In this document: piece by piece, positions 1 to 64,000 of the stretch
Numbering within the stretch: position 1 is the first letter of the stretch
How the letters are laid out: each line of letters opens with the position of its first letter
Assembly: GCA_021731365.1 (NCBI GenBank)
Contig: JAKFXL010000036.1
Span: forward strand, 2,503-66,502
Length of the DNA stretch: 64,000 nt
Reading direction: 5' to 3'
Source: Gammaproteobacteria bacterium
Lineage (GTDB): Bacteria > Pseudomonadota > Gammaproteobacteria > Tenderiales > Tenderiaceae
The notes under the pieces: model-generated
What the model saw: the letters and a program-made list of their open reading frames with translations, nothing else
Told to the model about the DNA's origin: nothing
The model's database searches: none
Position numbers and translations under genes: made by a program

Positions 1-40
1 AGCCGCCGCTGATCAACATCAAAACAGTGCTATTGTTCAT
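1..40 (-). CDS. 5' end of an unidentified gene that runs off the window start (N-term MNNSTVLMLISGG...)
   Basis: ATG at 38-40 on the minus strand, with an open frame leaving the window; no homology call possible from 13 codons. Confidence 0.2.
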   Translation of the reverse strand, partial: MNNSTVLMLISGG

Positions 41-66
41 CTCACCCCTTATTGCAAAGATAGATT

Positions 67-777
67 ATGAAATATTCTACCCCACTCCAGCGTGTCACCC
101 TGATCAAACGTTATAAGCGTTTTCTTGGCGATGTATTGCTGGAGGATGGCCGTGAAATGACCGTACATACCCCCAACACTGGCAGCATGTTGGGGTGTGC
201 CGAGCCAGGAAGCCATGTCTGGATTCGTGACTCCGGTAGCGAGACCCGAAAATATCGCCACAGCTGGGAGTTGAGTGAGCTGGCTTCGGGTACGTTGATT
301 GGAGTGAATACAGGGTTGGCCAACGCCCTGGTGGTGGAGGCGATTCGCAATGGCGTAGTGCCTGCACTCAGTGGTTATAGCGGATTGCGGACCGAGGTTG
401 CCTATGGTCAGGAGCGTAGCCGTATCGATATTCTGCTGGAGGGCAGTGGTCGACCCCCCTGTTATGTTGAGGTGAAAAATGTGACGGCGCGCCGTGGCGA
501 TCAGGCGATCTTCCCTGATGCAGTGACTGCACGGGGGACCAAACACCTGCGTGAACTGATGCAGGTGGTGGCGGATGGCGGGCGTGGGGTGATCTTTTTC
601 TGTGTGCAGCGGGAGGATGTCGAGGCCTTTCGTCCGGCCTATGAGATCGACCCTCTCTATGCCGAGACCTTAAAGCAGGCCGCCACTGCTGGGGTAGAGG
701 TGATGGCGTGGCGAGCCAACCTCACCCCTGAGGCGGTGGTGTTGCAGCAGCCGCTGCCGGCTCTGCTGGAGTGGTAG
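67..777 (+). CDS. sfsA: sugar fermentation stimulation protein SfsA
   Basis: 236 aa; N-terminus 'PLQRVTLIKRYKRFLGDV...HTPNTGSM' is typical of the SfsA family. Confidence 0.85.
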   Translation: MKYSTPLQRVTLIKRYKRFLGDVLLEDGREMTVHTPNTGSMLGCAEPGSHVWIRDSGSETRKYRHSWELSELASGTLIGVNTGLANALVVEAIRNGVVPALSGYSGLRTEVAYGQERSRIDILLEGSGRPPCYVEVKNVTARRGDQAIFPDAVTARGTKHLRELMQVVADGGRGVIFFCVQREDVEAFRPAYEIDPLYAETLKQAATAGVEVMAWRANLTPEAVVLQQPLPALLEW

Positions 778-1450
778 GTGGCTTTTTCTGTGTGCTTTTG
801 GAAAAGCTGATCTTTGCCGGGGCGATGGCACCGCCGGAGATGATAAATGTCATCGCCTCCTCCATGGTCCAGTCGGTGGAGATCAGGTTTTCCACCGGTA
901 CAATCTCCAGATAACCTGAGGTTGGGTTGGGGGTGGTCGGTACGTAGACCGCCGCCAGTTCCTGGCCAGTATGTTCATCAATCATGACCCGGGTGACAAA
1001 TCCGACTGTTTTCATATGAGGGGATGGAAACTCGATCAGCACCACGCGGTGTAGCTTCTCCGGCTTTTGCTGCAGGACAGTCAGTAGTTTTTTGGTGGAG
1101 CCGTAGATAGTCTGCAACAGGGGGATTTTGTTAATCAGGATATCGAGCCAGGAGAGTATCTTGACGCCAATCACACGGGTAGCAAACCATCCCAACAGAT
1201 AGAGCGCTGCTATGGTAATGACAACCGCCAGGGCGTGTTGAACCCAGGGGTGCAGCAGCCACTGGCTGAAATTCAGGCCGGGCAGATAGCGTTCTATGCC
1301 ATCAAACAGGGCTTGAACCCAGGGCAAACCGGCCTTGGAGAGCTGGCGAAATATAAAATCAAAGACCAGCCATGTGATCCAGATTGGTATAGCGGTGATG
1401 ACACCCGCGATCAGGTAGCGCTGCATATGGGGAAATTGAATCTTTTTCAA
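722..1450 (-). CDS. DUF502-family membrane protein
   Basis: 242 aa with N-terminal TM helices and a low-complexity Pro/Ala tail; the likely true start is the internal Met at 1426 (MQRYLIAGV...); 56-bp convergent overlap with sfsA. Confidence 0.6.
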   Translation of the reverse strand: MKKIQFPHMQRYLIAGVITAIPIWITWLVFDFIFRQLSKAGLPWVQALFDGIERYLPGLNFSQWLLHPWVQHALAVVITIAALYLLGWFATRVIGVKILSWLDILINKIPLLQTIYGSTKKLLTVLQQKPEKLHRVVLIEFPSPHMKTVGFVTRVMIDEHTGQELAAVYVPTTPNPTSGYLEIVPVENLISTDWTMEEAMTFIISGGAIAPAKISFSKSTQKKPPTTPAEPAAAAATPPPQG

Positions 1451-1532
1451 TTGGGTAAAAACCTATCTACTGTATGGGACAAAATCAAGGTAGAGACAGT
1501 TGGATCATCTCTTGGCAGGGTGGTGGTTAGGA

Positions 1533-1671
1533 TACCCGTTTTGGACGTGAAAATATATTGCTCCTGCGCCGTGCAGGCAGGTTGACGGCATTACCCTCCC
1601 GTTTCCACTGCTTGTATGGTGGGTGTTGCTGTACCGTATGAATAGGGGTGGGTTATACCCGTCCCGTTTCC
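1533..1671 (+). promoter_or_regulatory. three direct repeats of a ~15-nt motif (TACCCGTYYCGTTTCC-like) in the long mrp leader
   Basis: copies at 1533-1547, 1592-1606 and 1655-1671, spaced about 60 bp apart, inside the ~340-bp region upstream of mrpA. Confidence 0.35.
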
Positions 1672-1789
1672 TAATGCCGATGTTGGTCATGGGCGGTGGG
1701 GCGTTGGCGCTATCTGCCTAAGTGGCGCATCTAAATGGTGTTTCGGGTATACTGCAACCACGTTTCACGCTCGGTAGAACTAACTTTTC

Positions 1790-4591
1790 ATGAATCTGTT
1801 TTTTGCGGTACTTACCCCTTTTCTAGGTGCTGTGCTGGTGGCGTGGGCCTCCCGCTTTGGGCGATCTCATGCCGCCTGGGCGGCAGGCGGCGTGGCGTTG
1901 ACTGCGCTGGCCTGGTTGTCGCCGCTGCTGTCGCAGCCATTTGCTGGCACAACAGTGGTGCAGCGCCTTGAGTGGATGCCATCGGTGGGGCTTGATCTGG
2001 TCTTCCGCCTGGATGGGCTGGGGCTGCTGTTTGCCGGACTGATCCTGGGTATCGGCCTTCTGGTGATCCTCTATGCCCGTTACTACCTCTCGGAACGTGA
2101 CAGCATGGGGCGTCTTTACGCCTATCTGCTGCTCTTTATGGGTTCCATGCTGGGGGTGGTGCTCTCTGAAAACCTGATCCAGCTGCTGATTTTCTGGGAG
2201 CTGACCAGCCTCTCCTCATTTCTGTTAATTGCCTATTGGCGCGAGCGCGAGATGGCGCGCATGGGCGCACGTATGGCGCTGGCAATCACCGGTGCTGGTG
2301 GCTTGGCACTGCTGGGGGGGATCCTGCTGCTGGGCGAGATCACGGGCAGTTATGAACTGTCGGTGATTCTGGCATCGGGAGACCTTATTCGTGGCCATTC
2401 ACTCTATCTGCCTACACTAATATTGGTATTGCTGGGGGCGTTTACCAAGTCGGCTCAGTTCCCCTTCCATTTCTGGTTGCCTCATGCCATGGCGGCCCCC
2501 ACCCCGGTGTCGGCCTATCTGCATTCGGCGACGATGGTGAAGGCGGGGGTGTTTCTGCTGGCGCGTCTCTTTCCGGCGCTGTCGGGTACGCCAGAGTGGT
2601 CCTGGCTGGTGGGTGGGGCGGGACTGTGTACGCTGTTGCTGGGGGCGGTGGTTGCGCTGTTCAAACATGACTTGAAGGGGCTGCTGGCCTATTCCACTAT
2701 CAGCCATTTGGGGTTGATTACACTGCTGTTTGGCATTGCCACCCCGATGGCCGTGGTGGCTGGGGTATTCCACATTATCAATCACGCCATCTTTAAGGCA
2801 TCACTATTTATGGCCGCCGGCATTATCGACCATGAGACCGGTACCCGCGATATGCGTCGTATGCAGGGGCTTTGGCAGTTTATGCCGTTTACTGCGACGT
2901 TGGCCATGGTGGCGGCGGCGTCGATGGCGGGGGTGCCACTGTTTAACGGTTTCCTGTCGAAGGAGATGTTGTTTGTTGAGGCGAGTGAGATGGCGTCGCA
3001 GCAGAGTTTTGGCTGGCTGTTGCCGGTGACGGTGACGGTGGCGGGTATTTTTGCCGTGGCCTACTCATTACGCTTTATCCATGATGTCTTTTTTGGCGGC
3101 AAGCCGCTTGAGTTGCCCCGGACGCCCCATGAGCCACCGCGCTGGATGAAGGTGCCTGTGGAGGTGCTGGTACTGCTGTGTCTGGTGGTGGGGCTGTTTC
3201 CGGCACAGACGGTAGCGCCACTGCTGGCGGTGGCGGCGGCGAGCACGCTGCAGACGGCGTTGCCGGAGTATAACCTGGCGATTTGGCACGGTTTTAACCC
3301 GGCGTTGTGGATGAGTGTGACGGCCCTGGTGGGGGGGGTGTTGCTCTATCTTGTGCGCAGACCGTTCTCTCTTTTACATGACCGTTTTGAAGGCCAGCTG
3401 GATGCCCGCCGTCTCTACAACGCCCTGCTGCAGGGGTTAATGGTCATTGCCCGGCGGATAACCGCGCTGCTTGATGTTGGTTCATTGCAACGGATGGTCT
3501 TTGTATTTATTGGCTTTGCGCTGTTGCTGGGGTGGATGGGCTGGAGTGGTGATCGGTCAGTGCTGACTGGGTCACGGCCACTGTTGCCAGTGGATGCGAT
3601 GAGTCTGTTGGTGACCGCTGTGCTGACAGTGATCTCTGTTGCTGTTGTAATTTTGCATCGACAGCGGTTTACAGCCTTGGTTCTGGTAGGGTTTGTGGGG
3701 TTGGTGGTGTCGTTGATTTTTGTGAAGTTTTCTGCCCCGGATCTTGCCCTGACCCAACTGCTGGTTGAGGTGGTAACAGTGGTGCTGCTGCTACTGGCGC
3801 TCTATTTTCTGCCTCAGCACTCGCCTGTTGAGTCCCATCCGCTACGTCGGAGCCGGGATGGGCTGCTGGCCCTGTTGGTGGGGGGCGGTGTGGGTGCCCT
3901 GGCGTGGGCGGTATTGACCCGGCCCCACAGCAGCATCGGCGATTTTTTCCTGGCGAACAGCGTTTCGGGTGGCGGTGGGAGCAACGTGGTGAATGTGATT
4001 CTGGTCGATTTCCGCGGGTTTGATACGCTGGGCGAGATTACGGTACTGGCGTTGGCGGGGCTGGCGGTCTACGCCTTGCTGGAGAAGCTTCATATTAGTG
4101 GTCCATCCCAGAATGCCGATGGACGTGATTGGAACTGGGATCTGCATCCGGTCATTATGGCGTCATTCACCCGCCTGTTGCTGCCGCTGGCGCTGCTGGT
4201 CTCGGTGTTCATCCTGTTGCGCGGCCATAACTTGCCCGGCGGCGGTTTTATCGCCGGTCTGGTGACGGCAGTGGCGCTGATCATGCAGTATCTGGCCAAT
4301 GGTGTGGCCTGGACCCACTCCCGCTTGTCGGCCAACATGCATCCGGTGGTGGGGGTGGGGCTGCTTATTGCGACGTTGACTGGATTGGGCAGTTTTGTGT
4401 TTGGTTACCCCTTCCTCACCTCCACATTTGGGCATATGAAGTGGCCGCTGGTAGGTGATTTTGAGTTGGCATCGGCGATGGCCTTTGATCTGGGGGTCTA
4501 TCTGGTGGTGGTCGGGGCAACGTTGTTGATATTGATACACCTGGGTTTGATGCACGGTAAAGAGCCCGTTCGTGGCAAGGGAGGACACTGA
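1790..4591 (+). CDS. mrpA: Na+/H+ (monovalent cation/H+) antiporter subunit A, fused MrpA+MrpB (PhaAB-type)
   Basis: 933-aa polytopic protein with NuoL/MrpA-like motifs and a C-terminal MrpB-like extension; first gene of the mrpACDEFG operon. Confidence 0.85.
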   Translation: MNLFFAVLTPFLGAVLVAWASRFGRSHAAWAAGGVALTALAWLSPLLSQPFAGTTVVQRLEWMPSVGLDLVFRLDGLGLLFAGLILGIGLLVILYARYYLSERDSMGRLYAYLLLFMGSMLGVVLSENLIQLLIFWELTSLSSFLLIAYWREREMARMGARMALAITGAGGLALLGGILLLGEITGSYELSVILASGDLIRGHSLYLPTLILVLLGAFTKSAQFPFHFWLPHAMAAPTPVSAYLHSATMVKAGVFLLARLFPALSGTPEWSWLVGGAGLCTLLLGAVVALFKHDLKGLLAYSTISHLGLITLLFGIATPMAVVAGVFHIINHAIFKASLFMAAGIIDHETGTRDMRRMQGLWQFMPFTATLAMVAAASMAGVPLFNGFLSKEMLFVEASEMASQQSFGWLLPVTVTVAGIFAVAYSLRFIHDVFFGGKPLELPRTPHEPPRWMKVPVEVLVLLCLVVGLFPAQTVAPLLAVAAASTLQTALPEYNLAIWHGFNPALWMSVTALVGGVLLYLVRRPFSLLHDRFEGQLDARRLYNALLQGLMVIARRITALLDVGSLQRMVFVFIGFALLLGWMGWSGDRSVLTGSRPLLPVDAMSLLVTAVLTVISVAVVILHRQRFTALVLVGFVGLVVSLIFVKFSAPDLALTQLLVEVVTVVLLLLALYFLPQHSPVESHPLRRSRDGLLALLVGGGVGALAWAVLTRPHSSIGDFFLANSVSGGGGSNVVNVILVDFRGFDTLGEITVLALAGLAVYALLEKLHISGPSQNADGRDWNWDLHPVIMASFTRLLLPLALLVSVFILLRGHNLPGGGFIAGLVTAVALIMQYLANGVAWTHSRLSANMHPVVGVGLLIATLTGLGSFVFGYPFLTSTFGHMKWPLVGDFELASAMAFDLGVYLVVVGATLLILIHLGLMHGKEPVRGKGGH

Positions 4592-4914
4592 TGGAAGCGC
4601 TGCTTGCCTTTGTGATTGGTCTGCTTACCGCCTGCGGGGTTTATCTTGCGTTACGTGGGCGTACCTTCCCGGTGGTGCTGGGGCTGACCTTTATCTCTTA
4701 TGCGGTCAATCTGTTCCTGTTCAGCATGGGGCGGCTCAGCATTGGCCAGCCGCCGGTGATCAGTGTTAGCGCTAACGCCTATGCTGATCCAGTGCCTCAA
4801 GCCCTGGTGCTGACCGCTATTGTTATCGGCTTTGCCATGACCGCCTTTGTTATCGTGCTGGCATTAAAAGCGCGGGCGGATCTGGGCAACGACCATGTAG
4901 ATGGACAGAATTAA
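4591..4914 (+). CDS. mrpC: cation/H+ antiporter subunit C
   Basis: 107-aa NuoK-like membrane protein; its ATG overlaps the mrpA stop. Confidence 0.8.
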   Translation: MEALLAFVIGLLTACGVYLALRGRTFPVVLGLTFISYAVNLFLFSMGRLSIGQPPVISVSANAYADPVPQALVLTAIVIGFAMTAFVIVLALKARADLGNDHVDGQN

Positions 4915-4917
4915 ACA

Positions 4918-6429
4918 ATGAACCACCTTGTTATTGCACCCCTGTTATTGCCCTTGCTGGTTGGTATTGTGTTGATACTGACCCAGCGTATGGATATCCG
5001 CCTGCACCGGCTGTTGAGTGTGGTGGCGGTGCTTGCCCAGATTGGTCTGGCACTGCTTCTGACCCGAGTGGTGAGTGGTGGCGATATCCTGGTTTACAAT
5101 CTGGGTAACTGGTCTGGCCCTTTTGGTATCGTGCTGGTGGCCGATGGATTGGCAGTCTGGATGTTGCTGATTACCGCACTGCTGGCGCTGTTTGCGTTGC
5201 TATACGCCTGTCAGGGCGGTGATGTTAACGGACGCCATTTTCATGCCCTGTTCCAGCTGCAGCTGCTGGGTCTGAACGGTGCGTTTCTTACTGGTGATCT
5301 GTTTAACCTGTTTGTCTTTTTCGAAGTGCTGTTGTTGGCGTCTTACGGTCTGATTTTGCATGGTGGAGGGCGTGCGCGGGTGCGGGCGGGGCTGCATTAT
5401 GTGGTGCTCAATCTGGCAGGTTCGGCGCTGTTTCTGATTGCGGTGGGTACACTCTACGGCGTGTTTGGCACACTCAACATGGCTGATCTGGCACTGAAGG
5501 TGGCGGCTACGCCGGAGCAGGATCTGGGGCTGGCAAAGGCCGCCGGTCTGCTGCTGTTTGCGGTGTTTGCCCTGAAGGCGGCATTGTTGCCGCTCTATCT
5601 CTGGCTGCCTGCCGCCTACGCCCATACCAGTGCCCCGGTGGCAGCCCTGTTTGCCATCATGACCAAGGTGGGGGTCTACAGCATTATCCGGGTCTATAGC
5701 CTCATTTTTGGCGCTGATGCCGGCCCCGCCGCAAACCTGATCGAGCCATGGCTGTTACCTTTGGCGATGATGACGCTATTGGTTGGGATGCTGGGGGCAT
5801 TGGCAGCCACCGGTTTACGGCAGCAGGCGGCCTATCTGGTGGTTGCTTCGGTGGGGTCGTTGTTGACGGCATTTGGCCTGAATAATCCTGAAGGTATTGC
5901 GGCGGCGCTGTATTACCTGCCACATTCAACCTTTGCCGCTGCGGCGCTGTTTTTGTTGACGGATGTGATGGCTAACCGGCGTGGTGAGGTGGGTGACCGT
6001 TTTGAGCCGGCCCCGGCTATTGCCCATGCCCCACTATTAGGCGGGCTATTTTTTGTGGCGGTGCTGTTAACTATTGGTTTGCCACCACTCTCCGGTTTTA
6101 TTGGGAAGTTTCTACTGTTGCGTGCCTCAATGGAGCATGTGGCGGTTGTCTGGGTGATGGCGATAGTGTTGTCGGGCGGTTTGATGGGGATGATCGCCAT
6201 GGCGCGGAGTGGCAGCCTGCTCTTTTTCCGCACCCTGCCGCTGGGGGGGGCAGCCCGGCCTGTGGCTCCAGCCGTGGTGCCCGTATTGGTTCCAGTGGTT
6301 GGTTTGTTGATGCTGGGGATTGCCATGACCCTGTTTGCCGGGCCAATACATCTGTATGTCTCCGCCATCGCGGAGCAGCTGTTGCGGCCTGATCTCTACA
6401 TTTATGCTGTTTTGGGGGAGCATTTATGA
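4918..6429 (+). CDS. mrpD: cation/H+ antiporter subunit D
   Basis: 503 aa, NuoN/MrpD-like. Confidence 0.8.
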   Translation: MNHLVIAPLLLPLLVGIVLILTQRMDIRLHRLLSVVAVLAQIGLALLLTRVVSGGDILVYNLGNWSGPFGIVLVADGLAVWMLLITALLALFALLYACQGGDVNGRHFHALFQLQLLGLNGAFLTGDLFNLFVFFEVLLLASYGLILHGGGRARVRAGLHYVVLNLAGSALFLIAVGTLYGVFGTLNMADLALKVAATPEQDLGLAKAAGLLLFAVFALKAALLPLYLWLPAAYAHTSAPVAALFAIMTKVGVYSIIRVYSLIFGADAGPAANLIEPWLLPLAMMTLLVGMLGALAATGLRQQAAYLVVASVGSLLTAFGLNNPEGIAAALYYLPHSTFAAAALFLLTDVMANRRGEVGDRFEPAPAIAHAPLLGGLFFVAVLLTIGLPPLSGFIGKFLLLRASMEHVAVVWVMAIVLSGGLMGMIAMARSGSLLFFRTLPLGGAARPVAPAVVPVLVPVVGLLMLGIAMTLFAGPIHLYVSAIAEQLLRPDLYIYAVLGEHL

Positions 6430-6920
6430 GACATCGTCTACTGCCTCATCCACTCCTGACACTGGTGTTGGTGGGTATCTGGCTGTTGCTCAACAATACC
6501 TTTGCCCCAGGTCATGTTGTGTTGGGCCTGATTCTGGGCTGGGCGATTCCGATGTTTACCGTGCGCTTCTGGCCGGAGCGGGTGAGTATCAACAGACCAC
6601 TGCTTCTGCTGCGTTTTATTGCCGTGGTGCTGTGGGATATTGTGGTGGCTAATCTAGCGGTAGCGTGGCTGATTGTGGGGCGACCACAATCGTTGCGTCC
6701 GGCTTTCCTGGCGGTACCGCTGGTGCTGAAAAGCGACCTTGCTATCGGCCTGCTGGCCAATACTATCTGCCTCACACCGGGCACGGTGTCGGCACAGTTG
6801 AGTGAGGATCGGCGTTTTCTGCTGGTACATGCCCTGGACGCGGCGGATGGTGATGCTGTGATCGCCGAAATTAAACGGCGTTATGAGCAGCCCCTGAAAG
6901 AGGTGTTTGAATCATGCTGA
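6426..6920 (+). CDS. mrpE: cation/H+ antiporter subunit E
   Basis: 164 aa, overlapping start/stop with neighbours, MnhE-like. Confidence 0.7.
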   Translation: MRHRLLPHPLLTLVLVGIWLLLNNTFAPGHVVLGLILGWAIPMFTVRFWPERVSINRPLLLLRFIAVVLWDIVVANLAVAWLIVGRPQSLRPAFLAVPLVLKSDLAIGLLANTICLTPGTVSAQLSEDRRFLLVHALDAADGDAVIAEIKRRYEQPLKEVFESC

Positions 6921-7183
6921 CAGTGGCACTCTCCATTGCCTTTGTATTGGTGGGCGCTGCCGTGGTGCTGAGTGCGTGGCGTCTGTTGCGTGGCCCCAGT
7001 GCGCCGGACCGCATTCTGGCACTGGACACGCTCTATATAAACGCCATCGCCCTATTGGTGTTGCTGGGGATTCATCTGGGTAGTGCGCTCTACTTTGAGG
7101 CGGCATTGCTGATTGCCATGATGGGGTTTGTGGGGACGGTGGCACTCTGTAAATATCTGTTGCGCGGCGACATCATCGAATAG
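6914..7183 (+). CDS. mrpF: cation/H+ antiporter subunit F
   Basis: 89-aa small membrane protein in operon position. Confidence 0.7.
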   Translation: MLTVALSIAFVLVGAAVVLSAWRLLRGPSAPDRILALDTLYINAIALLVLLGIHLGSALYFEAALLIAMMGFVGTVALCKYLLRGDIIE

Positions 7184-7193
7184 GGGCGGATTT

Positions 7194-7517
7194 ATGTTGG
7201 AATATCTATTGTCATTTCTGATCCTGGCCGGGGCGCTGTTTACCTTTGTGGGTTCTTTAGGGTTGGCACGGTTACGTGATTTTTATACCCGTCTGCATGG
7301 TCCTACCAAGGCGAGTACCCTGGGTGTTGGTTGTCTGTTAATTGCCTCGGCGCTCTTTTTTAGCACGCGGAGTGAGGGCATAAGCCTGCATGAGGTACTG
7401 GTAACACTGTTTCTGTTTATCACCGCGCCGATATCGGCCCATCTGTTGGCAAAAGCGGCGCTGCACCTGGGATTGACCTCTTTGGCACCGCCACCGGAAG
7501 ATAAACCCCGCCGCTAG
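7194..7517 (+). CDS. mrpG: cation/H+ antiporter subunit G
   Basis: internal ATG of ORF 7128-7517 (MLEYLLSFLILAGALFTFVGSLGLARL...), MnhG-like. Confidence 0.7.
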   Translation: MLEYLLSFLILAGALFTFVGSLGLARLRDFYTRLHGPTKASTLGVGCLLIASALFFSTRSEGISLHEVLVTLFLFITAPISAHLLAKAALHLGLTSLAPPPEDKPRR

Positions 7518-7594
7518 TTTTGTGGTTCGGGCCGGGTGGTTCCGGCAATTGTCTGGCGGCTGTTTTGCCACTTGGCCATACCCTACGCCCCTAG

Positions 7595-7602
7595 TGTAAA
7601 AT
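7595..7602 (+). promoter_or_regulatory. candidate extended -10 (TGTAAAAT) for cysC
   Basis: TGnTAAAAT about 45 bp upstream of the cysC ATG; the -35 is weak. Confidence 0.25.
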
Positions 7603-7646
7603 GGCATTCTAAATAAATCAGCAGTACTTAATGGAAGGGAACAGTT

Positions 7647-8258
7647 ATGACGACGGTGGCAACAAATATCCATTGGCACGCAGGGGTAGTGGGACGCCAG
7701 GAGCGTCAAAAACTCAATGGCCATCGCAGCGCCATTCTCTGGTTCACGGGCCTTTCAGGTGCCGGTAAATCGACCCTGGCCAATGCCGTTGAAGAGACGC
7801 TTTACCAGCTAGGTCACCGTACATTTGTACTGGATGGTGACAATGTACGCCACGGTTTGTGCAAAGATCTGGGGTTTTCTGACCAGGATCGCACCGAAAA
7901 TATCCGCCGTATTGGTGAAGTGGCCAAACTGTTTGTTGATGGCGGCGTGCTGGCGCTGACAGCGTTTATCTCGCCGTTCCGCTCTGACCGCGACACTGTG
8001 CGTGCATTGATGGCTGAGGGCGACTTTATTGAGATCTATTGCCAGTGTGACCTGTCGGTATGTGAAGAGCGTGATGTGAAGGGGCTGTATAAAAAGGCCC
8101 GTGCCGGTGAGATTCCACACTTCACCGGTATCTCCTCACCGTATGAGGAGCCATTGAACGCTGAGATTGTTGTTAATACTGCCGCGCAGCCGATTGAAGT
8201 AAGTGTGGCCCAGGTGATCGACGCACTGCGGGCGCGGAACGTTATTCCGGCCCTTTAA
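7647..8258 (+). CDS. cysC: adenylyl-sulfate (APS) kinase
   Basis: 203 aa; P-loop 'GLSGAGKST', standalone APS kinase. Confidence 0.9.
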
Positions 8259-8265
8259 TACGTCT

Positions 8266-8300
8266 GGCAGACCTGATGGTGCGTTGGGTCTGCCCTATTA
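8266..8300 (+). terminator. hairpin downstream of cysC
   Basis: GGCAGACC...GGGTCTGCC 8-bp stem followed by an A/T-rich tract. Confidence 0.4.
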
Positions 8301-8330
8301 TAAAAAAGAATATAAAAAGAACCCTTATAT

Positions 8331-9347
8331 ATGTACGGTCTTTACCCACTGATCAGACCTTTAGTCTTCTGCCTTGATGCGGAGAGTGCCCACCATTTGA
8401 CCCTCTGCGCACTTAAAAAGGCCCATAAAATAGGGCTGTTAAAAGAGGCTGCGGTCGCCACAGGTAAGGGTGTTGAAGTGATGGGCCTCCACTTTCCATC
8501 CGTGGTGGGTCTGGCCGCCGGATTGGATAAAAACGGTGACTTTATCGATGCGTTGGGTGCGCTCGGTTTTGGTTTTATCGAGGTAGGTACCGTCACGCCG
8601 CGTCCCCAGCCGGGCAACCCCAAGCCGCGCCTGTTTCGGATTCCTGAGGCACAAGCGATCATCAACCGCATGGGGTTTAATAATCTTGGTGTTGATCATC
8701 TGATCGATCAGGTAAACAGCAGCCGTTACCGAGGCATTATCGGTATCAACATCGGCAAAAACTTTGATACGCCGATTGAACGGGCGGTGGATGACTATCT
8801 GATCGGACTGGATAAGGTCTTTCCCTTTGCCAGTTATGTGACCGTCAATATCTCCTCTCCCAATACCGCCAATCTGCGCGATCTACAATCCAGGGATCAG
8901 CTGGCAGCGCTGTTGGGCCCCTTAAAAGAGCGGCAACAGCAGTTACAACAGCAGCATCAGCGCACTGTGCCGCTGGTATTGAAAATTGCACCGGACATGG
9001 ATGAAGAGACCTTGGCAGCCCTGGCGGAGACGTTGCTGGTGCACGAGATTGACGGTGTGATCGCTACCAATACCACGCTCTCACGTCAGGGGGTGGAGCA
9101 TAGCCGCCACGGCAATGAGCAAGGCGGGCTGAGCGGTGCACCGTTGACCCAACGCTCCACCGCCGTTGTGAAGGCGCTTTATCAACAGCTGGGCGATAAG
9201 ATACCGATCATTGCGGCAGGTGGCATTGTCTCCGCCGACGATGCCCAGGCCAAACTGGACGCCGGTGCCAAACTGGTGCAGGTCTATAGTGGGTTAATAT
9301 ATAGAGGCCCGCAGCTAGTACAGGAGATTGTCAGGCGTTGCCAATGA
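8331..9347 (+). CDS. pyrD: dihydroorotate dehydrogenase (quinone)
   Basis: 338 aa, class 2 DHODH motifs ([12 protein letters not shown]..., NRMGFNN). Confidence 0.9.
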
Positions 9348-10267
9348 TTCCCGCTATTCAGATCGATAACGTACATAAACATTACGGTAAGGTGCACGCC
9401 CTCAGGGGCATGTCGCTGACCATTCAGCAGGGCGAGTTTTTTGGCCTGCTGGGACCTAATGGTGCTGGTAAATCAACGCTGATCAACATCATCGCCGGGT
9501 TAACCCGCAAAAACAGTGGCAACGTGACCGTGATGGGGCACGATGTGGTCAAGGCCTACCGACAGTCGCGTTATTCACTGGGAGTGGTGCCACAGGAGCT
9601 GGTCTACGACCCCTTTTTTAACGTGCGCGAATTGCTGCAGATTCAGGCGGGCTACTTTGGCAAAGGAAAGGAGATCAACCCCTGGATAGATGAGCTGCTG
9701 GAGGGACTCAAACTGACCGATAAGGCAGACGTCAACATGCAGGCACTTTCCGGTGGCATGAAACGCCGGGTATTGATTGCCCAGGCGTTGGTACACAAAC
9801 CCCCCGTTGTCATCCTGGACGAGCCAACTGCAGGTGTTGATGTCGAACTGCGTAACTCACTCTGGCAGTTTGTACAGGGGCTGCACCGCGAGGGACATAC
9901 CATCGTGCTCACCACCCATTATCTCGAAGAGGCGGAAAATCTCTGTGAACGTATCGCCATTATTAATGATGGTGCCGTCGTGGCGCTGGATACAAAAGAG
10001 GCATTGCTGGAGCGTGGCGTGGGCAAAACATGCAAAGTGGTGATCACGCTGGCAAAACCATTGGAGCAGATTCCGGTTGCGTTGCAGCCGATGCTGAAAA
10101 CACATGAACAAAATCGAATCGAATTTACCTTGCAGCGTGGCAGTGACTCGATTATGGCGCTGATTAATACCCTGGTATCGGCGGGGGCGGAGATCAGCGA
10201 TATTAAAACCGAAGATGCCGATCTCGAAGATGTCTTTATTGAACTCACCCGGGCGGTAAACCAGTGA
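9338..10267 (+). CDS. ABC transporter ATP-binding protein (ABC-2 exporter type)
   Basis: Walker A 'GPNGAGKST', signature 'LSGGMKRR', Walker B 'ILDEPT'. Confidence 0.85.
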
Positions 10268-11025
10268 ACTGGCTCGGCATGTACACCCTGTTTTACAAAG
10301 AGCTGTTACGTTTCAGTAAGGTGATGTTGCAGACGGTTATGGCCCCCGTTGTCACGGCGTTGCTCTATCTGCTGGTCTTCTCCCATGTGCTGGATGAGCA
10401 CATCAACGTCTACGACAATGTGACCTACACTGCTTTTTTGATACCGGGTTTGATCATGATGTCGATCCTGCAAAACGCATTTTCCAACAGCTCCTCAAGC
10501 CTGATACAGTCAAAAATGACCGGCAACATCATCTTTGTGCTGCTCACACCACTCTCCTATCTGGAGTTTTACCTGGCATTTATGCTGGCCTCCATCATCC
10601 GCGGCCTAGCGGTGGGGTTGGGTATCTATTTAGTAGCGATCTTCTTCATTGATTTACCGCTGTATAGTTTTGGCTGGATGCTGCTGTTTGGTCTGGCGGG
10701 TAGCGCTGTGCTGGGCAGCGCCGGCATTATCACCGGCGTCTGGGCGGAAAAATATGATCATATTGCCGGCATTCAAAACTTCATTGTTGTTCCACTTTCG
10801 TTTCTGAGTGGTGTCTTCTATTCTATTCATTCACTGCCTGAGTTTTGGCAGCAGCTGTCACGCTTCAACCCTTTTTTCTATATGATCGATGGCTTTCGAT
10901 ACGGATTTTTTGGGGTGGCTGATGTCAACCCGGTGATTAGTCTCTTGATAGTGTTGGCCGCATGGTTGGCATTGGCGTGTGCAACCTTGATAATGTTGAA
11001 GTCAGGTTATAAATTACGCGACTAG
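10264..11025 (+). CDS. ABC-2 family transporter permease
   Basis: 253-aa polytopic protein, translationally coupled to the upstream ATPase. Confidence 0.8.
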   Translation: MNWLGMYTLFYKELLRFSKVMLQTVMAPVVTALLYLLVFSHVLDEHINVYDNVTYTAFLIPGLIMMSILQNAFSNSSSSLIQSKMTGNIIFVLLTPLSYLEFYLAFMLASIIRGLAVGLGIYLVAIFFIDLPLYSFGWMLLFGLAGSAVLGSAGIITGVWAEKYDHIAGIQNFIVVPLSFLSGVFYSIHSLPEFWQQLSRFNPFFYMIDGFRYGFFGVADVNPVISLLIVLAAWLALACATLIMLKSGYKLRD

Positions 11026-11096
11026 CGTTTGATGGTGATCTGAGTGATCTGCGACCAATTAAATGGTGGTAACCGTTCCAGGGAAAGGTAGACAAC

Positions 11097-11519
11097 ATGC
11101 GTAAATTTATCCGTCACCCATCTGATATCCCCATCGAGTTCTTGATAAAAGAGCTATCGCTCAAAGATCGCGAATATTTAAATGACATCAGTTTTGGCGG
11201 GCTCTCATTCCGTTCACGAGCCGCTGTTGAGGTAAGCGCCGTTATCCAGATAACCATCCCGTTTTTGAAGCCTGAATTTCAATGCCAGGCGATAGTGAAA
11301 TGGTGTCACCGACGGGGCGATGGCTTTGATGTGGGTGTGGCCTTTGATGATCAGGAAGAGGCCTTCAAAACCCGCATGGTAGAGCAGATCTGCCATATAG
11401 AACATTACAAACGTGAAATGCTTGAACAAGAGGGGAGAGCGCTCAGTGGTGAAGAGGCAGCGGCTGAGTGGATCAAACGTTACGCCGCCAGCTTTCCAGC
11501 GGTGGAAGTCTCCCATTAA
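11097..11519 (+). CDS. PilZ domain protein
   Basis: 140 aa, N-terminal 'RHPSDIPIEF' as in PilZ domains. Confidence 0.6.
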   Translation: MRKFIRHPSDIPIEFLIKELSLKDREYLNDISFGGLSFRSRAAVEVSAVIQITIPFLKPEFQCQAIVKWCHRRGDGFDVGVAFDDQEEAFKTRMVEQICHIEHYKREMLEQEGRALSGEEAAAEWIKRYAASFPAVEVSH

Positions 11520-11529
11520 GAACGGTTAA

Positions 11530-11874
11530 CTATGGTATCTCCTCTGCAGGTGCCGCTAACGTAGCCTTGATGCCAATCTCCAAAGGTTCAAGCCTTGCCT
11601 CACACTGCAATGCCGCGTGATATTGACCATTGTGATAGATAAACAGTGCCGGTAGATGAAAAACATTAAACTCTTCGGTCAACGCCTGATCCATGCCCGC
11701 ATCCACTTTAAAAATATGAACCTCCGGGTGTAGTTTGCAGTAGTGCTCGAGCAGCTGTTGCCAATGGCGGCAAGAGAGACATTCGCGGCTGGAGAAAAAA
11801 ACAATCGCGGTGCCAGAGCTCTTTTCCAGGGTTTGATGGAACTCAAACTGCTCAATAGCGCGTATAGCAGACAT
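11530..11874 (-). CDS. thioredoxin-fold protein (CxxC)
   Basis: 114 aa with a 'CLSC' motif in a Trx-like context. Confidence 0.5.
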   Translation of the reverse strand: MSAIRAIEQFEFHQTLEKSSGTAIVFFSSRECLSCRHWQQLLEHYCKLHPEVHIFKVDAGMDQALTEEFNVFHLPALFIYHNGQYHAALQCEARLEPLEIGIKATLAAPAEEIP

Positions 11875-12025
11875 GGGGCCGACTCCTTTAAATACACTCA
11901 GAATGGTTAAACTAGTTCATCTTACAAACATAAATCAACCACTATAAAACGTCTGATGTTTGCATGAGTCCTGTTATTGGGCATGAGACCCAAAGAGGAT
12001 TCCGTTTGATTTGAAAGACGGGTGA

Positions 12026-12062
12026 ATAAAAAAGCCCTGCCGTGATTAATCAGGGCAGGGCC
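12026..12062 (-). terminator. rho-independent terminator of acnB
   Basis: GCCCTGCC-loop-GGCAGGGC followed by a T-run on the minus strand. Confidence 0.7.
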
Positions 12063-12081
12063 TGGATGGTACACCTAGTGA

Positions 12082-14652
12082 TCAGGCGGCGGCGATGGGG
12101 ATCAGGACCACCTTATCAGCTACGGACTGATACTCCGCAATCTCGTTGAAGTTGAGATAGCGGTAGACATCCTCGGTCATGGTATCCAACGTTTTCACCG
12201 CCGCAAGGTACTCCGCCACTGTGGGCATTTTGCCCAGCTGGGCGCAGACCGCCGCCAGCTCTGCCGAGCCAAGGTAGACGTTGGCATCTTTGCCCAACCG
12301 GTTCGGGAAGTTGCGGGTGGAGGTGGACATGACGGTTGAACCGTCGGCCACACGGGCCTGATTACCCATGCAGAGCGAGCAGCCGGGCATCTCGGTACGT
12401 GCACCTACCCTGCCGTAGATGGAGTAGTACCCCTCTTCGGTGAGCTGGTGCGCATCCATCTTGGTGGGCGGGGCGATCCAGAGGCGGGTGGGGACTGTGC
12501 CGCCATACGCTTCCAGTACTTTTCCCGCGGCGCGGTAGTGGCCGATGTTGGTCATGCAGCTGCCGATAAAGACCTCGTCGATCTTGGCGCCGGCCACTGC
12601 CGAGAGCAGTCTGACGTCGTCAGGATCGTTGGGGCAGGCGACGATCGGTTCTTTGATATCAGCTAGATCGATCTCGATGATGGCGGCGTATTCGGCATCT
12701 TTATCTGCTTCCAGCAGTTCTGGATTGGCGAGCCACGCCTCCATCGCCTCGATGCGGCGGCTGAGGGTGCGTTTGTCTTCGTAGCCGTTGCCGATCATCC
12801 ACTTCAACAGGGTGATGTTGGAGGTGAGGAACTCGATGATCGGCTCCTTGGCCAGCTTGACGGTGCAGCCGTTGGCAGAGCGTTCGGCTGAGGCATCCGA
12901 CAGCTCAAACGCCTGTTCGACCTTGAGCTGTTCCAGCCCTTCGATCTCCAGCACACGGCCGGAGAAGATGTTCTTTTTACCCTTCTTCTCGACGGTCATC
13001 AGCCCTTGCTGAATCGCGGCGTAGGGGATGGCGTTGACCAGATCACGCAGGGTGACGCCGGGCTGCATCTTGCCCTTAAAGCGGACCAGCACCGATTCGG
13101 GCATGTCGAGTGGCATTACACCCAGCGCAGCGGCAAAGGCAACGAGGCCAGAACCGGCCGGAAAGCTGATGCCAATCGGGAAACGGGTATGGGAATCACC
13201 ACCGGTACCAACGGTATCGGGCAACACCATGCGGTTGAGCCATGAGTGAATGACGCCGTCGCCGGGACGCAGGCTGACGCCGCCACGGGTCTGGATGAAG
13301 GAGGGCAGGTCGTGTTGCAGCGTCACATCCACCGGCTTGGGGTAGGCGGCGGTGTGACAGAAGGACTGCATCACCAGATCAGCGGAGAAGCCAAGACAGG
13401 CCAGCTCTTTGAGTTCGTCGCGGGTCATGGCGCCGGTGGTGTCCTGTGAACCCACCGTGGTCATGCGTGGTTCGCAGTAGCTGCCGGGGCGCACACCGGC
13501 CACGCCGCACGCCTTACCCACCATCTTCTGTGCCAGGGTGTAACCTTTTTTGCTCGCAACAGCTGCCTCAGGGCGGCGGAACAGGGTGGAGGGTTCCAGC
13601 CCCACCACATCGCGGGTACGGTCGGTGAGTGAACGACCGATGATCAGCGGGATGCGGCCACCGGCGCGGATCTCGTCCGGCATGGTGGTGGGCTTAAGAT
13701 CGAAGGTAGAGAGCACGTCGCCAGCCTCATTGGTGATCTTGCCATCATAAGGGTGGATGGTGATGACATCGCCCATATTGAGTTTGGATACGTCGCATTC
13801 AATTGGCAGCGCGCCGGAATCTTCTGCAGTATTAAAAAAGATCGGTGCGATCTTGTTGCCGAGGATCACGCCGCCCTGGTGTTTGTTAGGCACAAACGGG
13901 ATGGTGTGACCCATGTGCCAGAGTACGGAGTTGATGGCGGATTTGCGTGAGGAGCCAGTGCCTACCACGTCGCCCACATAGGCCAGTGGGTGGCCTTTGC
14001 CCTTCAGTTCAGTAATCTTCTCCATCGCATCGGGCATTTTGGCAATCAACATCGCCTTGGCGTGCAGTGGAATGTCCGGGCGGCTCCACGCCTCAGAGGC
14101 GGGGGAGAGGTCATCGGTATTGGTCTCACCGGGGACTTTAAAGACGGTGACCTTGATCTCCCTGGCCATCTCGGGGCGGTCGGTGAACCAGGTGGCGTTG
14201 GCCCAGGCATCCACCACTGATTGGGCGTAGCTGTTGCCGGTGTTGGCCTTGGCGATGACGTCATGATAGGCATCAAACATCAGCAGGGTTTTTGAGAGTG
14301 CCTTGGCGGCAATAGGTGCCAACGTGCTGTTGTCGAGCAGCTCAATCAGTGGGTGGATATTGTATCCGCCCAGCATAGTGCCGAGCAGCTCTGTGGCGCG
14401 GCTGGCGCTGAGAAGTGGTGAGGTGACCTCGCCATTGGCCAGTGCGGTCAGAAAGCCCGCTTTGACGTAAGCGGCCTGATCGACCCCGGCAGGTACCCGC
14501 TCAACGAGTAGATTGAGCAGGAAATCACCTTCACCCGCAGGTGGGGTTTTAATCAGCTCCACCAGGGCAACGGTCTGTTCAGGATTGAGTGGCAACGCTG
14601 GCAGCCCTTGGGCGGCGCGTTCGGCAACGTGTTTGCGATAGGCTTCTAACAC
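12082..14652 (-). CDS. acnB: aconitate hydratase B / 2-methylisocitrate dehydratase
   Basis: 856 aa with a clear AcnB N-terminus and aconitase Fe-S motifs. Confidence 0.95.
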
Positions 14653-14811
14653 TTAAACACCTCTTTTGGTTGAGTTTTTAATGCGGGAATGGGATGATTT
14701 TACCCTATTTGTCGCCATAAAAGGGTAACTTCAGCCGGAATGGGCAGTCTTGGCCGCAGCGACGGGCCAGATTATTGTGGCGCTAGAGCAAGATGGTTTA
14801 AGGAGGGAAGC

Positions 14812-15417
14812 ATGGGTATGACGATCAAGGGGCCGGACGGCAAACCACGCTGCCAGTGGTGCAGCGCTACTCCGGAGTATCTGGTCTATCACGATCATGA
14901 ATGGGGCTATCCGGTGGATGATGACCGGCGTCTCTTCGAGAAGCTAAGCCTGGAGGGATTTCAGTCCGGGCTGAGCTGGCGTACCATCCTTGCCAAGCGC
15001 GACAACTTCCGCGCCGCCTTTCATGACTTTGACTTCAATAAGGTTGCCCGCTTTGGTGGGCGCGATGTTGAGCGCCTGCTCAAGGACGAAGGGATCGTCC
15101 GTCATCGTGGCAAGATCGAGGCGGTGATCAACAATGCGCGCCGGGCGCAGGAGCTGATCGAGGCAGAGGGCTCGCTGGCGGCCTTTGTCTGGCGTTACGA
15201 ACTCATGCCATCGGAGCTGGCGGAGCCGCAGACGGCCTCCACTTCGGCAGCATCGATTGCGCTATCAAAAGAGCTGAAGAAGCGCGGCTGGAAGTTTGTT
15301 GGCCCTACCACCGCGTATGCTTTCATGCAGGCGATGGGGTTGGTTAATGATCATGTTCACGAGTGTGTGATCAGGGGCAAGGTTGAGGTGGCGCGCAAGA
15401 AGTTCAAGCGGCCGTAA
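14812..15417 (+). CDS. tag: DNA-3-methyladenine glycosylase I
   Basis: internal ATG (MGMTIKG...), 'HDHEWGYPV...FQSGLSWRTIL'. Confidence 0.85.
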   Translation: MGMTIKGPDGKPRCQWCSATPEYLVYHDHEWGYPVDDDRRLFEKLSLEGFQSGLSWRTILAKRDNFRAAFHDFDFNKVARFGGRDVERLLKDEGIVRHRGKIEAVINNARRAQELIEAEGSLAAFVWRYELMPSELAEPQTASTSAASIALSKELKKRGWKFVGPTTAYAFMQAMGLVNDHVHECVIRGKVEVARKKFKRP

Positions 15418-15458
15418 CGGGACCTATTTTGATAGTGTGAGTTAAACAAGCGTCGCCA

Positions 15459-15485
15459 GTGCAGGGATGCCCTGATTTTTCGGTT
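15459..15485 (+). terminator. short hairpin plus T-run after tag
   Basis: CAGGG-ATG-CCCTG followed by ATTTTTCGG. Confidence 0.35.
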
Positions 15486-15498
15486 CGGAGCGCCTGCG

Positions 15499-17859
15499 TT
15501 GAGCAAGATATCGTTTGTCACTGTAGTCATTGTCCTGATGGGCCAGGCACTGGCCGCGACTCAACCCGTTGATACTGTACCCCCTCTGCCTGGTGGGCCG
15601 TGGGCGCGGTCGTCCGATCTGGAGTCGGTCGCCGTGGACAAGCGGGGTGAGGTCACCTGGATCAGCAATGGTTACGACTCGCAGGTTAGCGTTACCCCAT
15701 CTGGAGCACGGTGCTATCGTATTTCCGTGATCAAGCGTTCATGGCACCCAGCAACAGGTGTGGCTTCAACGGCCGCGTTGCCACTGCAGGGCTTGGTGAC
15801 GGCTCAGGTTGTGACGCCATCGGGAATCATGTTTCTTCTTGCCCCGGAGTGCGCCGGTGATCCCGGTCGCGCTGCTCTGTTGCGTGCAGATAACAGCCTC
15901 ACTGTGACGAGTGTGTCCCGGGCCATTTTCCGTGCCCGCATGGTGCTGCTCTCCGATGGCGCGGTGGCGGTGGTATCGGTGTTCGGGGCCGATGACAGTG
16001 ATGAGCAACGCAAGCGGGACCCGGGCAAACGTCACTTCAGGGCGTTTATCATCCACCCGGCGGCAGGCGGGATGGGGATCGAACAGATGCCGGATCTGAC
16101 ACTGCCCTCTCGCGACGATTTTGCGCTGGCGGCCATGCCGGGAGGGCGTCTGATGGTTCTGGGCGGGTCCGATGATAGGTTTCGCGGCTGCAACGCCTGT
16201 CGGCGCGATACCCATATCCTCGATCCCAGGGCCAAGCGTTGGAGTCCAGGCCCTGCGCTGCAGGAGCCCCGTTCGGAACACGCTGCGTTGGCGCTTCCTG
16301 ACGGCAGCATACTGGTGACGGGCGGTTGGACGCCAAGCGCCGGTTGGGGCAAGGGCCCTTCCCGCAGCGCCGAGCGCTGGAATCCACAGACCAATCGTTT
16401 TGAGGCCATCACACCAATGCCGACGGGCACGGCACGCCATCGTTTTGTCTGGATGCCGGGACGGACAGGGACTCTGCTGGCGGGGGGAGGCACCAACTCT
16501 GAGGTGCAGGCCTATGACATTGAAACCGGGAGTTGGCATCTCGCGGCGGCTGCCGCACAGGGCAGCGAGGAGGGTGGTTGCGTCTTCGTACCGTTCCTTG
16601 TCGGCGGCGAGGCGTATGCCTGGGCGGCAAACCGGTCGGAAGGTTTTTATTCCAGCAAGGACTGCATCGAACAGAAGTACTGGCAAGCGTTGCCATTGCG
16701 GCTGGCGGCGAGCGGTACTCTGCCTGCCATGCCCGCACACTTCGGTGCGGATGGCTCCTTTGTGGCCTACCAAAGTCACGCGGCGTTTGTTCCCGCATCG
16801 GCCAATGAGCCGGCGCTGCTTATCGGCGGCACCACCCATGCCGGGATGAATTCCTATCTCGTCACCGCTGGGGCAACGGCGATTGGGGTAGACAGAACGG
16901 TGCGAGCACTGCCATCACTCAACGAACCGCGTAGCGATGCACTTGCCTTCAGGGTTGGGAACGGTGTGCTCGTTGCCCGTGGGCATGGCGAGCAGGATGA
17001 AGGCCAACCTTTGCCGATGGAGTGGCTCGCTGCCAACATGCCAGAAGCACGCTGGATTCGGGTGTCCGATTCAGCTGTTCACCCGTCGAGCGCTCTGGGC
17101 CAGGCGGCGGATGAAAGCTTGGTCGAAGTCGCTCCTGACGGGACGGTGCGTTTGCTCCGGCTGACGTTCGACCCGCCGGACGAACCCGCTATCGCAGCGA
17201 GCGAACTGCCGAATCTCGGTTGGGCGCGGCGCTCCTCCGCCAATGGCGAGGAGGTGCGGGTCCGTGGGCTGGCCGCTGGGGGTGTCGTCGTGGCCGGGGG
17301 CGAAATCCAAACCGACAAGGTCGCACTCCTCACCCCCGACTCGCTGAGCGGTGAGGGTCCAGATCAGTACGTTGGCATCGGTCCTTACTCTCCGTCACGA
17401 CGTCATGACATCTATGATCCAGTTATCAAGGTCTGGCGCGCGTCCGCCCCATCACCCGGCGACGGGGGACGGGTGACGATTATGGATGATGGCCGGGTCG
17501 CCAAGATCAGCCGTTTTCCGGGCGCGGATGGAGCCGATCCCCGTTATGAGCTCGAAATCTCCACGGCTGACGGTACGGCGTGGAGCACGGTTCGCGCTGA
17601 AGAGCTGGCCCCGATGAGAATCTCCGATTCCACCAAGCCGTTCGTGGTGGATGGAGAGCTGTTTCTCTCCGGTGAATTGGTGTCGTTGAGCACGGGTGGC
17701 GGGCCGAGCGGGGTCGTTTGGTTCAACACCGCGACTCGCCGCTGGGAGGTGCTGTGGCGCGCCGCTGCCACCGACAACTGGCGCTACCATGTTGGCCGCG
17801 TCATCGTTCACCCATTGGCGAACGGCAAGGTGGTGGTTGTTCCGGTGGATGGATTCTGA
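15499..17859 (+). CDS. secreted Kelch-repeat (beta-propeller) protein, hypothetical
   Basis: 786 aa, TTG start, signal peptide, repeated 'GGWT/GW' Kelch-like motifs, very high GC. Confidence 0.55.
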   Translation: MSKISFVTVVIVLMGQALAATQPVDTVPPLPGGPWARSSDLESVAVDKRGEVTWISNGYDSQVSVTPSGARCYRISVIKRSWHPATGVASTAALPLQGLVTAQVVTPSGIMFLLAPECAGDPGRAALLRADNSLTVTSVSRAIFRARMVLLSDGAVAVVSVFGADDSDEQRKRDPGKRHFRAFIIHPAAGGMGIEQMPDLTLPSRDDFALAAMPGGRLMVLGGSDDRFRGCNACRRDTHILDPRAKRWSPGPALQEPRSEHAALALPDGSILVTGGWTPSAGWGKGPSRSAERWNPQTNRFEAITPMPTGTARHRFVWMPGRTGTLLAGGGTNSEVQAYDIETGSWHLAAAAAQGSEEGGCVFVPFLVGGEAYAWAANRSEGFYSSKDCIEQKYWQALPLRLAASGTLPAMPAHFGADGSFVAYQSHAAFVPASANEPALLIGGTTHAGMNSYLVTAGATAIGVDRTVRALPSLNEPRSDALAFRVGNGVLVARGHGEQDEGQPLPMEWLAANMPEARWIRVSDSAVHPSSALGQAADESLVEVAPDGTVRLLRLTFDPPDEPAIAASELPNLGWARRSSANGEEVRVRGLAAGGVVVAGGEIQTDKVALLTPDSLSGEGPDQYVGIGPYSPSRRHDIYDPVIKVWRASAPSPGDGGRVTIMDDGRVAKISRFPGADGADPRYELEISTADGTAWSTVRAEELAPMRISDSTKPFVVDGELFLSGELVSLSTGGGPSGVVWFNTATRRWEVLWRAAATDNWRYHVGRVIVHPLANGKVVVVPVDGF

Positions 17860-17885
17860 AACGTGGCAACGAGGGAGGGTGCGGG

Positions 17886-18647
17886 ATGAACAAGGTCTTG
17901 CTGTTGTTGGCGGTTGTGCTGCTTGCAGTGTGGGGTGCACCGTCGGCGGAGGAGGTGCCGCTTTCTAATGATGCCAGCATGGTCATTGGGAACGACGTCT
18001 GGCAGCCGGGAGGACGATATCAGGATGGTGACGACTGGCTGGCGCTGGTTTGCACCCCCGCGCAATGCCACTTCGAGCCGGCCCGTCTTCTGGTCCGGCC
18101 TGAGTCGTGGCAAGGCCACTATGATGATGAGCCGACTGAAGGCCAGCAATTGACGTTCCAGAGGTCGAACGCAGGTGAGGGGGAGGTGGTCGCCTGGCTT
18201 CGCAAGAGTCCGCAACGGCAGTGGTTGCTGCCGGGGCCAGTCGTGACCTATGCATCGAAGGCGGGGGGACTCAAACGGCCTCCTACTGAGGGTACGTATG
18301 AAATATCCGTCCCCCTGACCGAAGGTGGCGAAGCCCGGTTTGTACCTCTTTACGACCGTGAAGGCGGGATATTCCAGTTGCAGTTGCGTGCCCTCGGTCA
18401 GCGGCAGATGCTGGGCGAGCTGCGTCCCTGTTCGCACGAGCTATCGACAGATTATTTGCTTTGGGCAGGGGAGATGGATCGTGACGGCAAGCCCGATTAC
18501 CTGGTGAGCTATGTTGATGAGGATGGCCCAGTGATCCTGTATCTCTCAGGCGCTGCCGCACCGGAGCAGCTGGCCGGGGTCTCAGTGGCCTATGATGCGC
18601 CCCCTTTCGGTGGCGAGTGTGATGGGATGGGGTGGTTGGAAGGCTAG
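17886..18647 (+). CDS. secreted hypothetical protein
   Basis: internal ATG with signal peptide MNKVLLLLAVVLLAVWGAPSA; high GC; co-directional with the Kelch gene. Confidence 0.5.
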   Translation: MNKVLLLLAVVLLAVWGAPSAEEVPLSNDASMVIGNDVWQPGGRYQDGDDWLALVCTPAQCHFEPARLLVRPESWQGHYDDEPTEGQQLTFQRSNAGEGEVVAWLRKSPQRQWLLPGPVVTYASKAGGLKRPPTEGTYEISVPLTEGGEARFVPLYDREGGIFQLQLRALGQRQMLGELRPCSHELSTDYLLWAGEMDRDGKPDYLVSYVDEDGPVILYLSGAAAPEQLAGVSVAYDAPPFGGECDGMGWLEG

Positions 18648-18650
18648 GAG

Positions 18651-18684
18651 CCTCTGAATAACCCCGTTCGCCCTGAGCCTGTCG
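18651..18684 (+). repeat. 34-bp intergenic element, copy A (CCTCTGAATAACCCCGTTCGCCCTGAGCCTGTCG)
   Basis: matches the reverse complement of 28877-28910 at 32 of 34 positions; lies 4 bp after a stop codon. Confidence 0.6.
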
Positions 18685-18695
18685 TCATTCGCTGC

Positions 18696-19685
18696 TCAAT
18701 CGTCCAGTCTCGCCAATGTGACCGGCGTGACAAAACCGGGTGGTTTGATGGCGAGCACGGAGCAGTCGATCTGGTTCAGGATCGTCTCCGCGGTATTACC
18801 CATGATGAAACCGGGGATGCCGGTGCGGGCCACGGTGCCCATCACCACCAGGTCGGCCTCGAGGCGTTGGGCCAGCGCCGGAATCTCGCGGCGTGCGCTG
18901 CCCTTGATCAGATGTGTCTGGGGTTTGAGATACTCCAGCGCCGCTGGCCCCAGATCGGCGGTCACCTCGTGCAGCAGGCCGTCCAGACTGGTTTTGTGCT
19001 GCCACCGGACCCGTTCGACATAGGCGTTGATCTTCTCTGCGGGGGTATCCATAAACGGGCCGTGCATGGCGCTCTCGCCGATTGCCTCCCAGACGTTGGC
19101 GATGTGCAGCTCGGCAAAGTTGGCGAGCGCCAGGGCGCTGGCGATATCAATAATCTGGCTGTTTAGTTGCCGCTGTCGCTCCAGCTCCGCCTCCGGGGCG
19201 GCGTCGTCGACATCCACCGTCGCCAGGATGCGGCGGTAGGCATGTGGCGCTTTGGGTTTGACTAGCCAGACCGGACAGGGGCACTTGCGTAACAGGTGCA
19301 TGTCGTCGCTGCCAAACAGCTGATCCAGCCAATCCTGGGATTCTGGGATCTTGATCACCAGGTCGCAGTGGCTGCGCAGCACCTCACGGATGATTTCCAG
19401 AAAGGGGGTGCCCTTTAAGATTTTGGTCTGGAGCGTGAGCCGTTGGCGGTAAGGGGCAACCAGCGCCTCCAGTTGTTGTGAGTGGGCATTGATCAGTGCG
19501 GTCTGTAGATCGTTGGCGAGCAGGTCACTCTTGGCCATGCCACTGGTGGCGGCGATACGCTCAATCACCGTGACGACGGTGAGGTTGGCTTGGTTGTTCT
19601 CGGCCAGCGTAACGGCACGCTCCAGGGCCAGTGTATTGGGCTGATCGGACTCCACCACGCAGAGAATGTTTTTGAATTCTTTCAT
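18696..19685 (-). CDS. tandem universal stress protein (UspE-like)
   Basis: 329 aa, two USP domains. Confidence 0.75.
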   Translation of the reverse strand: MKEFKNILCVVESDQPNTLALERAVTLAENNQANLTVVTVIERIAATSGMAKSDLLANDLQTALINAHSQQLEALVAPYRQRLTLQTKILKGTPFLEIIREVLRSHCDLVIKIPESQDWLDQLFGSDDMHLLRKCPCPVWLVKPKAPHAYRRILATVDVDDAAPEAELERQRQLNSQIIDIASALALANFAELHIANVWEAIGESAMHGPFMDTPAEKINAYVERVRWQHKTSLDGLLHEVTADLGPAALEYLKPQTHLIKGSARREIPALAQRLEADLVVMGTVARTGIPGFIMGNTAETILNQIDCSVLAIKPPGFVTPVTLARLDD

Positions 19686-19771
19686 CGCTTCACCTCATTC
19701 ATGAATCATCAGGTTAAAATTTTTAGTGAGGTGTTAAACAGCCACGTCACGTTCACTCTCAGGTTCACTTG

Positions 19772-19990
19772 TCAGCGCCTCATTGCCGAGTGCGCGGCAT
19801 CTGCAAACGGCACCATCACCAGATAGGCACTCGCCTGCTCCAGTCTGACAACCTCATCGGCGCTGTGGGTGATGACCAGAATAAAGGCGACAATCAGTGG
19901 CTGGCGCAGGCGTATCCCAATGGCCCCGACCCCCGCCGCCAACAGCAGCAGTACTGCCATGCCGGTGAAGATGTCGGGAAACAGCCCCAT
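19772..19990 (-). pseudogene. 72-aa fragment resembling the N-terminus of a cation/H+ exchanger; possible gene remnant
   Basis: starts 1 nt after the P-type ATPase stop; 'LLLLAAGVGAIGIRLRQPLIVAFILV' then a non-membrane tail. Confidence 0.25.
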
Positions 19991-22726
19991 CTAGGCGTTT
20001 TCCCCACTATCGCCACGGCGGCGCAGCCATTTTTCGATCCCTATTACGGTGTAGATCCCCATGCCGCCCGCCAGAATCCAGACCCATTCGGCCCAGCCGA
20101 TGGGGGCACTGCCAAACAGTTGGTTCATCGCGGGGGTGTAGGTGAACAGTAGTTGCAGCAGGATCATGGTGGTTACCCCAGCCACCAGCCAGCGGTTTGA
20201 GAAGAGACCGAGTTTGAGTGGTGAATAGCGCAGCGAGCGGCAGTTGAACAGATAGAAGAGTTCGCCAAAGACAAACATATTGACGGCGACGGTGCGCGCC
20301 GCTTCAATGCTTCTGTCGTGGCGGATGGCCCACTCAAACATGCCAAAGGCACCGATTAATAGCATCAGGCTGACCAGACCGATACGTGTCAGGAGTTCGC
20401 GGGTCAGGATGGGGGTTTGCGGCTGTCGTGGCGGCCGGGCCATGATGCCTGGCTCCTTGACCTCGAAGGCCAGCATCAGCCCCAGTAGTACGGCGGTGGT
20501 CATGTTGATCCAGAGGATCTGGACCGGGGTGATGGGCAGTGTGAGGCCGGCAAAGACCGCGACCAGTATCACCAGCCCCTCGCCGATATTGGTCGGCAGG
20601 GTCCAGGTGATGAACTTGACGAGGTTGTCAAAGACGGCGCGCCCCTCTTCGACGGCGGCCTCGATGGTGGCGAAGTTGTCGTCGGTGAGCACCATGTCCG
20701 CCGCCTCCTTGGCCACCTCGGTACCCCCCAGCCCCATGGCAACGCCGATGTCGGCTTGTTTGAGCGCTGGGGCATCGTTGACGCCGTCGCCGGTCATCGC
20801 CACCACATGGCCCTGGGCCTGGAGCGCTTCCACCAGCCGCAGCTTCTGTTCCGGCGAGACCCGGGCAAATACCGACGCCCGTTCGGCAACCTCCACCAGC
20901 TCATGGTCGGCCAGTTGCGCCAGGGCGTGGCCATTGATGGCGAAGTGGGCCAGCTCACTGTCAGCGGTGCCACTGAGGCCGATCTGGCGGGCGATGGCGG
21001 CGGCGGTGACCAGATGGTCGCCGGTGATCATCTTGACCTGAATGCCAGCCCGCTGGCAGGCGGCGACGGCGGCGATGGCCTCTGGCCGGGGTGGATCCAT
21101 CATCGCCTGTAGACCGATAAAGGTCATGCCTTCAGCAACGTCGCCATGGCTGATTGATGGGGCGGGTTCAGTGGATGACTTATAGGCAAAGGCAAGCACC
21201 CGCAGCCCTTGGGCCGCCATCTGTTCCACATCGCGGTGTACGCTGCTTTTGTCGAGTGCCACGGTATCCGTCCCATCGCCATAGGCATCGTGGCAGCGGG
21301 AGAGGATGCTCTCAACAGAACCCTTCATATATATAAGAGTCGCTGGCGCTGTGCCAGTATCAGTACCAGAGTGGTGGAGTGTGGCCATGTATTGATGCTG
21401 GGATTCAAACGGCACGGTATCAATGCGTGGCAGCTGCTGCTCCAGCGCCGTGTTTGAAAGCCCGGCCTTGGCGGCGGCGGTGATCAGTGCCACCTCGGTG
21501 GGATCACCCTCGATACTCCACTGCCCACCGTTGTCGATCAGCCGTGAGTCGTTACAGAGCAGTCCCGCCTTCAGGCACTCTAGCAGGGCCGGGTGTTGCT
21601 GAGGATCGATGGCGGTCTGCTCCAGGTGAATCTCCCCCTGTGGCGCGTAACCGACCCCTGTGAATTCGTAACGCTGGCCCGCAGCGCAGAGCTGTTGCAC
21701 CGTCATCTGGTTTTGGGTCAGGGTGCCGGTCTTGTCGGAACAGATCACCGTGGTACTGCCGAGGGTCTCAACCGCGGGCATGCGGCGGATGATGGCGTGA
21801 CGTTTTGCCATCTTGCCCACCCCTACCGCCAGCATGATGGTCATCGCTGCGGGCAGCCCTTCAGGTATTGCCCCCACCGCCAGTGCCACGGCGGCCATAA
21901 AAGTATCGAGCAGCGGTGTGCCGTGGTACAGCCCCGCCAGCACAGTCAAGCCGGCCAGCGCCAATATGACCCAGAGCAGGATGCCGCTGAAGTGGGCAAT
22001 TTTTTTGGTTAGCGGTGTGGCCAGTGTTGTGGCGCTGGCGATCAAGGCGTTGATCTGGCCGATTTCGGTGCCGTCACCGGTGGCTACAACTATGCCAGTG
22101 GCGGTGCCGTAGGTGACCAGAGTGGAGGAGTAGGCCATGTTGCTGCGGTCAGCCAGTGTTTTGGTTTGTGCTATCCGTTCGGGTTGTTTTTGGACCGGTA
22201 CAGACTCGCCAGTGAGTGCCGACTCATCCACCTGTAGCTCACGGCAACGCAGTAACCTCAGATCGGCGGGGACCTTGTCGCCGGATTGCAGTAATACCAG
22301 ATCACCGGGGACCAACTCTGCAGCGTTGATCTTCACCTTTTGACCGGCGCGGATGACAAGGGCGGTACCCTCCATGGCCCGCGCCAGCGCCTCAATCGCC
22401 TTGACGGCCTTTAACTCCTGAACAAAACCGATAATGGCGTTGGCCAGTACAACGCCGAAGATAACCCCACTGTCGACCCACTCTTGTAATAGAAAGGTGG
22501 TGATCGCTGCAACGAGCAGGATATAGATCAGGGGTTGATTAAATTGCAATAGAAACAGTGTGAGTGGGCTTTTGCCCTTTTTTAGCGTCAGGCGGTTGGT
22601 TCCAAAACTGCCCTGACGGTGGGTCACCTCAAAGGTATCCAGCCCCTTATGACCATCTGATTCCAACAGGGCGACCACTTCGTCGTCTGGCAGGTGGTGC
22701 CAATGCCTTGAGAGCAGATTGTCCAT
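19991..22726 (-). CDS. cation-transporting P-type ATPase (PIIA, Ca2+/Mg2+-type)
   Basis: 911 aa; 'DKTGTLT', 'TGDGVNDAPAL', 10-TM architecture. Confidence 0.9.
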   Translation of the reverse strand: MDNLLSRHWHHLPDDEVVALLESDGHKGLDTFEVTHRQGSFGTNRLTLKKGKSPLTLFLLQFNQPLIYILLVAAITTFLLQEWVDSGVIFGVVLANAIIGFVQELKAVKAIEALARAMEGTALVIRAGQKVKINAAELVPGDLVLLQSGDKVPADLRLLRCRELQVDESALTGESVPVQKQPERIAQTKTLADRSNMAYSSTLVTYGTATGIVVATGDGTEIGQINALIASATTLATPLTKKIAHFSGILLWVILALAGLTVLAGLYHGTPLLDTFMAAVALAVGAIPEGLPAAMTIMLAVGVGKMAKRHAIIRRMPAVETLGSTTVICSDKTGTLTQNQMTVQQLCAAGQRYEFTGVGYAPQGEIHLEQTAIDPQQHPALLECLKAGLLCNDSRLIDNGGQWSIEGDPTEVALITAAAKAGLSNTALEQQLPRIDTVPFESQHQYMATLHHSGTDTGTAPATLIYMKGSVESILSRCHDAYGDGTDTVALDKSSVHRDVEQMAAQGLRVLAFAYKSSTEPAPSISHGDVAEGMTFIGLQAMMDPPRPEAIAAVAACQRAGIQVKMITGDHLVTAAAIARQIGLSGTADSELAHFAINGHALAQLADHELVEVAERASVFARVSPEQKLRLVEALQAQGHVVAMTGDGVNDAPALKQADIGVAMGLGGTEVAKEAADMVLTDDNFATIEAAVEEGRAVFDNLVKFITWTLPTNIGEGLVILVAVFAGLTLPITPVQILWINMTTAVLLGLMLAFEVKEPGIMARPPRQPQTPILTRELLTRIGLVSLMLLIGAFGMFEWAIRHDRSIEAARTVAVNMFVFGELFYLFNCRSLRYSPLKLGLFSNRWLVAGVTTMILLQLLFTYTPAMNQLFGSAPIGWAEWVWILAGGMGIYTVIGIEKWLRRRGDSGENA

Positions 22727-22809
22727 TTTTGCTACCCTAAGTTCTGTTACGGTTAGGCAGTACCCTTACAGACTATCAGATAATTCGAGTAGTGATAGCA
22801 GGGGCTGAA

Positions 22810-23658
22810 TTAACTATTCTCCTTGGCGCTGTAACGCAACATCAGCCAATCAAGCCAGCGGTCGGGCAGCAGCCGTTTGGCAACGGCGGCGATGTGGGTG
22901 GGGGTGGTAACACGGTAACGGATTTTGGGTCTGGTGGATTCCAGGGCGTGGATCACCTTCTCCAGCACTGCCTCGGGCGGCAGGGTGAGGCTGCTACTGT
23001 TGCCCGGTTTGCTGAGCCGTTTATCAACCCCCTCGTAATAGGCGCGATGGGCGCTCTTTTCAGGGTTGATATTTTTCTGGTACATGGCGTGGGCATTGGC
23101 GCGAAACTTGGTTTTGATCGGCCCCGGCTCGATCAGAGAGACGTGGATGCCGGTGCCGTGCAGCTCCAGGCGCAATGTATCGCTGAGGGACTCCAGGGCA
23201 AACTTGCTGGCGTTGTAGGCCCCACGGTAGGGCAGGTTGATAAATCCCAGGATGGAGCTGTTATTGATAATGCGCCCATACCCCTGTCGGCGCATGGTGG
23301 GAATCACAAGATTGGTCAGCTCCTGGGTGCCAAACAGATTGGTCTCAAACTGTTCACGCAGCACCTCACGTTGCAGATCCTCCACCGCACCCGGCTGCCC
23401 ATAGGCACCGTTGTTAAAAAGTGCATCGAGCCGACCGTCGGTTTCACTCCATAGTCGTTTCAGACCAGTACGGATTGAGTCGGAGCGGGCAAGATCAAGC
23501 TGAAAACTCTCCAGCCCCTCATCACGCAGCCGATCCACATCCTCAGGCTCACGGGCCGTGGCAAAGACGCGGTAGCCGCGCTGTTTCAGCCCGTGGGCGG
23601 TGCAGTAACCGATGCCGCTGGAGCAGCCGGTGATGAGAACAATCTTGGGGTTTGTCAT
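22810..23658 (-). CDS. SDR-family oxidoreductase
   Basis: 282 aa, 'ITGCSSGIG' Rossmann motif. Confidence 0.8.
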   Translation of the reverse strand: MTNPKIVLITGCSSGIGYCTAHGLKQRGYRVFATAREPEDVDRLRDEGLESFQLDLARSDSIRTGLKRLWSETDGRLDALFNNGAYGQPGAVEDLQREVLREQFETNLFGTQELTNLVIPTMRRQGYGRIINNSSILGFINLPYRGAYNASKFALESLSDTLRLELHGTGIHVSLIEPGPIKTKFRANAHAMYQKNINPEKSAHRAYYEGVDKRLSKPGNSSSLTLPPEAVLEKVIHALESTRPKIRYRVTTPTHIAAVAKRLLPDRWLDWLMLRYSAKENS

Positions 23659-23774
23659 AAAAGCGATGCCACAGGGTTATTAATTATTCGTTGAGTCTAC
23701 TGCAGAGGCGACCGGTTTGTCCTCACTCCATCGCAGTGGCTGGATGGCGGGGGCATGGTGGGTGTTGAGGCAAT

Positions 23775-23798
23775 AAAAAACCCGCACTTAGGCGGGTT
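23775..23798 (-). terminator. rho-independent terminator after tRNA-Asp
   Basis: minus strand ACCCGCCTAAGTGCGGGT followed by TTTTTT. Confidence 0.7.
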
Positions 23799-23833
23799 CT
23801 TTGGATGTTGCTGGACGTACTTAAATCAGAAAT

Positions 23834-23910
23834 TGGCGGAGCGGACGGGACTCGAACCCGCGACCCTCGGCGTGACAGGCCGATATTCTAACCAACTGAA
23901 CTACCGCTCC
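23834..23910 (-). tRNA. tRNA-Asp (GTC)
   Basis: reverse complement folds as GGAGCGGTAGTTCAGTTGGTTAGAATATCGGCCTGTCACGCCGAGGGTCGCGGGTTCGAGTCCCGTCCGCTCCGCCA, anticodon loop CTGTCAC. Confidence 0.9.
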
Positions 23911-23960
23911 GGAAAGAGGGCGCATATTGCCCGATCATTTGATAAATATCAAGACCTAAT
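23911..23960 (-). promoter_or_regulatory. candidate tRNA-Asp promoter
   Basis: minus strand TTGATA-17 bp-CAATAT followed by a GC-rich discriminator (GCGCCC). Confidence 0.35.
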
Positions 23961-24095
23961 CTGGGAGGCAGGGTATAATGGCCCCACTTTTTTACTCCAT
24001 CCGGGCTGGTTTGCACTATCTACCTACCTCTCCGGCCTGTTTCAATTAAGCACAAGTAGTTTTTAGTCCATTTCTTATTCATAGGGTAATCATCC

Positions 24096-25538
24096 ATGAC
24101 ATTTGCTTCTCTCGGCCTGTCCGAGCCCCTTTTACGTGCTGTTAGCGAAAAAGGTTACGACACCCCATCGCCTGTACAGCTTCAGGCGATCCCAGCCATC
24201 ATCTCCGGTCGCGACATGATGGCCGCCGCCCAAACAGGCACAGGCAAGACTGCCGGTTTCACGTTGCCACTGCTGCAGCGTCTCTCAGACGGGCCTGCGG
24301 TACAGCCCAACCATATTCGCGCGCTGGTATTGACCCCCACCCGCGAGCTGGCAGCCCAGGTTGCTGAGAGCGTTGAGATTTACGGCAAGTACCTGCCACT
24401 GCGTTCAACGGTGGTATTTGGTGGTGTCAAAATCAATCCACAGATGATGAAACTGCGTCGTGGCGTCGATGTGCTGGTGGCAACACCGGGCCGTCTGATG
24501 GATCTCTTTAGCCAGAATGCCGTGAAGTTCTCTCAGGTTGAGATCCTGGTGCTGGATGAGGCCGACCGCATGCTCGACATGGGGTTTATCAACGATATCC
24601 GTAAAATCCTGGCGCAGCTGCCTAAAAAGCGCCAGACACTGCTCTTCTCCGCCACCTTCTCGGACGAGATTCGCACTCTGGCCAAAGGGTTGTTGAACGA
24701 TCCGGTGCAGGTAGAGGTGAGCCCGCGCAATGCCGCCGCCGTAACGGTAAAACAGTCCGTCTACGAGGTGGATAAAGATAAAAAATCGGCACTGCTGAGC
24801 AAGCTGGTGCGTAGCAATGAGTGGAGCCAGGTGCTGGTCTTTACCCGTACCAAACATGGTGCCAATCGCCTGACCGAAAAGCTGGAGCGTGACGGCATCA
24901 CCTCCATGGCGATCCATGGCAACAAGAGCCAGGGGGCGCGCACCAAGGCGCTGGCGCAGTTCAAGTCAGGTGAGGTGCGGGTACTGGTCGCCACCGATAT
25001 TGCCGCCCGTGGTATCGACATCGATCAGCTTCCCCATGTCATCAACTTTGAACTGCCCAATGTGCCGGAAGATTACGTACACCGCATCGGCCGTACCGGT
25101 CGTGCCGGCGCCACCGGTGAGGCGATCTCGCTGGTGAGTGCAGACGAGGTGAGTTTTCTGCGCTCCATCGAGCGTTTGATCAAACAGACGCTGGTACGTG
25201 AAACAGAGGTGGGTTTTGAACCAAGCCACAACGTACCGATCACCAACCTGACCGACAGAAGCGACGATCGTCCCAGCCGCCCACGCAGTGCCAGGCCGGC
25301 CGGTGGCGCGCCAGCCAGAAGTCGTGGTCCACGTCCTGCAGGTGGTAACGCCAGACCAGCACATGGTGAGGCCAACGGCAATACCGCCAGACCCCAACGC
25401 CCGCAGGGTGATGTTGGCAATAGTCGCGCTGCCCAACCGCAAGGCAGTGGTAACAGAGGTGGTGTGGTAAAACCACAGGGACACGGCCCCACCCCCGCAG
25501 GCCGGGCGCCTAAGCCAAGCACCTCACGCGGCCACTAG
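24096..25538 (+). CDS. rhlE: ATP-dependent DEAD-box RNA helicase
   Basis: 480 aa; Q-motif, 'AQTGTGKT', 'DEAD', 'SAT', 'HRIGRTGR'; Arg/Gly-rich C-terminal tail. Confidence 0.9.
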
Positions 25539-25645
25539 TCGCGGGGGGGTATTCAACAGCAGGGTGGGCAAGAACACTCTGCTGATTGATTTTTGAGCGA
25601 GTAAACACGGTAGGTTTGTGCGTTACAAAAAATGGTAGTTTTGCC

Positions 25646-25680
25646 AATGGCCACAGAGGAATCTGTGGCCATTTTGCTTT
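25646..25680 (+). terminator. rho-independent terminator of rhlE
   Basis: perfect 11-bp stem AATGGCCACAG/CTGTGGCCATT followed by TTTGCTTTCT. Confidence 0.7.
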
Positions 25681-25811
25681 CTGGGTTCCCCTGAGTCACG
25701 CGCACCAGCCAGGCTGGTTTCGGCCAGGAACGGTCTGCCGGGCCATGAGCCTGGAACGACGGCGCATCTCCTGACTGACATCAGGCTCAATTCCCCTCCT
25801 GCTCCAACGTT

Positions 25812-27599
25812 TTACTGCGGCAGTTCGGCAAGGTTGCTCTCAACCTTTTGAACGTAGGGTTCATATCGGCTGGGCACCGTTGTGGCGAACTGGCGATAAA
25901 TGCCCAGCGCCTCCTCGTAGGCCCGGCGCGCCTCGGCCAGGCGGTTCTCATCGCTGTGCAGGACGCCCAGGTTGTTGAGTGTCATGGCGACAGCAGGCCG
26001 GTAGCCGTCGGGGTTCGTTTTGGCCAGGTCGCGGCGGATACTCAGCGCCTCCTCATAGGCCTGGCGCGCCTCGGTCAGGCGGTTCTCATCGCGGTGCAGG
26101 AGGCCCAGGTTGTTGAGTGTGGCGGCGACATAAGACCGGTAGAGATCGGGGTTCGTTTTGGCTAGGTCGCGATAGAGGTCCTGCGCCTCCTCGTAGGCCT
26201 GGCGCGCCTCGGCTAGGCGGTGTTCAGAGTGGTGCAGGGTGCCTAGGTTGTTGAGTATCATGGCGACATCAGGCCGGTAGACGTCGGGGTTGGTTTTGGC
26301 CAGTTCGCGATAGATCTCCTGCGCCTCCTCATAGGCCTGGCGCGCCTCGGTTAGTCGGTTCTCATCGCTGTGCAGGTTGCCCAGGTTGTTGAGTGTCATG
26401 GCGACATCAGGCCGGTAGACGTCGGGGCTCGTTTTGGCCAGGTCGCGATAGATGTCCCGCGCCTCCTCGTACGCCTTGCGCGCCTCGGTTAGGCGGTTCT
26501 CAGCGTAGTGCAGGACGCCCAGGTTGTTGAGTGTCATGGCGACATCAGGCCGATAGACGTTGGGGTTCGCTTTGGCCAGGTCGCGGCGGATGTTCAGCGC
26601 CTCCTCGTAGGCCTTGCGCGCCTCGGTCATACGGTTCTCAGCGCGGTGCAGGACACCCAGGTTGTTGAGTATGGTGGCGATCGGTCCAGGGTCTGCTGCC
26701 TGTCGCGCTAGCGCCAGCGCTTGTTTGTAGCCCTTGTTTGCTTCGGCAAAATGGTTCTGTTGCTGATGAAAGTAGCTGTACTGAAACCAAGCCTCGTACG
26801 AGTTGGGCGCGTACTTGACCGCCTGTGCATAGGCCCGGCCCGCGCCGTCAAAGTCGAACTGGGTCGTCAGCAGTTGGCCCTTGAGCAACCAGCCCTGCAC
26901 GGCCTGGTTCAGTTGTTCTTGGGCCTTGAGTGCTTCTTGCTCCAGCCGCTCTTCACTCAAGAGTTGCAGCGCCGCATCGGTTTTGCCATCGAGGAACAGG
27001 CGCAAGGCCTCGCGGTAGCTGCCACCTATCTCCTCGGGTTTGCGCGTGGCGGCCTGTTTGGCCCACTCCTGCACCTGTTGGAGTGCCTGGTCGCGCTCGC
27101 GCAACAGGCGGTCGCGCTCCTGCGCCGTGGCGGCCTGTCGTCCTTCGAGTTCGGCCAGTTTGATTTTGTAGGTCTGTTCAACCGCTTGGTTGCCTTTTAA
27201 ACGGTAGAACTCTGCCACCCTTAAATCGCGCTCGGTTTCCTTGCAGACGATGATCTCGAACCGCCGCATGGCGTCCTTTGTGGGGAGGCGATGGTCCAGC
27301 AGAATATCGTTGACCACGCTCCACCCGGCGCGCTTCACGCCAATACGCACGTCCTGGCCGGGAAGCCCCTCGCGGAAGATCAGCACGAACTGGCCATCGT
27401 TGCCCGTCGTGACCGGATTGGCCCCAGGGGCGAAAATCTCAATCCCGGCGACGGGCGCACCACGCTCGCTGTTGAGCGAGACGATGCCTTTGAGCGTGAC
27501 CGAGCCCCACGCCTGGCTGGCCATCGTGAGTATCAGTGCTACGAAGAGATGTTTTACTACCGGCATCGGATCGGACTTGGCGCTGGGCATGGTGGTCAT
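25812..27599 (-). CDS. secreted protein with an N-terminal carboxypeptidase-regulatory-like domain and a C-terminal array of ~40-aa TPR-like repeats
   Basis: 595 aa, signal peptide; repeated 'LNNLGVLHxxENRLTEARxAYEEAxxIYRDLAKTNPDVYRPDVAMT'. Confidence 0.7.
   Translation of the reverse strand: MTTMPSAKSDPMPVVKHLFVALILTMASQAWGSVTLKGIVSLNSERGAPVAGIEIFAPGANPVTTGNDGQFVLIFREGLPGQDVRIGVKRAGWSVVNDILLDHRLPTKDAMRRFEIIVCKETERDLRVAEFYRLKGNQAVEQTYKIKLAELEGRQAATAQERDRLLRERDQALQQVQEWAKQAATRKPEEIGGSYREALRLFLDGKTDAALQLLSEERLEQEALKAQEQLNQAVQGWLLKGQLLTTQFDFDGAGRAYAQAVKYAPNSYEAWFQYSYFHQQQNHFAEANKGYKQALALARQAADPGPIATILNNLGVLHRAENRMTEARKAYEEALNIRRDLAKANPNVYRPDVAMTLNNLGVLHYAENRLTEARKAYEEARDIYRDLAKTSPDVYRPDVAMTLNNLGNLHSDENRLTEARQAYEEAQEIYRELAKTNPDVYRPDVAMILNNLGTLHHSEHRLAEARQAYEEAQDLYRDLAKTNPDLYRSYVAATLNNLGLLHRDENRLTEARQAYEEALSIRRDLAKTNPDGYRPAVAMTLNNLGVLHSDENRLAEARRAYEEALGIYRQFATTVPSRYEPYVQKVESNLAELPQ
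25890..26700. repeat. ~120-bp tandem DNA repeats encoding the TPR units
   Basis: near-identical units recur about 7 times (e.g. GTTGTTGAGTGTCATGGCGACATCAGGCCGGTAGACGTCGGGG...). Confidence 0.7.
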
Positions 27600-28459
27600 G
27601 GGGTTACTCCCTTGTCAGGTGGCAATGGGGTCAGCCGCACTCGCAGTGGATTTCCCCCCGGTGTTATCTGGCCTCTCCAGGGTTCAAACCCTGTTGCCGT
27701 GATAGTGAGACTGCGATCCGTTAAATCAGCGGGCAGCGGAATGTCGAATCGACCATCTACATCGCTGATCGTGGCGAATCCGGCGATGCTGATCCGCGCC
27801 TGGGGCAGCGGCCTGCCCTGTGCGTCTGCCACCTCCCCGGTGAGATGCAGGCGCTTGGCCCGAACAGCCAGATAAACCGCTTCGTCACCGAGCTTGATGG
27901 TGGCCGCCGGGACCGCAATTTCATAGTTGTCAGACTCCAGACCAATGGCTACCTTGCGGTCGCGCATGTCTGCGGGGATACCGATAAACCGGGCTTCACC
28001 TTTATCGCCTATCGACTCGTTGCGACGGTCGGCGCCAAAATCAAGGGAGAGCTTGCCTTGACCGCGCAGTGGCACGACTTGGTGTCCGGCTTCATCGTGA
28101 ACAAACACGGTCAGGTCAAACCGTTGGCTGGGCGGCGGAACAAGGTAAAAACCAAGGATGAGCACAAGCAGCATAATGACGGCGGGGCCACCAAGTTCAA
28201 TGGTGCCATTGAGAACCTTGCCGGTGTAACCCGCATAGGAGTTGAATAACGAAAAAGTGGTGATCGCTGCCGCGAGACCGAGCGGTATGAGCAAGACATA
28301 CCATACATGGCCAGTCAGCTCGAGACGATCCAACATTTCCGCTCTCCAGAGCATCACCCCCAGCAGAAGGAAACCCGCAAACGCGGCTATTGCGGCGACG
28401 AGCAAAGGAGAGGCGGCGCGAGAACGTGGCGGCCTGTTCATGGTCGACGTCTCAGGCAA
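27596..28459 (-). CDS. membrane protein with two carboxypeptidase-regulatory-like beta-sandwich domains
   Basis: 287 aa with 3 predicted TM helices; 4-bp overlap with the downstream TPR gene suggests an operon. Confidence 0.55.
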   Translation of the reverse strand: MPETSTMNRPPRSRAASPLLVAAIAAFAGFLLLGVMLWRAEMLDRLELTGHVWYVLLIPLGLAAAITTFSLFNSYAGYTGKVLNGTIELGGPAVIMLLVLILGFYLVPPPSQRFDLTVFVHDEAGHQVVPLRGQGKLSLDFGADRRNESIGDKGEARFIGIPADMRDRKVAIGLESDNYEIAVPAATIKLGDEAVYLAVRAKRLHLTGEVADAQGRPLPQARISIAGFATISDVDGRFDIPLPADLTDRSLTITATGFEPWRGQITPGGNPLRVRLTPLPPDKGVTP

Positions 28460-28876
28460 GTGAGTGCTTGCTGAAGCGCCCGCACGAGGTTGTCGTCCTT
28501 CGAGCTGTGGCTGATGAAGCGGTCGTGTGTACAGCTCGCTGGCATCGTAACTATTCCCTGTTGCGCCCTGAGTGACGCAGACCGCGAGAGATGAGGTGCG
28601 CTGCGCTATTTGTATACCGGCTCTGTTGTACTCTGGAACGTACTTTGAGGGCTATTTTTTTGCAAGCAAAAGAATAGGGGTGTCCCGTGGGTTTGGTTGC
28701 GGTAAAACGGCTGTTTGATGCGGTGCAGGCTGGCGCGGTTGCCGAAGGAGGTTGTTGGTGTCGTTTGCTGAATCTCTGTTTGGGAACCTCTGAGAATAAG
28801 TGCCCCGTTCGTGGTGAGCTTGTCGAACCATGAATGGAGGACGCTTAACGATCAACGCGTTACGTCACCAGCCCTT

Positions 28877-28910
28877 CGACAGGCTCAGGGCGAACGGATT
28901 TATTCAGAGG
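28877..28910 (-). repeat. 34-bp intergenic element, copy B (inverted relative to copy A)
   Basis: reverse complement CCTCTGAATAAATCCGTTCGCCCTGAGCCTGTCG; lies 4 bp after the purK stop. Confidence 0.6.
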
Positions 28911-28914
28911 TTTC

Positions 28915-30093
28915 TTAGTCCTTTATCCCGATTGCTTTCCTCGCCGCCAGTGCTGTGGTTACCGCTTCAGCGACATCGCTGTCGATGACGGTGAAGTGGC
29001 CCATCTTGCGGCCAGGGCGGGCGGACTCTTTGCCGTAGAGGTGCAGTTTGAGGTTGGGGATGTTGTTGAGCTTGGCCCAGTCGGGTTCACGGCCTTCGTC
29101 GCTGTTCTCTTGAAACCAGAGATCACCCAGTAGATTCACCATCACGGAAGCGCTGTGTAGTCGTGGTGCGCCGAGTGGCAGGTTGCAGAGGGCGCGCACT
29201 TGTTGTTCGAACTGATGGGTGATGCAGCCGTCCAGGGTGTAGTGGCCGCTGTTGTGGGGGCGCGGTGCGATTTCGTTGATGAGTAGTTCACCGTTAACAA
29301 TAAAAAACTCTACCGCCATCACACCAACGTAGTGGAGGGCTTGGGCGACCTGCTTGGCCATCTCTTCGGCCTTGGCTAACAGAGTGGTGGAGGTGCGCGC
29401 CGGGGCGATGGATATATCCAGTATGCCGTGGTGGTGGATGTTTTCTGTCAGGGTGAAGCTTTGGCACTCGCCACGGCTGTTGCGCGCCAGGACAACGGAG
29501 ACTTCTAGGTCAAGTTTGACCATCTTCTCTAATACGCAGGGGGCGTTGAACTCGGCAAAGGCCTGTTGTGCTTCGCTGATGTTTTTGACGCGGGCCTGTC
29601 CTTTGCCGTCGTAGCCGAAGCGGGCGATCTTGAGGATGGCGGGGAACATGTCGTCGCCAGCGCTGGTTAGCTCGTTGGCTTTTTCGATCACCAGAAAGGG
29701 GGCGGTGGCAAAGCCGTTGTTACCGAGAAAGCGCTTTTCGGCGATGCGGTTCTGGGCGATGGCGACGGCCTCGGCGGAGGGGTGGACCGGGATCTTTTTG
29801 GCCAGCTTCTGCAGCGCGGCGGCGGGTACGTTTTCGAATTCAGTGGTGGCGGCGGCGCAGCGGTTGGCGAGCTGCTCCAGGGCGGCGGGATCATCATAGG
29901 CGGCGACAATATGTTCGTCGGCGATCAGCCCGGCGGGGGCGTCAGGGTCGGGGTCGAGCACGATCACCTTGTAACCCAGCTCGTGGGCGGCGGTGACAAA
30001 AAAGCGACCGAGCTGGCCGCCGCCGAGCATGGCCAGTGTGGCTGGGGCTTTGATTATCTCTGGGATCATCCCTGTGATCACCTTGGGAATCAT
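28915..30093 (-). CDS. purK: N5-carboxyaminoimidazole ribonucleotide synthase
   Basis: ATP-grasp protein, 'MLGGGQLG'; its start overlaps the purE stop (ATGA). Confidence 0.85.
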
Positions 30094-30599
30094 GGCTTGT
30101 TGTCCAGCTCCATGGCGTAGACGGCCTGGCGCTGCTTTTCGCGGAACTCGTTCAGTTTGGTGGCAAGTAGCGGGTCGTTGTTGGCGAGCATGGCGATGGC
30201 AAAGAGTCCGGCGTTGGCCGCGCCTGCCTCACCGATGGCGAAGGTGGCGACGGGGATGCCTTTGGGCATCTGCACGATGGAGAGCAGTGAGTCCTGACCT
30301 TGCAGATGTTTTGATGGCACCGGCACACCGAGCACCGGCAGGATGGTCTTGGCGGCGATCATGCCGGGCAGATGGGCGGCGCCACCGGCACCGGCGATGA
30401 TCACCTTGATGCCGCGGCCGGCGGCCTGGTCGGCAAACTCAAACATCAGTTCGGGGGTGCGATGGGCGGAGACCACCTGGGCTTCGTAGGGGATGCCAAA
30501 CTGGGCCAGCATCTCGGCCGCCAGGCGCATCACCGGCCAGTCGCTGTTGCTGCCCATGACGATGGCTACCTGAGGCTGGGTGTGCGCTTTATCCTGCAT
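30090..30599 (-). CDS. purE: N5-CAIR mutase
   Basis: 169 aa, '[11 protein letters not shown]...[13 protein letters not shown]'. Confidence 0.95.
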
Positions 30600-30679
30600 G
30601 AGATCCTCTACTGCCTTGAATTGAAAGCGGGCGATTATACCCGAAGCGGTGGCGGACCGGCAGTTTCCGAGGTTGAGGT

Positions 30680-30910
30680 GTGTTGATTCAACAGTTCACG
30701 GGGGTTGACGCTATATCTGCATATATAAAGTGGAATATAGACTGTTTCATCATGATCATTGCCAATAAGGTAGAAAAGATTACCCGCCGATTGTCCCTGA
30801 GCTGCCCGTGGCTGAAGCGTGTTGGGTTTTATGGCTTTATCTTTTTTTTCATCAAGGGGTTACTGTGGTTGTTGGTGCCGGTGGTGCTTTACTACTTTGG
30901 TGCTGGCTGA
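30680..30910 (+). CDS. small hydrophobic protein (hypothetical; the true start may be ATG 30752)
   Basis: ends 20 bp before a strong bidirectional terminator; C-terminal TM helix. Confidence 0.3.
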
Positions 30911-30930
30911 GTAGAGTCCAAAAACAGAAA

Positions 30931-30963
30931 CGCCGCCCCGGCTCAGCCAGGGCGGCGTTTTTA
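30931..30963. terminator. bidirectional rho-independent terminator (folD / small ORF)
   Basis: CGCCGCCC-11 nt-GGGCGGCG stem with T-runs on both strands. Confidence 0.75.
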
Positions 30964-30982
30964 TTGGTGGTGAGGATGGCTT

Positions 30983-31852
30983 TTAGTGGTCGCTCAGGCT
31001 CTCAGCGACATACAGGGTGTTTTGTAGCAGGGTGGCGATGGTCATGGGGCCAACCCCGCCCGGCACTGGGGTGATCCAGCCAGCACGTTGTGATGCCCCT
31101 TCAAAATCGACATCGCCCACCAGTTTGCCACTCGCCAGACGATTGATGCCAACATCGATCACCATCGCCCCTTCCCTGATCCAGTCGCCGGGGATGAAGT
31201 CGGGTTTGCCAACGGCCACCACCAGCACCTCAGCGCGGCCAACATGGGCCTTTAGATCTTTGGTGAAGCGGTGGCAGGTGGTGACGGTACAGCCTGCCAG
31301 CAGTAGCTCCAGCCCCATGGGGCGGCCTACGATGTTGGAGGCGCCGACAATCACCGCCTCTTTGCCCTTGAGCTCTTCACCGGTATGTTCCAGCAGCGTC
31401 ATGATCCCCCATGGGGTGCAGGGGCGCAGCTTGGGGATACGTTGGGCCAGCAGGCCGACGTTGTAGGGGTGAAAGCCATCCACATCTTTATCGGGGTGGA
31501 TACGTTCGATCACCTCCTCCGAGATGATCTGCGGCGGTAGCGGCAGCTGTACTAGGATGCCATCAATCTCAGGGTCCTGATTGAGCTGGTCGATCACCGC
31601 CAGCAACGCTTCCTGAGTGGTGGTGGCTGGCAGGTCGTAGGATTTGGAGAGAAAGCCCACTTCCGCACAGGATTTACGTTTGTTGTTGACATAGACCTGG
31701 GAGGCGGCATCCAGCCCCACCAGCACCACGGCCAGTCCGGGGCGGCGCTGCCCCAGGCTGAGGCGGTGATCAACGCGCTGTTTGACGTTGCTGCGGATCT
31801 CGGCGGCGATGGCTTTACCATCTATGATCTTGGCTCTCATGGGGGCTGTCAT
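30983..31852 (-). CDS. folD: bifunctional methylene-THF dehydrogenase/cyclohydrolase
   Basis: true start [17 protein letters not shown] at 31852; the ORF track's N-terminal extension is spurious. Confidence 0.9.
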
Positions 31853-32032
31853 GGCTGGGTAATCAATCCGGTGCTGGAAAAACGCCAAATGATACCAGAA
31901 GTGGTGCGTTGGCTGAACGTGCCACTTCTGACCAATGTTATTCAGTGGCAGGGTTTGCCCGGCGAAATGGATTAAACTTATCCTGTTGCTCGCGGTTGGC
32001 GGCACGAATTTTCAATCTGGGGAGTGGGGATA

Positions 32033-32988
32033 TGTTGTTTGATGTTTTTAACGGTGATGCGGATGGCCTGTGTGCACTGCAGCAGTTTCGATTGGCCACA
32101 CCCGCCTCAGCCACGCTGGTGACAGGTGTAAAGCGAGACATCTCCCTGCTGAAGCGTGTTCAGGCCAGCGCCGGTGATGAGGTGGCGGTATTTGATATCT
32201 CCCTGGATAAAAATAGAGAGGCGCTACAGCGGTTGCTGGAACAGGGGGTGAGGGTTCGCTATTTTGATCATCACTTTGCCGGAGAGATTCCAGAGCATGA
32301 CAATATGGAGTCATACATCGATGTGGCAGCTGAGACCTGTACCAGCCTGATAGTTAACGGCTACTTAAAGGGGCGTTTTTGCGCATGGGCAGTGGTGGGG
32401 GCCTTTGGCGATAACCTGGATACCAGCGCTCGTCAGGCGGCGGCTGACCTGAAGCTGTCAGAGGCGCAGCTTGCCTCCCTGTGTGAGTTGGGGATCTGTT
32501 TGAACTACAACGGTTACGGCGCGGCGCTTGACGACCTCTTTTTTACACCGCAGCAGCTCGCTGAACGGATGCGTCCCCATCTCTCGCCGTTTGATTTTAT
32601 GGCGGCGGAGCCGGAACTGTTTGCCACGCTGCAAAACGGGGCCGAGCAGGATACCGCCAGGGCCAGGGCGGTGGCCCCGGCAGTGGCGTCGGACAACGTG
32701 GCGGTTTTTCTCTTCCCGGCCGAGCCGTGGGCGCGGCGGGTATCAGGCGTCTTTAGTAATGAGCTGGCAACGGCACACCCCAATCGTGCCCATGCGTTAT
32801 TGACGGCGTTGCCACAAGGGGGGTTTGTGGCCAGTGTGCGTGCCCCCTTAAACAACAAACAGGGTGCTGATGAGCTGTGCCGCGCCTTTGCCACCGGGGG
32901 CGGGCGCAAGGCGGCAGCGGGTATTAATGAGTTGCCAGAGAGTCAGTACACGACCTTTGTGAATGCGTTTCAGACGATGTACGGTTAG
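32033..32988 (+). CDS. DHH-family phosphoesterase-like protein (hypothetical)
   Basis: GGAG RBS then ATG 32033; 'FNGDADGLCA' and 'YFDHH' motifs resemble DHH motifs I and III. Confidence 0.5.
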
Positions 32989-33066
32989 CGGTTTTTATCT
33001 CATGTGGCCGGAGATGAGCGGCTATTGGAATTGACTTTGGTGCGAACTGATAGAGAGGGTGAAGCG

Positions 33067-33504
33067 ATGGTAGAGCAATATTCCCATATCCTGCTGGCGA
33101 CTGATCTTTTAGACGATAGTGAGGGGGTGGTGGCACGGGCGGCAGAGCTGGCGCAACGTTATAGCAGTCGGCTGAGTGTGATCCATGTGGTGGAGCAGGT
33201 ACCTGTCTATTTTGGCAGTGAGCTGGCGATGCCAGCGGTGGAACCTATTGAAATACAGCTGGTAGAGGTGGCGCGTGAAAAGATGGCGGCCCTGGCACAG
33301 TGGTTGGGCATTGATCCGGAGTGTTGTCATGTGGAGGTGGGTGCCACCAAGTCGGGAATACTGTCGTTTGCCGAGCGTGAACAGGTGACGTTGATTGTCA
33401 TCGGCAGCCACAGTCGCCATGGTCTGGGACGGCTGCTGGGGGCGACGGCTAAAAGCATCCTCAACGCTGCGGTGTGTGATGTCCTGGCGGTGAAGATCAA
33501 ATAG
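33067..33504 (+). CDS. universal stress protein (UspA-like)
   Basis: MVEQYSHILLATD..., C-terminal 'GSHSRHGLGRLLGATAKSIL'. Confidence 0.75.
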   Translation: MVEQYSHILLATDLLDDSEGVVARAAELAQRYSSRLSVIHVVEQVPVYFGSELAMPAVEPIEIQLVEVAREKMAALAQWLGIDPECCHVEVGATKSGILSFAEREQVTLIVIGSHSRHGLGRLLGATAKSILNAAVCDVLAVKIK

Positions 33505-33541
33505 GGGCCACCGTGGCAGCCCCTGTTTGATGTGCTGTTGT

Positions 33542-33865
33542 TTAGCGCTCCAGAAACTGGAGTTTGTCAGGCACGCCGTCCCACTCGGCAGCATCAGCGG
33601 GTGGGTCCTGCTTTTCGGTTACCACCGGCCAGATTTTTGTCAGCTCGGCGTTGAGAGCGATGAAATGTTGCTGATCGTCGGGCACGTCATCCTCGGCAAA
33701 AATAGCCTTGGCCGGGCATTCTGGCTCGCATAGTGCGCAGTCGATGCACTCGTCTGGGTCGATGACGAGAAAGTTTGGCCCCATATAAAAACAGTCCACG
33801 GGGCAGACCTCAACACAGTCGGTATATTTACATTTGATGCAGTTGTCCGTTACTACAAACGTCAT
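33542..33865 (-). CDS. fdxA: ferredoxin I (7Fe, [3Fe-4S][4Fe-4S])
   Basis: 107 aa, '[25 protein letters not shown]' is the classical Azotobacter-type FdI. Confidence 0.9.
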
Positions 33866-33916
33866 GATGAACTCCTATGGGCCAATTTTAAGGTAAAAGC
33901 GTAAACCGTCATCTAC

Positions 33917-36511
33917 TTATGTACTGAGGTCTGCCAGTTTTTTCAATTCGTACAGTTTATCGAGTGCCTGACGGGGTGTGAACTCATCAGGGGACAATTC
34001 ATCCAGCGCTGCCAGCAGTGTGAGCAACGGTTGCGCTAACGGTGGTGGCGAATCAAACAGCCCCAGCTGCGGTGCGTTTTTTGTCCCGCTCTGTTGGGGC
34101 GCACCACTCTCCAGCTGTCGCAGTTTGACCTTGGCGGCCTGAATGACCGCTTTAGGCACACCGGCCAGTGCTGCCACCTGCAGGCCGTAGCTCTGGTTGG
34201 CGGGACCAGGTTTGACGGCATGCAGAAAGACGATGCTGTCGCCATGCTCCACTGCATCAAGGTGTACGTTGACCACATTGCCGTGCTGCTCTGGCAGGGC
34301 GGTCAACTCAAAGTAGTGGGTGGCGAACAGGGTATAGGCAGAGACCTTTTTTGCCAAGTGTTCCGCGCAGGCCCACGCCAGCGACAGACCATCAAAGGTG
34401 CTGGTGCCACGGCCAATCTCATCCATAAGGACCAGACTGTTTTCGCTGGCGTTGTGGAGGATGTTGGCGGTTTCGGTCATCTCCACCATGAAGGTGGAGC
34501 GGCCACCAGCCAGATCGTCAGAGGCCCCGATGCGGGTGAAGATACGGTCAATAGGCCCTAGTGTCACCGACTCTGCCGGTACAAAGCTGCCGATGTGGGC
34601 CAGCAGGGTGATGAGCGCCGTCTGACGCATGTAGGTTGATTTACCCCCCATGTTGGGGCCGGTGATGATCTGGATACGTTGCTCGCTGTTGAGCCGGGTA
34701 TCGTTGGGTACAAACGGGCCGTCGAGATTCTGCTCCACCACTGGGTGGCGTCCGGCGATGATCTCTATCTGAGGTTCGGATGTCAGCGTGGGTCGACTCA
34801 GATTCAGGGTGTCAGCACGTTCAGCCAGATTGGCTAGCACATCCAGCTCGGCAATGGCGGCGGCGCTGGTCTGCAGGTCGGCAAGGTGTGGGATCAGTGA
34901 CTCCAGCAGGGTTTCGTACAGCGCCTTCTCCCGCGCCAGCGCCCGCTCCTTGGCGCTAAGCGCCTTATCCTCAAACCCCTTTAGCTCCGGTGTGATGTAG
35001 CGTTCGTACCCCTTGAGTGTCTGGCGGCGGATGTAGTCGGCGGGTACTTTGTCGGCCTGTGCCTTGCTTACCTCTATATAGTAGCCATGCACACGGTTGT
35101 AGGCGACCTTGAGGGTGGGAATGCCGCTGCGGATCTTCTCCCGCTGTTCGAGATCGAGCAGATATTGCCCAGCATTACTACTGATGCCACGCAACTCATC
35201 CAGCTCTGCATCGTAACCGGGGGCGATAACCCCGCCATCACGGATGATCACGGGCGGGTTGTCGATCACGGCCCGCAACAGGTGTGCGTGTAGTTCTGGG
35301 TATTGTCCCATCCGTGCAGCGATATCCTCAATCAGCGGTGACGAGAGGGGCTGGATCTGGCGGTGCAGGGCCGGCAGCTGTGCCAGGGTGTCACGCAGTT
35401 GGGCGAGGTCGCGGGGGCGGGCCGACTTCAGGCCGATACGGGCAAGAATGCGTTCGATGTCGGCGATGGTCTGCAACTGCTCCTGTGGGGGTTCAAAATT
35501 GTGGTTTTCCAGCAGGGTGTCGATGGCGTGCAGGCGTTGATTCAGAATCTGGTGATCACGTAACGGTCGGTTGAGCCAGCGCCGCAGCAGGCGGCTACCC
35601 ATGGCGGTGGCGCTGCGATCCATCACATCGAGCAGGGTATTGTCGCGGCCACCGAACAGATTGACCTCAAGCTCCAGATTGCGGCGGCTGGTGGCATCCA
35701 TCACCACACTATCTTCACGCCGTTCGACGCTGATCCCCTGAATGTGGGGCAGGGCGGCGCGCTGGGTCTCCTGGGCGTACTGCATCAGACAACCGGCGGC
35801 ACAGAGGGCGCTGTTCATGGTGTCGCAACCAAAGCCGTGCAGATCACGGGTACCCATCTGGGCAGTGAGCAGGCGCACGGCGGTCTCGAACTCAAAATGC
35901 CACGGCTGCTGTTGCCGCACCGGGTAGTGGGCCTCTAGCGTTAACATGCGGTTTAATGCTTCGCTGACCAGCAGTTCGGCGGGGCGGATACGCTCCAATT
36001 CGTCGTTGAGAGCCTCTTTGCCCGTCACCTCCATCACAACGAGGCGACCAGAGGTGAGGTCGAGGGTGGCAATGCCAAAGTTGTTGTCGTGACGGTGTAC
36101 GGCGGCGAGCACGTTATCCTGGCGTTCGTTGAGCAGCGCCTCGTCGGTGACAGTGCCGGGGGTGATGACCCGCATCACCTTGCGCTCTACCGGTCCTTTG
36201 GAGGTGGCCGGGTCCCCTACCTGTTCACAGAGTGCAACGGACTCACCCTGCTTGACCAGCCGTGCCAGATACCCTTCTGCCGCGTGGTAGGGGATGCCCG
36301 CCATTGGAATAGGCTCGCCTGCTGATTGGCCGCGGGAGGTCAGTGTAATGTCGAGCAGCCGTGCCGCCTTGCGGGCGTCATCAAAAAAGAGTTCGTAAAA
36401 ATCGCCCATGCGGTAAAAGAGCAGCATGTTGGGGTGCTCGGCCTTGATACCCAGATATTGCTGCATCATGGGGGTGTGTTGAGAACTGGTTTTATTGGCG
36501 CTGTTACTCAT
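33917..36511 (-). CDS. mutS: DNA mismatch repair protein MutS
   Basis: 864 aa, Walker A 'GPNMGGKST'. Confidence 0.95.
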
Positions 36512-36681
36512 TAAATTGCCTGACTATTGCTCCCTGAGAGCGGCATTTTAACTCAGCCAGAAGATGGATGCCGCAGCTAACTTTGCCTGTAGGTGAAATT
36601 TTGGGCGAAGTTGATGTGTAACTGCGAAAAAACAGGCGTTATGAAGAACAGTGGTTCAGTGCAACATGGCTGAAGGCGGTG

Positions 36682-36957
36682 TTATGCAGAGAGTTGAAGG
36701 TGTAGCTCTTTGTATTTCTGATAAGAGATCACATTGTCACACTTGTTGAGTGAGGCGGTCACCGCTGATCGGACCACGGTCTTCTCCTTGACTGTGGTCT
36801 CTTCCCATTCATGAGGATAGATGGCAATAATCTCAAAATCACCCGGCCATGGATCGTAGGTGAGCATGGTCGCCACCTCTTCCAGCTCTTCTAGGACCTC
36901 TCTCATTAATAACTCTTGTTCGGCGGTACCGGAGATGCTTCTCTGATGCAGCTTCAT
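36682..36957 (-). CDS. hypothetical small acidic protein
   Basis: 91 aa, located in an AT-richer pocket between mutS and suhB. Confidence 0.35.
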   Translation of the reverse strand: MKLHQRSISGTAEQELLMREVLEELEEVATMLTYDPWPGDFEIIAIYPHEWEETTVKEKTVVRSAVTASLNKCDNVISYQKYKELHLQLSA

Positions 36958-37123
36958 GACATAAACCTCACTCTCGTTCTTCCCCTTTATCGGCGTTTGC
37001 CGGGGTGAACTTGAACCCGTTGAGGGTAAAAAAGGTGGTAAATGGTCTGTTTAAAACAGGGGTATGACAGTTCCCCACCGGCAGCCGCTGATAGCGGTGC
37101 CGGCGGGAAATGGGTTGGGTCGG

Positions 37124-37924
37124 TTATAGCGCCCGGAGCTCGCTGGCGTAAGGGTGCAGTGCCTGCACCATCGCCTTGAAAACCTTAGGGTTGGCGGCAA
37201 TGACATGGCCGGTTTCGAATATCTCGTGACCACCATATATATCAGAGACCATGCCCCCGGCCTCTTGAATCAGCAGAATCCCGGCGGCCATATCCCACGG
37301 CTTGAGGTCGAGCTCCCAAAAACCATCCAGCCGACCAGAGGCGACATAGGCAAGGTCTAACGCGGCGGAGCCAGCGCGGCGAATGCCGGCAGTAGGGATC
37401 ACCATCTCTTTCAGCATCTGCAGGTAGATATCCAGAAAACGCTGGTTTTTGAACGGGATGCCCGTTCCAATAAGCGCGCCATCCAGGCTGTTGGCCTTGC
37501 TGACACGTAGGCGGCGGCCGTTGAGCTGCGCCCCCATGCCACGACTGGCGCTGAAGATCTCATCTTTGAGCGGGTCAAAAACAACTGCATGCTCCAGCCG
37601 TCCGCGCTGCTTTACGGCAATGGAGACGGAGTATTGTGGGAACTGGTGAAGAAAATTGGTAGTGCCGTCGAGGGGGTCAATAATCCACTGGAACTCATCC
37701 CCGGTAGCGTGTTCACCACTCTCCTCAGCCAAAATTCCATGGTCAGGGAAGGACTTGCGAATGATCTGGATAATCTCATCTTCGGCTTGCCGGTCAACTT
37801 CAGTGACATAATCGTGTTGTGATTTGGTCTGGATGTTGAGGCTGTCCATGCGGCTACTGGCGCGGGTAATCACAGTGCCGGCTTGACGGGCGGCGCGGAT
37901 GGCAATGTTAACGATAGGATGCAT
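37124..37924 (-). CDS. suhB: inositol monophosphatase
   Basis: 266 aa, 'WIIDPLDGTTNF'. Confidence 0.9.
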   Translation of the reverse strand: MHPIVNIAIRAARQAGTVITRASSRMDSLNIQTKSQHDYVTEVDRQAEDEIIQIIRKSFPDHGILAEESGEHATGDEFQWIIDPLDGTTNFLHQFPQYSVSIAVKQRGRLEHAVVFDPLKDEIFSASRGMGAQLNGRRLRVSKANSLDGALIGTGIPFKNQRFLDIYLQMLKEMVIPTAGIRRAGSAALDLAYVASGRLDGFWELDLKPWDMAAGILLIQEAGGMVSDIYGGHEIFETGHVIAANPKVFKAMVQALHPYASELRAL

Positions 37925-38042
37925 GCGGAGGCTTCAATGATGTCAAAAATGGGGCGCTAAGAATACCAGAGAACGGCCCCTGAATGTGAAGGGCTTAACC
38001 TTTTTTATAGGGTCGGCCAAGAATCGGCTAGAATGACGCCCC

Positions 38043-38777
38043 ATGAAAACGAACATCAGAATTGTACTTATTAATACCAGCCATCCTGGCAATATCGGCG
38101 CAGTCGCCCGAGCGATGAAAAATATGTGCCTGGAGCGGCTCTATCTTGTTGAACCGAATGACTTTCCGAGTGCTGAGGCCACTTCGCGGTCGTCGGGCGC
38201 GGATGACCTGCTGGCACGAGCAGTCGTCTGCTCCACCCTGGAAGAGGCGCTGGCAGGGTGCCACTTTGTGGTGGGGACCAGCGCCCGCAATCGTAGTCTC
38301 AGCTGGCCGGTGATGGCACCGCGTGAATGCGCCGCGCGGTTGGTGGAGGAGAGCGTAGCGGGCGAGGTGGCGCTGGTATTTGGGCGCGAGGATTCGGGCA
38401 TGACCAATGAGGAGCTGGAGCGTTGCCACTATCTGGTGAGCATTCCCAGCAATCCCGATTTCTCATCACTCAATCTTGGAGCGGCCGTTCAGGTGCTCGC
38501 TTATGAGTTGATGGTGGCTACGCCGCTGGCAAAATCGGTGTCGGAAGAGGAGGGCCGTGACCTGGCAACAGCGGATGAGATGGAGTCCTTCTTTCTCCAC
38601 CTGGAGCAGACCCTGGTGGACCTGGAGTTTCTTGATAACAGCCAGCCCCGTAGGCTGATGAGGCGGTTACGCCGATTTTTTAACCGGGCACGCCCTGATC
38701 AGACCGAGGTGAATATTTTACGTGGTGTACTTGCGGCAGCGCAGGGGCGTAAGCTTAGCCGCGCCAAGGGTGTATAG
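38043..38777 (+). CDS. trmJ: tRNA (cytidine/uridine-2'-O)-methyltransferase TrmJ (SpoU family)
   Basis: 244 aa, '[24 protein letters not shown]'. Confidence 0.85.
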
Positions 38778-38851
38778 CTGATTGGTTTTATTTTCAGTAT
38801 GGCGTTAATATGGGTTTTTTAACCAGTTCGTTGTCAAGGATGGGGGCATTA

Positions 38852-39661
38852 ATGGTGTTTCAACGCATCCGCGAAGATGTTCGGTGTGTGTTTGACCGTG
38901 ACCCTGCGGCACGCAACGTGTTTGAAGTGCTGACAACATATCCTGGGGTTCATGCGGTGATAGGCCATAGGGTAAGTCACGCGCTTTGGAACATGGGACT
39001 GAAATGGCTGGCGCGGATGAACTCCACACTATGTCGCTGGCTAACGGGCATTGAGATTCACCCTGCCGCCACCATTGGCAGGCGTTTTTTTATAGACCAT
39101 GGTATGGGGGTGGTGATCGGTGAGACGGCCGAGATTGGCGATGATTGCACCCTCTACCACGGCGTGACGCTGGGGGGCACCTCGTGGAACAAAGGTAAAC
39201 GCCACCCCACGTTGATGAATAATGTGGTGGTGGGGGCGGGTGCCAAGGTACTGGGGCCTATTACACTCGGTGATGGGGCCCGGGTGGGTTCCAACGCAGT
39301 GGTTATAAAGGACGTTGCGCCGGGCAACACGGTAGTGGGTGTGCCGGGGCGCATTGTTAATGACGTGGATAGTGAGAAAGATGCGCGGCGTCAAGCCGTT
39401 GCCAAAATGATCGGTTTTGATGCCTACGGCATGCATCAAGGCACAACTGATCCGGTTGTTCAGGCGATTAACCACATGCTTGACCATATTCATGCGATGG
39501 ATTCGAAGATGGGCGATATGTGTAAGGCGATTGAACAGCTTGGGGGCGAGGTAGATGGCGCTCCATTGCCTGTATTGAATTCGTGCGAGATTAAAGAGGG
39601 AAGTGGACAGGAGGCTGAGCCGAGGGAGGAGGCGGCAAAGCGCGGGATAATACCTGATTAA
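38852..39661 (+). CDS. cysE: serine O-acetyltransferase
   Basis: start [21 protein letters not shown]...; hexapeptide repeats '[28 protein letters not shown]'. Confidence 0.85.
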
Positions 39662-39674
39662 AATAGTCAGGAAA

Positions 39675-39699
39675 ATACTTGACCATTTTAGTTGGATAA
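39675..39699 (+). promoter_or_regulatory. IscR type-1 binding site in the iscR promoter
   Basis: ATACTTGACCATTTTAGTTGGATAA matches ATASYYGACTRwwwYAGTCRRSTAT; a TATAAT lies 12 bp downstream. Confidence 0.55.
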
Positions 39700-39775
39700 A
39701 GTACTGTTCATATAATGATGAAGCATATATATGGTGTATTTGATTGCCACCATATGAACATCAAGAGGGTTAATC

Positions 39776-40270
39776 ATGAGACTTACAACCAAAGGTCGTT
39801 ACGCAGTTACCGCAATGTTGGATCTGGCAATACATGCTAACGATGCTCCGGTACCTCTGGCAGAAATTTCACAGCGCCAGGGGATTTCACTGTCTTATCT
39901 CGAACAGCTCTTTTCACGTTTGAGACGCCAAGGTCTGGTAGACAGCGCACGCGGCCCTGGTGGAGGCTACCGTTTGGCCCGCCCAGCGAGTGAAATTGCA
40001 GTAGTTCATGTTATCAACGCGATTGATGAGAATGTAAACGTGACGCGTTGTGGCGGCCAGGCGGATTGTCAGGATGGAGACCCCTGTCTGACACATGACC
40101 TGTGGTGCGATCTGAGCAACCAGATCCATGAATTTCTCTCCAGTATTAGTCTGCAGCAGCTGGTGGAGCGGCGCACGGTGCGTGAAGTAGCTGCGCGTCA
40201 GGATAGTAGGCAGCAGACTATTAAGTACAAAGCGGCCGGGACTGAGAGGGATTTTGCTGTCTCTAGTTAA
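39776..40270 (+). CDS. iscR: Fe-S cluster assembly transcriptional regulator IscR (Rrf2 family)
   Basis: 164 aa, '[18 protein letters not shown]', Cys ligands C-x5-C. Confidence 0.95.
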
Positions 40271-40300
40271 GGTTTTTCAGCAAGTTATGCAGGTGGGTCT

Positions 40301-41443
40301 ATGAGCGTATATCTCGATCATAATGCCACCACGCCGGTTGATAGGCGGGTGTTTGAGGTTATGTTGCCTTATCTGCAGCAGCATTATGGGAACCCCTCGG
40401 CGCTCTACCGCCGTGGCAGATATGCGCGACAGGCGGTTGAAACCGCCCGGGAGCAGGTGGCCCAGCTGGTCAATGCCCACCCCTCTCAGGTTGTGTTTAC
40501 CAGCGGCGGTAGTGAAGCCAATGGTTTGGCGATCAGGGGGGCAATCCCTAATATGTACTCTTTGGCTGTCAGTGCTGTGGAACACGCCTCTGTGCTGGAG
40601 AGCGCTCAAGCGGTTGCCCGTCAAGGGGTAAAGCTGGGGATTGTCGCCGTTGATGATAATGGCCGGGTGACTGAGTCCGCGCTGGCCTCTGCGTTGACGC
40701 ACCAGCCGCAGCTGGTCTCGGTGATGGTGGCCAACAATGAGACTGGGGTGGTTCAGGACATTGCTCAGTTAGCGCTGTTGTCCCATGCCCATGGCGCTCT
40801 GTTCCATACGGATGCCGTGCAGGCTGCTGGAAAGATGGTTCTGGACTTTAAGTCGCTGGGCGTAGATTTGATGACTTTGTCGGCCCATAAGCTCTATGGG
40901 CCAAAAGGGGTGGGGGCTTTGATCTGCGATAGTCGGGTTGAGTTGACGCCTCAGATCCTGGGTGGCGGCCAAGAGCATGGTATGCGTTCTGGTACTGAAA
41001 ATGTGGCCGCCATTGTGGGTTTTGGCAAGGCCGCTGAGTTGGCTGGCTGTGAGTTGGATATTCGCCAATCACATGTGAGTGGTTTGCGAAGCAGTCTGGA
41101 GCAGCAGTTGGCCCAGATGGGTGAGGTGGTGGTGTTTGCCCAACAGGTACAGCGCCTACCCAATACAGTGTTTTTGGCGATTCCGGGTATTGACGGTGAA
41201 ACGTTGTTGATGGAACTCGATAGGATGAACATCGAGGTCTCCAGCGGTTCAGCGTGTGATAGTCGTAAGATTGGCCCCAGTCATGTGTTGTTGGCAATGG
41301 GCGTTGATGAGTTGATAGCGCGCTGTTCGATACGAATCAGTTTTGGCCGTGATAGCAGCGAAGCTGACGTCACAGCGCTGGTGTCCGCGCTAAAACAACA
41401 GGTAGAGACCCTGCAATCAGCATCGTTGCTGGCATGGGTTTAA
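40301..41443 (+). CDS. NifS-like cysteine desulfurase (extra paralogue between iscR and iscS)
   Basis: 380 aa, class V aminotransferase fold, 'SAHKLYGPKG', 'SSGSAC'. Confidence 0.8.
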   Translation: MSVYLDHNATTPVDRRVFEVMLPYLQQHYGNPSALYRRGRYARQAVETAREQVAQLVNAHPSQVVFTSGGSEANGLAIRGAIPNMYSLAVSAVEHASVLESAQAVARQGVKLGIVAVDDNGRVTESALASALTHQPQLVSVMVANNETGVVQDIAQLALLSHAHGALFHTDAVQAAGKMVLDFKSLGVDLMTLSAHKLYGPKGVGALICDSRVELTPQILGGGQEHGMRSGTENVAAIVGFGKAAELAGCELDIRQSHVSGLRSSLEQQLAQMGEVVVFAQQVQRLPNTVFLAIPGIDGETLLMELDRMNIEVSSGSACDSRKIGPSHVLLAMGVDELIARCSIRISFGRDSSEADVTALVSALKQQVETLQSASLLAWV

Positions 41444-41476
41444 AGCAATGAACAACAGATGTTGTGGAGATAAAAG

Positions 41477-42691
41477 ATGAGATTACCTATCTATTTAGAC
41501 TATTCGGCGACTACGCCAGTGGATCCTCGGGTTGCTGAGAAGATGATGGCAAGCCTGACAATGGACGGTAATTTTGGTAATCCCGCTTCACGTTCCCACG
41601 TTTTTGGCTGGAATGCGGATGAGGCTGTGGCTGTGGCGCGCCAGCAGGTGGCGGCGTTGATTAATGCCGACCCTAAAGAGATTGTCTGGACCTCTGGTGC
41701 CACTGAGTCTGATAACCTTGCTATTAAAGGTGCGGCTCATTTTTACCAGCGTAAAGGTAAACACATTATCACCAGCAAGACCGAACATAAGGCAGTGCTG
41801 GACAGCTGCCGTCAACTCGAGCGCGAAGGCTTTGAGGTGACCTACCTTGATCCGGAGTCTAACGGCATGATTGATCTTGCCAAACTTGAAGCCGCGATGC
41901 GTGAAGATACTATTCTTGTTTCCATCATGCATGTCAATAATGAGATTGGTGTGATTCAGGATATTGCCGCGATTGGTGAACTAACCCGCGCACGTGGAAT
42001 TATTTTTCATGTGGATGCTGCTCAGAGTGCCGGCAAGGTCGCTATTGATCTTGATAAGCTGAAGGTTGATTTGATGTCTTTTTCGGCCCATAAAATCTAC
42101 GGACCTAAAGGGATTGGTGCTTTGTATGTACGGCGCAAGCCGCGTATTCGCATTGAGGCACAGATGCATGGTGGCGGCCATGAACGTGGCATGCGTTCTG
42201 GTACTTTACCAGTCCATCAGATTGTGGGTATGGGAGAGGCCTTCCGTATTGCTAAGGATGAGATGGCGCTGGAAAACAAGCGTATCCGCCTGCTTCGTGA
42301 TCGTCTTTGGAACGGATTGGTCGGGATGGAGGAGGTCTATCTGAATGGTGATGCGCAGCATGGTGTTGATGGTAATCTGAACGTGAGCTTCAACTTTGTT
42401 GAAGGAGAGTCGTTGATTATGGCCGTGAAAGATGTGGCGGTCTCATCCGGGTCGGCGTGTACTTCAGCCAGTCTTGAGCCCTCCTATGTATTGCGTGCGA
42501 TTGGCCGTAACGATGAACTGGCCCACAGCTCGATCCGTTTCAGTATCGGTCGGTTCACCACGGCGGATGATGTGGATTACACCATTCAGTTGATGAAGGA
42601 TAAGGTTGCCAAGCTTCGTGAAATGTCGCCCCTGTGGGAGATGTACCAGGATGGTATAGATTTGAATAGCGTGCAGTGGGCCGCCCATTAA
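41477..42691 (+). CDS. iscS: cysteine desulfurase IscS
   Basis: 404 aa, '[10 protein letters not shown]', '[19 protein letters not shown]'. Confidence 0.95.
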
Positions 42692-42724
42692 GTGAACGTC
42701 TAGTTAATTTGAGAGGAACAGATC

Positions 42725-43108
42725 ATGGCCTATAGCGATAAATTAATGGATCATTACGAGAACCCCCGTAATGTGGGTTCGTTTGAAAAGACAGATACGG
42801 CGGTTGGCACGGGCATGGTGGGTGCGCCCGCCTGTGGCGATGTCATGAAGTTACAGATCAAGGTGAATGAGCAGGGCATAATTGAAGATGCCCGCTTTAA
42901 AACCTACGGTTGTGGCTCAGCGATTGCCTCCAGTTCCCTGCTGACAGAGTGGGTGAAGGGTAAAACCTTGGATGAAGCGTCGCAAATTAAGAATGTTCAG
43001 ATTGCTGAAGAGTTGGCTCTGCCACCGGTGAAGATTCACTGCTCAGTGCTGGCTGAAGATGCCATCAAGGCAGCGATTGAAGATTATCAAAAGAAACAGC
43101 AGAAATAG
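42725..43108 (+). CDS. iscU: Fe-S cluster scaffold IscU
   Basis: 127 aa, 'GAPACGDVMKLQ', 'LPPVKIHCS'. Confidence 0.95.
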   Translation: MAYSDKLMDHYENPRNVGSFEKTDTAVGTGMVGAPACGDVMKLQIKVNEQGIIEDARFKTYGCGSAIASSSLLTEWVKGKTLDEASQIKNVQIAEELALPPVKIHCSVLAEDAIKAAIEDYQKKQQK

Positions 43109-43117
43109 GATATTGCC

Positions 43118-43441
43118 ATGGCAGTAACTCTGACAGAGCGGGCGGCAACACATGTGAGCAACTTTTTCGCCAAGCGCGGCAAAGGGGCGGGTTTGCGACT
43201 GGGCGTTAGGACAAGTGGATGTTCTGGTATGGCGTATGTGCTGGAGTTTGTAGACGCCGTTGCGCCGGAGGACCAAGTGTTTGAGGCGCATGGCGTTAAG
43301 GTGGTGATTGACCCCAAAAGCATGCTGTATCTTGATGGTACTGAGCTCGACTTTGTTAAAGAGGGGCTAAACGAAGGGTTTAAGTTTAATAATCCTAACG
43401 TCAAAGATTCGTGCGGTTGTGGCGAAAGCTTTACCGTTTAG
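43118..43441 (+). CDS. iscA: Fe-S cluster insertion protein IscA
   Basis: 107 aa, C-terminal 'CGCGESF'. Confidence 0.95.
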
Positions 43442-43450
43442 TCTGTCGTC

Positions 43451-43984
43451 GTGGATTTTCATCAAAACTATTTTGAGCTGTTTGGTCTGCCTGTCAGCTT
43501 TGGTCTGGACGGTGGTTCGCTGACAGAGCGTTATCGTGATTTGCAGAAGGTATTGCACCCTGACCGTTTTGCCAATGCCTCAGATCAGGAGCGGCGGCTG
43601 TCGTTGCAGCAGGCGGCTCAGGTGAACAGTGCCTACGATACGTTGCGGGATCCGCTTTCGCGGGCGCGTTATCTGCTGCGGTTGCGGGGGCTTGAATATA
43701 ACGATGAGAGCAGCACGATCAGTGATCTGGAGTTTCTGGAGGAGCAGATGGGGTTGCGTGAGCAGCTGGCTGATATCCGCCATGATAAAAATCCGACCGC
43801 CCTTTTGGATGACTTTATGGCAAGGCTTGATGCCAGGAGTCGGGAATATATTGAGGGGTTGAGTGGGTTGTTTGCGTCGCCTGAAGATGTGGACATGGAA
43901 AAGGCAAAAAATCTGGTGCAGCGTATGCAGTTTATTCGTCGCCTGCAGGCAGAAGGAGAGGCGTTGGAGGAGACGTTGATGTAG
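43451..43984 (+). CDS. hscB: co-chaperone HscB
   Basis: 177 aa, J-domain 'LHPDRF'. Confidence 0.9.
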   Translation: MDFHQNYFELFGLPVSFGLDGGSLTERYRDLQKVLHPDRFANASDQERRLSLQQAAQVNSAYDTLRDPLSRARYLLRLRGLEYNDESSTISDLEFLEEQMGLREQLADIRHDKNPTALLDDFMARLDARSREYIEGLSGLFASPEDVDMEKAKNLVQRMQFIRRLQAEGEALEETLM

Positions 43985-44160
43985 TCTCTCCGTTGGGCAA
44001 CCCAGACTAAGGCAGCGGTTGTGCAGACTATTTTTCCATTCTAAATCTCCATATCTTTTACTGCTCAGATTAACTCCCAGGCACCCCTGTTTTTTATGCA
44101 TCCAAGATGAATATATACTCTTTGATGAATCTATTTCTTAGATAAAGATGACAATTGATT

Positions 44161-46038
44161 ATGGCATTACTACAGATTAGTGAACCCGGCGAATCTACCG
44201 CCCCGCACCAGCATCGCTTGGCCGTCGGTATTGACCTGGGCACTACTAACTCCTTGGTGGCTACTGTGCGTAGCGGCGTAGCGGTTACCTTGCCTGGCCT
44301 GAATGGTGATTCCATGGTGCCGTCTGTGGTGCGTTACCATTCTGATGGTGGTATTGAAGTGGGTGAGTCCGCTCGTGCTGCTGCACCACAGGATCCCGAG
44401 AATACAATTATCTCTGTTAAACGGCTGATGGGGCGTAGTCTGGCTGATTTGAACCAGCAGGCGCAACGTTTCCCTTATGCGTTTGCAAAGACCGATTCCA
44501 GCGTGCCTCGTATTGTTACGGCGGCAGGAGAGGTGAGCGCGGTGGAGGTCTCGGCGGAAATTTTGAAGCTGTTGCGTCTGCGTGCCGAGGAGAGTCTGGC
44601 CGGTGAGTTGAGTGGTGCAGTGATTACGGTGCCCGCTTATTTTGATGATGCCCAACGTCAAGCGACCAAGGATGCGGCTCGTCTCGCCGGAATAAATGTG
44701 TTGCGCCTGTTGAATGAGCCGACTGCAGCGGCGGTTGCCTATGGGCTGGATCGTGGTTCGGAAGGTGTGCATGTTGTCTATGACCTGGGCGGAGGCACAT
44801 TTGATGTTTCGATTCTGCGCTTTACCCGTGGGGTATTTGAGGTCCTGGCGACGGCGGGAGACTCGGCGCTGGGGGGGGACGATTTTGATCATCTGCTGGC
44901 TCAATGGCTGATGGCGCAGGCGGGCATTGCTGATGACCTGGGTCATAAACAGTTGCGTGCGCTCCTGCATCAGGCCCGCGCCGTTAAAGAGCAGTTGAGC
45001 AGTGAGCTGGTGGTTGCTGTTGAGGTTGTACGTGCTGACGGTTCGATATGGGCGGGCGACATTGACCGGTCTACCTTTAATGAGATTATCACCCCGCTTG
45101 TCAAAAAAACCTTGTTACCTTGTCGCCGTACGCTGCGTGACTCGGGTGTGTCGTTGGAAGAGATTGCCGATGTGGTGATGGTGGGTGGCTCTACACGTGT
45201 GCCGTTGGTGCGCGAACAGGTCGGCCAGTTTTTCCAGTGCCAGCCACTGGTTGATATCGATCCCGATAAAGTAGTGGCCATAGGTGCGGCCATTCAGGCC
45301 GACATTCTGGTGGGCAATAAACCCGATAACGAGATGTTGCTACTGGATGTCATTCCGCTCTCCCTGGGGCTTGAGACCATGGGGGCACTGGTGGAAAAGG
45401 TGGTGCCACGGAACACAACCATTCCAACGACACGTGCCCAGGAGTTTACAACCTTTAAAGATGGTCAGACGGCAATGAGTATCCATGTATTGCAGGGCGA
45501 GCGTGAAATGGTGGACGATTGCCGTTCACTGGCGCGTTTTGAGCTGCGTGGTATCCCCGCCATGGTTGCCGGTGCAGCCCGCATTCTGGTCACGTTTCAG
45601 GTCGATGCGGATGGTTTGTTGAGTGTCAGTGCGGAAGAGACGGTGAGTGGTGTTCGTAGTAGCATCGAGGTGAAACCATCGTACGGTTTGCAGGAGAGCG
45701 AGATTGAAACGATGTTGCGCGACTCGTTCACCCATGCAAAGGAAGACATGAGCGTGCGTGCATTGCGCGAGCAGCAGGTGGATGCCGACCGTGTGCTGGT
45801 GTCGCTGGCGGCGGCACTGGCGGCTGATGGTGATGTGCTGTTATCAGCCACAGAGCGTGGTGTGATTGATGTTAATATCAACCAGTTGCAGCAGGCGCGT
45901 ATGGGAAGTGACATCCAGGCTATCAAACAGGCCATTGAAAATCTTGATCAGGTGACCGATAGCTACGCCCAGCGACGCATGGATGCCAGTGTTAAAAAGG
46001 TGCTCACAGGGCACCGGCTCGATGACTTTAAGGCATGA
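44161..46038 (+). CDS. hscA: chaperone HscA (Hsp70-type)
   Basis: start MALLQISEP; 'IDLGTTNS'. Confidence 0.95.
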
Positions 46039-46117
46039 TACAAACCCCGCTGGGTGACTAGTATTGGTGGGTTCCTTGCTTTTGCAGTGAATGGTTTAGA
46101 AAAACGGAACAGTGATT

Positions 46118-46456
46118 ATGACAAAGATAGTCTTTTTACCCCATGCCGAACTCTGCCCAGCAGGTTTGGTGGTGGACGTGGCCCCAGGCACTACTATTCT
46201 GGATGCGGCACTTGATAATGGAATTGAGCTGGAGCATGCCTGTGACAAGTCCTGCGCCTGTACCACCTGTCACGTTATTGTGCGTGAAGGTTTTGATTCG
46301 CTTAATGAAACAGATGAGCTTGAGGATGACCTGCTCGACAAAGCCTGGGGATTGGAGCCTGAATCACGGCTCGGCTGTCAGGTGGCTGTCCATAGTAAGG
46401 ATCTGGTGGTAGAGATACCTAAATACACCATTAACATGGTCTCTGAAGGCCACTAA
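46118..46456 (+). CDS. fdx: [2Fe-2S] ferredoxin of the isc operon
   Basis: MTKIVFLPH...; 'CACTTCH'. Confidence 0.9.
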   Translation: MTKIVFLPHAELCPAGLVVDVAPGTTILDAALDNGIELEHACDKSCACTTCHVIVREGFDSLNETDELEDDLLDKAWGLEPESRLGCQVAVHSKDLVVEIPKYTINMVSEGH

Positions 46457-46477
46457 CATAAACGTGGGGAGCTGAAC

Positions 46478-46678
46478 ATGGGACTGAAATGGACTGATTC
46501 ATTGGATGTGGCGATAGCCCTGGATGAGGCCCATCCTGACGTTGACCCCAAAGGGATCCGTTTTACCGACCTTTTGCAGTGGGTGCTGGCGCTGGAGGAG
46601 TTTGATGATACTGAAGAGCGTTGTGGCGAGAAAATTCTTGAGGCGATCCAGATGGCATGGATTGAAGAGCGAGAGTAG
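46478..46678 (+). CDS. iscX: Fe-S assembly protein IscX
   Basis: 66 aa, acidic, YfhJ-like. Confidence 0.85.
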   Translation: MGLKWTDSLDVAIALDEAHPDVDPKGIRFTDLLQWVLALEEFDDTEERCGEKILEAIQMAWIEERE

Positions 46679-46750
46679 TGCCAACGCCGTTAACGGTGGC
46701 GGATAGCGCCCGAAACAGGTAAAATGCGCCAAGTTTTTAGGTAAGTATAG

Positions 46751-46785
46751 GCCTGCGTTAAACGCGGGCCTGTTGCTATTTATGA
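46751..46785 (+). terminator. hairpin plus T-rich tract after the isc operon
   Basis: GGCCTGCG-TTAAA-CGCGGGCC then TGTTGCTATTT. Confidence 0.5.
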
Positions 46786-46810
46786 GTTAGAAAACTAAGG
46801 AGACTCTCCC

Positions 46811-47236
46811 ATGGCTGTTGAACGTACATTGTCTATTATTAAACCTGACGCAGTTGCCAAAAATGTGATTGGCAAAATCTACAGTCGTTTTGAAAGTGCC
46901 GGCCTGAAGGTTGTTGCTGCTAAAATGGCACAGCTGAGTCGCGCAGAGGCTGAAGGCTTCTATGCGGTACACAAGGCGCGCCCTTTCTTTAACGATCTGG
47001 TGAGTTTCATGATCTCTGGCCCGGTGATGATCCAGGCCCTTGAAGGCGAAGGCGCTGTTGCCATGAACCGTCAGTTAATGGGTGCCACCAACCCAAAAGA
47101 GGCCGAAGCAGGTACTATTCGCGCTGATTTTGCTGACTCAATCGATGCCAATGCAGTACACGGTTCTGACAGTGCTGAAAATGCAGCGATCGAAATTGCG
47201 TATTTCTTCAGCACTACCGAAATCTGTTCACGTTAA
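46811..47236 (+). CDS. ndk: nucleoside diphosphate kinase
   Basis: 141 aa, 'NAVHGSDS'. Confidence 0.95.
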
Positions 47237-47249
47237 GAGGTGAATCAAC

Positions 47250-48356
47250 TTGAGTGATACCAAGGTCAATCTACTTGGCCTAGATCGCAAAGGTCTTGAG
47301 GCCTTCTTCACCAACATGGGGGAGAAGGCCTTTCGTGCTTCACAAGTAATGAAGTGGATTCATCAATTTGGGGTCAACGACTTTGATGAGATGAACAACA
47401 TTGCTAAAGGATTAAGAGAGCAGCTTAAAGAGGTGGCGGAACTACGCGCCCCTGAGTTGGTTCTGGATCAGGCCTCCAGCGACGGTACTCATAAATGGGT
47501 ATTGCGGCTTGATAGTGGTAACTGCATTGAAACGGTATTAATCCCTGAAGGGGAGCGTGGCACTCTGTGTGTTTCATCTCAGGTTGGGTGTGCACTCGAC
47601 TGCTCATTTTGCGCAACGGGCAAACAGGGTTTTAACCGCAATCTCACCACGGCAGAAATTGTCGGTCAGCTGCGTGCGGCCTATCAATACTATGGTGCCA
47701 CCCACCGTGATAAACGGATCATTACCAATGTGGTCATGATGGGCATGGGTGAGCCACTGCTGAATTTTGATAATGTTGTTGCGGCCATGAATATCATGAC
47801 TGACGACGACTGTTATGGCCTGTCAAAACGGCGGGTCACATTGAGTACGGCCGGTGTTGTTCCGGCGATGCGGCGGTTGGCGGAGGAGAGCGACGTAAGT
47901 CTGGCAGTATCGTTGCACGCCCCTAATGACGAACTGCGCAATGTTTTAGTGCCGCTTAACTGTAAGTATCCGCTTAAAGAGTTGATGGCGGCGTGCAGAC
48001 ACTACGTTGAGGTAGGTAACAAACGTAAAATCACTTTTGAGTATGTGATGCTTGATGGTGTGAATGATAAACCCGAACATGCACGACAGATGATTCAGCT
48101 GTTGAAGGGGATACCCTCTAAAATCAATCTGATTCCATTTAATCCGTTCCCGCAGTCACAATATCGTCGCTCTTCTGATGAAACCATCAGACATTTTCGG
48201 GATATATTGGCAGCCGGTGGTTTGACCACCGTGACACGTCGAACCCGTGGTGACGATATCGATGCAGCATGTGGCCAACTGGTAGGTAAGGTGATGGATC
48301 GTACCAAGCGTAATCTTCCCAAAGCAGGTGATGCATTACAGGAGCTGGGGGGATGA
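47250..48356 (+). CDS. rlmN: 23S rRNA/tRNA m2A methyltransferase (radical SAM)
   Basis: TTG start; 'CALDCSFC' radical-SAM motif. Confidence 0.9.
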
Positions 48357-49084
48357 GGCTACCCACACTGCTGGTGATGATCACGGCTGTTTTACTGTTG
48401 CAGGGATGTGTTCAGACGGGTGGTCCCAAGGGATCGGCGGAAACGGCTGAAGCGGTACGTATTTATAGTGATCTTGGGCTGGGGTATCTACGTCAGGGCA
48501 AACTTGACCAAGCGCTGCAGAAGCTGCAGCGCGCCTTAGAACTAAACAGCAGAGACCCCGCCTCTAACCACTATATCGCCGAAGTATACAAACAGATGGA
48601 GGAGACCAAGCTGGCAGATCTCTATTTTGAGAAGGCAGCAGAACTCGATCCTAAAAACCCCATGTTGCTGAATAACTATGGGGCGTTTCTGTGTGAGCAA
48701 TCGCGTTTTGCCGATGCAGAAAAATATTTCTTGCGTGCCGCAGAGCTGCCCCGTTATCAAACGCCAGAGCTGGCCTATGAAAATCTTGCACTTTGTGTGC
48801 TGAGAATGAATAACCCGGTTCAGGCGGAAGTCTATTTCCGCAAGGCATTGGCGATCAATCCAAAGTTGCAAAAATCACTCTACCAGATGGCGCAGATCAG
48901 TTACGACAATAAAGAGTACTTGACGGCGCGGGCGTTTGTGCAGCGGTTTCACAGTGTTATAGATCCGTCAGAGCTGGGGTTGAAACTGGCCATTAAAATT
49001 GAACAGGCACTGGGTAATGAAGCGGCGGTGCAAGAGTACCGACAGGCGTTAAAAAAACGTTTTCCTGATGCAGCGGTAGAGTAG
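48353..49084 (+). CDS. pilW: type IV pilus biogenesis/stability lipoprotein PilW (PilF), TPR
   Basis: lipobox 'LLQGC'; TPR repeats; conserved position after rlmN. Confidence 0.8.
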
Positions 49085-49101
49085 TGACGGGTGAATAAAG
49101 G

Positions 49102-50001
49102 ATGAACAGGCCGGTGGAACAAGAGAGCGACATGGAACAATCCGCGCAGAGTGGTGCTTGGGGCAAACGTCTGGCGGCTATTCGTGAGAAAAACGGTGTT
49201 ACTGTCAGCGCAGTGGCTGCAGAGTTGCGGCTTGAGCCAAAAATGGTGGAGTTGATTGAAGCTGAAGATCTGGATCAGCTCCCGACTGCACCCTTTGTGA
49301 AGGGGTATCTGCGTCACTATGCCCGCATGATGGACGTTGATGTGACCCCAATCCTTGAAGCCTATGGCAGGGTGTGTGGTGCGGATGCGCCGGGGCTGAC
49401 CAAGATCAACCGTCTATATGAATCGACCTCTAAAGATGCGGCACCACGTTCTACGACCTGGATCATTGTGGCGGTGATTGTGGTCTCGCTGGCGGCTTGG
49501 TGGTGGACACAGCTGATTACCTTTAAAAACGCGCCAGAAGAAGAGGCGGTTGTGGAGTTGTCAGAGGCAGTGCCAGCTACTGCGATGGATACTGTTCCGG
49601 TTGATAACGGCGCTGCTGTTAACGGTGAAGCGGGGGTGGAGCTGTTATTGCCACAGTTGCAGGGTTCGGTCGAAACACCCGCAGCAGTATCCCCTGCGCC
49701 TGAATCTGTTGCTGTGGTCAAGACGGAGGTTGCCACACCCCTCGTAGTTGCAGGAACGTCGACCATTACGTTGAAGTTTACACAAGAGTCGTGGGTTGAC
49801 ATTGCCGATGCCACAGGTGCGCGTCTGTTTGTTGATCTGGCAAAATCCAACAGTTCGCAGATAGTGACAGGCAAGCCCCCCTTTAACGTACTGTTAGGTA
49901 ATTCGGAAGGTGTGGCCATTGAGTATAACGGCAAGCCTTATGATCAGCGTCCCCACAACAGCAAGGGTGTTTCCCGCTTTACCCTGGGCGCTGCGGACTA
50001 G
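49102..50001 (+). CDS. rodZ: cytoskeleton protein RodZ
   Basis: N-terminal HTH, single TM, Pro/Ala/Val-rich linker, C-terminal DUF4115; conserved position before ispG. Confidence 0.8.
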
Positions 50002-50015
50002 ACAGGAGATTTTTT

Positions 50016-51140
50016 ATGGAACATAAAAGCTTAATCGTCCGTCGTAAATCACGCCAGATCATGGTGGGCAATGTGCCTGTGGGTGGTGATGCGCCTATCA
50101 CAGTACAAAGCATGACCAATACTGAGACCTGTGATGTTGCCGCAACCGTGGCGCAGATCAAGGCGCTTGAGGCTGTGGGTGCCGATATTGTCCGTGTCTC
50201 TGTGCCGAGCATGGAGGCGGCAGAGGCCTTTGGTAAAATTAAAAAACTGGTCAATGTGCCGCTGGTAGCGGATATACATTTTGATTATAAAATTGCCTTG
50301 CGTGTTGCCGAGTTGGGTGTGGATTGCCTACGTATCAACCCCGGTAATATTGGTAGCGATGAACGTGTACGTGCGGTGGTGAGTGCGGCCCGTGATAATA
50401 ATATTCCCATTCGTATCGGCGTGAATGCCGGCTCTCTGGAAAAAGATCTACAGAAGAAATATGGTGAACCTACACCAGCGGCGCTGGTGGAGTCAGCACT
50501 GCGTCATATCGACATTCTCGACAAGCTCGACTTCCAGGAGTTTAAGGTCAGCCTTAAAGCGTCGGAAATTTTTATGACAGTAGCTGCCTACCGGTTACTT
50601 GCCAGCCAGATTGAACAGCCACTGCATCTTGGTATTACCGAAGCGGGCGGTCTGCGCTCCGGCACGGTGAAGTCGTCGATTGGTCTGGGCATGTTACTGG
50701 CTGATGGCATTGGCGACACGATTCGCATCTCGCTGGCGGCCGATCCGGTGGAGGAGATCAAGGTCGGTTTTGATATTCTCAAGAGCCTGCATCTGCGTAG
50801 TAAGGGCATCAATTTGATTGCCTGCCCCTCCTGTTCACGTCAGCGTTTCAACGTCATCTCTGTCGTCAATGAACTGGAGCAGCGCCTCGAAGATGTGACC
50901 GAGCCACTCAATGTTGCCGTCATCGGTTGTGTCGTTAACGGCCCAGGGGAAGCGCGTGAAGTTGATGTGGGGTTAGCCGGTGGTGAGCCCAATCTGCTCT
51001 ACATCGATGGAAAGCCAGATCACAAAATTGGTAATGAAGGCATGGTGGATGAGCTTGAACGGGTGATCCGTCACCGTATCAAAATCAAGCAAGAGAGCAG
51101 TGGTGCCAGCTGTGTCGCCTGTCCGTCTGCTGGAAAATAG
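50016..51140 (+). CDS. ispG: HMBPP synthase (flavodoxin)
   Basis: 374 aa, 'CPSCSRQ', C-terminal 'CVACPS'. Confidence 0.95.
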
Positions 51141-51151
51141 AATAGAAATTT

Positions 51152-52420
51152 ATGTCTAAACACATCCAGGCCGTTCGCGGCATGAACGATATCCTGCCAC
51201 AGCAAACACCTTATTGGCAGCGGCTGGAACAGACGGCACAACGGGTTTTTGAAGCGTACAGCTTTGAAGAGATCCGTATGCCGATCGTTGAGAGTACCGA
51301 TCTTTTTAAACGCACCATCGGTGAAGTCACCGATATTGTTGAAAAAGAGATGTACACCTTTGAGGATCGTAATGGCGATAGCCTGACCTTGCGCCCGGAA
51401 GGGACGGCGGGGTGTGTGCGTGCCGGCATTGAGAATGGCCTTCTTTATAACCAGATTCAACGGCTCTGGTATAAGGGACCGATGTTTCGCCATGAACGCC
51501 CCCAGAAAGGGCGCTATCGCCAGTTTCAACAAATTGGCGTGGAGTGTTTTGGTATGGCCGGCCCGGATGTTGATGCCGAGATGATCATGATGACCGCCCG
51601 GTTGTGGCGTGAGCTGGGGTTGACCGGGCTGGAGTTACAGATCAATACCCTCGGTTCAGCAGAGGCTAGGGCACGTTATCGTGACACCCTGGTTGAGTAC
51701 CTGAACGCCCACCACGATCAGCTGGATGAAGATAGCCAGCGCCGTCTGCTGAGTAATCCATTGCGGATTCTGGACAGTAAAAATCCGGCGATGCAGCTGA
51801 TTAACAACAATGCGCCCAAATTAATTGACGCCCTGGATGATGAATCGCGTCAGCACTTTGAACAGCTCTGTGGTTATCTTGACGATGCCGGTATTCCATA
51901 TGTGATCAATCCGCGCCTGGTGCGTGGCCTTGATTACTACAATCAAACGGTGTTTGAGTGGGTAACAGACCAGTTAGGGGCACAAGGCACTGTTTGTGCC
52001 GGTGGCCGTTTTGATGGACTGGTAGAACAGTTGGGAGGGCACAGCACGCCGGCACTCGGTTTTGCTATGGGTATAGAGCGGCTGGTATTGTTGCTGGAAG
52101 CCACAGCCAAGGTGGAAAACGCCCTCCACGCCTATCTGCTGATGATTGGTGATGACGCAGTACGCAGAGGTTTACGTCTGGCTGAGGCGTTGCGCGATAC
52201 ACTTCCGGGACTGCGTCTGCGTAGCCATTGTGGCGGTGGCAGTTTTAAGGCCCAGTTTAAAAAGGCGGATAAGAGCGGCGCAGCAGTGGCGTTGATTCTT
52301 GGCGAAGATGAGGTACAGCAAGGTGTTGTGGGGATAAAGAATCTGCGTGAACAGAACCCGCAACAGAGTGTGCCGCAGAGCGGGCTGGCAAACTATTTAA
52401 AGTCAGCACTGGCGTTGTAA
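51152..52420 (+). CDS. hisS: histidine--tRNA ligase
   Basis: 422 aa, class II aaRS motifs. Confidence 0.95.
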
Positions 52421-52566
52421 TAAAACAGCGCCTTGTCGTGACCAGTATGAATTGCGGAATAGCGCTGCCATAACAGCAGTGGGTAGATAGAGAGGATCTG
52501 TATCTGCCTGACAGCATTAATGTTGTGGCGGTATGTAATATTTGGATAACAGCGCGGGAGTTAACA

Positions 52567-53208
52567 GTGGAAGTCTACGATTCGGAACGTGAACAACTTG
52601 ATGTCCTGAAAAAATGGTGGCAACAGAATGGTAAAGCCATTGTCATCGGCTCGATACTGGGGATAGGGACGTTAGTGGGTTGGCAGCAGTGGCAGTCAGG
52701 TATGCAGGAGTCACGTGAAGCCGCGTCACAAGAGTATGGTGTGCTGCTTGATAATATGGAAAAGCAGAACCTGCAAGGGGTGAAGGAGAGCGGTGCCACC
52801 ATCATGAACAACTTTGCCAAAACACCTTACGCGGCACTGGCAGCGTTAGCGGTGGCCAAGGTGAATGTGGAGGAGGGTGACACTGCCTCTGCCCGTACCC
52901 ATCTGCAAAAAGTGGTCGATCAAAAAGATCAGCCGCAGTTTCAGCATGTTGCCCGCCTGCGTCTGGCACGGTTGGTATTGGATGAGGGTGAGGCCAAACA
53001 GGCACTGGACCTGGTCAAGAGTGTTGATGTTGCCGGATTTGCCAGCGCCTATGATGAACTTAAGGGTGACATCCATGCCGCACTGGGTAATACAGCAGAG
53101 GCGCGCAGTGCTTACGAACGTGCCATTGCGGCTATGGATGCAGCGCTTGATCAGAGCATTATTAAAATGAAGCTCGATGATCTGGGCGAGACAGAGGTAA
53201 CGTTGTAA
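52567..53208 (+). CDS. yfgM: YfgM-family ancillary SecYEG translocon subunit (TPR-like)
   Basis: GTG start (VEVYDSEREQLDVLKKWWQQNGK...); the upstream ORF extension is unlikely to be real. Confidence 0.7.
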   Translation: MEVYDSEREQLDVLKKWWQQNGKAIVIGSILGIGTLVGWQQWQSGMQESREAASQEYGVLLDNMEKQNLQGVKESGATIMNNFAKTPYAALAALAVAKVNVEEGDTASARTHLQKVVDQKDQPQFQHVARLRLARLVLDEGEAKQALDLVKSVDVAGFASAYDELKGDIHAALGNTAEARSAYERAIAAMDAALDQSIIKMKLDDLGETEVTL

Positions 53209-54345
53209 ATGCGTTCAATTGTGTTGCCACTACTGCTGCTGGCACTGGCGGGATGCAGCTCCACCGGACCGATCCGTGAACCGGCGGCGCTGGAGGATGT
53301 TAGCGCCGCCCGCCATGTGAAGGTGCTGTGGAGCAGCTCCACCTCATCGGATCGACTCAACCGGGTGTACGACCGTTTAGCCCCCGTGATTGCGGATGGC
53401 ACACTGTATACCGCCAGTGCCAACGGCATGGTATACGCCTTTGATATTGCCAAGGGCAAAAAACAGTGGCAGCAACGGTTAGAGCTGGTGATTACCGGTG
53501 GTGTGGGTCTTAACCAGGAGCAGCTGTTTGTGGGCAGTGCCAAGGCTGAGGTACTGGCGCTGAGTCGCAACAGTGGCGCAGTGCAGTGGCGCACCACACT
53601 CTCCAGTGAAATATTGGCCCCGCCTGTTGCCACCGCCAATCAGCTGATTGTGCGTTGTGTTGATGGCAATGTGTACGCCTTGAATGCAGAAAACGGCCAA
53701 CAGCTTTGGCACTATCAGGGCAGCGTTCCGGCGCTGAGTTTGCGCGGTGACAGCACCCCAGTGATTGCTGGTGATAACGTACTGTTAGGGTTGGCCAACG
53801 GCCGGATTGCAGCGCTGTCGCTCGACGATGGTTCAGTGATCTGGGAGAGTAATGTAGCGGTGGCCCAGGGGCGTACCGACCTTGAACGCATGGTCGATGT
53901 TGATGCCACACCGCTGGTGACAGATGAGACCATCTACGCCGTCGCCTATCAAGGTAAAGTGGTTGCACTCTCGCGCCAGACCGGCAGCACAATCTGGAGT
54001 CGTGATATCGGCTCATCGGCAGGTTTAGGGCTGGATGAACACCATCTCTACGTAGTGGATGATCAGGATCAGATCTGGACGCTGGACCGTAACAGCGGTG
54101 CATCCTTATGGAAATCGGACAAACTGAAATACCGCGACTTAAGCGCCCCCGTGCCCATGAAAGATAGCGTTGTTGTGGGTGACTTTGAAGGTTACCTGCA
54201 CTGGCTGTCACTGGAGGATGGCCACGTTATTGCCCGTCACCAGGTGAGTGATGACGGCATACGCATGGCCCCCATAGTGATTAACGAGGTGCTTTATGTA
54301 CGCACCAAAAACGGCAATCTTGAAGCACTTACCCTTACCCCATAA
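53209..54345 (+). CDS. bamB: outer membrane protein assembly factor BamB
   Basis: lipobox 'LALAGCSS'; PQQ-like beta-propeller repeats. Confidence 0.9.
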   Translation: MRSIVLPLLLLALAGCSSTGPIREPAALEDVSAARHVKVLWSSSTSSDRLNRVYDRLAPVIADGTLYTASANGMVYAFDIAKGKKQWQQRLELVITGGVGLNQEQLFVGSAKAEVLALSRNSGAVQWRTTLSSEILAPPVATANQLIVRCVDGNVYALNAENGQQLWHYQGSVPALSLRGDSTPVIAGDNVLLGLANGRIAALSLDDGSVIWESNVAVAQGRTDLERMVDVDATPLVTDETIYAVAYQGKVVALSRQTGSTIWSRDIGSSAGLGLDEHHLYVVDDQDQIWTLDRNSGASLWKSDKLKYRDLSAPVPMKDSVVVGDFEGYLHWLSLEDGHVIARHQVSDDGIRMAPIVINEVLYVRTKNGNLEALTLTP

Positions 54346-54360
54346 GTTGGCCCATACAAA

Positions 54361-55782
54361 ATGAAACCTGTCATCGCACTTGTCGGCCGCCCGAATGTTG
54401 GTAAATCGACGCTCTTCAACTGCCTCACCAAAACCCGTGATGCGTTGGTGGCCGACTATCCCGGGCTGACACGCGACCGTAAATATGGCACCGGTCGGGT
54501 GGGATACAAACCCTATATCGTTGTTGATACCGGCGGCCTGAGTGGTGAAAAGGAGGGCATTGATGAACTCATGGCCGGCCAGGTGCAGCAGGCCATTGGT
54601 GAGGCAAACGCAGTGCTCTTCATGGTCGACGCCCGCGCTGGGCTCACCGGGGGGGATGAGATCATCGCCCGCCATCTGCGCCGCATCAACAAACCGGTCT
54701 ACCTCATCGTTAATAAAGTGGATGGTTCTGACGAGAACATTGTCACGGCTGACTTTCAGCGGCTGGGTCTGGGCCAGGTGATTGGTATCTCCTCATCCCA
54801 TGGGCGCGGCGTCAGCCACATGATGGATGTAGTGCTGGCCATCATGCCCGAGTTGGAGATTGAAGAAGAGGAGGCCTATGACGATACCCTTAAAGTGGCC
54901 ATCATCGGTCGTCCCAATGTAGGTAAATCAACACTGGTCAACCGACTGTTGGGTGAGGAGCGTGTGGTTGCGTTTGACATGCCCGGCACCACCCGTGACA
55001 GCATCTTTATCCCCTTCGAACAGGATGGGCAGAAATATACATTGATCGATACCGCCGGGGTACGTCGGCGTGGCAAAGTGAAAGAGACTGTAGAAAAGTT
55101 CAGTGTCATTAAAGCACTACAAGCAATCGAAGTGGCCAACGTGGTCATCATGGTACTGGATGCCCAGGATGGTATTTCCGACCAGGATGCAACCCTGGCC
55201 GGCTTTGCCCTGGAGGCCGGGCGTGCCATGGTTATTGCAGTGAATAAATGGGATGGGCTGGAGAAAGATGCCCGTAACAAAATGAAAGAAGAGTTGGAAC
55301 GACGCCTGCCTTTTCTCGACTTTGCCGAGATGCACTTCATCTCAGCACTGCAGGGGAGTGGTGTGGGGCTGCTGTTTAAATCAGTCAATGCCGCCTACAA
55401 AGCGGCCATGGCTGATCTGGCCACACCGGCACTCACGCGCATACTCGAAGATGCCGTTAGCCAACATCAGCCGCCGATTGTGGGTGGGCACCGCATTAAA
55501 CTGCGTTATGCCCATCAGGGGGGAAAAAACCCCCCCATCATTGTGATACATGGCAATCAAACCGACTCAGTGCCCGGCACCTACAAACGGTATCTGATGA
55601 ATGTATATAGAAAGGTATTCAAGCTGCATGGCACCCCCGTGCGTATTGAGTTCCGTTCCGGTGACAACCCGTTTGCCAACAAGCGCCGTGAAAACCTGAC
55701 CGTGCGCCAGGCATACAAAAAAAAGATGGAACAGAAATTTACCAGCAAGAGCAAGGGGCGGAATAAACCCGATAAGCATTAA
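54361..55782 (+). CDS. der: ribosome-associated GTPase Der (EngA)
   Basis: two G-domains 'GRPNVGKST'; KH-like C-terminus. Confidence 0.95.
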
Positions 55783-55887
55783 TCGCCGTATCCGGTTTTA
55801 GACGGGTGTAAAAGCGAGCGTAAACATATTGCGGTACAGACGTGCCCCCTCATATTCCTGTTAACAGAGTAGATAACCTTAGGCACT

Positions 55888-58800
55888 ATGCAAGAACCTA
55901 CACCAGACACTACAGTCGAGCCACCTGTCAGCGAAACCGACGTCGTTACCCCGGTTGCAGAACCGGCAGTGGCAGAGGCTAAACCCGTGCCAGTGCGGCG
56001 CAGGCGTTGGCGTGGCTGGCTGTTGGGGTTCACAGTGGTGGGGGCGATTATTGCTGGTGCTGTCTATTATGAGATGGAGCACTCAACACTACAGGCCCGT
56101 TTTATTGCCGGCATGGCGCAAGAGATGCGCTATACCGTTGAGTCAGGAGCGGCACCGGAAGATGAGATCCATTACCCCGGTAGCGGCCCCTTCGATTTAC
56201 GTATGGGATATACCGCACTGCCTGATTTTTTAACCGCACTGCAAGAGCGTGGTTACACCATTGACGCCCAGGCGCGCTGGTCAGAAAAACTACAGCAGAG
56301 CTGGGCGTGGGGACTCTTTCCCCCTTATCACGAAAAAGCACGTGCAGGATTAACCATCCACGATAAAAATGGTGACGAGCTTTATGACTCACGCTATCCA
56401 CGGGATACCTACACCACGTTTGAAGAGATAGCCCCACTCATTGTGAACACACTGCTCTTCATCGAAAACCGCGAACTGCTTGAGACCACCCATCCTCACC
56501 GTAATCCTGCCATTGAGTGGGACCGTATGGCACGTGTCACCAGTGGCCTCGCCCTTAACATGATCAGAACTGAAGATGAAAAACTGGCGGGTGGCAGCAC
56601 ACTGGCAACACAGATTGAAAAATATCGCCACTCACCCGACGGCCTCACCAGTTCGCCAATAGAAAAATTACGACAGATGGGCTCTGCCACACTGCGTGCC
56701 TATCTTGATGGCGAAGATACCGCCGTTGCGCGTCGCAATATCGCACGAGACTATATCAACACAGTACCGCTGGCAGCACGGAGTGGCTTTGGCGAAGTGA
56801 ACGGCATTGGCGATGGCCTGAAGGTCTGGTACGACATGGATGTCAACCAGGTCAATGCCACCCTTCAACGTAACGACGTTGATAGCGAAGGCACATTGGC
56901 CGCCCAGGCCATGGCCTACAAACAGGTGCTGAGCTTGTTTCTGGCGCAACGCCGCCCCTCATACTATTTAAGCAGTGCTGGTCCGCAACGGTTAAACGAT
57001 CTAGCCAACGTCTACCTTGAGCTGTTAGCCCGTGAACATGTAATCACCCCCGCGCTGCGTGATGCCGCCGCTGCCATATCACTACGGTATGGGCCACCCA
57101 TGTCACAACGTAATGCAACACCCTATGCCAGTGACAAGGCGATTAACGTTACACGCACACGACTCACCGGCATGCTGGAGCTTAAAAGTCTTTACGAACT
57201 CGACCGTACCGACCTGGCAGTCAACACTACCTTTGATAAATCAATGCAAAAAATTGTCAGCCAGACCCTAAGAAAAATGCAGGACCCTGAAGCAGCACGT
57301 GCCGCTGGACTGTTTGGTGAACGGCTACTGCATGAAGAGAACGACCTCAGCAAAGTAATCTACAGCTTCACCTTGATGGAACGCACCCCCACCGCCAATG
57401 TCGTGCGCGTACAGGCAGACAACTACGATCAACCCTTTGACATCAATGAAGGCGTCAAACTGGATCTTGGCTCAAGCGCCAAACTTCGCACACTGGTCAG
57501 CTACCTCAACATCATCGCCGCGCTGCATAAAGAGTACGCAGTGCTGGAACCGGCCGAACTGGCAAAAATTGCCGTTGCCAACAACAACGTTCTGGCACGC
57601 TGGGCGATTGATTACCTGCGCACCCAGCCCAAACGCGAATTAAGCGACATGCTCGCCGCTGCCATGGAGCGTACCTACTCCGCCAATCCCGGCGAGCAAT
57701 TTTTTACCGGCGGCGGAGTGCACACATTTGCAAACTTCGACAAACTGGATAACGGAAAAATTGTCACCGTCCGTGAAGCCATGCGTAGTTCCATCAATCT
57801 GCCCTTTGTACGCATGATGCGCGACATCGTTCGTTACCACATGCTGCAAATACCAGGCTCCACCGCCAAACTGCTCGAAGATGTTAATGACAAACGCCGC
57901 AGCGGCTATTTGGAACGGTTTGCCGACAAAGAAGGCAGCACCTTCATTCAGCATTTCTATCGTAAATACAAAGGCAAAGGGGCAGACGAAATCCTCGAAC
58001 TGCTACTCAAAAGCACACGCCTGACACCACCACGGCTCGCGCTCATCTACAACCGCACAGTCATAGAGCCGAGTGATGAAGCGTTCATAAAATTTTTCCA
58101 CCAATGGTTACCCGATAATAAAATGAGTGATGGGGATATCCAGTCCCTGTCACAACGTTACGGCATTGGCAGTTACAACCTTGCCGATCAAGGCTACATC
58201 GCCAGCATACATCCACTGGAACTCTGGACCGCCTCCTACATGGTGCGCAACCCCAGTGTTAAATCAGCCGAACTACTGGCAGCCAGCGCCGCAGAGCGTC
58301 AGGAAGTCTACAGCTGGCTACGCAAAACCCGGCACAAAAATGCCCAGGACATACGGATACGCCAACTGCTGGAGACAGAAGCATTTATTGAAATCCACAA
58401 AGAGTGGAAACAGCTCGGTTATCCCTTTGATAGCCTGGTCCCTTCATACGCCACCTCAATCGGCAGCTCAGCAGATCGCCCAGCGGCGCTGGCAGAGTTG
58501 ATGGGTATACTTGTTAATGACGGCAAACACCTGCCCACCGTACGCATCGACAATATGCGCTTTGCAGCGGATACGCCTTATGAAACAAGCGTCAAGTACC
58601 AACCGCCAGCAGGTCAGCAGCTGATTGACCCAAGCGTTGCCGCAGAAGCCCGCAAAGCGTTGAGAGACGTTGTTGAAAACGGCACCGCACGACGACTCAA
58701 ACAATCCTTCACCGACGCCGAAGGCAACATCATGGCCGTGGGCGGAAAAACAGGTACAGGGGACCATCGTTACGAAGTATTTGGCAGCGGCGGCCAACTC

Positions 58801-58989
58801 ATCAAATCAACGGTGATGAACCGCACCGCCACCTTTGTTTTTTATATTGGTGACCGCTACTACGGCACACTCACCGCCTTTGTCCCCGGTGTAGAAGCAG
58901 GAAACTACCACTTCACCAGCGGCCTGCCAGTACAGCTACTCAAAACATTGGCACCAGAACTTGCCCCTTACATACGTGGCGAAAAATAG
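55888..58989 (+). CDS. divergent class-A-PBP-like protein (GT51-like transglycosylase + transpeptidase motifs)
   Basis: 1033 aa; N-terminal disordered tail then a TM helix; 'GGSTLATQ', 'IARDYINTVP' (GT51-like); 'SSAK' (SxxK), 'SIN' (SxN), 'KTGT'. Confidence 0.55.
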   Translation: MQEPTPDTTVEPPVSETDVVTPVAEPAVAEAKPVPVRRRRWRGWLLGFTVVGAIIAGAVYYEMEHSTLQARFIAGMAQEMRYTVESGAAPEDEIHYPGSGPFDLRMGYTALPDFLTALQERGYTIDAQARWSEKLQQSWAWGLFPPYHEKARAGLTIHDKNGDELYDSRYPRDTYTTFEEIAPLIVNTLLFIENRELLETTHPHRNPAIEWDRMARVTSGLALNMIRTEDEKLAGGSTLATQIEKYRHSPDGLTSSPIEKLRQMGSATLRAYLDGEDTAVARRNIARDYINTVPLAARSGFGEVNGIGDGLKVWYDMDVNQVNATLQRNDVDSEGTLAAQAMAYKQVLSLFLAQRRPSYYLSSAGPQRLNDLANVYLELLAREHVITPALRDAAAAISLRYGPPMSQRNATPYASDKAINVTRTRLTGMLELKSLYELDRTDLAVNTTFDKSMQKIVSQTLRKMQDPEAARAAGLFGERLLHEENDLSKVIYSFTLMERTPTANVVRVQADNYDQPFDINEGVKLDLGSSAKLRTLVSYLNIIAALHKEYAVLEPAELAKIAVANNNVLARWAIDYLRTQPKRELSDMLAAAMERTYSANPGEQFFTGGGVHTFANFDKLDNGKIVTVREAMRSSINLPFVRMMRDIVRYHMLQIPGSTAKLLEDVNDKRRSGYLERFADKEGSTFIQHFYRKYKGKGADEILELLLKSTRLTPPRLALIYNRTVIEPSDEAFIKFFHQWLPDNKMSDGDIQSLSQRYGIGSYNLADQGYIASIHPLELWTASYMVRNPSVKSAELLAASAAERQEVYSWLRKTRHKNAQDIRIRQLLETEAFIEIHKEWKQLGYPFDSLVPSYATSIGSSADRPAALAELMGILVNDGKHLPTVRIDNMRFAADTPYETSVKYQPPAGQQLIDPSVAAEARKALRDVVENGTARRLKQSFTDAEGNIMAVGGKTGTGDHRYEVFGSGGQLIKSTVMNRTATFVFYIGDRYYGTLTAFVPGVEAGNYHFTSGLPVQLLKTLAPELAPYIRGEK

Positions 58990-59006
58990 GGTCGGTTAAA
59001 TATTAT

Positions 59007-59034
59007 CCCCTCCCTCTTACTTAAGAGGGAGGGT
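59007..59034. terminator. strong hairpin between the convergent PBP-like gene and intI
   Basis: CCCCTCCCTCTTA-CTT-AAGAGGGAGGG 12-bp stem; no clear U-run. Confidence 0.45.
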
Positions 59035-59131
59035 GGCAAGAGTGGCATCAAACCCAGTAACGGCCACTTCATCAGTAAATTAATATAGTGAACGGCACAA
59101 GGGTGAGGGGGCGCATCTGTGAACTGAGTGT

Positions 59132-60130
59132 TCAGCTCATTAACGCCCCAGCTAACGGACTAATCACCGCATTACCACCACGGTTCAATACATGAGTATA
59201 AATTTGCGTTGTCTTCACATCGCTATGCCCCAGTTGTTCCTGCACCGTACGGATATCGGCACCGCGTTGTAACAGATGGGTTGCAAACGAATGGCGCAAT
59301 GTATGGCAGGTAGCCTGCTTTTCAATACCCGCCTTTTTTACCGCAAGCTTCACCGCCCTCTGCAGACTCTTTTCATGCAAATGGTGGCGTCTAATCACAT
59401 CAGCCCTTGGATCTTGAGTGCGCTCCCCAGCGGGGAAAATATACTGCCAACGCCACTCGCGCGGTGCGTTTGGATATTTACGTGCCAAAGCATAAGGTAG
59501 ATACACCTCGCCATAGCCATCGGCTAAATCTTTCTCGTGCAGATTTTTAACGTACTGTAAATGTCGTTTTAACTGAATGGTAAGCTCATCTGCCAGTGTC
59601 ACAATACGATCCTTGCCACCTTTGCCATCAATCACAAAAATAGCATGGTGATCAAAATCCAGATGCATTACCCGTAATCTCAAACACTCCATTAGGCGCA
59701 GACCAGACCCATACATCAAACAGGCTGCTAGCCAATGTACACCACTTAGATTCTTCAATAACCGACTAACCTCATCGACCGTTAGCACCACAGGTAGTTT
59801 TTTTCTCTCCTTGGCCCGCACAGCCCCATTAATATCACCCAGTGGCTGCGCAAGTACATGCCGATACATAAATACCAACGCATTGAGTGCCTGATTCTGC
59901 GTGGCAGGTGCAACATTTCTCTTCACAGCTAAGTAAGTTAAAAAGGCACTAACCTCCATAGCCCCCATCTCCTTGGGATGGCGCTTATTGTTAAAAATAA
60001 TAAAACGCTTGATCCAGTCAACATAAGCATGCTCAGTTCTAATGCTGTAATGTTTGGTGCGGAGCACGTTTATTACACTTTCAAGAAATGGAGATGTTAT
60101 TTTTCTGCCTGAATTCATAAAGCCACCCAT
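59132..60130 (-). CDS. intI: integron integrase IntI (tyrosine recombinase)
   Basis: '[12 protein letters not shown]...RHP', IntI-specific insertion '[20 protein letters not shown]', catalytic '[12 protein letters not shown]...YTHV'; start taken at the Met at 60130 (alternatives 60118 or TTG 60148). Confidence 0.9.
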
Positions 60131-60135
60131 ATTGA

Positions 60136-60151
60136 CTGTATATAACAACAG
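60136..60151. promoter_or_regulatory. LexA box (CTGTATATAACAACAG) overlapping the intI promoter/start
   Basis: perfect CTGT-N8-ACAG palindrome, as described for SOS-controlled integron integrases. Confidence 0.75.
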
Positions 60152-60414
60152 TACTTAATATGAGAAGTAGCTGTCAAGCATGAAAAAGGACAGATTGGGG
60201 TATTTGGCATTATATGATTAAGTGGAATCTAATGATGGGATGAGAAAAATCTACCGATACCAAAGGTACAATCATTTAACTTTCATATGCTTATGGGTTA
60301 TATCCAGTTTTATTTTGTAGTTCAGACCAGAGTCGGGTATAAATAGACAAAAAAGGAAAGACCCCAAAGTGGGGTGTTTGATTACCCCACTTTGGGGTCC
60401 ATTAACTGTTAGCC
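60152..60414 (+). other. attI region (approximate), ending at a GTTAGCC core
   Basis: AT-rich region between intI and the first cassette; candidate crossover G/TT at 60408-60410. Confidence 0.4.
60360..60398. repeat. perfect 14-bp inverted repeat (ACCCCAAAGTGGGG-9 nt-CCCCACTTTGGGGT) within attI
   Basis: read directly from the sequence; lies 10 bp before the GTTAGCC core. Confidence 0.7.
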
Positions 60415-60447
60415 CCCTATTTTTAACCCACCACGAAAGGAAATAAT

Positions 60448-60963
60448 ATGAAACTGAAACTCACGTCACTCTCCCTCATGCTCTGCGCTGGCAGTGCAAT
60501 GGCTGACACAACAGTGCAAATGTCCATGGTCGATGCAAAGGGTGTTAGCGCTAGCGTTGGACAGGTATCAATCACTGAATCAAAGTACGGCATGGTGTTT
60601 TCGCCGTCACTGAAAGGGCTTCCCCCTGGGTTGCATGGGTTCCATCTGCACCAAAACCCAAGCTGTGAGCCGAAAGAGAAGGATGGGAAAATGGTTCCTG
60701 CGTTAGCGGCGGGGGGCCACTACGACCCAAGCGATTCTAAGCGCCATGACACTCCTTGGAGTGACGGTCATCTGGGTGATTTACCCGCACTCTTTGTGGA
60801 TGCAGAAGGCAATGCTAATCAACCTGTACTCGCCCCTCGCCTAAAGACGGCAGATCTTGCAAGTCGTTCGCTGATGGTGCATGTGGGCGGAGATAATCAT
60901 GCGGATCATCCTGCTCCGCTTGGTGGTGGCGGTGCGCGTATGGTATGCGGTGTTATCAAGTAA
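60448..60963 (+). CDS. sodC: periplasmic Cu/Zn superoxide dismutase (integron cassette 1)
   Basis: signal peptide; '[10 protein letters not shown]'; '[12 protein letters not shown]'; followed by attC. Confidence 0.9.
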
Positions 60964-60965
60964 AA

Positions 60966-61029
60966 GCCTAACTCTGCATTCGAGAGGGACGCGCCAAAAG
61001 CGGCGCGCCCCTCAATTTGAACGTTAGAA
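60966..61029 (+). other. attC site 1
   Basis: R'' GCCTAAC ... internal palindrome GGACGCGCC/GGCGCGCCC ... R' GTTAGAA. Confidence 0.6.
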
Positions 61030-61082
61030 GACTTCTTGGTTGTTAATTTTAATCTGTATTACCCATGAAAAGGGAGGCGGGG

Positions 61083-62120
61083 ATGAATTTTATAAAGCTA
61101 TGTATCGCCGGAGGAATTGCATTTATTGCTAATCAGGCTTTTGCTGATGATAAAGCAGAACTCAAAGATGTTAGGTTTGAAGGGACAGATTTAGAAATTA
61201 GCAATAAGTGCGAGGGGAATCCTGGCTGGCTATGTAATAGAGAAAGTAGACTACAAGCACATAAACCAAGCACTGTAGCTTGGGAATATACTGATCAAGA
61301 TGATGGTTCTCTTGAAGTTAATTACTCTCTCAGATACATGCTTGCCAGGCCTGACTGTTCTGTAGAAAGAGATAATGACCAACGAGAATGTATAAATGGT
61401 TGGTGGAAAAGGAATGAATGGTTTCTATCTTACTCTGGTAAGTTTGATTTCTATATGGGAACACGATATTCAGGTCCTGTTGTAAATAGAATTAGCAATC
61501 CAGCTCTTCACTGGAGAATTCACAATCCATCTTTCATGGGTGGCGTGGAGTGGCTAAATATAGCGCTGGAGCATAGATCAAATGGGCAAGTTACAGATTT
61601 TGACCTAAAAGACTCTAACGGAAATTACATTGCAGATCAGCGTTGGCAAGCCGGGGACAGAGCATATATTGATGGCATAAGCCGCGCCGCAAATTATTTT
61701 TCTATTGAAATTAAAGATGGTTATAAAACGGACACTACGGCATACAACTACTGGCTTAGTGCGAAAGCATATTTTACAGATGAATCCTTGGTTACATGGG
61801 GAGATAAGAAAGGATCGGATGTTAGGATTTTGGACTACGATGTACTTCGCCTAGCTTTTGTGGGAAATAAGTTTAAGGGTGAAAATAAGCAGTTTAAGCA
61901 GTTTGAATATGGGTTTGAATACACAATGGGAATGAAGGGGTTTGCCACTGATTCATTGGATGCTTCTTTATATTTTCCCTATGTATTCGGAAAAAGAACA
62001 TATTTCCCAATTAATTATTTCAAAGTCCACGTTGGGCCAATGAATGAACTGTCTAACTACACGGAGTCACAAACAAGCATTTATATAGGTATGAAACTGA
62101 ACCCATACCCATCATTTTAA
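61083..62120 (+). CDS. pldA: outer membrane phospholipase A (OMPLA), integron cassette 2
   Basis: RBS GGGAGG; signal peptide; active-site 'HRSNG'; C-terminal aromatic residue (…PSF); markedly AT-rich. Confidence 0.75.
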   Translation: MNFIKLCIAGGIAFIANQAFADDKAELKDVRFEGTDLEISNKCEGNPGWLCNRESRLQAHKPSTVAWEYTDQDDGSLEVNYSLRYMLARPDCSVERDNDQRECINGWWKRNEWFLSYSGKFDFYMGTRYSGPVVNRISNPALHWRIHNPSFMGGVEWLNIALEHRSNGQVTDFDLKDSNGNYIADQRWQAGDRAYIDGISRAANYFSIEIKDGYKTDTTAYNYWLSAKAYFTDESLVTWGDKKGSDVRILDYDVLRLAFVGNKFKGENKQFKQFEYGFEYTMGMKGFATDSLDASLYFPYVFGKRTYFPINYFKVHVGPMNELSNYTESQTSIYIGMKLNPYPSF

Positions 62121-62135
62121 CGGAATTAACACGTC

Positions 62136-62216
62136 TTCTAACAAGCGCGTGGAGTCGGACTCGCTACGTCGGCGCTTCGCGCCGATTCCGCTCGCCGCTC
62201 ACGCGAAGAGTTAGAA
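62136..62216 (+). other. attC site 2
   Basis: R'' TTCTAAC exactly complementary to R' GTTAGAA; GC-rich imperfect internal palindrome. Confidence 0.65.
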
Positions 62217-62563
62217 CGCAAAGGCACGTTAATAATTTCAGAGAAAGCTCGGCAGTCAGTTTAAGTTCGTAGCTCTCCCATGCTTCAGCATTGTTCGGTA
62301 TTAATCGGGTGTTTAGTATTTGTGCATCTAGAAACATTGAAAGGTGGTCACTTAATCATCTCGGGCATCTTGCTTGGTAGGCTCGCCACAGTTCAGCCAA
62401 AACCTTGCATTGTTCAAGGTTGGTGGTAAGTTAAACAGTATCGTATTTATTAAGGCCAATAGGCGGAAAGTGTGGAGGTCCACTTGAAGGAAAATCGTGG
62501 CGTTGTTTGGCAAGGAGGCGTATCAGTCCTTTCTAATATCCAATTCAATCAAAACATTTTGCT

Positions 62564-62668
62564 TTCTAACCAGCGCGGTCAAGCTGACAAATTTCCGCGT
62601 TCTTCGTTTGTGCTAAATAGCACAAGCCTCTCACCGCTCCAATTTGCAGCTTACCGCGAACGTTAGGT
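62564..62668 (+). other. attC site 3
   Basis: R''-L'' TTCTAAC-CAGCGCGGTCAAGCTG pairs with L'-R' CAGCTTACCGCGAAC-GTTAGGT, leaving one extrahelical base. Confidence 0.8.
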
Positions 62669-62676
62669 GCCCATAT

Positions 62677-63072
62677 ATGTCCACGCTCGAATCAATTAAT
62701 CGGCTCCTGTCAGTCGGCGCCACGCTCCTCGATCATGCAGCGGCGGAAATCCGCGACGCGAAGCTTGAGCCTGTTCGCGAGAACATTGAGAGTATTGGCA
62801 AGGCTTTGGCCGAGGTCTTTGAAATTCAGCACCAGATTTACAAGTTAAAACCTGAACTCACGCCCGAGCACCTAAAGCAGCCCAGTGAGCACTCTGCGGC
62901 CAATCGACTTCTCACCGAGTACATGTACAACGCCTCAGAATTCGAACTCGCTGGAAACATCGAACGAGCTGTCGCAATATTCCAAGAGTTCTTGGCGCTG
63001 GAGTCGTCGCCTCTGCATCGCGACATTGCAGCCGGTGAAATTGAAAGGCTTCGGAATGCCGCAGGCACCTAA
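62677..63072 (+). CDS. hypothetical alpha-helical protein (integron cassette 4)
   Basis: 131 aa, ATG just after the attC3 crossover; ends within the next attC. Confidence 0.5.
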   Translation: MSTLESINRLLSVGATLLDHAAAEIRDAKLEPVRENIESIGKALAEVFEIQHQIYKLKPELTPEHLKQPSEHSAANRLLTEYMYNASEFELAGNIERAVAIFQEFLALESSPLHRDIAAGEIERLRNAAGT

Positions 63073-63133
63073 CATGGCGCTCAACCTCGCTCCCTTCGGT
63101 CGCTGGACGGCGCTAAAGCGCCGCCGGTTAGCT
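63067..63133 (+). other. attC site 4
   Basis: R'' ACCTAAC ... GGCGCT/AGCGCC palindromic arms ... R' GTTAGCT (a second GTTAGCA lies 11 bp further on). Confidence 0.55.
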
Positions 63134-63153
63134 CTACGTTAGCAACTAGACTC

Positions 63154-64000
63154 ATGGGCCCTGAGTACGATGACAAGTTCTTGCAGGAAACTCTAGCCCG
63201 CGCTCTCGCGGAGGAAGATAGTTACTGCGTACCTAAAGGCATCATTCGCTTTGATTACGGAAACACCCATGGCTGGTGGGTGCGCGTAAAAAGAGACAAC
63301 ACCCCGTTCCGGCAGCTATTCAGCGATGGCAATGGCAGCATTGCTGATTCGCTGAATAAAGCCATCCTGTATCGGCATGAATTGTTATCGTCATTTCCTA
63401 TGACGATCAAAGTAGCTCATAGCAGGAGCCTGCCGCTTGAACCCGAGAAACGCATATTCAGGGTAGAAGAAAAAGGTAAAAAGCAACCGTACATTGCTTG
63501 GGAAGCCAAATGGTACGACGAGAACTATGCAATAAAGCATGCGCATTTCTCGGTTAAAAAGTTTGGCGAAGATGAAGCAAAAGCTCTGGCGCTCGCAGCC
63601 GCACGCAAAAATCACAACAGACGGCCAAAACTTACAAAGATTCCTGATAACTACTTCACACACGAGTGCAAGAAAATCCTTCGCGCTGATCTTGCTGTAG
63701 CAGCCACCATTAATAGCCGTAAATCCAGCACCGCTGGGAAACAACCGTCCGAAATCATCAGCACAGACCCTTTTGCTTTTGAGGGCGAGAGGTACCTTGT
63801 TCTTCATCGTTCCATCGAGAGGGATCGGAAAATTAGAACTGCAAAATTGACCGATTTCATTCAGAAGCATGGTTCGCTTTTTTGTGAACTATGTTCATTC
63901 AGGTTTTCCGATACCTACCCCTTTCTGAAGAAAGACATAATTGAAGTGCATCATATGGTTCCGCTGTCCACATTAACAAAGGTGACAGAGACAAAACTTA
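63154..64000 (+). CDS. twin AP2-domain + HNH endonuclease (integron cassette 5, 3'-truncated by the window)
   Basis: own translation gives MGPEYDDKF...GWWVRVKRD... / ...HFSVKKFGEDEAKALALAAAR (AP2-like) and ...FCELCSFRF...EVHHMVP (HNH); the frame is open to the window end. Confidence 0.6.
   Translation, partial: MGPEYDDKFLQETLARALAEEDSYCVPKGIIRFDYGNTHGWWVRVKRDNTPFRQLFSDGNGSIADSLNKAILYRHELLSSFPMTIKVAHSRSLPLEPEKRIFRVEEKGKKQPYIAWEAKWYDENYAIKHAHFSVKKFGEDEAKALALAAARKNHNRRPKLTKIPDNYFTHECKKILRADLAVAATINSRKSSTAGKQPSEIISTDPFAFEGERYLVLHRSIERDRKIRTAKLTDFIQKHGSLFCELCSFRFSDTYPFLKKDIIEVHHMVPLSTLTKVTETKL

Follow-up and report, generated by a model that had tools for sequence, protein, structure and literature searches.

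The right end of the window (the whole stretch of 64,000 nt that was analysed) raises the question whether the integron that appears to lie there is complete and working, and how long it has been resident at its place in the chromosome. The analysis points with high confidence to a complete chromosomal integron that was very probably active recently. It is an unremarkable representative of a familiar class of element, and contributes one more chromosomal integron from an uncultured gammaproteobacterial lineage that has been little studied.

Integrase, attI and the region between them

The integrase gene, the attI site and the elements between them are:

59132-60118, minus strand: intI, integron integrase of 328 aa (TIGR02249, match to 2A3V, PF13495 and PF00589)
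60136-60151: LexA box CTGTATATAACAACAG, 18 nt upstream of the intI ATG
60173-60178, minus strand: putative Pint -35, TTGACA, predicted from sequence
60132-60161, plus strand: weak candidate cassette promoter Pc, TTGACT-18-TAATAT
60315-60343: second candidate Pc, TTGTAG-17-TATAAA
60359-60400: perfect inverted repeat next to attI, with arms of 16-17 bp and a loop of 6-8 nt
60401-60414, plus strand: attI simple site CATTAACT-GTTAGCC, crossover between G60408 and T60409

IntI scored 483 bits against TIGR02249 (cut-off 265), covering profile positions 1-313 of 315, and contains the Pfam domains PF13495 and PF00589. It matched the VchIntIA structure 2A3V over its full length (E 1e-110, residues 19-333), and the IntI-specific insertion or patch is present and aligned with that of VchIntIA. 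The catalytic residues R141, K166, H272, R275, H298 and Y307 (328-aa numbering) are all identical in VchIntIA, where they correspond to R135, K160, H267, R270, H293 and Y302 of 2A3V. The earlier description of a bona fide IntI, with the IntI insertion and the RHRY residues, was thus upheld: the alignment with VchIntIA that it had proposed runs end to end, R-K-H-R-H-Y is identical and no catalytic residue is lost. The mechanically called ORF extends to 60148 from a TTG; the likely start is the ATG at 60118, behind GGGTGG. The NCBI gene call on the source contig has 275 aa, its start being an internal Met. A Candidatus Tenderia MAG holds the nearest IntI (78 % identity), and the IntI of the sister genome L101 is 100 % identical. 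Identity as a class 1 integrase was rejected, the score against the IntI1 equivalog NF011946 (332.7 bits) being below the cut-off of 435.

The spacer of 290 nt between intI and attI is AT-rich, as the earlier note had observed for the attI region; GC content is 0.35-0.37 over 60000-60449 compared to 0.50-0.57 in the backbone. The LexA box (motif as given in PMC3108266) overlaps the likely -10 (TACTGT) of Pint, and the same box is found at the equivalent position in L008, L009 and L015. Alignment A1 shows a conserved column block, GTCAAG, in the Pint -35 region. The LexA motif and its conservation suggest that IntI would be expressed from a promoter overlapped by the LexA box, and would be switched on by the SOS response. 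The cassettes would be read rightwards from a promoter somewhere in the 290-nt spacer. Promoter consensus matches in the spacer showed no excess over shuffles and no Pc could be assigned; the weak candidates are not conserved in relatives.

The attI core GTTAGCC lies at 60408-60414. Sister genome L101, carrying the same IntI, shows 98.5 % identity across 55000 to 60414 and loses homology directly past GTTAGCC, where a different first cassette begins. In a further array, L102, homology to the sodC cassette begins at 60408. The crossover was placed between G60408 and T60409 because of these two limits. At this point IntI would recombine double-stranded attI with the folded bottom strands of attC sites, by which promoterless cassettes would be inserted or excised. 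That IntI catalyses attI x attC recombination is suggested indirectly by the different first cassettes at 98.5 % identity, together with cassettes shared with arrays elsewhere. The two near-identical genomes, with a shared platform and a first cassette that differs exactly at the crossover, provide a clean natural example.

The inverted repeat ends 8 nt before the attI core, folds with -34.5 kcal/mol (z -5) and is followed by a T-rich tail on the minus strand only. An inverted repeat occupies the same position in many related integrons of which the IntI is only 57-78 % identical; the sequence of the arms varies between clades while complementarity is kept (covariation). The right-arm motif TTAC(G/C)CCAC is common to loci L008-L063 and this integron. 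The conserved hairpin next to attI indicates a side of attI biology that is missing from the reviews consulted. It is tentatively proposed, as a rather doubtful possibility, that the inverted repeat is an undescribed conserved attI module of a large clade of gammaproteobacterial chromosomal integrons. As a hairpin that compensatory changes preserve, it could form a structured leader on every cassette transcript; it could also insulate the array from intI, or serve the integrase as a structural accessory site.

Cassettes and attC sites

The array to the right of attI consists of:

60409-61023, plus strand: cassette 1, 615 nt, with sodC (60448-60963) and attC1
60966-61029, plus strand: attC1, 64 nt (covariance model R2 19.1 bits, E 0.007, exact ends)
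61024-62210, plus strand: cassette 2, 1187 nt, with an OMPLA (PldA)-like ORF (61083-62120) and attC2
62136-62216, plus strand: attC2, 81 nt (R2 14.0 bits, E 0.15, exact ends)
62211-62662, plus strand: cassette 3, 452 nt, no convincing ORF, with attC3
62564-62668, plus strand: attC3, 105 nt (R2 22.0 bits, E 0.0012, exact ends)
62663-63138, plus strand: cassette 4, 476 nt, with an ORF of 131 aa (62677-63072) with no assigned function, and attC4
63067-63144, plus strand: attC4, 78 nt, L' GGTTAGC and R' GTTAGCA (R2 8.4 bits, E 4.5)
63139-64000, plus strand: cassette 5, partial, with an AP2 and HNH endonuclease ORF from 63154

All four attC sites have the canonical R''-L''...L'-R' anatomy with intact R''/R' cores. 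Each L'' has one extra base, at position 16-17 counted from the start of R''; attC3 has a second extra base as well, and folding of its bottom strand gave z -4.4. In the 64 kb there are four occurrences of the pattern CTAAC-N40-100-GTTAG, all within 60968-63142 and on one strand, while ~1.3 would be expected in the window as a whole. The earlier note had reported four attC sites with complementary cores. The sites themselves stand, but the R' that it gave for attC4 does not: the stretch GTTAGCT (63127-63133) belongs to L', and R' is GTTAGCA, 11 nt further on (63138-63144). Homology of cassette 5 in three other arrays (L093, L091 and L092) begins at 63136-63138.

Covariance model R2 is our own surrogate for the attC model of IntegronFinder and was trained on 31 sites of the same anatomy from other integrons. 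In its ranking of the whole window attC3 came first, attC1 second and attC2 fourth; an unrelated site at 40729-40783 scored 14.8 bits. The model found 7 sites in the sister array of L101 and none in the non-integron sodC loci searched. In a structural scan of 80 other intI loci the attC anatomy was nearly confined to the side and strand of the cassettes. The four sites are heterogeneous, differing in length (64-105 nt) and aligning poorly with each other.

Four of the five cassettes carry a single plus-strand ORF that ends at or inside R'', cassette 3 being the exception, with only ORF candidates of 49-64 aa and none of these with a family match. Two cassette boundaries match, to the base, homology breakpoints in unrelated arrays. 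GC content ranges from 0.37-0.42 in the OMPLA-like gene to 0.52-0.55 in sodC and 0.54-0.57 in cassette 4, in line with the mixed composition reported previously. Of the product calls made earlier, the superoxide dismutase and the nuclease held, whereas the phospholipase 'pldA' proved to be only distantly OMPLA-like.

The product of cassette 1 can be solidly assigned as a periplasmic Cu,Zn superoxide dismutase SodC: it scored 209 bits against equivalog NF007628 (cut-off 165), matched PF00080 and has an N-terminus that reads as a signal peptide. The same cassette is present in another array (L102) with 95.8 % identity over exactly 60408-61027. Copies of the sodC cassette occur in several arrays, and elsewhere with eroded attC; one copy without attC adjoins leuA. 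These copies in arrays, with eroded attC and without attC are material for studying how cassettes arise or become fixed.

The cassette 2 protein had no match to PF02253, even at E 10, and no direct sequence match in the PDB. PF02253 was matched by 21 of its 34 homologues (best E 1e-7). The AF2 model (pLDDT 85) gave OMPLA for all of its top 8 matches when compared to the PDB with Foldseek, with probability 1.0 and target-normalised TM 0.66-0.74. Within the family H164 and S166 are invariant and N204 is nearly so, and these residues may form a His-Ser-Asn triad of the OMPLA type. The family members and the fold match suggest that the product is a distant OMPLA-like outer-membrane beta-barrel. 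It shares its predicted 12-stranded beta-barrel fold with OMPLA (PldA) of E. coli and Salmonella (1QD6, 1FW3, 7EZZ), and the family shares the H-x-S-N-G motif and a downstream Asn. However, identity to OMPLA is only 12-14 %, and the protein has ~90 additional residues; these include a Cys-containing segment at the N-terminus and an insertion between the putative triad's Ser and Asn.

The ORF of cassette 5 has 282 of its ~320 aa within the window and matches Pfam AP2. Its family consists of ~320-aa AP2 and HNH proteins, many of which are located in cassette arrays; the AP2-HNH cassette recurs in the three arrays mentioned above, and L090, 98 % identical to cassette 5, supplies the missing end and its attC. 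A weak match to type IV restriction was obtained with PADLOC, and the endonuclease is possibly restriction-like. Since cassette 5 is cut by the window end, the array runs past 64000, as had been noted before. With a length of only 66,845 nt, the NCBI source contig leaves at most ~2.8 kb more in that assembly. Profile searches of the window gave no match to antibiotic-resistance families, in agreement with the earlier reading. The cassette products appear to be linked to defence against oxidative stress and to the outer membrane, with a nuclease besides, and not to antibiotic resistance.

Chromosomal location and history of the platform

Two features to the left of intI mark the junction with the chromosome:

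55888-58989, plus strand: PBP1-like transglycosylase/transpeptidase gene, the chromosomal flank and last gene of the conserved hisS-bamB-der-PBP block
59007-59033: GC-rich hairpin in the gap between intI and the PBP gene, which are convergent

The integron shares its contig with 59 kb of contiguous housekeeping sequence, including hisS, bamB, der, mutS, acnB, hscA, mrpA and tRNA-Asp. The hisS-bamB-der-PBP block is also present in the sister genomes L097-L101, and in L101 an identical platform occupies the same place. Because of the housekeeping flanks and the same junction in L101, the integron is chromosomal, as had been claimed. The gene order was reproduced in independent short assemblies from several sequencing runs, for intI, sodC and the OMPLA-like gene in L001-L003 and for the OMPLA-like gene, cassette 3 and cassette 4 in L004-L007.

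Would a mobile integron, carried by a transposon or a plasmid, explain the locus equally well, or would a contig end that is chimeric or was mis-binned? The array does stand at one end of a MAG contig, and assemblies often break at cassette arrays. However, the housekeeping genes are contiguous on the contig, the der-PBP-intI junction recurs in the independent assembly L101, the protein is not IntI1-like (333 bits against NF011946), and no Tn402 or Tn7 genes or resistance cassettes were found. This explanation is considered extremely improbable. Slightly more credit, though still very little, is given to a decaying integron with an integrase or sites that no longer work and cassettes that are fixed passengers. 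The weak R2 scores of attC4 and attC2 and the short NCBI gene call would fit such decay. That call merely begins at an internal Met, however; the 328-aa frame is open, aligns end to end with VchIntIA and has every catalytic residue, all R''/R' cores are intact, and 98.5 %-identical genomes differ in their first cassette exactly at the crossover.

The alternative of most weight concerns the history of the platform, not its nature: the platform may have arrived recently, or have replaced another one, at a spot prone to recombination past the PBP gene, instead of being a long-term sedentary element. Relatives with 95 %-identical flanks lose homology at 59004/5, directly after the PBP gene and by the GC-rich hairpin. 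At this locus L098 carries a truncated intI (64 % aa identity) and L097 a different gene, and the flank is common to none of the 80 related intI loci. The absent or different platform in these relatives argues that it is not an old, stably inherited resident of the kind seen in Vibrio. Sedentary integrons in the strict sense have long arrays of highly similar attC; here four attC are visible, and these are dissimilar in length and sequence, whereas classic sedentary arrays have uniform repeats. On the other hand, the 98.5 %-identical L101 has the same platform at the same place, no transposase or IS adjoins the platform in the window, and the intI remnant of L098 could equally represent an old integron locus with divergent alleles. 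Recent arrival is given somewhat less than an even chance, and the reading as a complete chromosomal integron applies under either history.

Comparison with known integrons

The closest IntI proteins (57-78 % identity) belong to chromosomal integrons of environmental Pseudomonas (stutzeri/alcaligenes group), Xanthomonadales and sulfur-oxidising Gammaproteobacteria (L008-L063). Like the integron described here, these have an inverted repeat directly before the attI core. Their attC are also of the same type, and the R and L boxes of a Pseudomonas attC (L027) are almost identical to those of attC4. However, they are inserted at another chromosomal site and have no cassettes in common with this array.

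The Vibrio cholerae superintegron (VchIntIA/IntI4, PDB 2A3V) is the archetypal sedentary chromosomal integron. Both elements are chromosomal and share the integrase architecture with the IntI insertion and catalytic residues (E 1e-110), the divergent layout of intI, attI and array, and a LexA box before intI; in both, most cassettes have unknown or adaptive functions and confer no antibiotic resistance. Identity of this IntI to Vibrio IntIA-type proteins (L064, L076) is only ~55 %, however, the attC sites are heterogeneous (64, 81, 105 and 78 nt) in contrast to the uniform VCR repeats, and the platform, unlike the superintegron, is not conserved in 95 %-identical relatives.

With class 1 integrons (IntI1) the functional parts and the recombination logic are shared. 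In these mobile integrons Pc is located inside intI1. The integron described here lacks their Tn402 module, resistance cassettes and 3' conserved segment. A further difference concerns the accessory element of attI: the inverted repeat lies upstream of the simple site, at the position where the pair of direct repeats DR1 and DR2 is found in attI1 of class 1 integrons (PMC4792948).

The integron integrase

The integron region consists of a minus-strand open reading frame, an AT-rich gap and five plus-strand reading units.

Integrase gene and cassettes
59132-60118, minus strand: intI, likely start ATG at 60118 behind GGGTGG, 328 aa (listed ORF to 60148)
60409-61023, plus strand: cassette 1, sodC (NF007628 209 bits, cut-off 165; PF00080; Sec signal peptide)
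61024-62210, plus strand: cassette 2, OMPLA-like protein of 345 aa, ATG at 61083 behind GGGAGG
62211-62662: cassette 3, no convincing ORF
62663-63138, plus strand: cassette 4, 131-aa protein without assigned function
From 63139, plus strand: cassette 5, AP2 + HNH endonuclease of a ~320-aa family

The intI product matched 313 of the 315 positions of the NCBIfam model TIGR02249 ('integron integrase'), at 483 bits (cut-off 265). The NCBIfam XerC and XerD models scored three times lower, far under their own cut-offs. Both the SAM-like N-domain and the catalytic domain were detected with Pfam. The Vibrio cholerae IntIA/IntI4 structure (2A3V), a comparison proposed in the earlier note, aligned with IntI across its whole length (E 1e-110). 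All residues corresponding to R135, K160, H267, R270, H293 and Y302 of VchIntIA (numbering of the 2A3V structure paper) are identical in IntI. The 20-residue integron-specific segment, set against ALKEKYPNAPYEFRWHYLFP in VchIntIA, was likewise identical. The TIGR02249 score and the six intact catalytic residues bear out the earlier claim of a bona fide IntI carrying the catalytic residues and the IntI-specific insertion.

Short public contigs have also been annotated, independently, with the start at 60118. The public call on the source contig, an NCBI entry of 66,845 nt, comprises 275 aa only (cluster representative P0208) and begins at Met54; it is short because its start was set at this internal Met, and the alignment of the 328-aa frame with VchIntIA extends from end to end. 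The IntI1 equivalog NF011946 was not reached (333 bits, cut-off 435), and on sequence IntI is assigned outside class 1. Among species-representative genomes its best relative (78 % identity) is encoded by a Candidatus Tenderia MAG, followed by relatives from Chromatiaceae, Thiodiazotropha and Pseudomonas (57-72 % identity).

Cassette products and attC sites

GC content differs between the cassettes, in agreement with the mixed composition described earlier. The product of cassette 2, previously named pldA, had no direct Pfam or PDB sequence match, even with a 34-sequence profile. However, 21 of the 34 homologues matched PF02253 (PLA1, Pfam), and the eight best PDB fold matches of its AlphaFold model (pLDDT 85) were all OMPLA (probability 1.0, TM 0.66-0.74). 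H164 and S166 are invariant in the family and N204 is nearly so. Because only the homologues' Pfam matches and the fold search link the protein to OMPLA, the relationship stands but the name pldA is better replaced by 'distant OMPLA-like'.

Cassette 3 possibly encodes no protein, or only a small peptide. Its ORF candidates are 49-64 aa long, and neither family matches nor good ribosome-binding sites were found for them. Within 62211-62563 a single plus-strand candidate starts with ATG; it encodes a hydrophobic 49-aa peptide (62280-62429) and lacks a ribosome-binding site. PADLOC and PHROGs searches gave no match for cassettes 3 and 4. The AP2 + HNH family of cassette 5 is common on short cassette-like contigs; with PADLOC, a model of type IV methyl-directed restriction was weakly matched (E 1.4e-4). 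The window end had no exact DNA match in metagenome contigs. A 98 % identical locus, L090, provides the missing 38 codons of cassette 5 and an attC, which by this comparison would end ~218 nt beyond the window. The attC upstream of this cassette 5 copy (L090:1-110) has sequence in common with attC4 only from L'' on, its R'' side being unrelated; the mosaic points to recombination within an attC or to chimeric assembly.

The pattern CTAAC-N(40-100)-GTTAG occurs four times in the 64 kb, always on the plus strand and always within 60968-63142, where ~1.3 occurrences would be expected anywhere in the window. On the top strand the sites consist of R'' (RYYYAAC-like), a 5-6 nt spacer, an L'' one base longer than L', a 5-7 nt spacer and R'. 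A script model of this anatomy called for R'' and R' complementary at 5 or more of 7 positions, then a spacer, 3 bp, a single bulged base and no fewer than 3 additional bp. On 80 related intI loci it returned ~70 matches, only 4 of them off the expected cassette strand or side. From 31 of these foreign sites a covariance model, R2, was built in which the variable loop was entered as N and only the R and L boxes and their geometry were modelled. The window was searched on both strands with filters off, default filters having lost almost all sites.

attC sites (top strand) and matches of R2, a surrogate for the IntegronFinder attC model with rough E-values
60966-61029: attC1, GCCTAAC-TCTGC-ATT[C]GAG ... 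CTCAAT-TTGAAC-GTTAGAA; rank 2, 19.1 bits, E 0.007
62136-62216: attC2, TTCTAAC-AAGCG-CGTG[G]AG ... CTCACG-CGAAGA-GTTAGAA; rank 4, 14.0 bits, E 0.15
62564-62668: attC3, TTCTAAC-CAG-CGCGGT[C]AAGCTG[A]CAAATTT ... AAATTTGCAGCTTACCGCG-AAC-GTTAGGT; rank 1, 22.0 bits, E 0.0012
63067-63144: attC4, ACCTAAC-ATGGC-GCT[C]AACC ... GGTTAGC-TCTAC-GTTAGCA; rank 8, 8.4 bits, E 4.5
40729-40783: unrelated site; rank 3, 14.8 bits, E 0.09

The four sites with complementary cores listed in the earlier note are thus present, and for attC1, attC2 and attC3 the predicted ends were returned exactly. The fourth needs one correction. The GTTAGCT (63127) formerly taken as its R' is L', and the true R' is GTTAGCA (63138-63144). 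The R2 match near attC4 extends to 63151, placing the R' end off by 7 nt. In three further arrays the copies of the cassette 5 gene are homologous to the window from 63136-63138 on (L093, 85 %; L091 and L092, 79 %). Compared with shuffles, bottom-strand folding was clear for attC1 (z -3.5) and attC3 (z -4.4), less clear for attC2 (z -2.1), and no better than shuffles for attC4 (z -1.3 to -1.6). The two extra top-strand bases of attC3 appear on the bottom strand as a G and a T in extrahelical position. The match at 40729-40783, far from the integron, isolated and aligned with local ends, is probably due to chance.

In the array of the sister genome L101, R2 also found seven sites; in L102, another array with this cassette, it found two, which flank sodC, and at the non-integron sodC locus L094 none. 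An earlier covariance model without the variable loop (R1, 44 positions) recovered 0 sites and returned only short junk hairpins; an Rfam search yielded nothing relevant, and MAFFT alignment of full attC sites misplaced the arms.

The attI crossover and the history of the locus

The sole GTTRRRY core in the gap between intI and the cassettes is GTTAGCC at 60408-60414, directly preceded by CATTAAC-T. The sister contig CAMTWN010000020.1 (L101; GCA_947085515.1) has the same hisS-bamB-der-PBP-intI order, a 100 % identical IntI and 98.5 % identity over 55000-60414, after which it diverges completely; its first cassette is not sodC but a Gp49/HTH (HigBA-like) toxin-antitoxin-like pair. The sodC cassette of L102, an unrelated metagenomic array, matches the window from 60408 on. 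Since homology to L101 stops at 60414 and homology to L102 starts at 60408, the crossover is placed between G60408 and T60409. The L101 array (L101:14782-21422) differs from that of the window; among its attC sites, the one at 20179-20243 shares 88 % identity with attC1.

In L102 the sodC cassette (95.8 % identity) has bounds of exactly 60408-61027 and another attC before it. It likewise lies behind attC sites in L105-L108, and in L125-L127 a sodC of 77 % identity is the first cassette beside an IntI of 48 % identity. In L103, L104 and L106 sodC is present with a mutated R'' or R'. In L094-L096 the gene has leuA on one side and a guanylate-cyclase gene on the other, without attC; its protein belongs to the same 90 %-identity cluster at ~82 % nucleotide identity to the cassette, only the 5' UTR and the ORF are homologous (60418-66), and once more the left junction falls between G and TTAAT. 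Either of two histories could account for this: a chromosomal gene became a cassette, or a cassette was fixed at a secondary site.

The 59 kb upstream of the integron encode an Mrp antiporter, AcnB, a P-type ATPase, tRNA-Asp, MutS, HscA, HisS, BamB and Der. The junctions intI-sodC-OMPLA-like and OMPLA-like-cassette 3-cassette 4 were reproduced in short independent assemblies from several runs. In the relatives L097-L099, 95 % identical in the flanks, homology is lost at 59004/5, right after the PBP gene, and none of 80 other intI loci on genome contigs has flank, synteny or cassettes in common with the window. Because of the housekeeping flank, the match to L101, the loss of homology in L097-L099 and the 0/80 flanks, the integron is a chromosomal element, stable across 98.5 %-identical genomes, and on sequence comparison it would not be an old established feature of the lineage at large. 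The position after the PBP gene looks like a replacement hot spot. In one of these relatives (L098:11487-12112) the spot is occupied by a truncated intI with no more than 64 % identity, in another (L097:14658-14867) by an unrelated minus-strand gene. The heterogeneous attC sites do not fit a strict 'sedentary' pattern. Apart from the R' of attC4 and the name pldA, the earlier reading of a chromosomal integron was right in observation and interpretation.

Putative regulatory elements between intI and the first cassette

The intI start codon is preceded, at a distance of 18 nt, by a LexA box, CTGTATATAACAACAG (60136-60151). The motif CTGT-N8-ACAG alone is weak evidence because the window contains 3 where 0.9 are expected. 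In an alignment of intI-upstream regions (A1) the box has the same position before intI in three related loci (L008, L009, L015), and motif and operator arrangement match those described for integron integrases (PMC3108266). The putative minus-strand Pint has a perfect -35 TTGACA (60178-60173), kept in A1, and then a TACTGT hexamer overlapping the LexA box. Because the box is kept in relatives, the operator arrangement is a published one and the -35 block is conserved, intI is predicted on good grounds to be under SOS control. No cassette promoter was assignable, matches to the promoter consensus being no commoner than in shuffles.

Candidate cassette promoters
60132-60161: consensus match, not conserved
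60315-60343: consensus match, not conserved

A perfect inverted repeat of 16-17 bp occupies 60359-60400 (-34.5 kcal/mol, z -5) and ends 8 nt before the attI core. In L008-L015 a repeat with different arm sequences is found at the same place. A hairpin scoring at least 20 and ending 4-16 nt before GTT[AG] was present in 17 of 72 upstream regions, in 2 of 69 control regions from the opposite side of intI and in 5 of 360 shuffles. By script count the arms are 88 % paired within loci and 46 % on average (maximum 65 %) when swapped between loci, a count biased by choosing the best-scoring hairpins; MAFFT broke the padded alignment. The right-arm motif TTAC(G/C)CCAC(T)TTG, semi-conserved, is kept from the window to Pseudomonas. 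Loci in which the repeat, its arms covarying, has this conserved position upstream of intI are L008-L015, L022, L024-L025, L031-L035, L037, L040-L041, L044, L048, L063 and L074.

A GTG uORF of 25 codons (60369-60446) starts within the hairpin, spans the attI crossover and ends 1 nt before the sodC ATG. It brings to mind ORF-11 of attI1, but is not kept in L008.

With its T-rich tail the repeat of the window resembles a minus-strand intrinsic terminator. Such a terminator was rejected as a general explanation: besides the window, 3 of its 6 closest relatives (L008, L010, L015) have the T-tail, which the Pseudomonas group lacks. The repeat might, tentatively, act as a top-strand or transcript hairpin, forming a leader on all cassette mRNAs. 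Somewhat less likely, it would insulate intI against antisense read-through. Knowledge of attI sites is lacking, and accessory binding domains occur in some of them (stated in one of PMC8876359 and PMC4792948); neither of these two reviews mentions an inverted repeat upstream of the attI core. An accessory protein-binding module would be as likely a role for the repeat as insulation, and under that reading its position equals that of DR1/DR2 in attI1.

Follow-up and report, generated by a model that had tools for sequence, protein, structure and literature searches.

Does the perfect palindrome in front of the integron integrase gene intI of this gammaproteobacterial chromosome serve as a LexA operator, and is the shuffling of gene cassettes at the locus then under the control of the SOS response? 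In 2009 Guerin and co-workers reportedly described a LexA/SOS operator on an integron-integrase promoter, with PintI1 being repressed by LexA. Co-regulation by CRP is known in Vibrio. A survey of intI promoters (Cambray et al. 2011, PMC3108266) describes LexA/SOS operators within a positional zone of -100 to +50 and finds an E. coli-type box in 56.6% of the promoters, no boxes being present in hosts that have no LexA or one that binds a different motif; some gammaproteobacterial families, the Chromatiaceae for example, are reported to be without LexA. Experimental precedent for SOS control of intI exists in V. cholerae, V. parahaemolyticus and class 1 integrons, and a 'classic operator organization' has been described for V. 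cholerae and the class 1 integrons (PMC3108266).

We report the analysis of a 64-kb stretch of DNA, called the window throughout, in which the parts of an integron are all present: intI, attI next to it and four or more cassettes bounded by attC sites (Table 1). We consider it likely that the palindrome is a beta/gamma-proteobacterial LexA operator, sited on the sigma-70 promoter that drives a functional integron integrase in the chromosome, a reading that we prefer because of the score of the site, its chance expectation, its position and conservation, the geometry of the -35 and -10 hexamers, the intact IntI, the turnover of cassettes and the experimental precedent. Since a LexA site would then stand on the promoter of an intact intI, DNA damage probably sets cassette shuffling in motion, as the original prediction had proposed. 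Arrangements of this kind have been on record since 2009 and are commonplace; what is new here is the host lineage and the integrase subclade, with no new principle.

The palindrome and the intI promoter

The site was originally described as a perfect CTGT-N8-ACAG at 60136-60151, and the 16-mer core CTGTATATAACAACAG is indeed present there on the + strand. Taken alone, the bare pattern is not significant: it has three matches in the 64-kb window where 0.87 are expected, and three or more were reached in 4 of 100 shuffles. The other two matches, at 45838 (in hscA) and 56020 (in a PBP-like gene), have G+C-rich spacers and score less than 8 bits. Because the bare pattern is weak evidence, 20-mers were scored with a LexA matrix made from 27 E. 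coli sites; the scores are approximate, and the motif is that of E. coli and may not be the host's.

On this matrix the full 20-mer scores 21.1 bits, which would rank it 11th among the 27 training sites (13.7-28.7 bits, median 21.5), and no other site in the window exceeds 12 bits, the second-best reaching 12.0. By the exact score distribution, chance should yield 0.003-0.03 sites of this score in 64 kb and about 7e-5 in a promoter zone of 150 nt (-100,+50), even with the local composition of 63% A+T; none of 60 Markov-random windows matched the observed score. The validated box of class 1 intI1, CTGTACAAAAAAACAG, obtains 17.0 bits on the same matrix, below the value found here. The palindrome, an A+T-rich spacer, TA/AC flanks and a score within the validated range are those of an E. 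coli-type LexA operator, and the full 20-mer is confirmed as significant, well beyond chance.

Table 1. Features of the intI promoter, the integrase gene and the attI-cassette region, in positions of the window
Feature	Positions	Strand	Basis or remark
LexA (SOS) box, 20-mer GACTGTATATAACAACAGTA	60134..60153	not assigned	matrix score; half-sites invariant in relatives
Candidate -35 of PintI, TTGACA	60172..60177	-	kept in most relatives
Candidate -10, AGTACT, 16-nt spacer	60155-60150	-	consensus geometry
Candidate -10, TACTGT, 18-nt spacer	60153-60148	-	consensus geometry
Shine-Dalgarno-like GGGTGG, 4 nt before ATG 60118	60123..60128	-	read from the sequence
intI, integron integrase, 328 aa, intact	59132..60118	-	TIGR02249; start by homologue alignment
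Candidate cassette promoter Pc, TTGTAG (60315-60320)-17-TATAAA (60338-60343)	60315..60343	+	conserved in L084 and L086
Inverted repeat, 17-bp stem, T-run on the minus strand	60359..60400	-	terminator-like, facing intI
attI crossover core GTTAGCC	60408..60414	+	strain comparison with L081/L082
First cassette: sodC CDS 60448-60963, attC 60966-61029 (GCCTAAC...GTTAGAA)	60415..61029	+	NF007628; attC search
Further cassettes	61030..63144	+	attC-like sites ~62136-62216 and ~62564-62668 (both identified by eye) and 63067-63144

Read on the minus strand, the promoter region runs TTGACA (60177-60172) - gctacttctcatatta - AGTACTGT... and holds two candidate -10 hexamers, each a weak match to the consensus (3/6). 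In the related loci L084, L086, L088, L089, L090, L092 and L093, TACTGT is preceded at 16-18 nt by TTGAC(A/T/G) or TTGCCC, and since a -35 is kept 16-18 nt upstream of (AG)TACTGT in most relatives, the -10 is placed on the promoter-distal half-site. We infer that either candidate (60155-60148) would overlap this half-site of the LexA box, and transcription of intI is predicted to start at about 60141-60143, inside the box. The original prediction had instead given the role of the -10 to TATATA on the minus strand. This hexamer does lie within the spacer of the box (60144-60139), but it is not kept in the relatives and has no usable -35 partner, and it is probably not the -10. Just upstream of the -35 sits a further block, TACCCCAA(T/A)CTGTCC at 60178-60200 (minus strand), which L084 shares with the window and L086 shares in part; this may represent an UP element or a second regulator's site.

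The position of the box depends on where intI begins. The minus-strand open reading frame is listed as 59132-60148, and the three starts that had been put forward (TTG 60148, ATG 60130 and ATG 60118) all exist in frame on that strand. Homologues of 324-335 aa begin 4-6 residues before a conserved SSPFL motif, for which the counterpart here is ATG 60118, and a 328-aa version of IntI exists in the sequence cluster; at the position of the Shine-Dalgarno-like sequence the relatives carry GGAGG, GGGAGA or GGTGGG. TTG 60148 and ATG 60130 are ruled out by the homologue alignment, which favours ATG 60118. The box lies at -18 to -33 from this codon, within the (-100,+50) zone, and ends 17 nt before it, so that the earlier statement that the box overlaps the intI start would be true only for the unlikely TTG 60148. 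In the public record (P0003) the integrase is annotated with 275 aa from an internal Met, a mis-called start, where the homologue-supported product has 328 aa.

The product matches TIGR02249 over the full length of the profile with 483 bits against a cutoff of 265. The tyrosine-recombinase positions R157/R159, K176/K179, H282, R285, H308 and Y317 (numbering of the open reading frame) fall in invariant columns of an alignment with 24 homologues. From the full-length profile match, these intact recombinase columns and a first cassette that varies between strains (see below), the integrase is predicted to be functional.

Conservation of the box in related integrons

For close comparison we used the promoters of nine integrases that are 70-84% identical to the IntI of the window. 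A LexA box of 18.7-27.1 bits is found in seven of the nine, 10-24 nt upstream of the start codon, and ACTGT and ACAG alone are invariant among the columns of the promoter alignment, the spacer and flanks being variable. In L092 the corresponding sequence is CTGTACAAACAACAG, with an N7 spacer, a deletion of one base pair relative to CTGTACAAACACACAG of L090 that takes the score from 23.6 to -1.3 bits (L092 48-85 against L090 1572-1591). L094, from a Thiotrichales MAG, has no LexA box at its intI promoter and carries a SymE-toxin gene upstream of intI.

A more distant survey covered about 20 named IntI loci from among the matches listed in a scan with the peptides DIRTVQEQ and TTQIYTHV, a scan that returned mostly XerC/D-like genes and, among the matches listed, no relative of more than 57% identity. 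Boxes of 23-31 bits stand at the same place in Marinobacter, Marinomonas, Motiliproteus, Vibrio, one Pseudoalteromonas, Halieaceae, Oleiphilus, Bermanella and Alteromonadaceae, and two further Pseudoalteromonas loci have weaker boxes of 16-17 bits. Within the same survey no box was found in Luteimonas (Xanthomonadales), in a deltaproteobacterial MAG or in a Verrucomicrobiaceae MAG, which belong to clades with other LexA motifs. Over these distant loci the presence or absence of the box appears to track the LexA type of the host clade, and this matches the pattern of Cambray et al. 2011.

Copies from the same species are 100% identical in the promoter and are therefore uninformative on selection in the host. 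The orthologous promoter was also sought in sister genomes by way of Der; the contigs concerned (L095 and L097-L099) end before or inside intI.

attI, the cassettes and the history of the locus

An IntI with 100% identity over the recorded 275 aa is present on three other contigs; L081 and L082, two of these, share the chromosomal flank. The window and these two contigs have two single-base differences in the approximately 290 nt up to GTTAGCC and are unrelated beyond. Since the match stops at GTTAGCC, the first cassettes differ and the crossover point of attI is marked. The first cassette encodes a Gp49/HTH_37 toxin-antitoxin pair in L081/L082 and SodC in the window, with intI, its promoter and attI the same, and the finding of different first cassettes at the same attI in strains of identical intI indicates that the integrase has recently been active and the first cassette turned over. 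The SodC match to NF007628 scores 209 bits against a cutoff of 165. The sodC product is a periplasmic Cu/Zn superoxide dismutase whose 90%-identity cluster has 102 members, spread over many short contigs of metagenomic origin, which suggests that this cassette circulates widely.

Between intI and attI, the sigma-70-like block that points into the cassettes and is taken as the candidate cassette promoter Pc recurs as TTGTAA-17-TATAAA in L084 and as TTGTGA-16-TATAAA in L086. Its start is predicted at about 60350, some 58 nt before the attI crossover and some 200 nt from the LexA box. The Pc of V. cholerae is independent of SOS control, its start lying 65 bp before attI (PMC3948777), and by analogy TTGTAG-17-TATAAA is likely to be a separate Pc that is probably outside LexA control. 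A second promoter-like site on the + strand, TTGACT (60132-60137)-18-TAATAT (60156-60161), has 9 of 12 matches and holds the LexA box between its hexamers.

The inverted repeat between the candidate Pc and attI is perfect, GACCCCAAAGTGGGGT-N8-ACCCCACTTTGGGGTC, has a fold energy of -33 kcal/mol and lies 8 nt from the attI core. L084 and L086 have it at an equal distance, conserved in sequence as well as in pairing, and in L081/L082 one arm has an uncompensated G>A change. Possible roles are those of a protein-binding element within attI, of an insulator against antisense read-through into intI or of a stem-loop at the 5' end of the cassette mRNA.

The chromosomal setting is given by the housekeeping genes of the window (mrp, pyrD, acnB, mutS, purEK, folD, the isc operon, and ndk through der), and the nearest named relative is Tenderia electrophaga (Gammaproteobacteria, Tenderiales), to which MutS is 75% identical. 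There is no lexA, recA or other SOS gene in the window, and tblastn with E. coli LexA and RecA gave no match in the window or in 100 fetched loci; two open reading frames, 31909-32988 (no family match) and 33004-33504 (a universal stress protein), were considered as recA or recX and rejected. A literature search on Tenderia and LexA returned nothing useful. In L097, L098 and L099, from genomes with 95.5% identity in der and the PBP-like gene, all DNA similarity ends 16 nt past the stop codon of the PBP-like gene (about 59005), and several MAG contigs end at the integron locus. At the same chromosomal site L098 has an integrase fragment that is only 64% identical in amino acids to the IntI of the window; given flanks of 95.5% identity, this is a different integron platform, exchanged at the locus. 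The platform of the window may thus have been acquired horizontally, and its box could be a legacy of the donor.

Alternative readings and comparison with known integrons

If the preferred reading holds, a LexA dimer on the 20-mer (60134-60153) would in undamaged cells lie over both the -10 (60155-60148) and the predicted start of transcription, and RNA polymerase would be kept off the TTGACA promoter, leaving intI off and the cassette array frozen. DNA damage, or the entry of single-stranded DNA, would give rise to RecA filaments and thereby to self-cleavage of LexA, which would free the promoter; IntI would then be made, and cassettes would be excised, captured at attI (60408-60414) and reordered. 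We infer the binding of LexA and the induction from the precedent of V. cholerae, V. parahaemolyticus and the class 1 integrons.

A horizontal history of the platform would allow another interpretation, in which the box is a relic that came with the acquired platform into a host that has no LexA, or a LexA of other specificity; the site would be intact but idle, with constitutive expression of intI driven by the TTGACA promoter. The platform turnover described above (an integrase of 64% identity between genomes of 95.5% identity in the flanks) speaks for it, as do the loss of LexA from some gammaproteobacterial families and the fact that boxes last for a while in incompatible hosts. It is also conceivable, though improbable, that the host lineage is without an E. 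coli-type LexA and that the conserved palindrome is read by a different repressor. Most Gammaproteobacteria, however, possess an E. coli-type LexA, as Erill and co-workers reportedly described in 2007. The box is moreover undegraded and high-scoring, where decay is visible in close relatives (the one-base-pair deletion of L092 and the boxless promoter of L094). The integrase, too, is intact, whereas loss of LexA control correlates, according to the survey, with inactivation of the integrase (PMC3108266). On balance we regard a relic as an unlikely, though not a negligible, explanation. Much less credit still is due to the idea that an A+T-rich promoter produced the palindrome by chance, or that some other regulator or IntI itself binds there, with no relation to LexA. 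The three occurrences of the bare pattern and the A+T content of the intergenic region are what one could cite in its favour, but the chance expectation in the promoter zone is very low even at the local composition, nothing but the half-sites is invariant when diverged promoters are aligned, the presence of the box follows the LexA motif of the host clade, and attI with its flanking conserved repeat lies 210-270 nt away from the box; we hold this to be very improbable.

A further possibility would add to the LexA operator rather than replace it. The box lies between the two hexamers of the divergent TTGACT-18-TAATAT, which a promoter scan picks out with its 9 of 12 matches, and the operator might therefore be bifunctional and control this + strand promoter as well, making sodC SOS-inducible too. 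This promoter, though, is conserved in no relative, the conserved TTGTAG-17-TATAAA nearer to attI is the better candidate for Pc, and the Pc of V. cholerae is free of SOS control, so that we think a double role of the operator improbable. If true, it would mean a species-specific promoter through which sodC is co-induced with the integrase by SOS, unlike the situation in V. cholerae.

Returning to the operator on intI itself, the original prediction that the arrangement is that of the SOS-induced integrases is supported by the matrix score, the intact IntI and the box at the same place in most relatives. The likeness to the class 1 PintI1 would extend through the whole order of elements, namely a -35, a spacer of 16-17 nt, a -10 that ends in the CT of CTGT, the box and 12-17 nt to the ATG; in PintI1 the layout is TTGCTG-17-TAGACT, of which the final CT opens CTGTACAAAAAAACAG, followed by 12 nt to the ATG. 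Both have the same type of CTGT-N8-ACAG motif, with the operator over the -10 in PintI1 and predicted to be so in the window. The two boxes differ, however, in sequence and in score (17.0 bits for class 1 against 21.1 bits in the window), the candidate -35 is a perfect TTGACA in the window and TTGCTG in PintI1, and the class 1 IntI is only 50.8% identical to that of the window. The integron of the window is chromosomal, whereas class 1 is found on a Tn402-type element, and the candidate Pc lies in the spacer between intI and attI in the window but inside intI in class 1.

With PintIA of V. cholerae and the Vibrionaceae the window shares a chromosomal integron, an E. coli-type box that lies partly over the -10 of the intI promoter, a predicted -10 in the window, and, as a candidate, a separate cassette promoter close to attI. 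The distance from the box to the start codon is about 41 nt in V. cholerae as against 17 nt here, the IntI of the window shares about 50% identity with one from Vibrio (Vibrio atypicus, L007), and only a short stretch of cassette array is visible in the window, compared with the superintegron of V. cholerae.

The preferred reading would extend LexA-controlled intI to the chromosomal integron of an uncultured gammaproteobacterial lineage near the Tenderiales, with an integrase of a subclade known almost only from metagenomes, and it agrees with the view in the literature that SOS control is an ancestral property of intI, retained wherever a compatible LexA exists. Of practical use are the fixed start of intI and the conserved promoter layout for the subclade, for which L092, with its shortened spacer, and L094, with no box, offer natural controls. 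The motif and its place within the (-100,+50) zone are the same as in the catalogue of 93 distinct intI LexA boxes of Cambray et al. 2011; neither the 16-mer of the window nor its reverse complement is in the supplementary files of that survey, in which the box of L086, CTGTATATAAACACAG, is present.

Follow-up and report, generated by a model that had tools for sequence, protein, structure and literature searches.

Background

A sodC gene lies here between an integron integrase gene and a palindrome of 64 bp. The question is whether this gene is an integron cassette that can be moved, or a resident chromosomal gene that happens to stand beside a recombinase gene. We studied the locus within a stretch of 64,000 nucleotides, referred to below as the window. 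An earlier reading made from the sequence alone (the sequence-only reading) described the gene as a mobile integron cassette and regarded sodC as normally a fixed chromosomal gene. The latter statement is too strong, because sodCI of Salmonella is carried on the prophage Gifsy-2 (PMC8731237, Table 2); sodC is thus horizontally mobile.

In the present study, we compared the locus with protein family models, with a model of attC sites and with related genomes. The comparisons indicate, with high confidence, that the window contains a complete integron of the sedentary chromosomal kind, that the genome is that of an uncultured and probably gammaproteobacterial host, and that the attI-proximal cassette carries an intact gene for a Cu,Zn superoxide dismutase, which is predicted to be exported.

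Methods

SodC relatives were sought in species-representative genomes, and the relatives found were then compared with the window by blastn. An attC is defined by an R box, an unpaired central spacer (UCS), an L box with extrahelical bases and a variable terminal structure (VTS) (PMC5027507). A hand-written scanner for an R box with a bulged L box was unspecific (32 matches in the window against 10-25 in shuffles) and missed disrupted sites; thus, it was replaced by a covariance model. This model, R1, was built from 10 attCs, which came from the array of the sister genome, from two further MAGs and from the window itself (two sites other than that of sodC); the attC of sodC was excluded from it. 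When the 10 attCs were folded with RNAalifold unguided, the R box, the UCS and the bulged L box were obtained, with compensatory changes at 6 of the 13 pairs.

The coordinates of the features are collected in Table 1.

Table 1. Features of the sodC locus (positions in the window) and of related loci (contig handles beginning with L)
Feature	Position	Strand	Details
intI, integron integrase	59132-60118	-	328 aa from ATG 60118; alternative ATG at 60130
Candidate Pc	60132-60161	+	TTGACT, 18-nt spacer, TAATAT; 9/12 matches; directed into the array
LexA-box-like CTGTATATAACAACAG	60136-60151	-	overlaps the -10 of the predicted intI promoter
Predicted intI promoter	60136-60177	-	TTGACA 60177-60172, 18-nt spacer, TACTGT 60153-60148
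Perfect 17-bp GC-rich hairpin, then TTCCTTTTTT	60359-60400	-	resembles a terminator when read on the minus strand; a few nt before the attI core
Putative attI core GTTAGCC	60408-60414	+	crossover between G60408 and T60409; 40 nt upstream of the sodC ATG
sodC cassette	60409-61023	+	615 bp; leader (39 nt), then sodC, then attC as far as the G of R'; from blastn breakpoints
Shine-Dalgarno AGGA	60438-60441	+	6 nt before the sodC ATG; read from the sequence
sodC, periplasmic Cu,Zn superoxide dismutase precursor	60448-60963	+	171 aa; NF007628 and PF00080
sodC attC	60966-61029	+	64 bp; R'' 60966-72, L'' 60978-87, L' 61010-16, R' 61023-29
Cassette 2	61024-62210	+	ORF 61065-62120, 351 aa; attC 62136-62216, R1 40.9 bits (in training set)
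Cassette 3	62211-62662	+	452 bp; attC 62564-62668, R1 29.8 bits, E 3.5e-5 (outside training set)
Cassette 4	62663-63138	+	ORF 62678-63072, about 131 aa, no family match; attC 63067-63144
Cassette 5, cut by the window end	63139-64000	+	ORF from 63154; weak AP2-domain match, E 1.2e-5, below the Pfam cutoff
leuA-sodC-guanylate cyclase	L109-L114		sodC directly after leuA
SulP-sodC	L115-L118		sodC adjoins the SulP transporter gene
gap-sodC	L088-L090		sodC between gap and rsfS/nadD/proA
GCTGTAGAAAAAC/GTTTTTCTACAGC units	L004:1146; L010:3198 and 10574; L027:621-2413 and 3359-3784; L069:13538-13691; L007:4237

The integron platform

The integrase encoded by intI scored 483 bits with the TIGR02249 integron-integrase model (cutoff 265) and aligned over its full length with VchIntIA of Vibrio cholerae (2A3V, E 1.1e-110). 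The IntI-specific insertion and the catalytic HxxR...Y region are covered and intact in this alignment. With the IntI1 model NF011946, the protein obtained 333 bits, under the cutoff of 435; it is therefore not IntI1. The protein is 100% identical in two sister contigs (L086 and L087).

On the left of intI are ordinary chromosomal genes, namely a gene for a PBP1-type transglycosylase/transpeptidase, der, hisS and ispG. On the right is an AT-rich region of 277 bp (GC 0.36), which ends in GTTAGCC. This heptamer adjoining intI agrees with an attI core of the GTTRRRY type. The homology with the sister genome (L086/L087) ends at the heptamer, and the homology with the cassettes of three other contigs (L004, L005 and L027) begins there.

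We found no association with a plasmid or a transposon: the flanks are housekeeping genes (PBP, der and hisS), the locus is the same in the sister genomes, and PLSDB gave no match. Because the neighbours are PBP and der, the site is shared with the sisters, and the cassette is absent from PLSDB, the integron is a chromosomal and not a mobile one. It is complete and sedentary, and only the cassette is mobile. The phrase "mobile integron cassette" of the sequence-only reading thus holds for the cassette, which is mobile across genomes, but not for the integron itself. Among the PLSDB plasmids, only distant sodC genes were found, and a plasmid-annotated sodC1 showed a DNA similarity of only 64% to the cassette gene.

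A promoter is predicted for intI, and a LexA-box-like sequence, CTGTATATAACAACAG, overlaps its -10 hexamer. The pattern CTGT-N8-ACAG occurs three times in the window against 0.87 expected, and only the copy at this promoter has an AT-rich spacer. In integrons, intI is known to be under SOS control (PMC5027507), and the intI of the window is probably controlled in the same way through the LexA-like box. The candidate for Pc, the array promoter, is a weak site and the only plus-strand sigma-70-like site between intI and sodC; the count of promoter-like matches in this region is not above that in shuffles. We also observed that CTGTATATAACAACAG falls between the two hexamers of the Pc candidate. 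As the same box touches both sites in this manner, both promoters could be SOS-controlled.

The hairpin just upstream of the putative attI core folds as RNA with -36.4 kcal/mol (z -4.5), and with -34.5 kcal/mol as plus-strand RNA; its T-run is present on the minus strand only. It may insulate intI from minus-strand transcription leaving the array. Lying between the Pc candidate and sodC, it could also attenuate transcripts from Pc.

The sodC gene and its product

The open reading frame next to the putative attI core matched Sod_Cu of Pfam (PF00080) with E 2.8e-31 and obtained 209 bits with NF007628, the SodC equivalog of NCBIfam (cutoff 165). The best match among solved structures was SodC of Actinobacillus pleuropneumoniae (2APS, E 4e-64). 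In the alignment with 2APS and 1Z9N, the Cu and Zn ligand motifs, both disulfide Cys residues and the active-site Arg of GGGGARM are kept. The N-terminus resembles a signal peptide (...LCAGSAMA|D, ending AMA|D, as read from the sequence). These matches agree with the periplasmic Cu/Zn superoxide dismutase that had been named beforehand, and the gene is intact. There is no second sodC within the 64-kb window.

The gene had further been placed between the attI core and an attC of its own, with its own ribosome binding site and no promoter. We found this arrangement in each of its parts: the core is at 60408-60414 and the attC at 60966-61029, AGGA precedes the gene, and the 39-nt leader contains no promoter-like site. 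The AGGA is also kept in the leaders of all related cassettes.

The attC of the sodC cassette

Behind the stop codon, the top strand consists of R'' (GCCTAAC), a 5-nt spacer (TCTGC), L'' (ATT[C]GAG[A]GG), the VTS, L' (CCTCAAT), a 6-nt spacer (TTGAAC) and R' (GTTAGAA). C60981 and A60985 are extrahelical, which gives a G and a T as the bases bulging from the bottom strand; the stem of the VTS is capped by an AAAA loop. R'' and R' form five pairs; position 7 of R' is A and not Y, and is a base of the next cassette. The bottom strand folds with -15.8 kcal/mol (z -3.07; none of 200 shuffles reached this value), and the top strand folds slightly less well.

Model R1 gave this site 50.9 bits (E 1.4e-10), with standard pairs at 13 of 13 positions. 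When both strands of the window (128 kb) were searched, the model matched only at 60966, 62136, 62564 and 63067, all in the array and in one orientation, and it found no attC outside the array. The attC of 64 bp proposed from the letters alone is thereby borne out.

In a scan of metagenomes with the sodC attC, 16 contigs (L093-L108) from groundwater and other sources were obtained, one of which carries sodC. In 15 of the 16, the same attC (96.6-100% identical over 60966-61028, about 61 bp) stands behind at least seven unrelated cassettes. As the upstream sequences are unrelated, this attC is a modular site common to many cassettes, a usual situation where cassettes arise within one lineage, and its distribution points to a shared lineage of cassette formation. 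Another cassette of the sister-genome array carries an 88% copy of it (L086:18658-18720).

These results bear on the simplest alternative, in which a resident chromosomal sodC adjoins a tyrosine recombinase gene by chance and the palindrome is a terminator. Many close SodC homologues (63-82% identity) do occur in ordinary chromosomal contexts without an attC, and the attC region can also fold as RNA (-31 kcal/mol, z -2.7). However, the stem is not followed by a T-run, and the site was passed over in the terminator scan. A terminator, which the sequence-only reading had itself named as the outcome that would overturn it, is contradicted by the structure of the site, since R'' and R' follow the consensus, the 5- and 6-nt spacers and the extrahelical G and T are in place, and a model built independently of the site recognises it. 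The recurrence of the same 61 bp after at least seven unrelated genes, and the break of cross-genome homology exactly at G|TT on both sides (see below), are likewise against a resident gene. We consider this alternative very improbable, and treat the sodC gene as a cassette in what follows.

The rest of the array

The array is not confined to sodC: the integron holds at least four cassettes beyond the sodC cassette. The open reading frame of cassette 2 has no match in Pfam or NCBIfam; its product has a signal-peptide-like N-terminus, and the GC of the cassette is about 0.39-0.40 vs 0.56 for the host. Cassette 3 contains no convincing open reading frame and may be a non-coding or small-peptide cassette; its attC folds on the bottom strand with z -3.95. 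The attC of cassette 4 obtained 56.8 bits with R1, in whose training set it is included.

The same cassette in other genomes

Three contigs share the start of the cassette with the window. In a MAG of Sterolibacteriaceae (L004), the match covers only 60408-61025 (98.1%), and in a MAG of Sulfuricella (L005), only 60408-61023 (87.2%). In a MAG of Polaromonas (L027), the match starts from 60408 (97.1%) and continues until an IS insertion cuts the gene. Two further array contexts carry the cassette at 88.0% (L091) and 89.8% (L092). In L004, L005, L091 and L092, the blastn match is confined to 60408-61023/27, and another attC precedes the sodC cassette. The nearest copies, with 87-98% identity, are binned as Betaproteobacteria MAGs; this assignment depends on the binning, a step that is prone to error when contigs carry cassette arrays. 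As for the window itself, the nearest named relative of the host Der is the Der of the gammaproteobacterium Ca. Tenderia electrophaga, with 75% identity; the host is probably gammaproteobacterial.

From these alignments, the cassette is evidently a discrete unit of 615 bp bounded by G|TT crossover points, and it has evidently moved between genomes and between positions of arrays. The idea of a mobilisable unit also fits the matches of L004, L005 and L027, which contain only the cassette or its start, and the sister genome, in which another cassette comes first. No intI was found within the fetched flanks of the other sodC cassettes, and intI is present in the window lineage only. The other sodC arrays are thus either cut by the ends of the contigs or are attC clusters without an integrase.

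Across der, PBP, intI and attI, the sister contigs L086 and L087 show 98.7% identity with the window; at 60414 the homology is lost. Their first cassette is a Gp49/HTH pair. Because the first cassette differs, cassette content at attI varies between very close relatives, and turnover at attI has been recent. A separate pair of relatives (L084 and L085, 95.4% identical) can be aligned with the window as far as 59004, directly behind the PBP gene, and no further. Either this lineage has no intI side of the integron or it has another one; both contigs stop early in this region.

We also considered that the adjacency of intI and sodC might be a chimera of assembly or binning, produced by repeated attC or attI cores. 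The source is a contig of the MAG type, and arrays of repeated attCs are prone to misassembly. The junction from intI through attI and sodC to cassette 2, however, is present at 99.87-99.96% in three assemblies from different runs (L001-L003; SRR10388054, SRR10388057 and SRR10388058), and nothing beyond a single 7-bp repeat occurs at the junction. As three independent assemblies repeat the junction, it is not a chimera, an explanation to which we attach next to no probability.

SodC lineages and copies outside integrons

In a neighbour-joining tree, the cassette copies formed one tight clade, group A (the window, L004, L005, L091 and L092). Group B (L009, L010, L012 and L015) is a separate clade of SodC, with a different leader and a left boundary at GTTAGC. 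In L010, a significant attC directly follows the stop codon. The sequences thus suggest at least two lineages of sodC cassettes, groups A and B. The sites downstream of sodC in L028 (group C, Sulfuricella sp. T08) and L015 looked attC-like by eye and obtained only 14 and 11 bits, and the two were not retained as demonstrated cassettes; a third candidate lineage, that of L028, is only suggestive.

Relatives of group A with 79-89% DNA identity were found outside integrons, at three unrelated housekeeping loci (Table 1). In these copies, a GTTRRRY stands at -38/-40 from the ATG, and the homology sets in there or within a few bases behind it; the leader is kept, the left flank is unrelated, and the attC is truncated or decayed. 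The simplest reading of these sequences is insertion mediated by IntI at a secondary site, followed by loss of the attC, that is, domestication. Together with the cassettes in the arrays, they lead us to a wider proposal: sodC would be a recurrent and widely circulating integron cargo in environmental Proteobacteria, and integrons would be a route by which a periplasmic superoxide dismutase is permanently acquired. We offer this proposal tentatively, with slightly less than even confidence.

The decayed copies raise the possibility that the window, too, contains a cassette by descent only, now a fixed and immobile relic in a non-recombining integron, with sodC expressed as a normal gene. Such a fate agrees with the relatives fixed in three housekeeping contexts with decayed attCs, and with the mutated R' of the sodC attC in L004 (GTTGCGG) and L091 (GTCATAC). 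In the window, however, IntI is of full length with an intact catalytic region, R' has the canonical sequence GTTAGAA and the attC pairs at all positions of the model, while flanks with 98.7% identity carry a different first cassette. We therefore think a relic improbable here, and retain the reading of a complete integron with a mobile sodC cassette.

Insertions at attC sites

Two kinds of insertion were observed at attC sites during the comparison. First, there are units, 140 bp to 1.8 kb long, that start with GCTGTAGAAAAAC and close with its inverted repeat, GTTTTTCTACAGC. They are inserted directly after GTTGAG, GTTGCG or GTTGAC of the R' of attCs, including the sodC attC of L004. They could be a MITE-like element that targets attC, or an unusual class of cassette. 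Second, a gene for a transposase of the IS110 family (PF01548 and PF02371) lies exactly at G|TT of the sodC attC in L005 (L005:10577-11765). This insertion is reminiscent of the IS1111 group, which targets attC.

A model for mobility and expression

According to integron biology (PMC5027507), IntI would excise the sodC cassette as a circle by recombination at the folded bottom strand of the attC. The recurrence of this attC behind at least seven unrelated cassettes, and the different array positions at which the cassette is found, support such recombination indirectly. IntI would then return the circle to attI, probably once an SOS response has acted on the LexA-like box, and the promoterless gene would thereby come to lie nearest to Pc. 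As the cassette at attI is the one closest to Pc, sodC would be transcribed from the platform and translated from its own ribosome binding site. The signal peptide would export the product, which would dismutate periplasmic or exogenous superoxide. As part of the wider, tentative proposal made above, a stress-coupled loop is possible, in which SOS/LexA control of intI leads to reshuffling, and reshuffling brings sodC to the expressed first position.

Significance

In the searchable literature, neither sodC nor superoxide dismutase turned up as the content of an integron cassette. A single match, in a paper on archaeal integrons, proved to be the title of a reference. As far as this search extends, sodC is a previously unreported integron cargo. 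In structure and mechanism, the cassette and its platform conform to the standard type: of the defining features open to analysis here, all were observed apart from a confidently placed Pc. Our understanding of the integron mechanism is unchanged by it. To our knowledge, most cassettes in chromosomal integrons are without a recognisable function. The sodC cassette has a clear predicted role, periplasmic superoxide detoxification, and is located at what is predicted to be the most expressed position. It is an example of integrons trading genes for stress defence rather than for antibiotic resistance. Because it can be traced at 87-98% DNA identity in other arrays, and is apparently fixed outside integrons too, it offers a tractable natural case of cassette spread, secondary-site insertion and domestication. 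The locus also supplies a set of attC, IntI and attI from an uncultured lineage, ready for recombination assays.

Comparison with known systems

The best structural relatives of the cassette SodC are the periplasmic SodC proteins of Pasteurellaceae and Neisseria (2APS, 1Z9N and 2AQN; E 4e-64 to 1e-59), and the residues for metal binding, the disulfide and the active site are all kept as in these proteins. In Pasteurellaceae and Neisseria, sodC is a resident chromosomal gene, whereas the sodC of the window is a cassette and its enzyme is a predicted one.

Like the sodC of the window, the sodCI of Gifsy-2 encodes a periplasmic Cu,Zn superoxide dismutase as the accessory cargo of a mobile element, and the two enzymes belong to the same family (match of the cassette SodC to 1EQW, E 2e-54). 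The vehicle of sodCI is a lambdoid prophage with its own regulation, in contrast to the site-specific recombination between IntI and attC. The setting of sodCI is that of host and pathogen, and that of the window is environmental.

The superintegron of Vibrio cholerae (VchIntIA) shares several features with the window: intI is divergent and has a LexA-like box, attI ends in GTTRRRY, and the array has one orientation, its promoterless open reading frames each being followed by an attC (PMC5027507). The two differ in their sites: the attCs of the window vary from 64 to 105 bp, whereas the VCRs of Vibrio cholerae are one homogeneous family of repeats. They also differ in cargo and host: the window carries SodC, an enzyme that is well characterised, and comes from an uncultured Proteobacterium.

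Class 1 resistance cassettes, for example aadA7 with attCaadA7, have the same cassette anatomy and attC geometry as the cassette of the window. In attCaadA7, unpaired spacers of 5 nt and 6 nt flank an L box that has a G as extrahelical base and then a T. The extrahelical bases of attCaadA7 are named G16 and T23 (PMC5027507). Unlike the class 1 resistance cassettes, the cassette of the window is not located on a transposon or plasmid, has no antibiotic-resistance function, and is accompanied by an integrase that is not IntI1.

Follow-up and report, generated by a model that had tools for sequence, protein, structure and literature searches.

Among the described enzymes closest to the one considered here, mcrA of Escherichia coli K-12 lies on the prophage-like element e14, and classical AP2-HNH homing endonucleases reside in phages, introns and inteins. 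The mcrA product, EcoKMcrA, is encoded by a solitary gene needing no methylase and combines a C-terminal HNH cutter with an N-terminal reader, the 5-methylcytosine-reading domain NEco (PMC7145662). The PUA-, SRA- and EVE-HNH enzymes are likewise single-gene systems in which a DNA-reading domain, here a known binder of modified bases, is joined to an HNH nuclease (PMC6765204). In the homing enzymes, DNA-binding modules of the NUMOD, HTH and AP2 kinds accompany an I-HmuI-like nuclease of the HNH_3 or zf-His_Me_endon type (PMC5714182). AP2 domains from bacteria and phages recognise specific sites on DNA, as in the CasPR anti-CRISPR repressors, whose AP2 domains have conserved arginines that are essential and are paired with CapR zinc fingers (bioRxiv 10.64898/2026.02.23.707548). 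Phage-defence genes are carried by integron cassettes (BRiCs), and homologues of these genes are found away from integrons too, where attC is missing or decayed (bioRxiv 10.1101/2024.07.02.601719).

The present locus lies at the end of a 64,000-nucleotide stretch of DNA, the whole of which is referred to below as the window. We are highly confident of its architecture and cassette status, those of an integron cassette encoding a single 320-residue AP2-AP2-HNH protein; the fuller statement that this protein is a nuclease acting as a restriction-like barrier, taken whole and with its function included, stands in our judgement at an even balance. The protein resembles EcoKMcrA in its C-terminal HNH domain with a CxxC...CxxC zinc site and an EVHH motif, in the homologous segment connecting to the nuclease, in its predicted order of N-terminal reader and C-terminal cutter, and in being the product of a solitary gene needing no methylase. 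It differs in that NEco is absent and two AP2-type modules are found instead, and in its vehicle, which is an integron rather than e14. With the I-HmuI-like homing enzymes of His-Me finger group 2 (Magnani et al. 2004, cited in PMC5714182) it shares an HNH-superfamily nuclease combined with AP2 specificity modules, whereas its own nuclease is of the PF01844/McrA type (group 1), C-terminal and without an HNH_3 match. The PUA-, SRA- and EVE-HNH enzymes offer the same pairing of reader and HNH, but their readers are known modified-base binders and AP2 is not. Coordinates of all features are collected in Table 1.

Table 1. Integron and protein features towards the right edge of the window.
Feature	Position	Strand	Basis
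Integron integrase gene intI, start of array	59132..60148	-	TIGR02249 483.3 bits (cut-off 265), with Phage_integrase and SAM_4
Putative attI crossover core GTTAGCC, left edge of cassette 1 (sodC)	60408..60414	+	Sequence reading
attC1, end of sodC cassette, R'' GCCTAAC ... R' GTTAGAA	60966..61029	+	Bottom-strand fold -15.5 kcal/mol, z -3.1
attC2, end of cassette with 351-aa ORF, R'' GTCTTCTAAC ... R' GTTAGAA	62133..62216	+	Junction rule, fold
attC3, end of cassette without convincing ORF, R'' GCTTTCTAAC ... R' GTTAGGT	62561..62668	+	Junction rule, fold
attC4, end of cassette with 131-aa ORF, R'' GGCACCTAAC ... R' GTTAGCA	63064..63144	+	Junction rule, fold
Cassette 5 (AP2-AP2-HNH), interrupted by window edge; about 1,081 bp in full by homology	63139..64000	+	L001
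Partial CDS, residues 1-282 of a 320-aa protein	63154..64000	+	Translation, homologues, P0151
AP2-like module 1 (aa 20-80; HGWWVRV...FSDG...helix)	63211..63393	+	AlphaFold2 model, Pfam AP2 matches of remote relatives
AP2 module 2 (aa 96-155; YIAWEAKWYD...FSVKKFGEDEAKALALAAA)	63439..63618	+	Sub-threshold Pfam AP2, model
Linker region (aa 156-240)	63619..63873	+	EcoKMcrA profile alignment, pLDDT
HNH (beta-beta-alpha-metal) nuclease, first half	63874..64000	+	Alignment, PF01844

The window ends within cassette 5 of a chromosomal integron

An earlier note on this DNA had taken the interrupted frame at the window's edge for part of an integron cassette, and the array bears this out. It starts at the integrase gene intI, downstream of which all cassette ORFs lie on the plus strand, and the four attC sites upstream of the frame obey the circular-junction rule, by which a cassette start reverse-complements the R'' of its own attC. 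The cores used were RYYYAAC for R'' and GTTRRRY for R'. For the three cassettes preceding the fifth, the R'' of attC2 is the exact reverse complement (10/10) of the cassette start at 61023-61032, a G followed by TTAGAAGAC; that of attC3 is reverse-complementary at 9/10 positions to GTTAGAACGC, with which its cassette starts; and that of attC4 is again exact (10/10) against GTTAGGTGCC at 62662-62671. The R boxes are paired in the minimum-energy folds of attC2 (z -1.8), attC3 (a hairpin of -26 kcal/mol, z -4.1) and attC4 (z only -0.6; crossover between G63138 and T63139). The attI assignment is putative: GGCTAAC, the reverse complement of its core, agrees with the R'' of attC1 at 6/7 positions. 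Expression of cassette 5 from the integron promoter, at about 2.7 kb from attI, may be weak.

The right-hand boundary of the cassette is supplied by homology. Downstream of two homologous cassettes, one 98% (L001) and the other 90% (L101) identical, stands the R'' GTTGCTAAC, to which the R' of attC4, GTTAGCAAC (63138-63146), is exactly complementary. The L001 cassette shows 98.4% DNA identity to cassette 5 over 921 bp; it contains one ORF and measures 1,081 bp from a G followed by TTAGCAAC as far as the next GTTAGGC. Both homologous cassettes hold a single gene and are closed by GTTGCTAAC...GTTAGG, their own attC lying about 100 bp past the stop codon; in L001 this downstream site has a z of -3.0 and R boxes that are unpaired in the minimum-energy fold.

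The position of the cassette differs between arrays: it is the fifth in the window and the first in L101, where it directly adjoins an intI fragment and must therefore be mobile, and in L001 a different upstream sequence precedes it. Across the family, the junction signature was found at 12 of 44 loci, against 9 of 3000 random controls. This circular-junction test with random controls replaced an energy-based attC detector, built on complementary R'' and R' within one site, which had missed known positives, L001 among them, and produced 6% false positives. A tblastn search for intI near family members found none within 10 kb in genome loci, the exception being a 30%-identical tyrosine recombinase at L004; the arrays may outrun the flanks. 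Four family members (L006, L084, L086 and L090) lie outside integrons, with attC absent or decayed. In this respect, as in the packaging of small genes as integron cassettes, the family resembles the BRiCs, whereas the preprint describing those (bioRxiv 10.1101/2024.07.02.601719) mentions no AP2-HNH cassette, with zero occurrences of HNH.

The complete gene, its family and its neighbours

An ATG at 63154 opens a frame that runs for 282 codons to the window's edge without a stop, and its translation places GWWVRVKRD at residues 40-48, HFSVKKFGEDEAKALALAAAR at 131-151, CELC at 244-247 and EVHHMVP at 264-270. The gene was completed past 64000 through the 98%-identical cassette L001 and a public protein of 320 residues (P0151), which is identical to the window frame across 282/282 residues and belongs with P0001 to one 90% cluster. 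Because P0151 is identical over this length and intact at 320 residues, 38 residues lie beyond the window and the frame continues undisrupted downstream. The window fragment retrieved 149 homologues (best E 1.4e-185); the best 120 of the 149 are nearly all 300-376 residues long, with three shorter fragments, and 46-98% identical. By sequence comparison, homology of the window frame is thus well beyond chance. The frame proposed in the earlier note is accordingly real and interrupted at the window edge, all its quoted motifs are located, and the downstream disruption that the note had considered does not occur. The note had also named an antisense ORF at 63391-63870 as a possible competitor; its best family match reached only E 0.31, so that, being without homology, it is rejected as a true gene and offers no rival to the AP2-HNH frame.

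The AP2-AP2-HNH family occurs in Proteobacteria, Verrucomicrobia, Chlamydiae, Acidobacteria and Balneolaceae, and its patchy distribution implies horizontal transfer. As far as the evidence goes, nothing sets the gene apart within an annotated, uncharacterised "HNH endonuclease" family, which travels largely on integrons and without a partner gene.

The earlier note had suspected an addiction or defence module, with a partner such as a methylase or immunity gene just past the window. Such a partner found no support in the neighbourhoods: the two homologous cassettes are closed by their own attC after one gene, none of the protein families encoded nearby is shared by more than two of 51 non-redundant family loci, and no methyltransferase appears among the precomputed neighbour Pfam annotations of eleven loci (four distinct genomic contexts). 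With one ORF between attC sites and no second component, an addiction module is unsupported. The neighbouring cassettes of the window itself (one with a 131-aa ORF, one without an ORF) have their own attC bounds and occur independently. Several family members sit amid housekeeping genes and not in defence islands; at L084, L086 and L090 the gene is a lone insertion among such genes, lying 18 bp after dctM at L086 and beside hicAB and Uma2, within a hyp cluster, at L084.

Toxin-antitoxin cassettes are frequent in large chromosomal integrons, an unguarded nuclease could be toxic, and the hicAB pair does adjoin one family member. Such points would suit a product that stabilises the array as a toxin or as part of an addiction module, or else a Type II restriction enzyme left without its methylase, which would be encoded elsewhere. 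We consider either very improbable, since each cassette holds one ORF (L001, L101), no antitoxin, immunity or methylase candidate recurs across the 51 loci, and the adjoining window cassettes are independent units; dependence on an unlinked methylase would, moreover, kill most new hosts, which conflicts with the spread of the family across phyla.

Two AP2-type modules

The earlier note had proposed a check against two Pfam families. The HNH family PF01844 was recovered above its cut-off in P0151 (32.2 bits, residues 244-298, cut-off 21.4), whereas the AP2 family PF00847 scored 26.9 bits at module 2 (residues 116-155), below its cut-off of 33.3. Module 2 scores range over 25.9-26.9 bits for the window fragment and P0151, and two other family members exceed the cut-off at this module (P0005, 37.6 bits; P0048, 35.8 bits). 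Module 1 has no direct Pfam match in P0151 or the window protein and reaches Pfam AP2 at only E 0.009-0.11 in relatives; in remote relatives its motif is called AP2 by Pfam (P0204, residues 19-59, 28.2 bits; P0171, residues 107-160, 25.4 bits).

Used as a profile, residues 1-158 matched 1259 representative proteins, 194 of them at E<=1e-10 and usually covering positions 27-152. All 17 of the matches scanned carry Pfam AP2, 11 above the cut-off, with a maximum of 217 bits for a protein with six repeats. The AlphaFold2 model (mean pLDDT 80.7) contains two sheet-plus-helix modules, each predicted to be a three-stranded antiparallel sheet packed on a helix. In module 1 the strands fall within about residues 23-57 and the helix at 63-80 (block pLDDT 77-95; pLDDT 80 when modelled alone), and in module 2 the strands fall at 101-133 and the helix at 139-153 (pLDDT >90). 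The description as a twin AP2 is supported by this transitive homology together with the confident model. The pair seen in the earlier note can therefore be kept, module 2 through direct, sub-threshold detection by Pfam, and module 1 through profile matches to genuine AP2 repeat proteins and its predicted three-strand-plus-helix fold.

Structural comparison with Foldseek against the PDB returned tandem AP2 proteins as best matches, including DNA-bound PfSIP2, with probabilities of 0.85-0.99 and marginal E-values (2.5e-3 to 1e-2). Module 1 alone gave nothing significant in Foldseek, its best matches (E 0.12) being to dsRNA-binding domains, with those to AP2 and to integrase arm-binding domains ranked lower. 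No profile-profile similarity between modules 1 and 2 was found with hhalign, at only about 2.4 effective sequences, too few for the result to speak for or against a shared origin.

The twin-AP2 unit, HGW(W/F)VRV...FSDG followed by W.A.W...FSV.K.GE..A, is widespread in bacteria as a predicted DNA-binding module, 1259 clusters having a representative that carries it. It mostly forms stand-alone proteins of 130-200 residues and is also found fused to a ribbon-helix-helix domain; both kinds look like regulators. Unlike the protein of cassette 5, the stand-alone proteins and CasPR lack a nuclease, their actual or probable role being that of DNA-binding regulators, and CasPR differs further in lacking a second AP2 as the partner of the first. 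The prevalence of these forms would agree with a role in regulation or repair, played mainly through the AP2 pair by a protein whose HNH domain has lost its cutting activity. This is extremely improbable in our view, as the catalytic and zinc-binding HNH residues are all invariant in 36 diverse family members, an invariance that indicates selection for catalysis.

The McrA-type nuclease and its possible use

The AP2 pair is joined to the HNH nuclease by a flexible linker of about 25 residues. The linker region comprises a McrA-like connecting segment, a disordered stretch (residues 187-212, pLDDT <50 in the AlphaFold2 model) and a helical lead-in to the nuclease, FEGER..H..IERDRK.R..K. The window includes C244 and C247, which are zinc ligands, and the catalytic residues H266 and H267, and the second half of the domain (D284, C289, N291, C292, H293 and H297) lies beyond it; all ten positions are invariant in the 36-sequence alignment. 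The truncated window fragment scores only 12.4 bits for HNH because half of the domain is missing. With CELC and EVHHMVP located and PF01844 above its cut-off in P0151, the HNH motif reported in the earlier note is confirmed.

Among characterised proteins, the C-terminal half of EcoKMcrA is the one most closely related to the nuclease and its lead-in. Positions 159-308 of the family profile align with residues 134-277 of EcoKMcrA (6ghc; E 2e-7, 34 bits), and a profile of the HNH domain alone reaches E 5.6e-6. Towards the N-terminus the match stops at chain residue 134, and the McrA N-terminal domain was not found here. The best PADLOC match is mREase_IV, at E 1e-4 to 5e-8 and in the C-terminal region only; PADLOC, PHROGs and NCBIfam gave weak matches confined to the HNH region and no named defence system. 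The HNH with an EG...H..ER....R..K lead-in is common to this family and to domain-fusion modification-dependent nucleases, among them the L070 protein, in which its partner is RE_AspBHI_N, a domain found at the N-terminus of the restriction endonuclease AspBHI.

The earlier note had regarded AP2-HNH proteins as homing or selfish nucleases. In its present form this idea would make the protein a site-specific endonuclease that cuts sites in genomes lacking it and spreads by repair, the integron being one vehicle among others. AP2 modules do classically provide specificity in HNH homing endonucleases (PMC5714182), the lone insertions between housekeeping genes, such as those beside dctM (L086) and beside hicAB and Uma2 (L084), could be read in this sense, and so could the patchy spread over several phyla. 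The nuclease itself argues otherwise: in five family members and P0151 its Pfam matches are PF01844 and a weak PF13391 only, and neither HNH_3 (PF13392) nor zf-His_Me_endon (PF05551) matched at E<=1. The domain order is AP2-AP2-HNH, as opposed to an I-HmuI-like nuclease with attached binding modules, and no intron or intein context was seen. Homing predicts a single target gene, whereas the insertion sites vary at every locus, with no recurrent flank in 51, and attC recombination accounts for mobility in 27-48% of loci. The collections weigh against the claim as well, with no full-length family copy in 50,697 phage records or in 72,556 plasmid records; in PHROGs the HNH part alone is matched. 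A homing role is on these grounds distinctly unlikely. A phage or plasmid origin was likewise rejected, as neither collection holds a full-length copy. The expression "AP2 plus HNH" covers two unrelated architectures, the I-HmuI-type homing enzymes and the AP2-AP2-McrA-type family.

We favour a stand-alone AP2-guided nuclease as the most likely identity of the product, possibly one used for defence, a function that we infer and that appears plausible. The AP2 pair would dock on double-stranded DNA and provide specificity, and the tethered HNH domain would nick or cut close by, as in McrA and other split reader/cutter enzymes. Since the nuclease gene moves without a gene for a methylase, an immunity protein or an antitoxin, the host would be spared by the absence from its DNA of the AP2-pair target, which may be a sequence of rare occurrence or something peculiar to foreign DNA, base modification for example. 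The outcome would be a one-gene, restriction-like barrier against incoming DNA, moved among bacteria as an integron cassette.

A sharper form of this model, which we judge rather unlikely, makes the protein a modification-dependent (Type IV) enzyme in which the twin AP2 replaces the McrA reader and recognises modified foreign DNA, leaving unmodified host DNA safe. The closest solved relative is EcoKMcrA, connecting segment between reader and nuclease included, mREase_IV is the best PADLOC match, and the same HNH type is joined to RE_AspBHI_N. The gene is solitary, in a cassette without a methylase and with no recurrent neighbour in 51 loci. Across several phyla the DNA-binding half is conserved much like the nuclease, their mean column identities being 65% and 71% respectively, a pattern that a generic target would fit better than a host-specific site. 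Split reader and cutter domains are also the rule among such enzymes (PMC6765204). Against this, AP2 domains that read modified bases are not known, and the characterised bacterial, plant and apicomplexan ones read ordinary base sequence (10.64898/2026.02.23.707548; PDB 6sy0); the N-terminal domain of McrA is missing, and the similarity is limited to the catalytic half, which is common to many unrelated nucleases.

The AP2-guided nuclease could also be given a more specific role, as a single-gene anti-phage or anti-plasmid system on integrons, its twin-AP2 sensor telling foreign from host DNA (for example by base modification or by a conserved mobile-element sequence) and directing the McrA-type HNH domain. 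We hold this version to be unlikely; if true, AP2 would join the reader domains of restriction enzymes, in a portable AP2-guided nuclease of 320 residues. Should the inferred barrier function be right, the cassette would be a candidate for inclusion among the phage-defence integron cassettes that have recently come to notice and would represent a partner-free nuclease of about 1 kb moved by integrons between distant bacteria.

Reading frame and domain composition

Translation of the window yields a forward-strand frame at its right edge (cassette 5 in the table) of 282 codons that opens with ATG and meets no stop; its absence from the ORF listing is due solely to its running past the window edge. 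The motifs quoted from it in an earlier note, made from the sequence alone, were all located: GWWVRVKRD at residues 40-48, HFSVKKFGEDEAKALALAAAR at residues 131-151, CELC at residues 244-247 and EVHHMVP at residues 264-270. Among 5.8 billion proteins searched, the 282-aa fragment has 149 homologues (best E-value 1.4e-185), the best 120 of which are nearly all 300-376 aa long, with three shorter fragments, and show 46-98% identity across the whole fragment. Judged by these homologues, the frame is a genuine gene and no chance ORF. P0151, a public protein of 320 aa from the 90% cluster of the best match, is identical to the window frame over residues 1-282, so that the gene is intact and ends 38 residues past the window. 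The downstream frame disruption named as a possible refutation is thus absent, and family matches of the rival antisense ORF (63391-63870) were all at E 0.31 or worse.

Two AP2-type modules had been proposed. Module 2 (residues 96-155) scores 25.9-26.9 bits against PF00847, under the cut-off of 33.3 bits, which is exceeded in the family members P0005 (37.6 bits) and P0048 (35.8 bits). For module 1 (residues 20-80) the direct signal is weak: Pfam gave no match in the window's own protein, AP2 matches in this region were obtained in three of nine relatives (E 0.009-0.11), profile-profile comparison of the two modules found no similarity, and Foldseek with a module-1-only model (pLDDT 80) returned nothing significant. 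The whole-protein AlphaFold2 model (pLDDT 80.7) contains two consecutive three-strand-plus-helix units, and its best PDB matches, over approximately 140 aligned columns, are tandem AP2 proteins, namely mitoribosomal AP2 proteins of Toxoplasma and the DNA-bound AP2 pair of Plasmodium SIP2 (probability 0.85-0.99, E-values of only 2.5e-3 to 1e-2). An exhaustive HMMER search of 1.84 billion cluster representatives with a profile of residues 1-158 matched 1259 proteins, 194 of them at E<=1e-10, mostly spanning positions 27-152, that is, both modules. Pfam AP2 was present in all 17 matches scanned, above the cut-off in 11, with a maximum of 217 bits in a protein with six repeats; in the homologues P0171 and P0204, the Pfam AP2 match falls on the segment aligned with module 1. 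On the strength of the model fold, the tandem AP2 structures and the profile matches, the twin AP2 designation is accepted at family level, module 1 being a divergent type, HGW(W/F)VRV...FSDG..., always paired with the more canonical module 2.

With its 1259 representative clusters, the twin-AP2 unit is widespread in bacteria, chiefly in free-standing proteins 130-200 aa long; it is duplicated in the homologues P0159 and P0173 and elsewhere fused to ribbon-helix-helix or CBM48 domains. AP2 domains of phage CasPR proteins are sequence-specific DNA binders (10.64898/2026.02.23.707548), as are those of plants and Apicomplexa (PDB 6sy0, among the structure matches; 10.64898/2026.02.23.707548).

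The C-terminal HNH motif was borne out, PF01844 matching P0151 at 32.2 bits (cut-off 21.4); the window-cut fragment lacks half of the domain and so reaches 12.4 bits. Residues 187-212, between AP2 and HNH, are predicted to be disordered (AlphaFold2 pLDDT <50). Invariant in a 36-sequence alignment are the zinc cysteines C244, C247, C289 and C292, the HH pair H266 and H267, and D284, N291, H293 and H297, a pattern of conservation that argues for an active enzyme. The idea that the protein is a catalytically dead regulator conflicts with this invariant active site, and we regard it as the least probable of the readings considered.

Integron array and cassette boundaries

An integron integrase gene (intI) is followed by five plus-strand cassettes whose boundaries, as read from the sequence, obey the junction rule, by which a cassette opens with the reverse complement of the R'' box in the attC that closes it.

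Features of the integron array, with family match or agreement with the junction rule
Feature	Gene or ORF	Cassette	Closing attC	Strand	Match or junction
intI integron integrase	59132-60148			minus	TIGR02249, 483 bits
Cassette 1: sodC	60448-60963	60408-61029	60966-61029	+	6/7 vs putative attI core
Cassette 2: 351-aa ORF	61065-62120		62133-62216	+	GTCTTCTAAC vs GTTAGAAGAC, 10/10
Cassette 3: no convincing ORF		62211-62668	62561-62668	+	9/10
Cassette 4: 131-aa ORF	62677-63072		63064-63144	+	GGCACCTAAC vs GTTAGGTGCC, 10/10
Cassette 5: AP2-AP2-HNH	63154-64000 (cut by edge)		past window	+	end read from L001, L101

The bottom-strand folds of the attC sites are compatible with hairpins, that of the fourth being no more stable than shuffled sequence. 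The G+C content of the cassette region (60400-64000) is 46.3%, versus 55.7% in the rest of the window (1-59000), consistent with acquisition from elsewhere.

Cassette 5 starts at G63138|T63139 within GTTAGCAAC, and its end was read from two loci carrying family members. In L001, whose DNA is 98.4% identical to the window cassette over 921 bp, GTTGCTAAC lies 37 bp past the stop codon as the exact complement of the cassette start, and the site is closed by GTTAGGC, delimiting a cassette of 1,081 bp with one ORF. L101 encodes a protein 90% identical, and its cassette ends in that same site; at this locus the AP2-AP2-HNH cassette comes first, directly adjoining an intI fragment. Its different array positions in the window and in L101 show that the cassette is mobile. 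Given intI, the junction rule in the preceding cassettes and these closing sites, the gene is a bona fide integron cassette, as the earlier note had described it.

L001 (1-170) matches the attC upstream of the window cassette only from 63080 rightwards, its R'' end being unrelated sequence; possible causes are rearrangement of the attC, the presence upstream of another cassette whose attC is almost identical, and chimeric metagenome assembly.

Distribution, neighbourhoods and proposed function

Full-length family members are rare (about 16 loci among 185,579 species representatives) and occur in Delta-, Beta- and Gammaproteobacteria (including Methylovulum, Thiorhodococcus and Rubrivivax), Parachlamydiaceae, Akkermansiaceae, Balneolaceae and Acidobacteria; approximately 39 more lie on metagenome contigs. 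A circular-junction signature, defined as a 9-mer ending in AAC within 120 nt past the stop codon, its reverse complement within 100 nt before the start codon, and GTT 40-140 nt downstream, was sought in 44 non-redundant family loci with adequate flanks and 3000 random controls. It was found in 12 of the 44 loci and 9 controls with up to 1 mismatch, and in 21 loci and 97 controls with up to 2. By this signature, between about one quarter and one half of the members can be recognised as cassette-borne, which is a minimum estimate, since attC sites decay.

Other members lie alone after dctM among housekeeping genes (L086), alone between a tonB-like gene and an mrp operon (L090), or within a hydrogenase-maturation (hyp) cluster beside hicAB and a Uma2-family endonuclease gene (L084, Methylovulum MAG, 5249-7922). 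Defence cassettes reportedly show the same pattern, with members also outside integrons (bioRxiv 10.1101/2024.07.02.601719). At L084, the family member, hicAB and Uma2 make up a little island of genes that are mobile or selfish. At L006 (OW818664.1, 3.3-Mb chromosome, 10001-11200), a member 86% identical is accompanied by a decayed attC (TTGCTGAC ... GTTAACA) with a terminator-like hairpin directly after it and no intI within 10 kb; it appears to be a cassette that became fixed away from any active integron.

A partner next door, for instance a methylase or immunity gene, had been raised as a possibility. The L001 cassette holds a single ORF, and clustering of 677 ORFs of >=50 aa within 2 kb of the gene at 51 non-redundant loci revealed no protein family in more than two loci, those pairs being syntenic relatives; no methyltransferase was present among the annotated neighbours. 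An addiction module, as had been suggested, or an orphan Type II enzyme is very improbable, any second component being absent.

In profile comparison, residues 159-308 align with residues 134-277 of EcoKMcrA (E 2e-7), covering both the connecting segment and the HNH, and EcoKMcrA is the only solved structure matched at E <0.01 by an HNH-only profile. Many proteins, actinobacterial and otherwise, combine this HNH type and its EG...H..ER....R..K lead-in with varied N-terminal domains; in one of them that domain is RE_AspBHI_N, known from the N-terminus of the AspBHI restriction endonuclease. The protein shares the reader-plus-HNH working mode of McrA-type enzymes but lacks the defining N-terminal reader of McrA, and is therefore no McrA orthologue. 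It belongs to the PF01844 HNH family and, at family level, to the AP2 superfamily: a McrA-type HNH nuclease in which a twin-AP2 unit has taken the place of the specificity domain, and whose spread is due largely to integrons.

The gene is an intact, conserved single-gene cassette encoding AP2-AP2, a flexible linker and a McrA-type HNH, with invariant catalytic residues and no conserved partner gene; in architecture and cassette status alone our confidence is high. We favour a restriction-like barrier to foreign DNA; the whole model, including a function that we infer entirely, has an even chance of being correct. The AP2 pair would bind double-stranded DNA and set specificity, and the tethered HNH would nick or cut DNA nearby; since nothing protective travels with the gene, the host genome would have to lack the feature that the AP2 pair recognises. 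The best PADLOC match, a weak one, is to the C-terminal part of a Type IV methyl-directed enzyme model; recognition may be of a plain sequence or of a base modification, and the latter, a Type IV-like, modification-dependent version, is a tentative possibility.

The earlier note had instead proposed a homing or selfish nuclease, which is unlikely. Classical AP2 homing endonucleases are of the HNH_3/I-HmuI type (PMC5714182), and the present protein is not a member, its nuclease class being different and its domain order reversed; no recurrent insertion target was found, and full-length relatives were absent from 50,697 phage and 72,556 plasmid records, where, as in PHROGs, the HNH part alone matches. 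That note had recognised a real object and named its parts rightly; its functional label, with the partner gene, found no support.

In public databases relatives are already named "HNH endonuclease" or "predicted HNH restriction endonuclease" and assigned the Pfam domains AP2 and HNH; a literature search found no paper describing or testing the AP2-AP2-HNH architecture. The protein is a tidy case of domain swapping that will not surprise a specialist, and its cassette would be well worth including in a screen of defence cassettes.

Neighbouring cassettes

The first cassette encodes a periplasmic Cu,Zn superoxide dismutase (NF007628, 209 bits), with a GTTAGCC core upstream and a 64-bp attC downstream; the 90% cluster of sodC has 102 members, most on short metagenome contigs. 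The cassette 2 ORF begins with a signal-peptide-like segment, and searches of Pfam, NCBIfam, PADLOC and PHROGs gave no match. Its string ALEHRSNGQ resembles HxSNG, the catalytic motif of the outer-membrane phospholipase A (OMPLA), and the product may be a very divergent OMPLA-like protein. Cassette 3 has good attC junctions, a longest ORF of <=64 aa and no Pfam match in any of its small ORFs, and may be a non-coding or small-peptide cassette. The cassette 4 ORF has only weak family matches (DUSAM-domain TIGR02267, E 0.003; YgaB-like Pfam, E 0.043; PHROG phrog_30545, E 0.0067) and eleven near-identical metagenome copies. On several Logan contigs it is preceded by a 345-aa ORF, similar in size to that of cassette 2, an arrangement suggesting that the array order of the window is repeated there.
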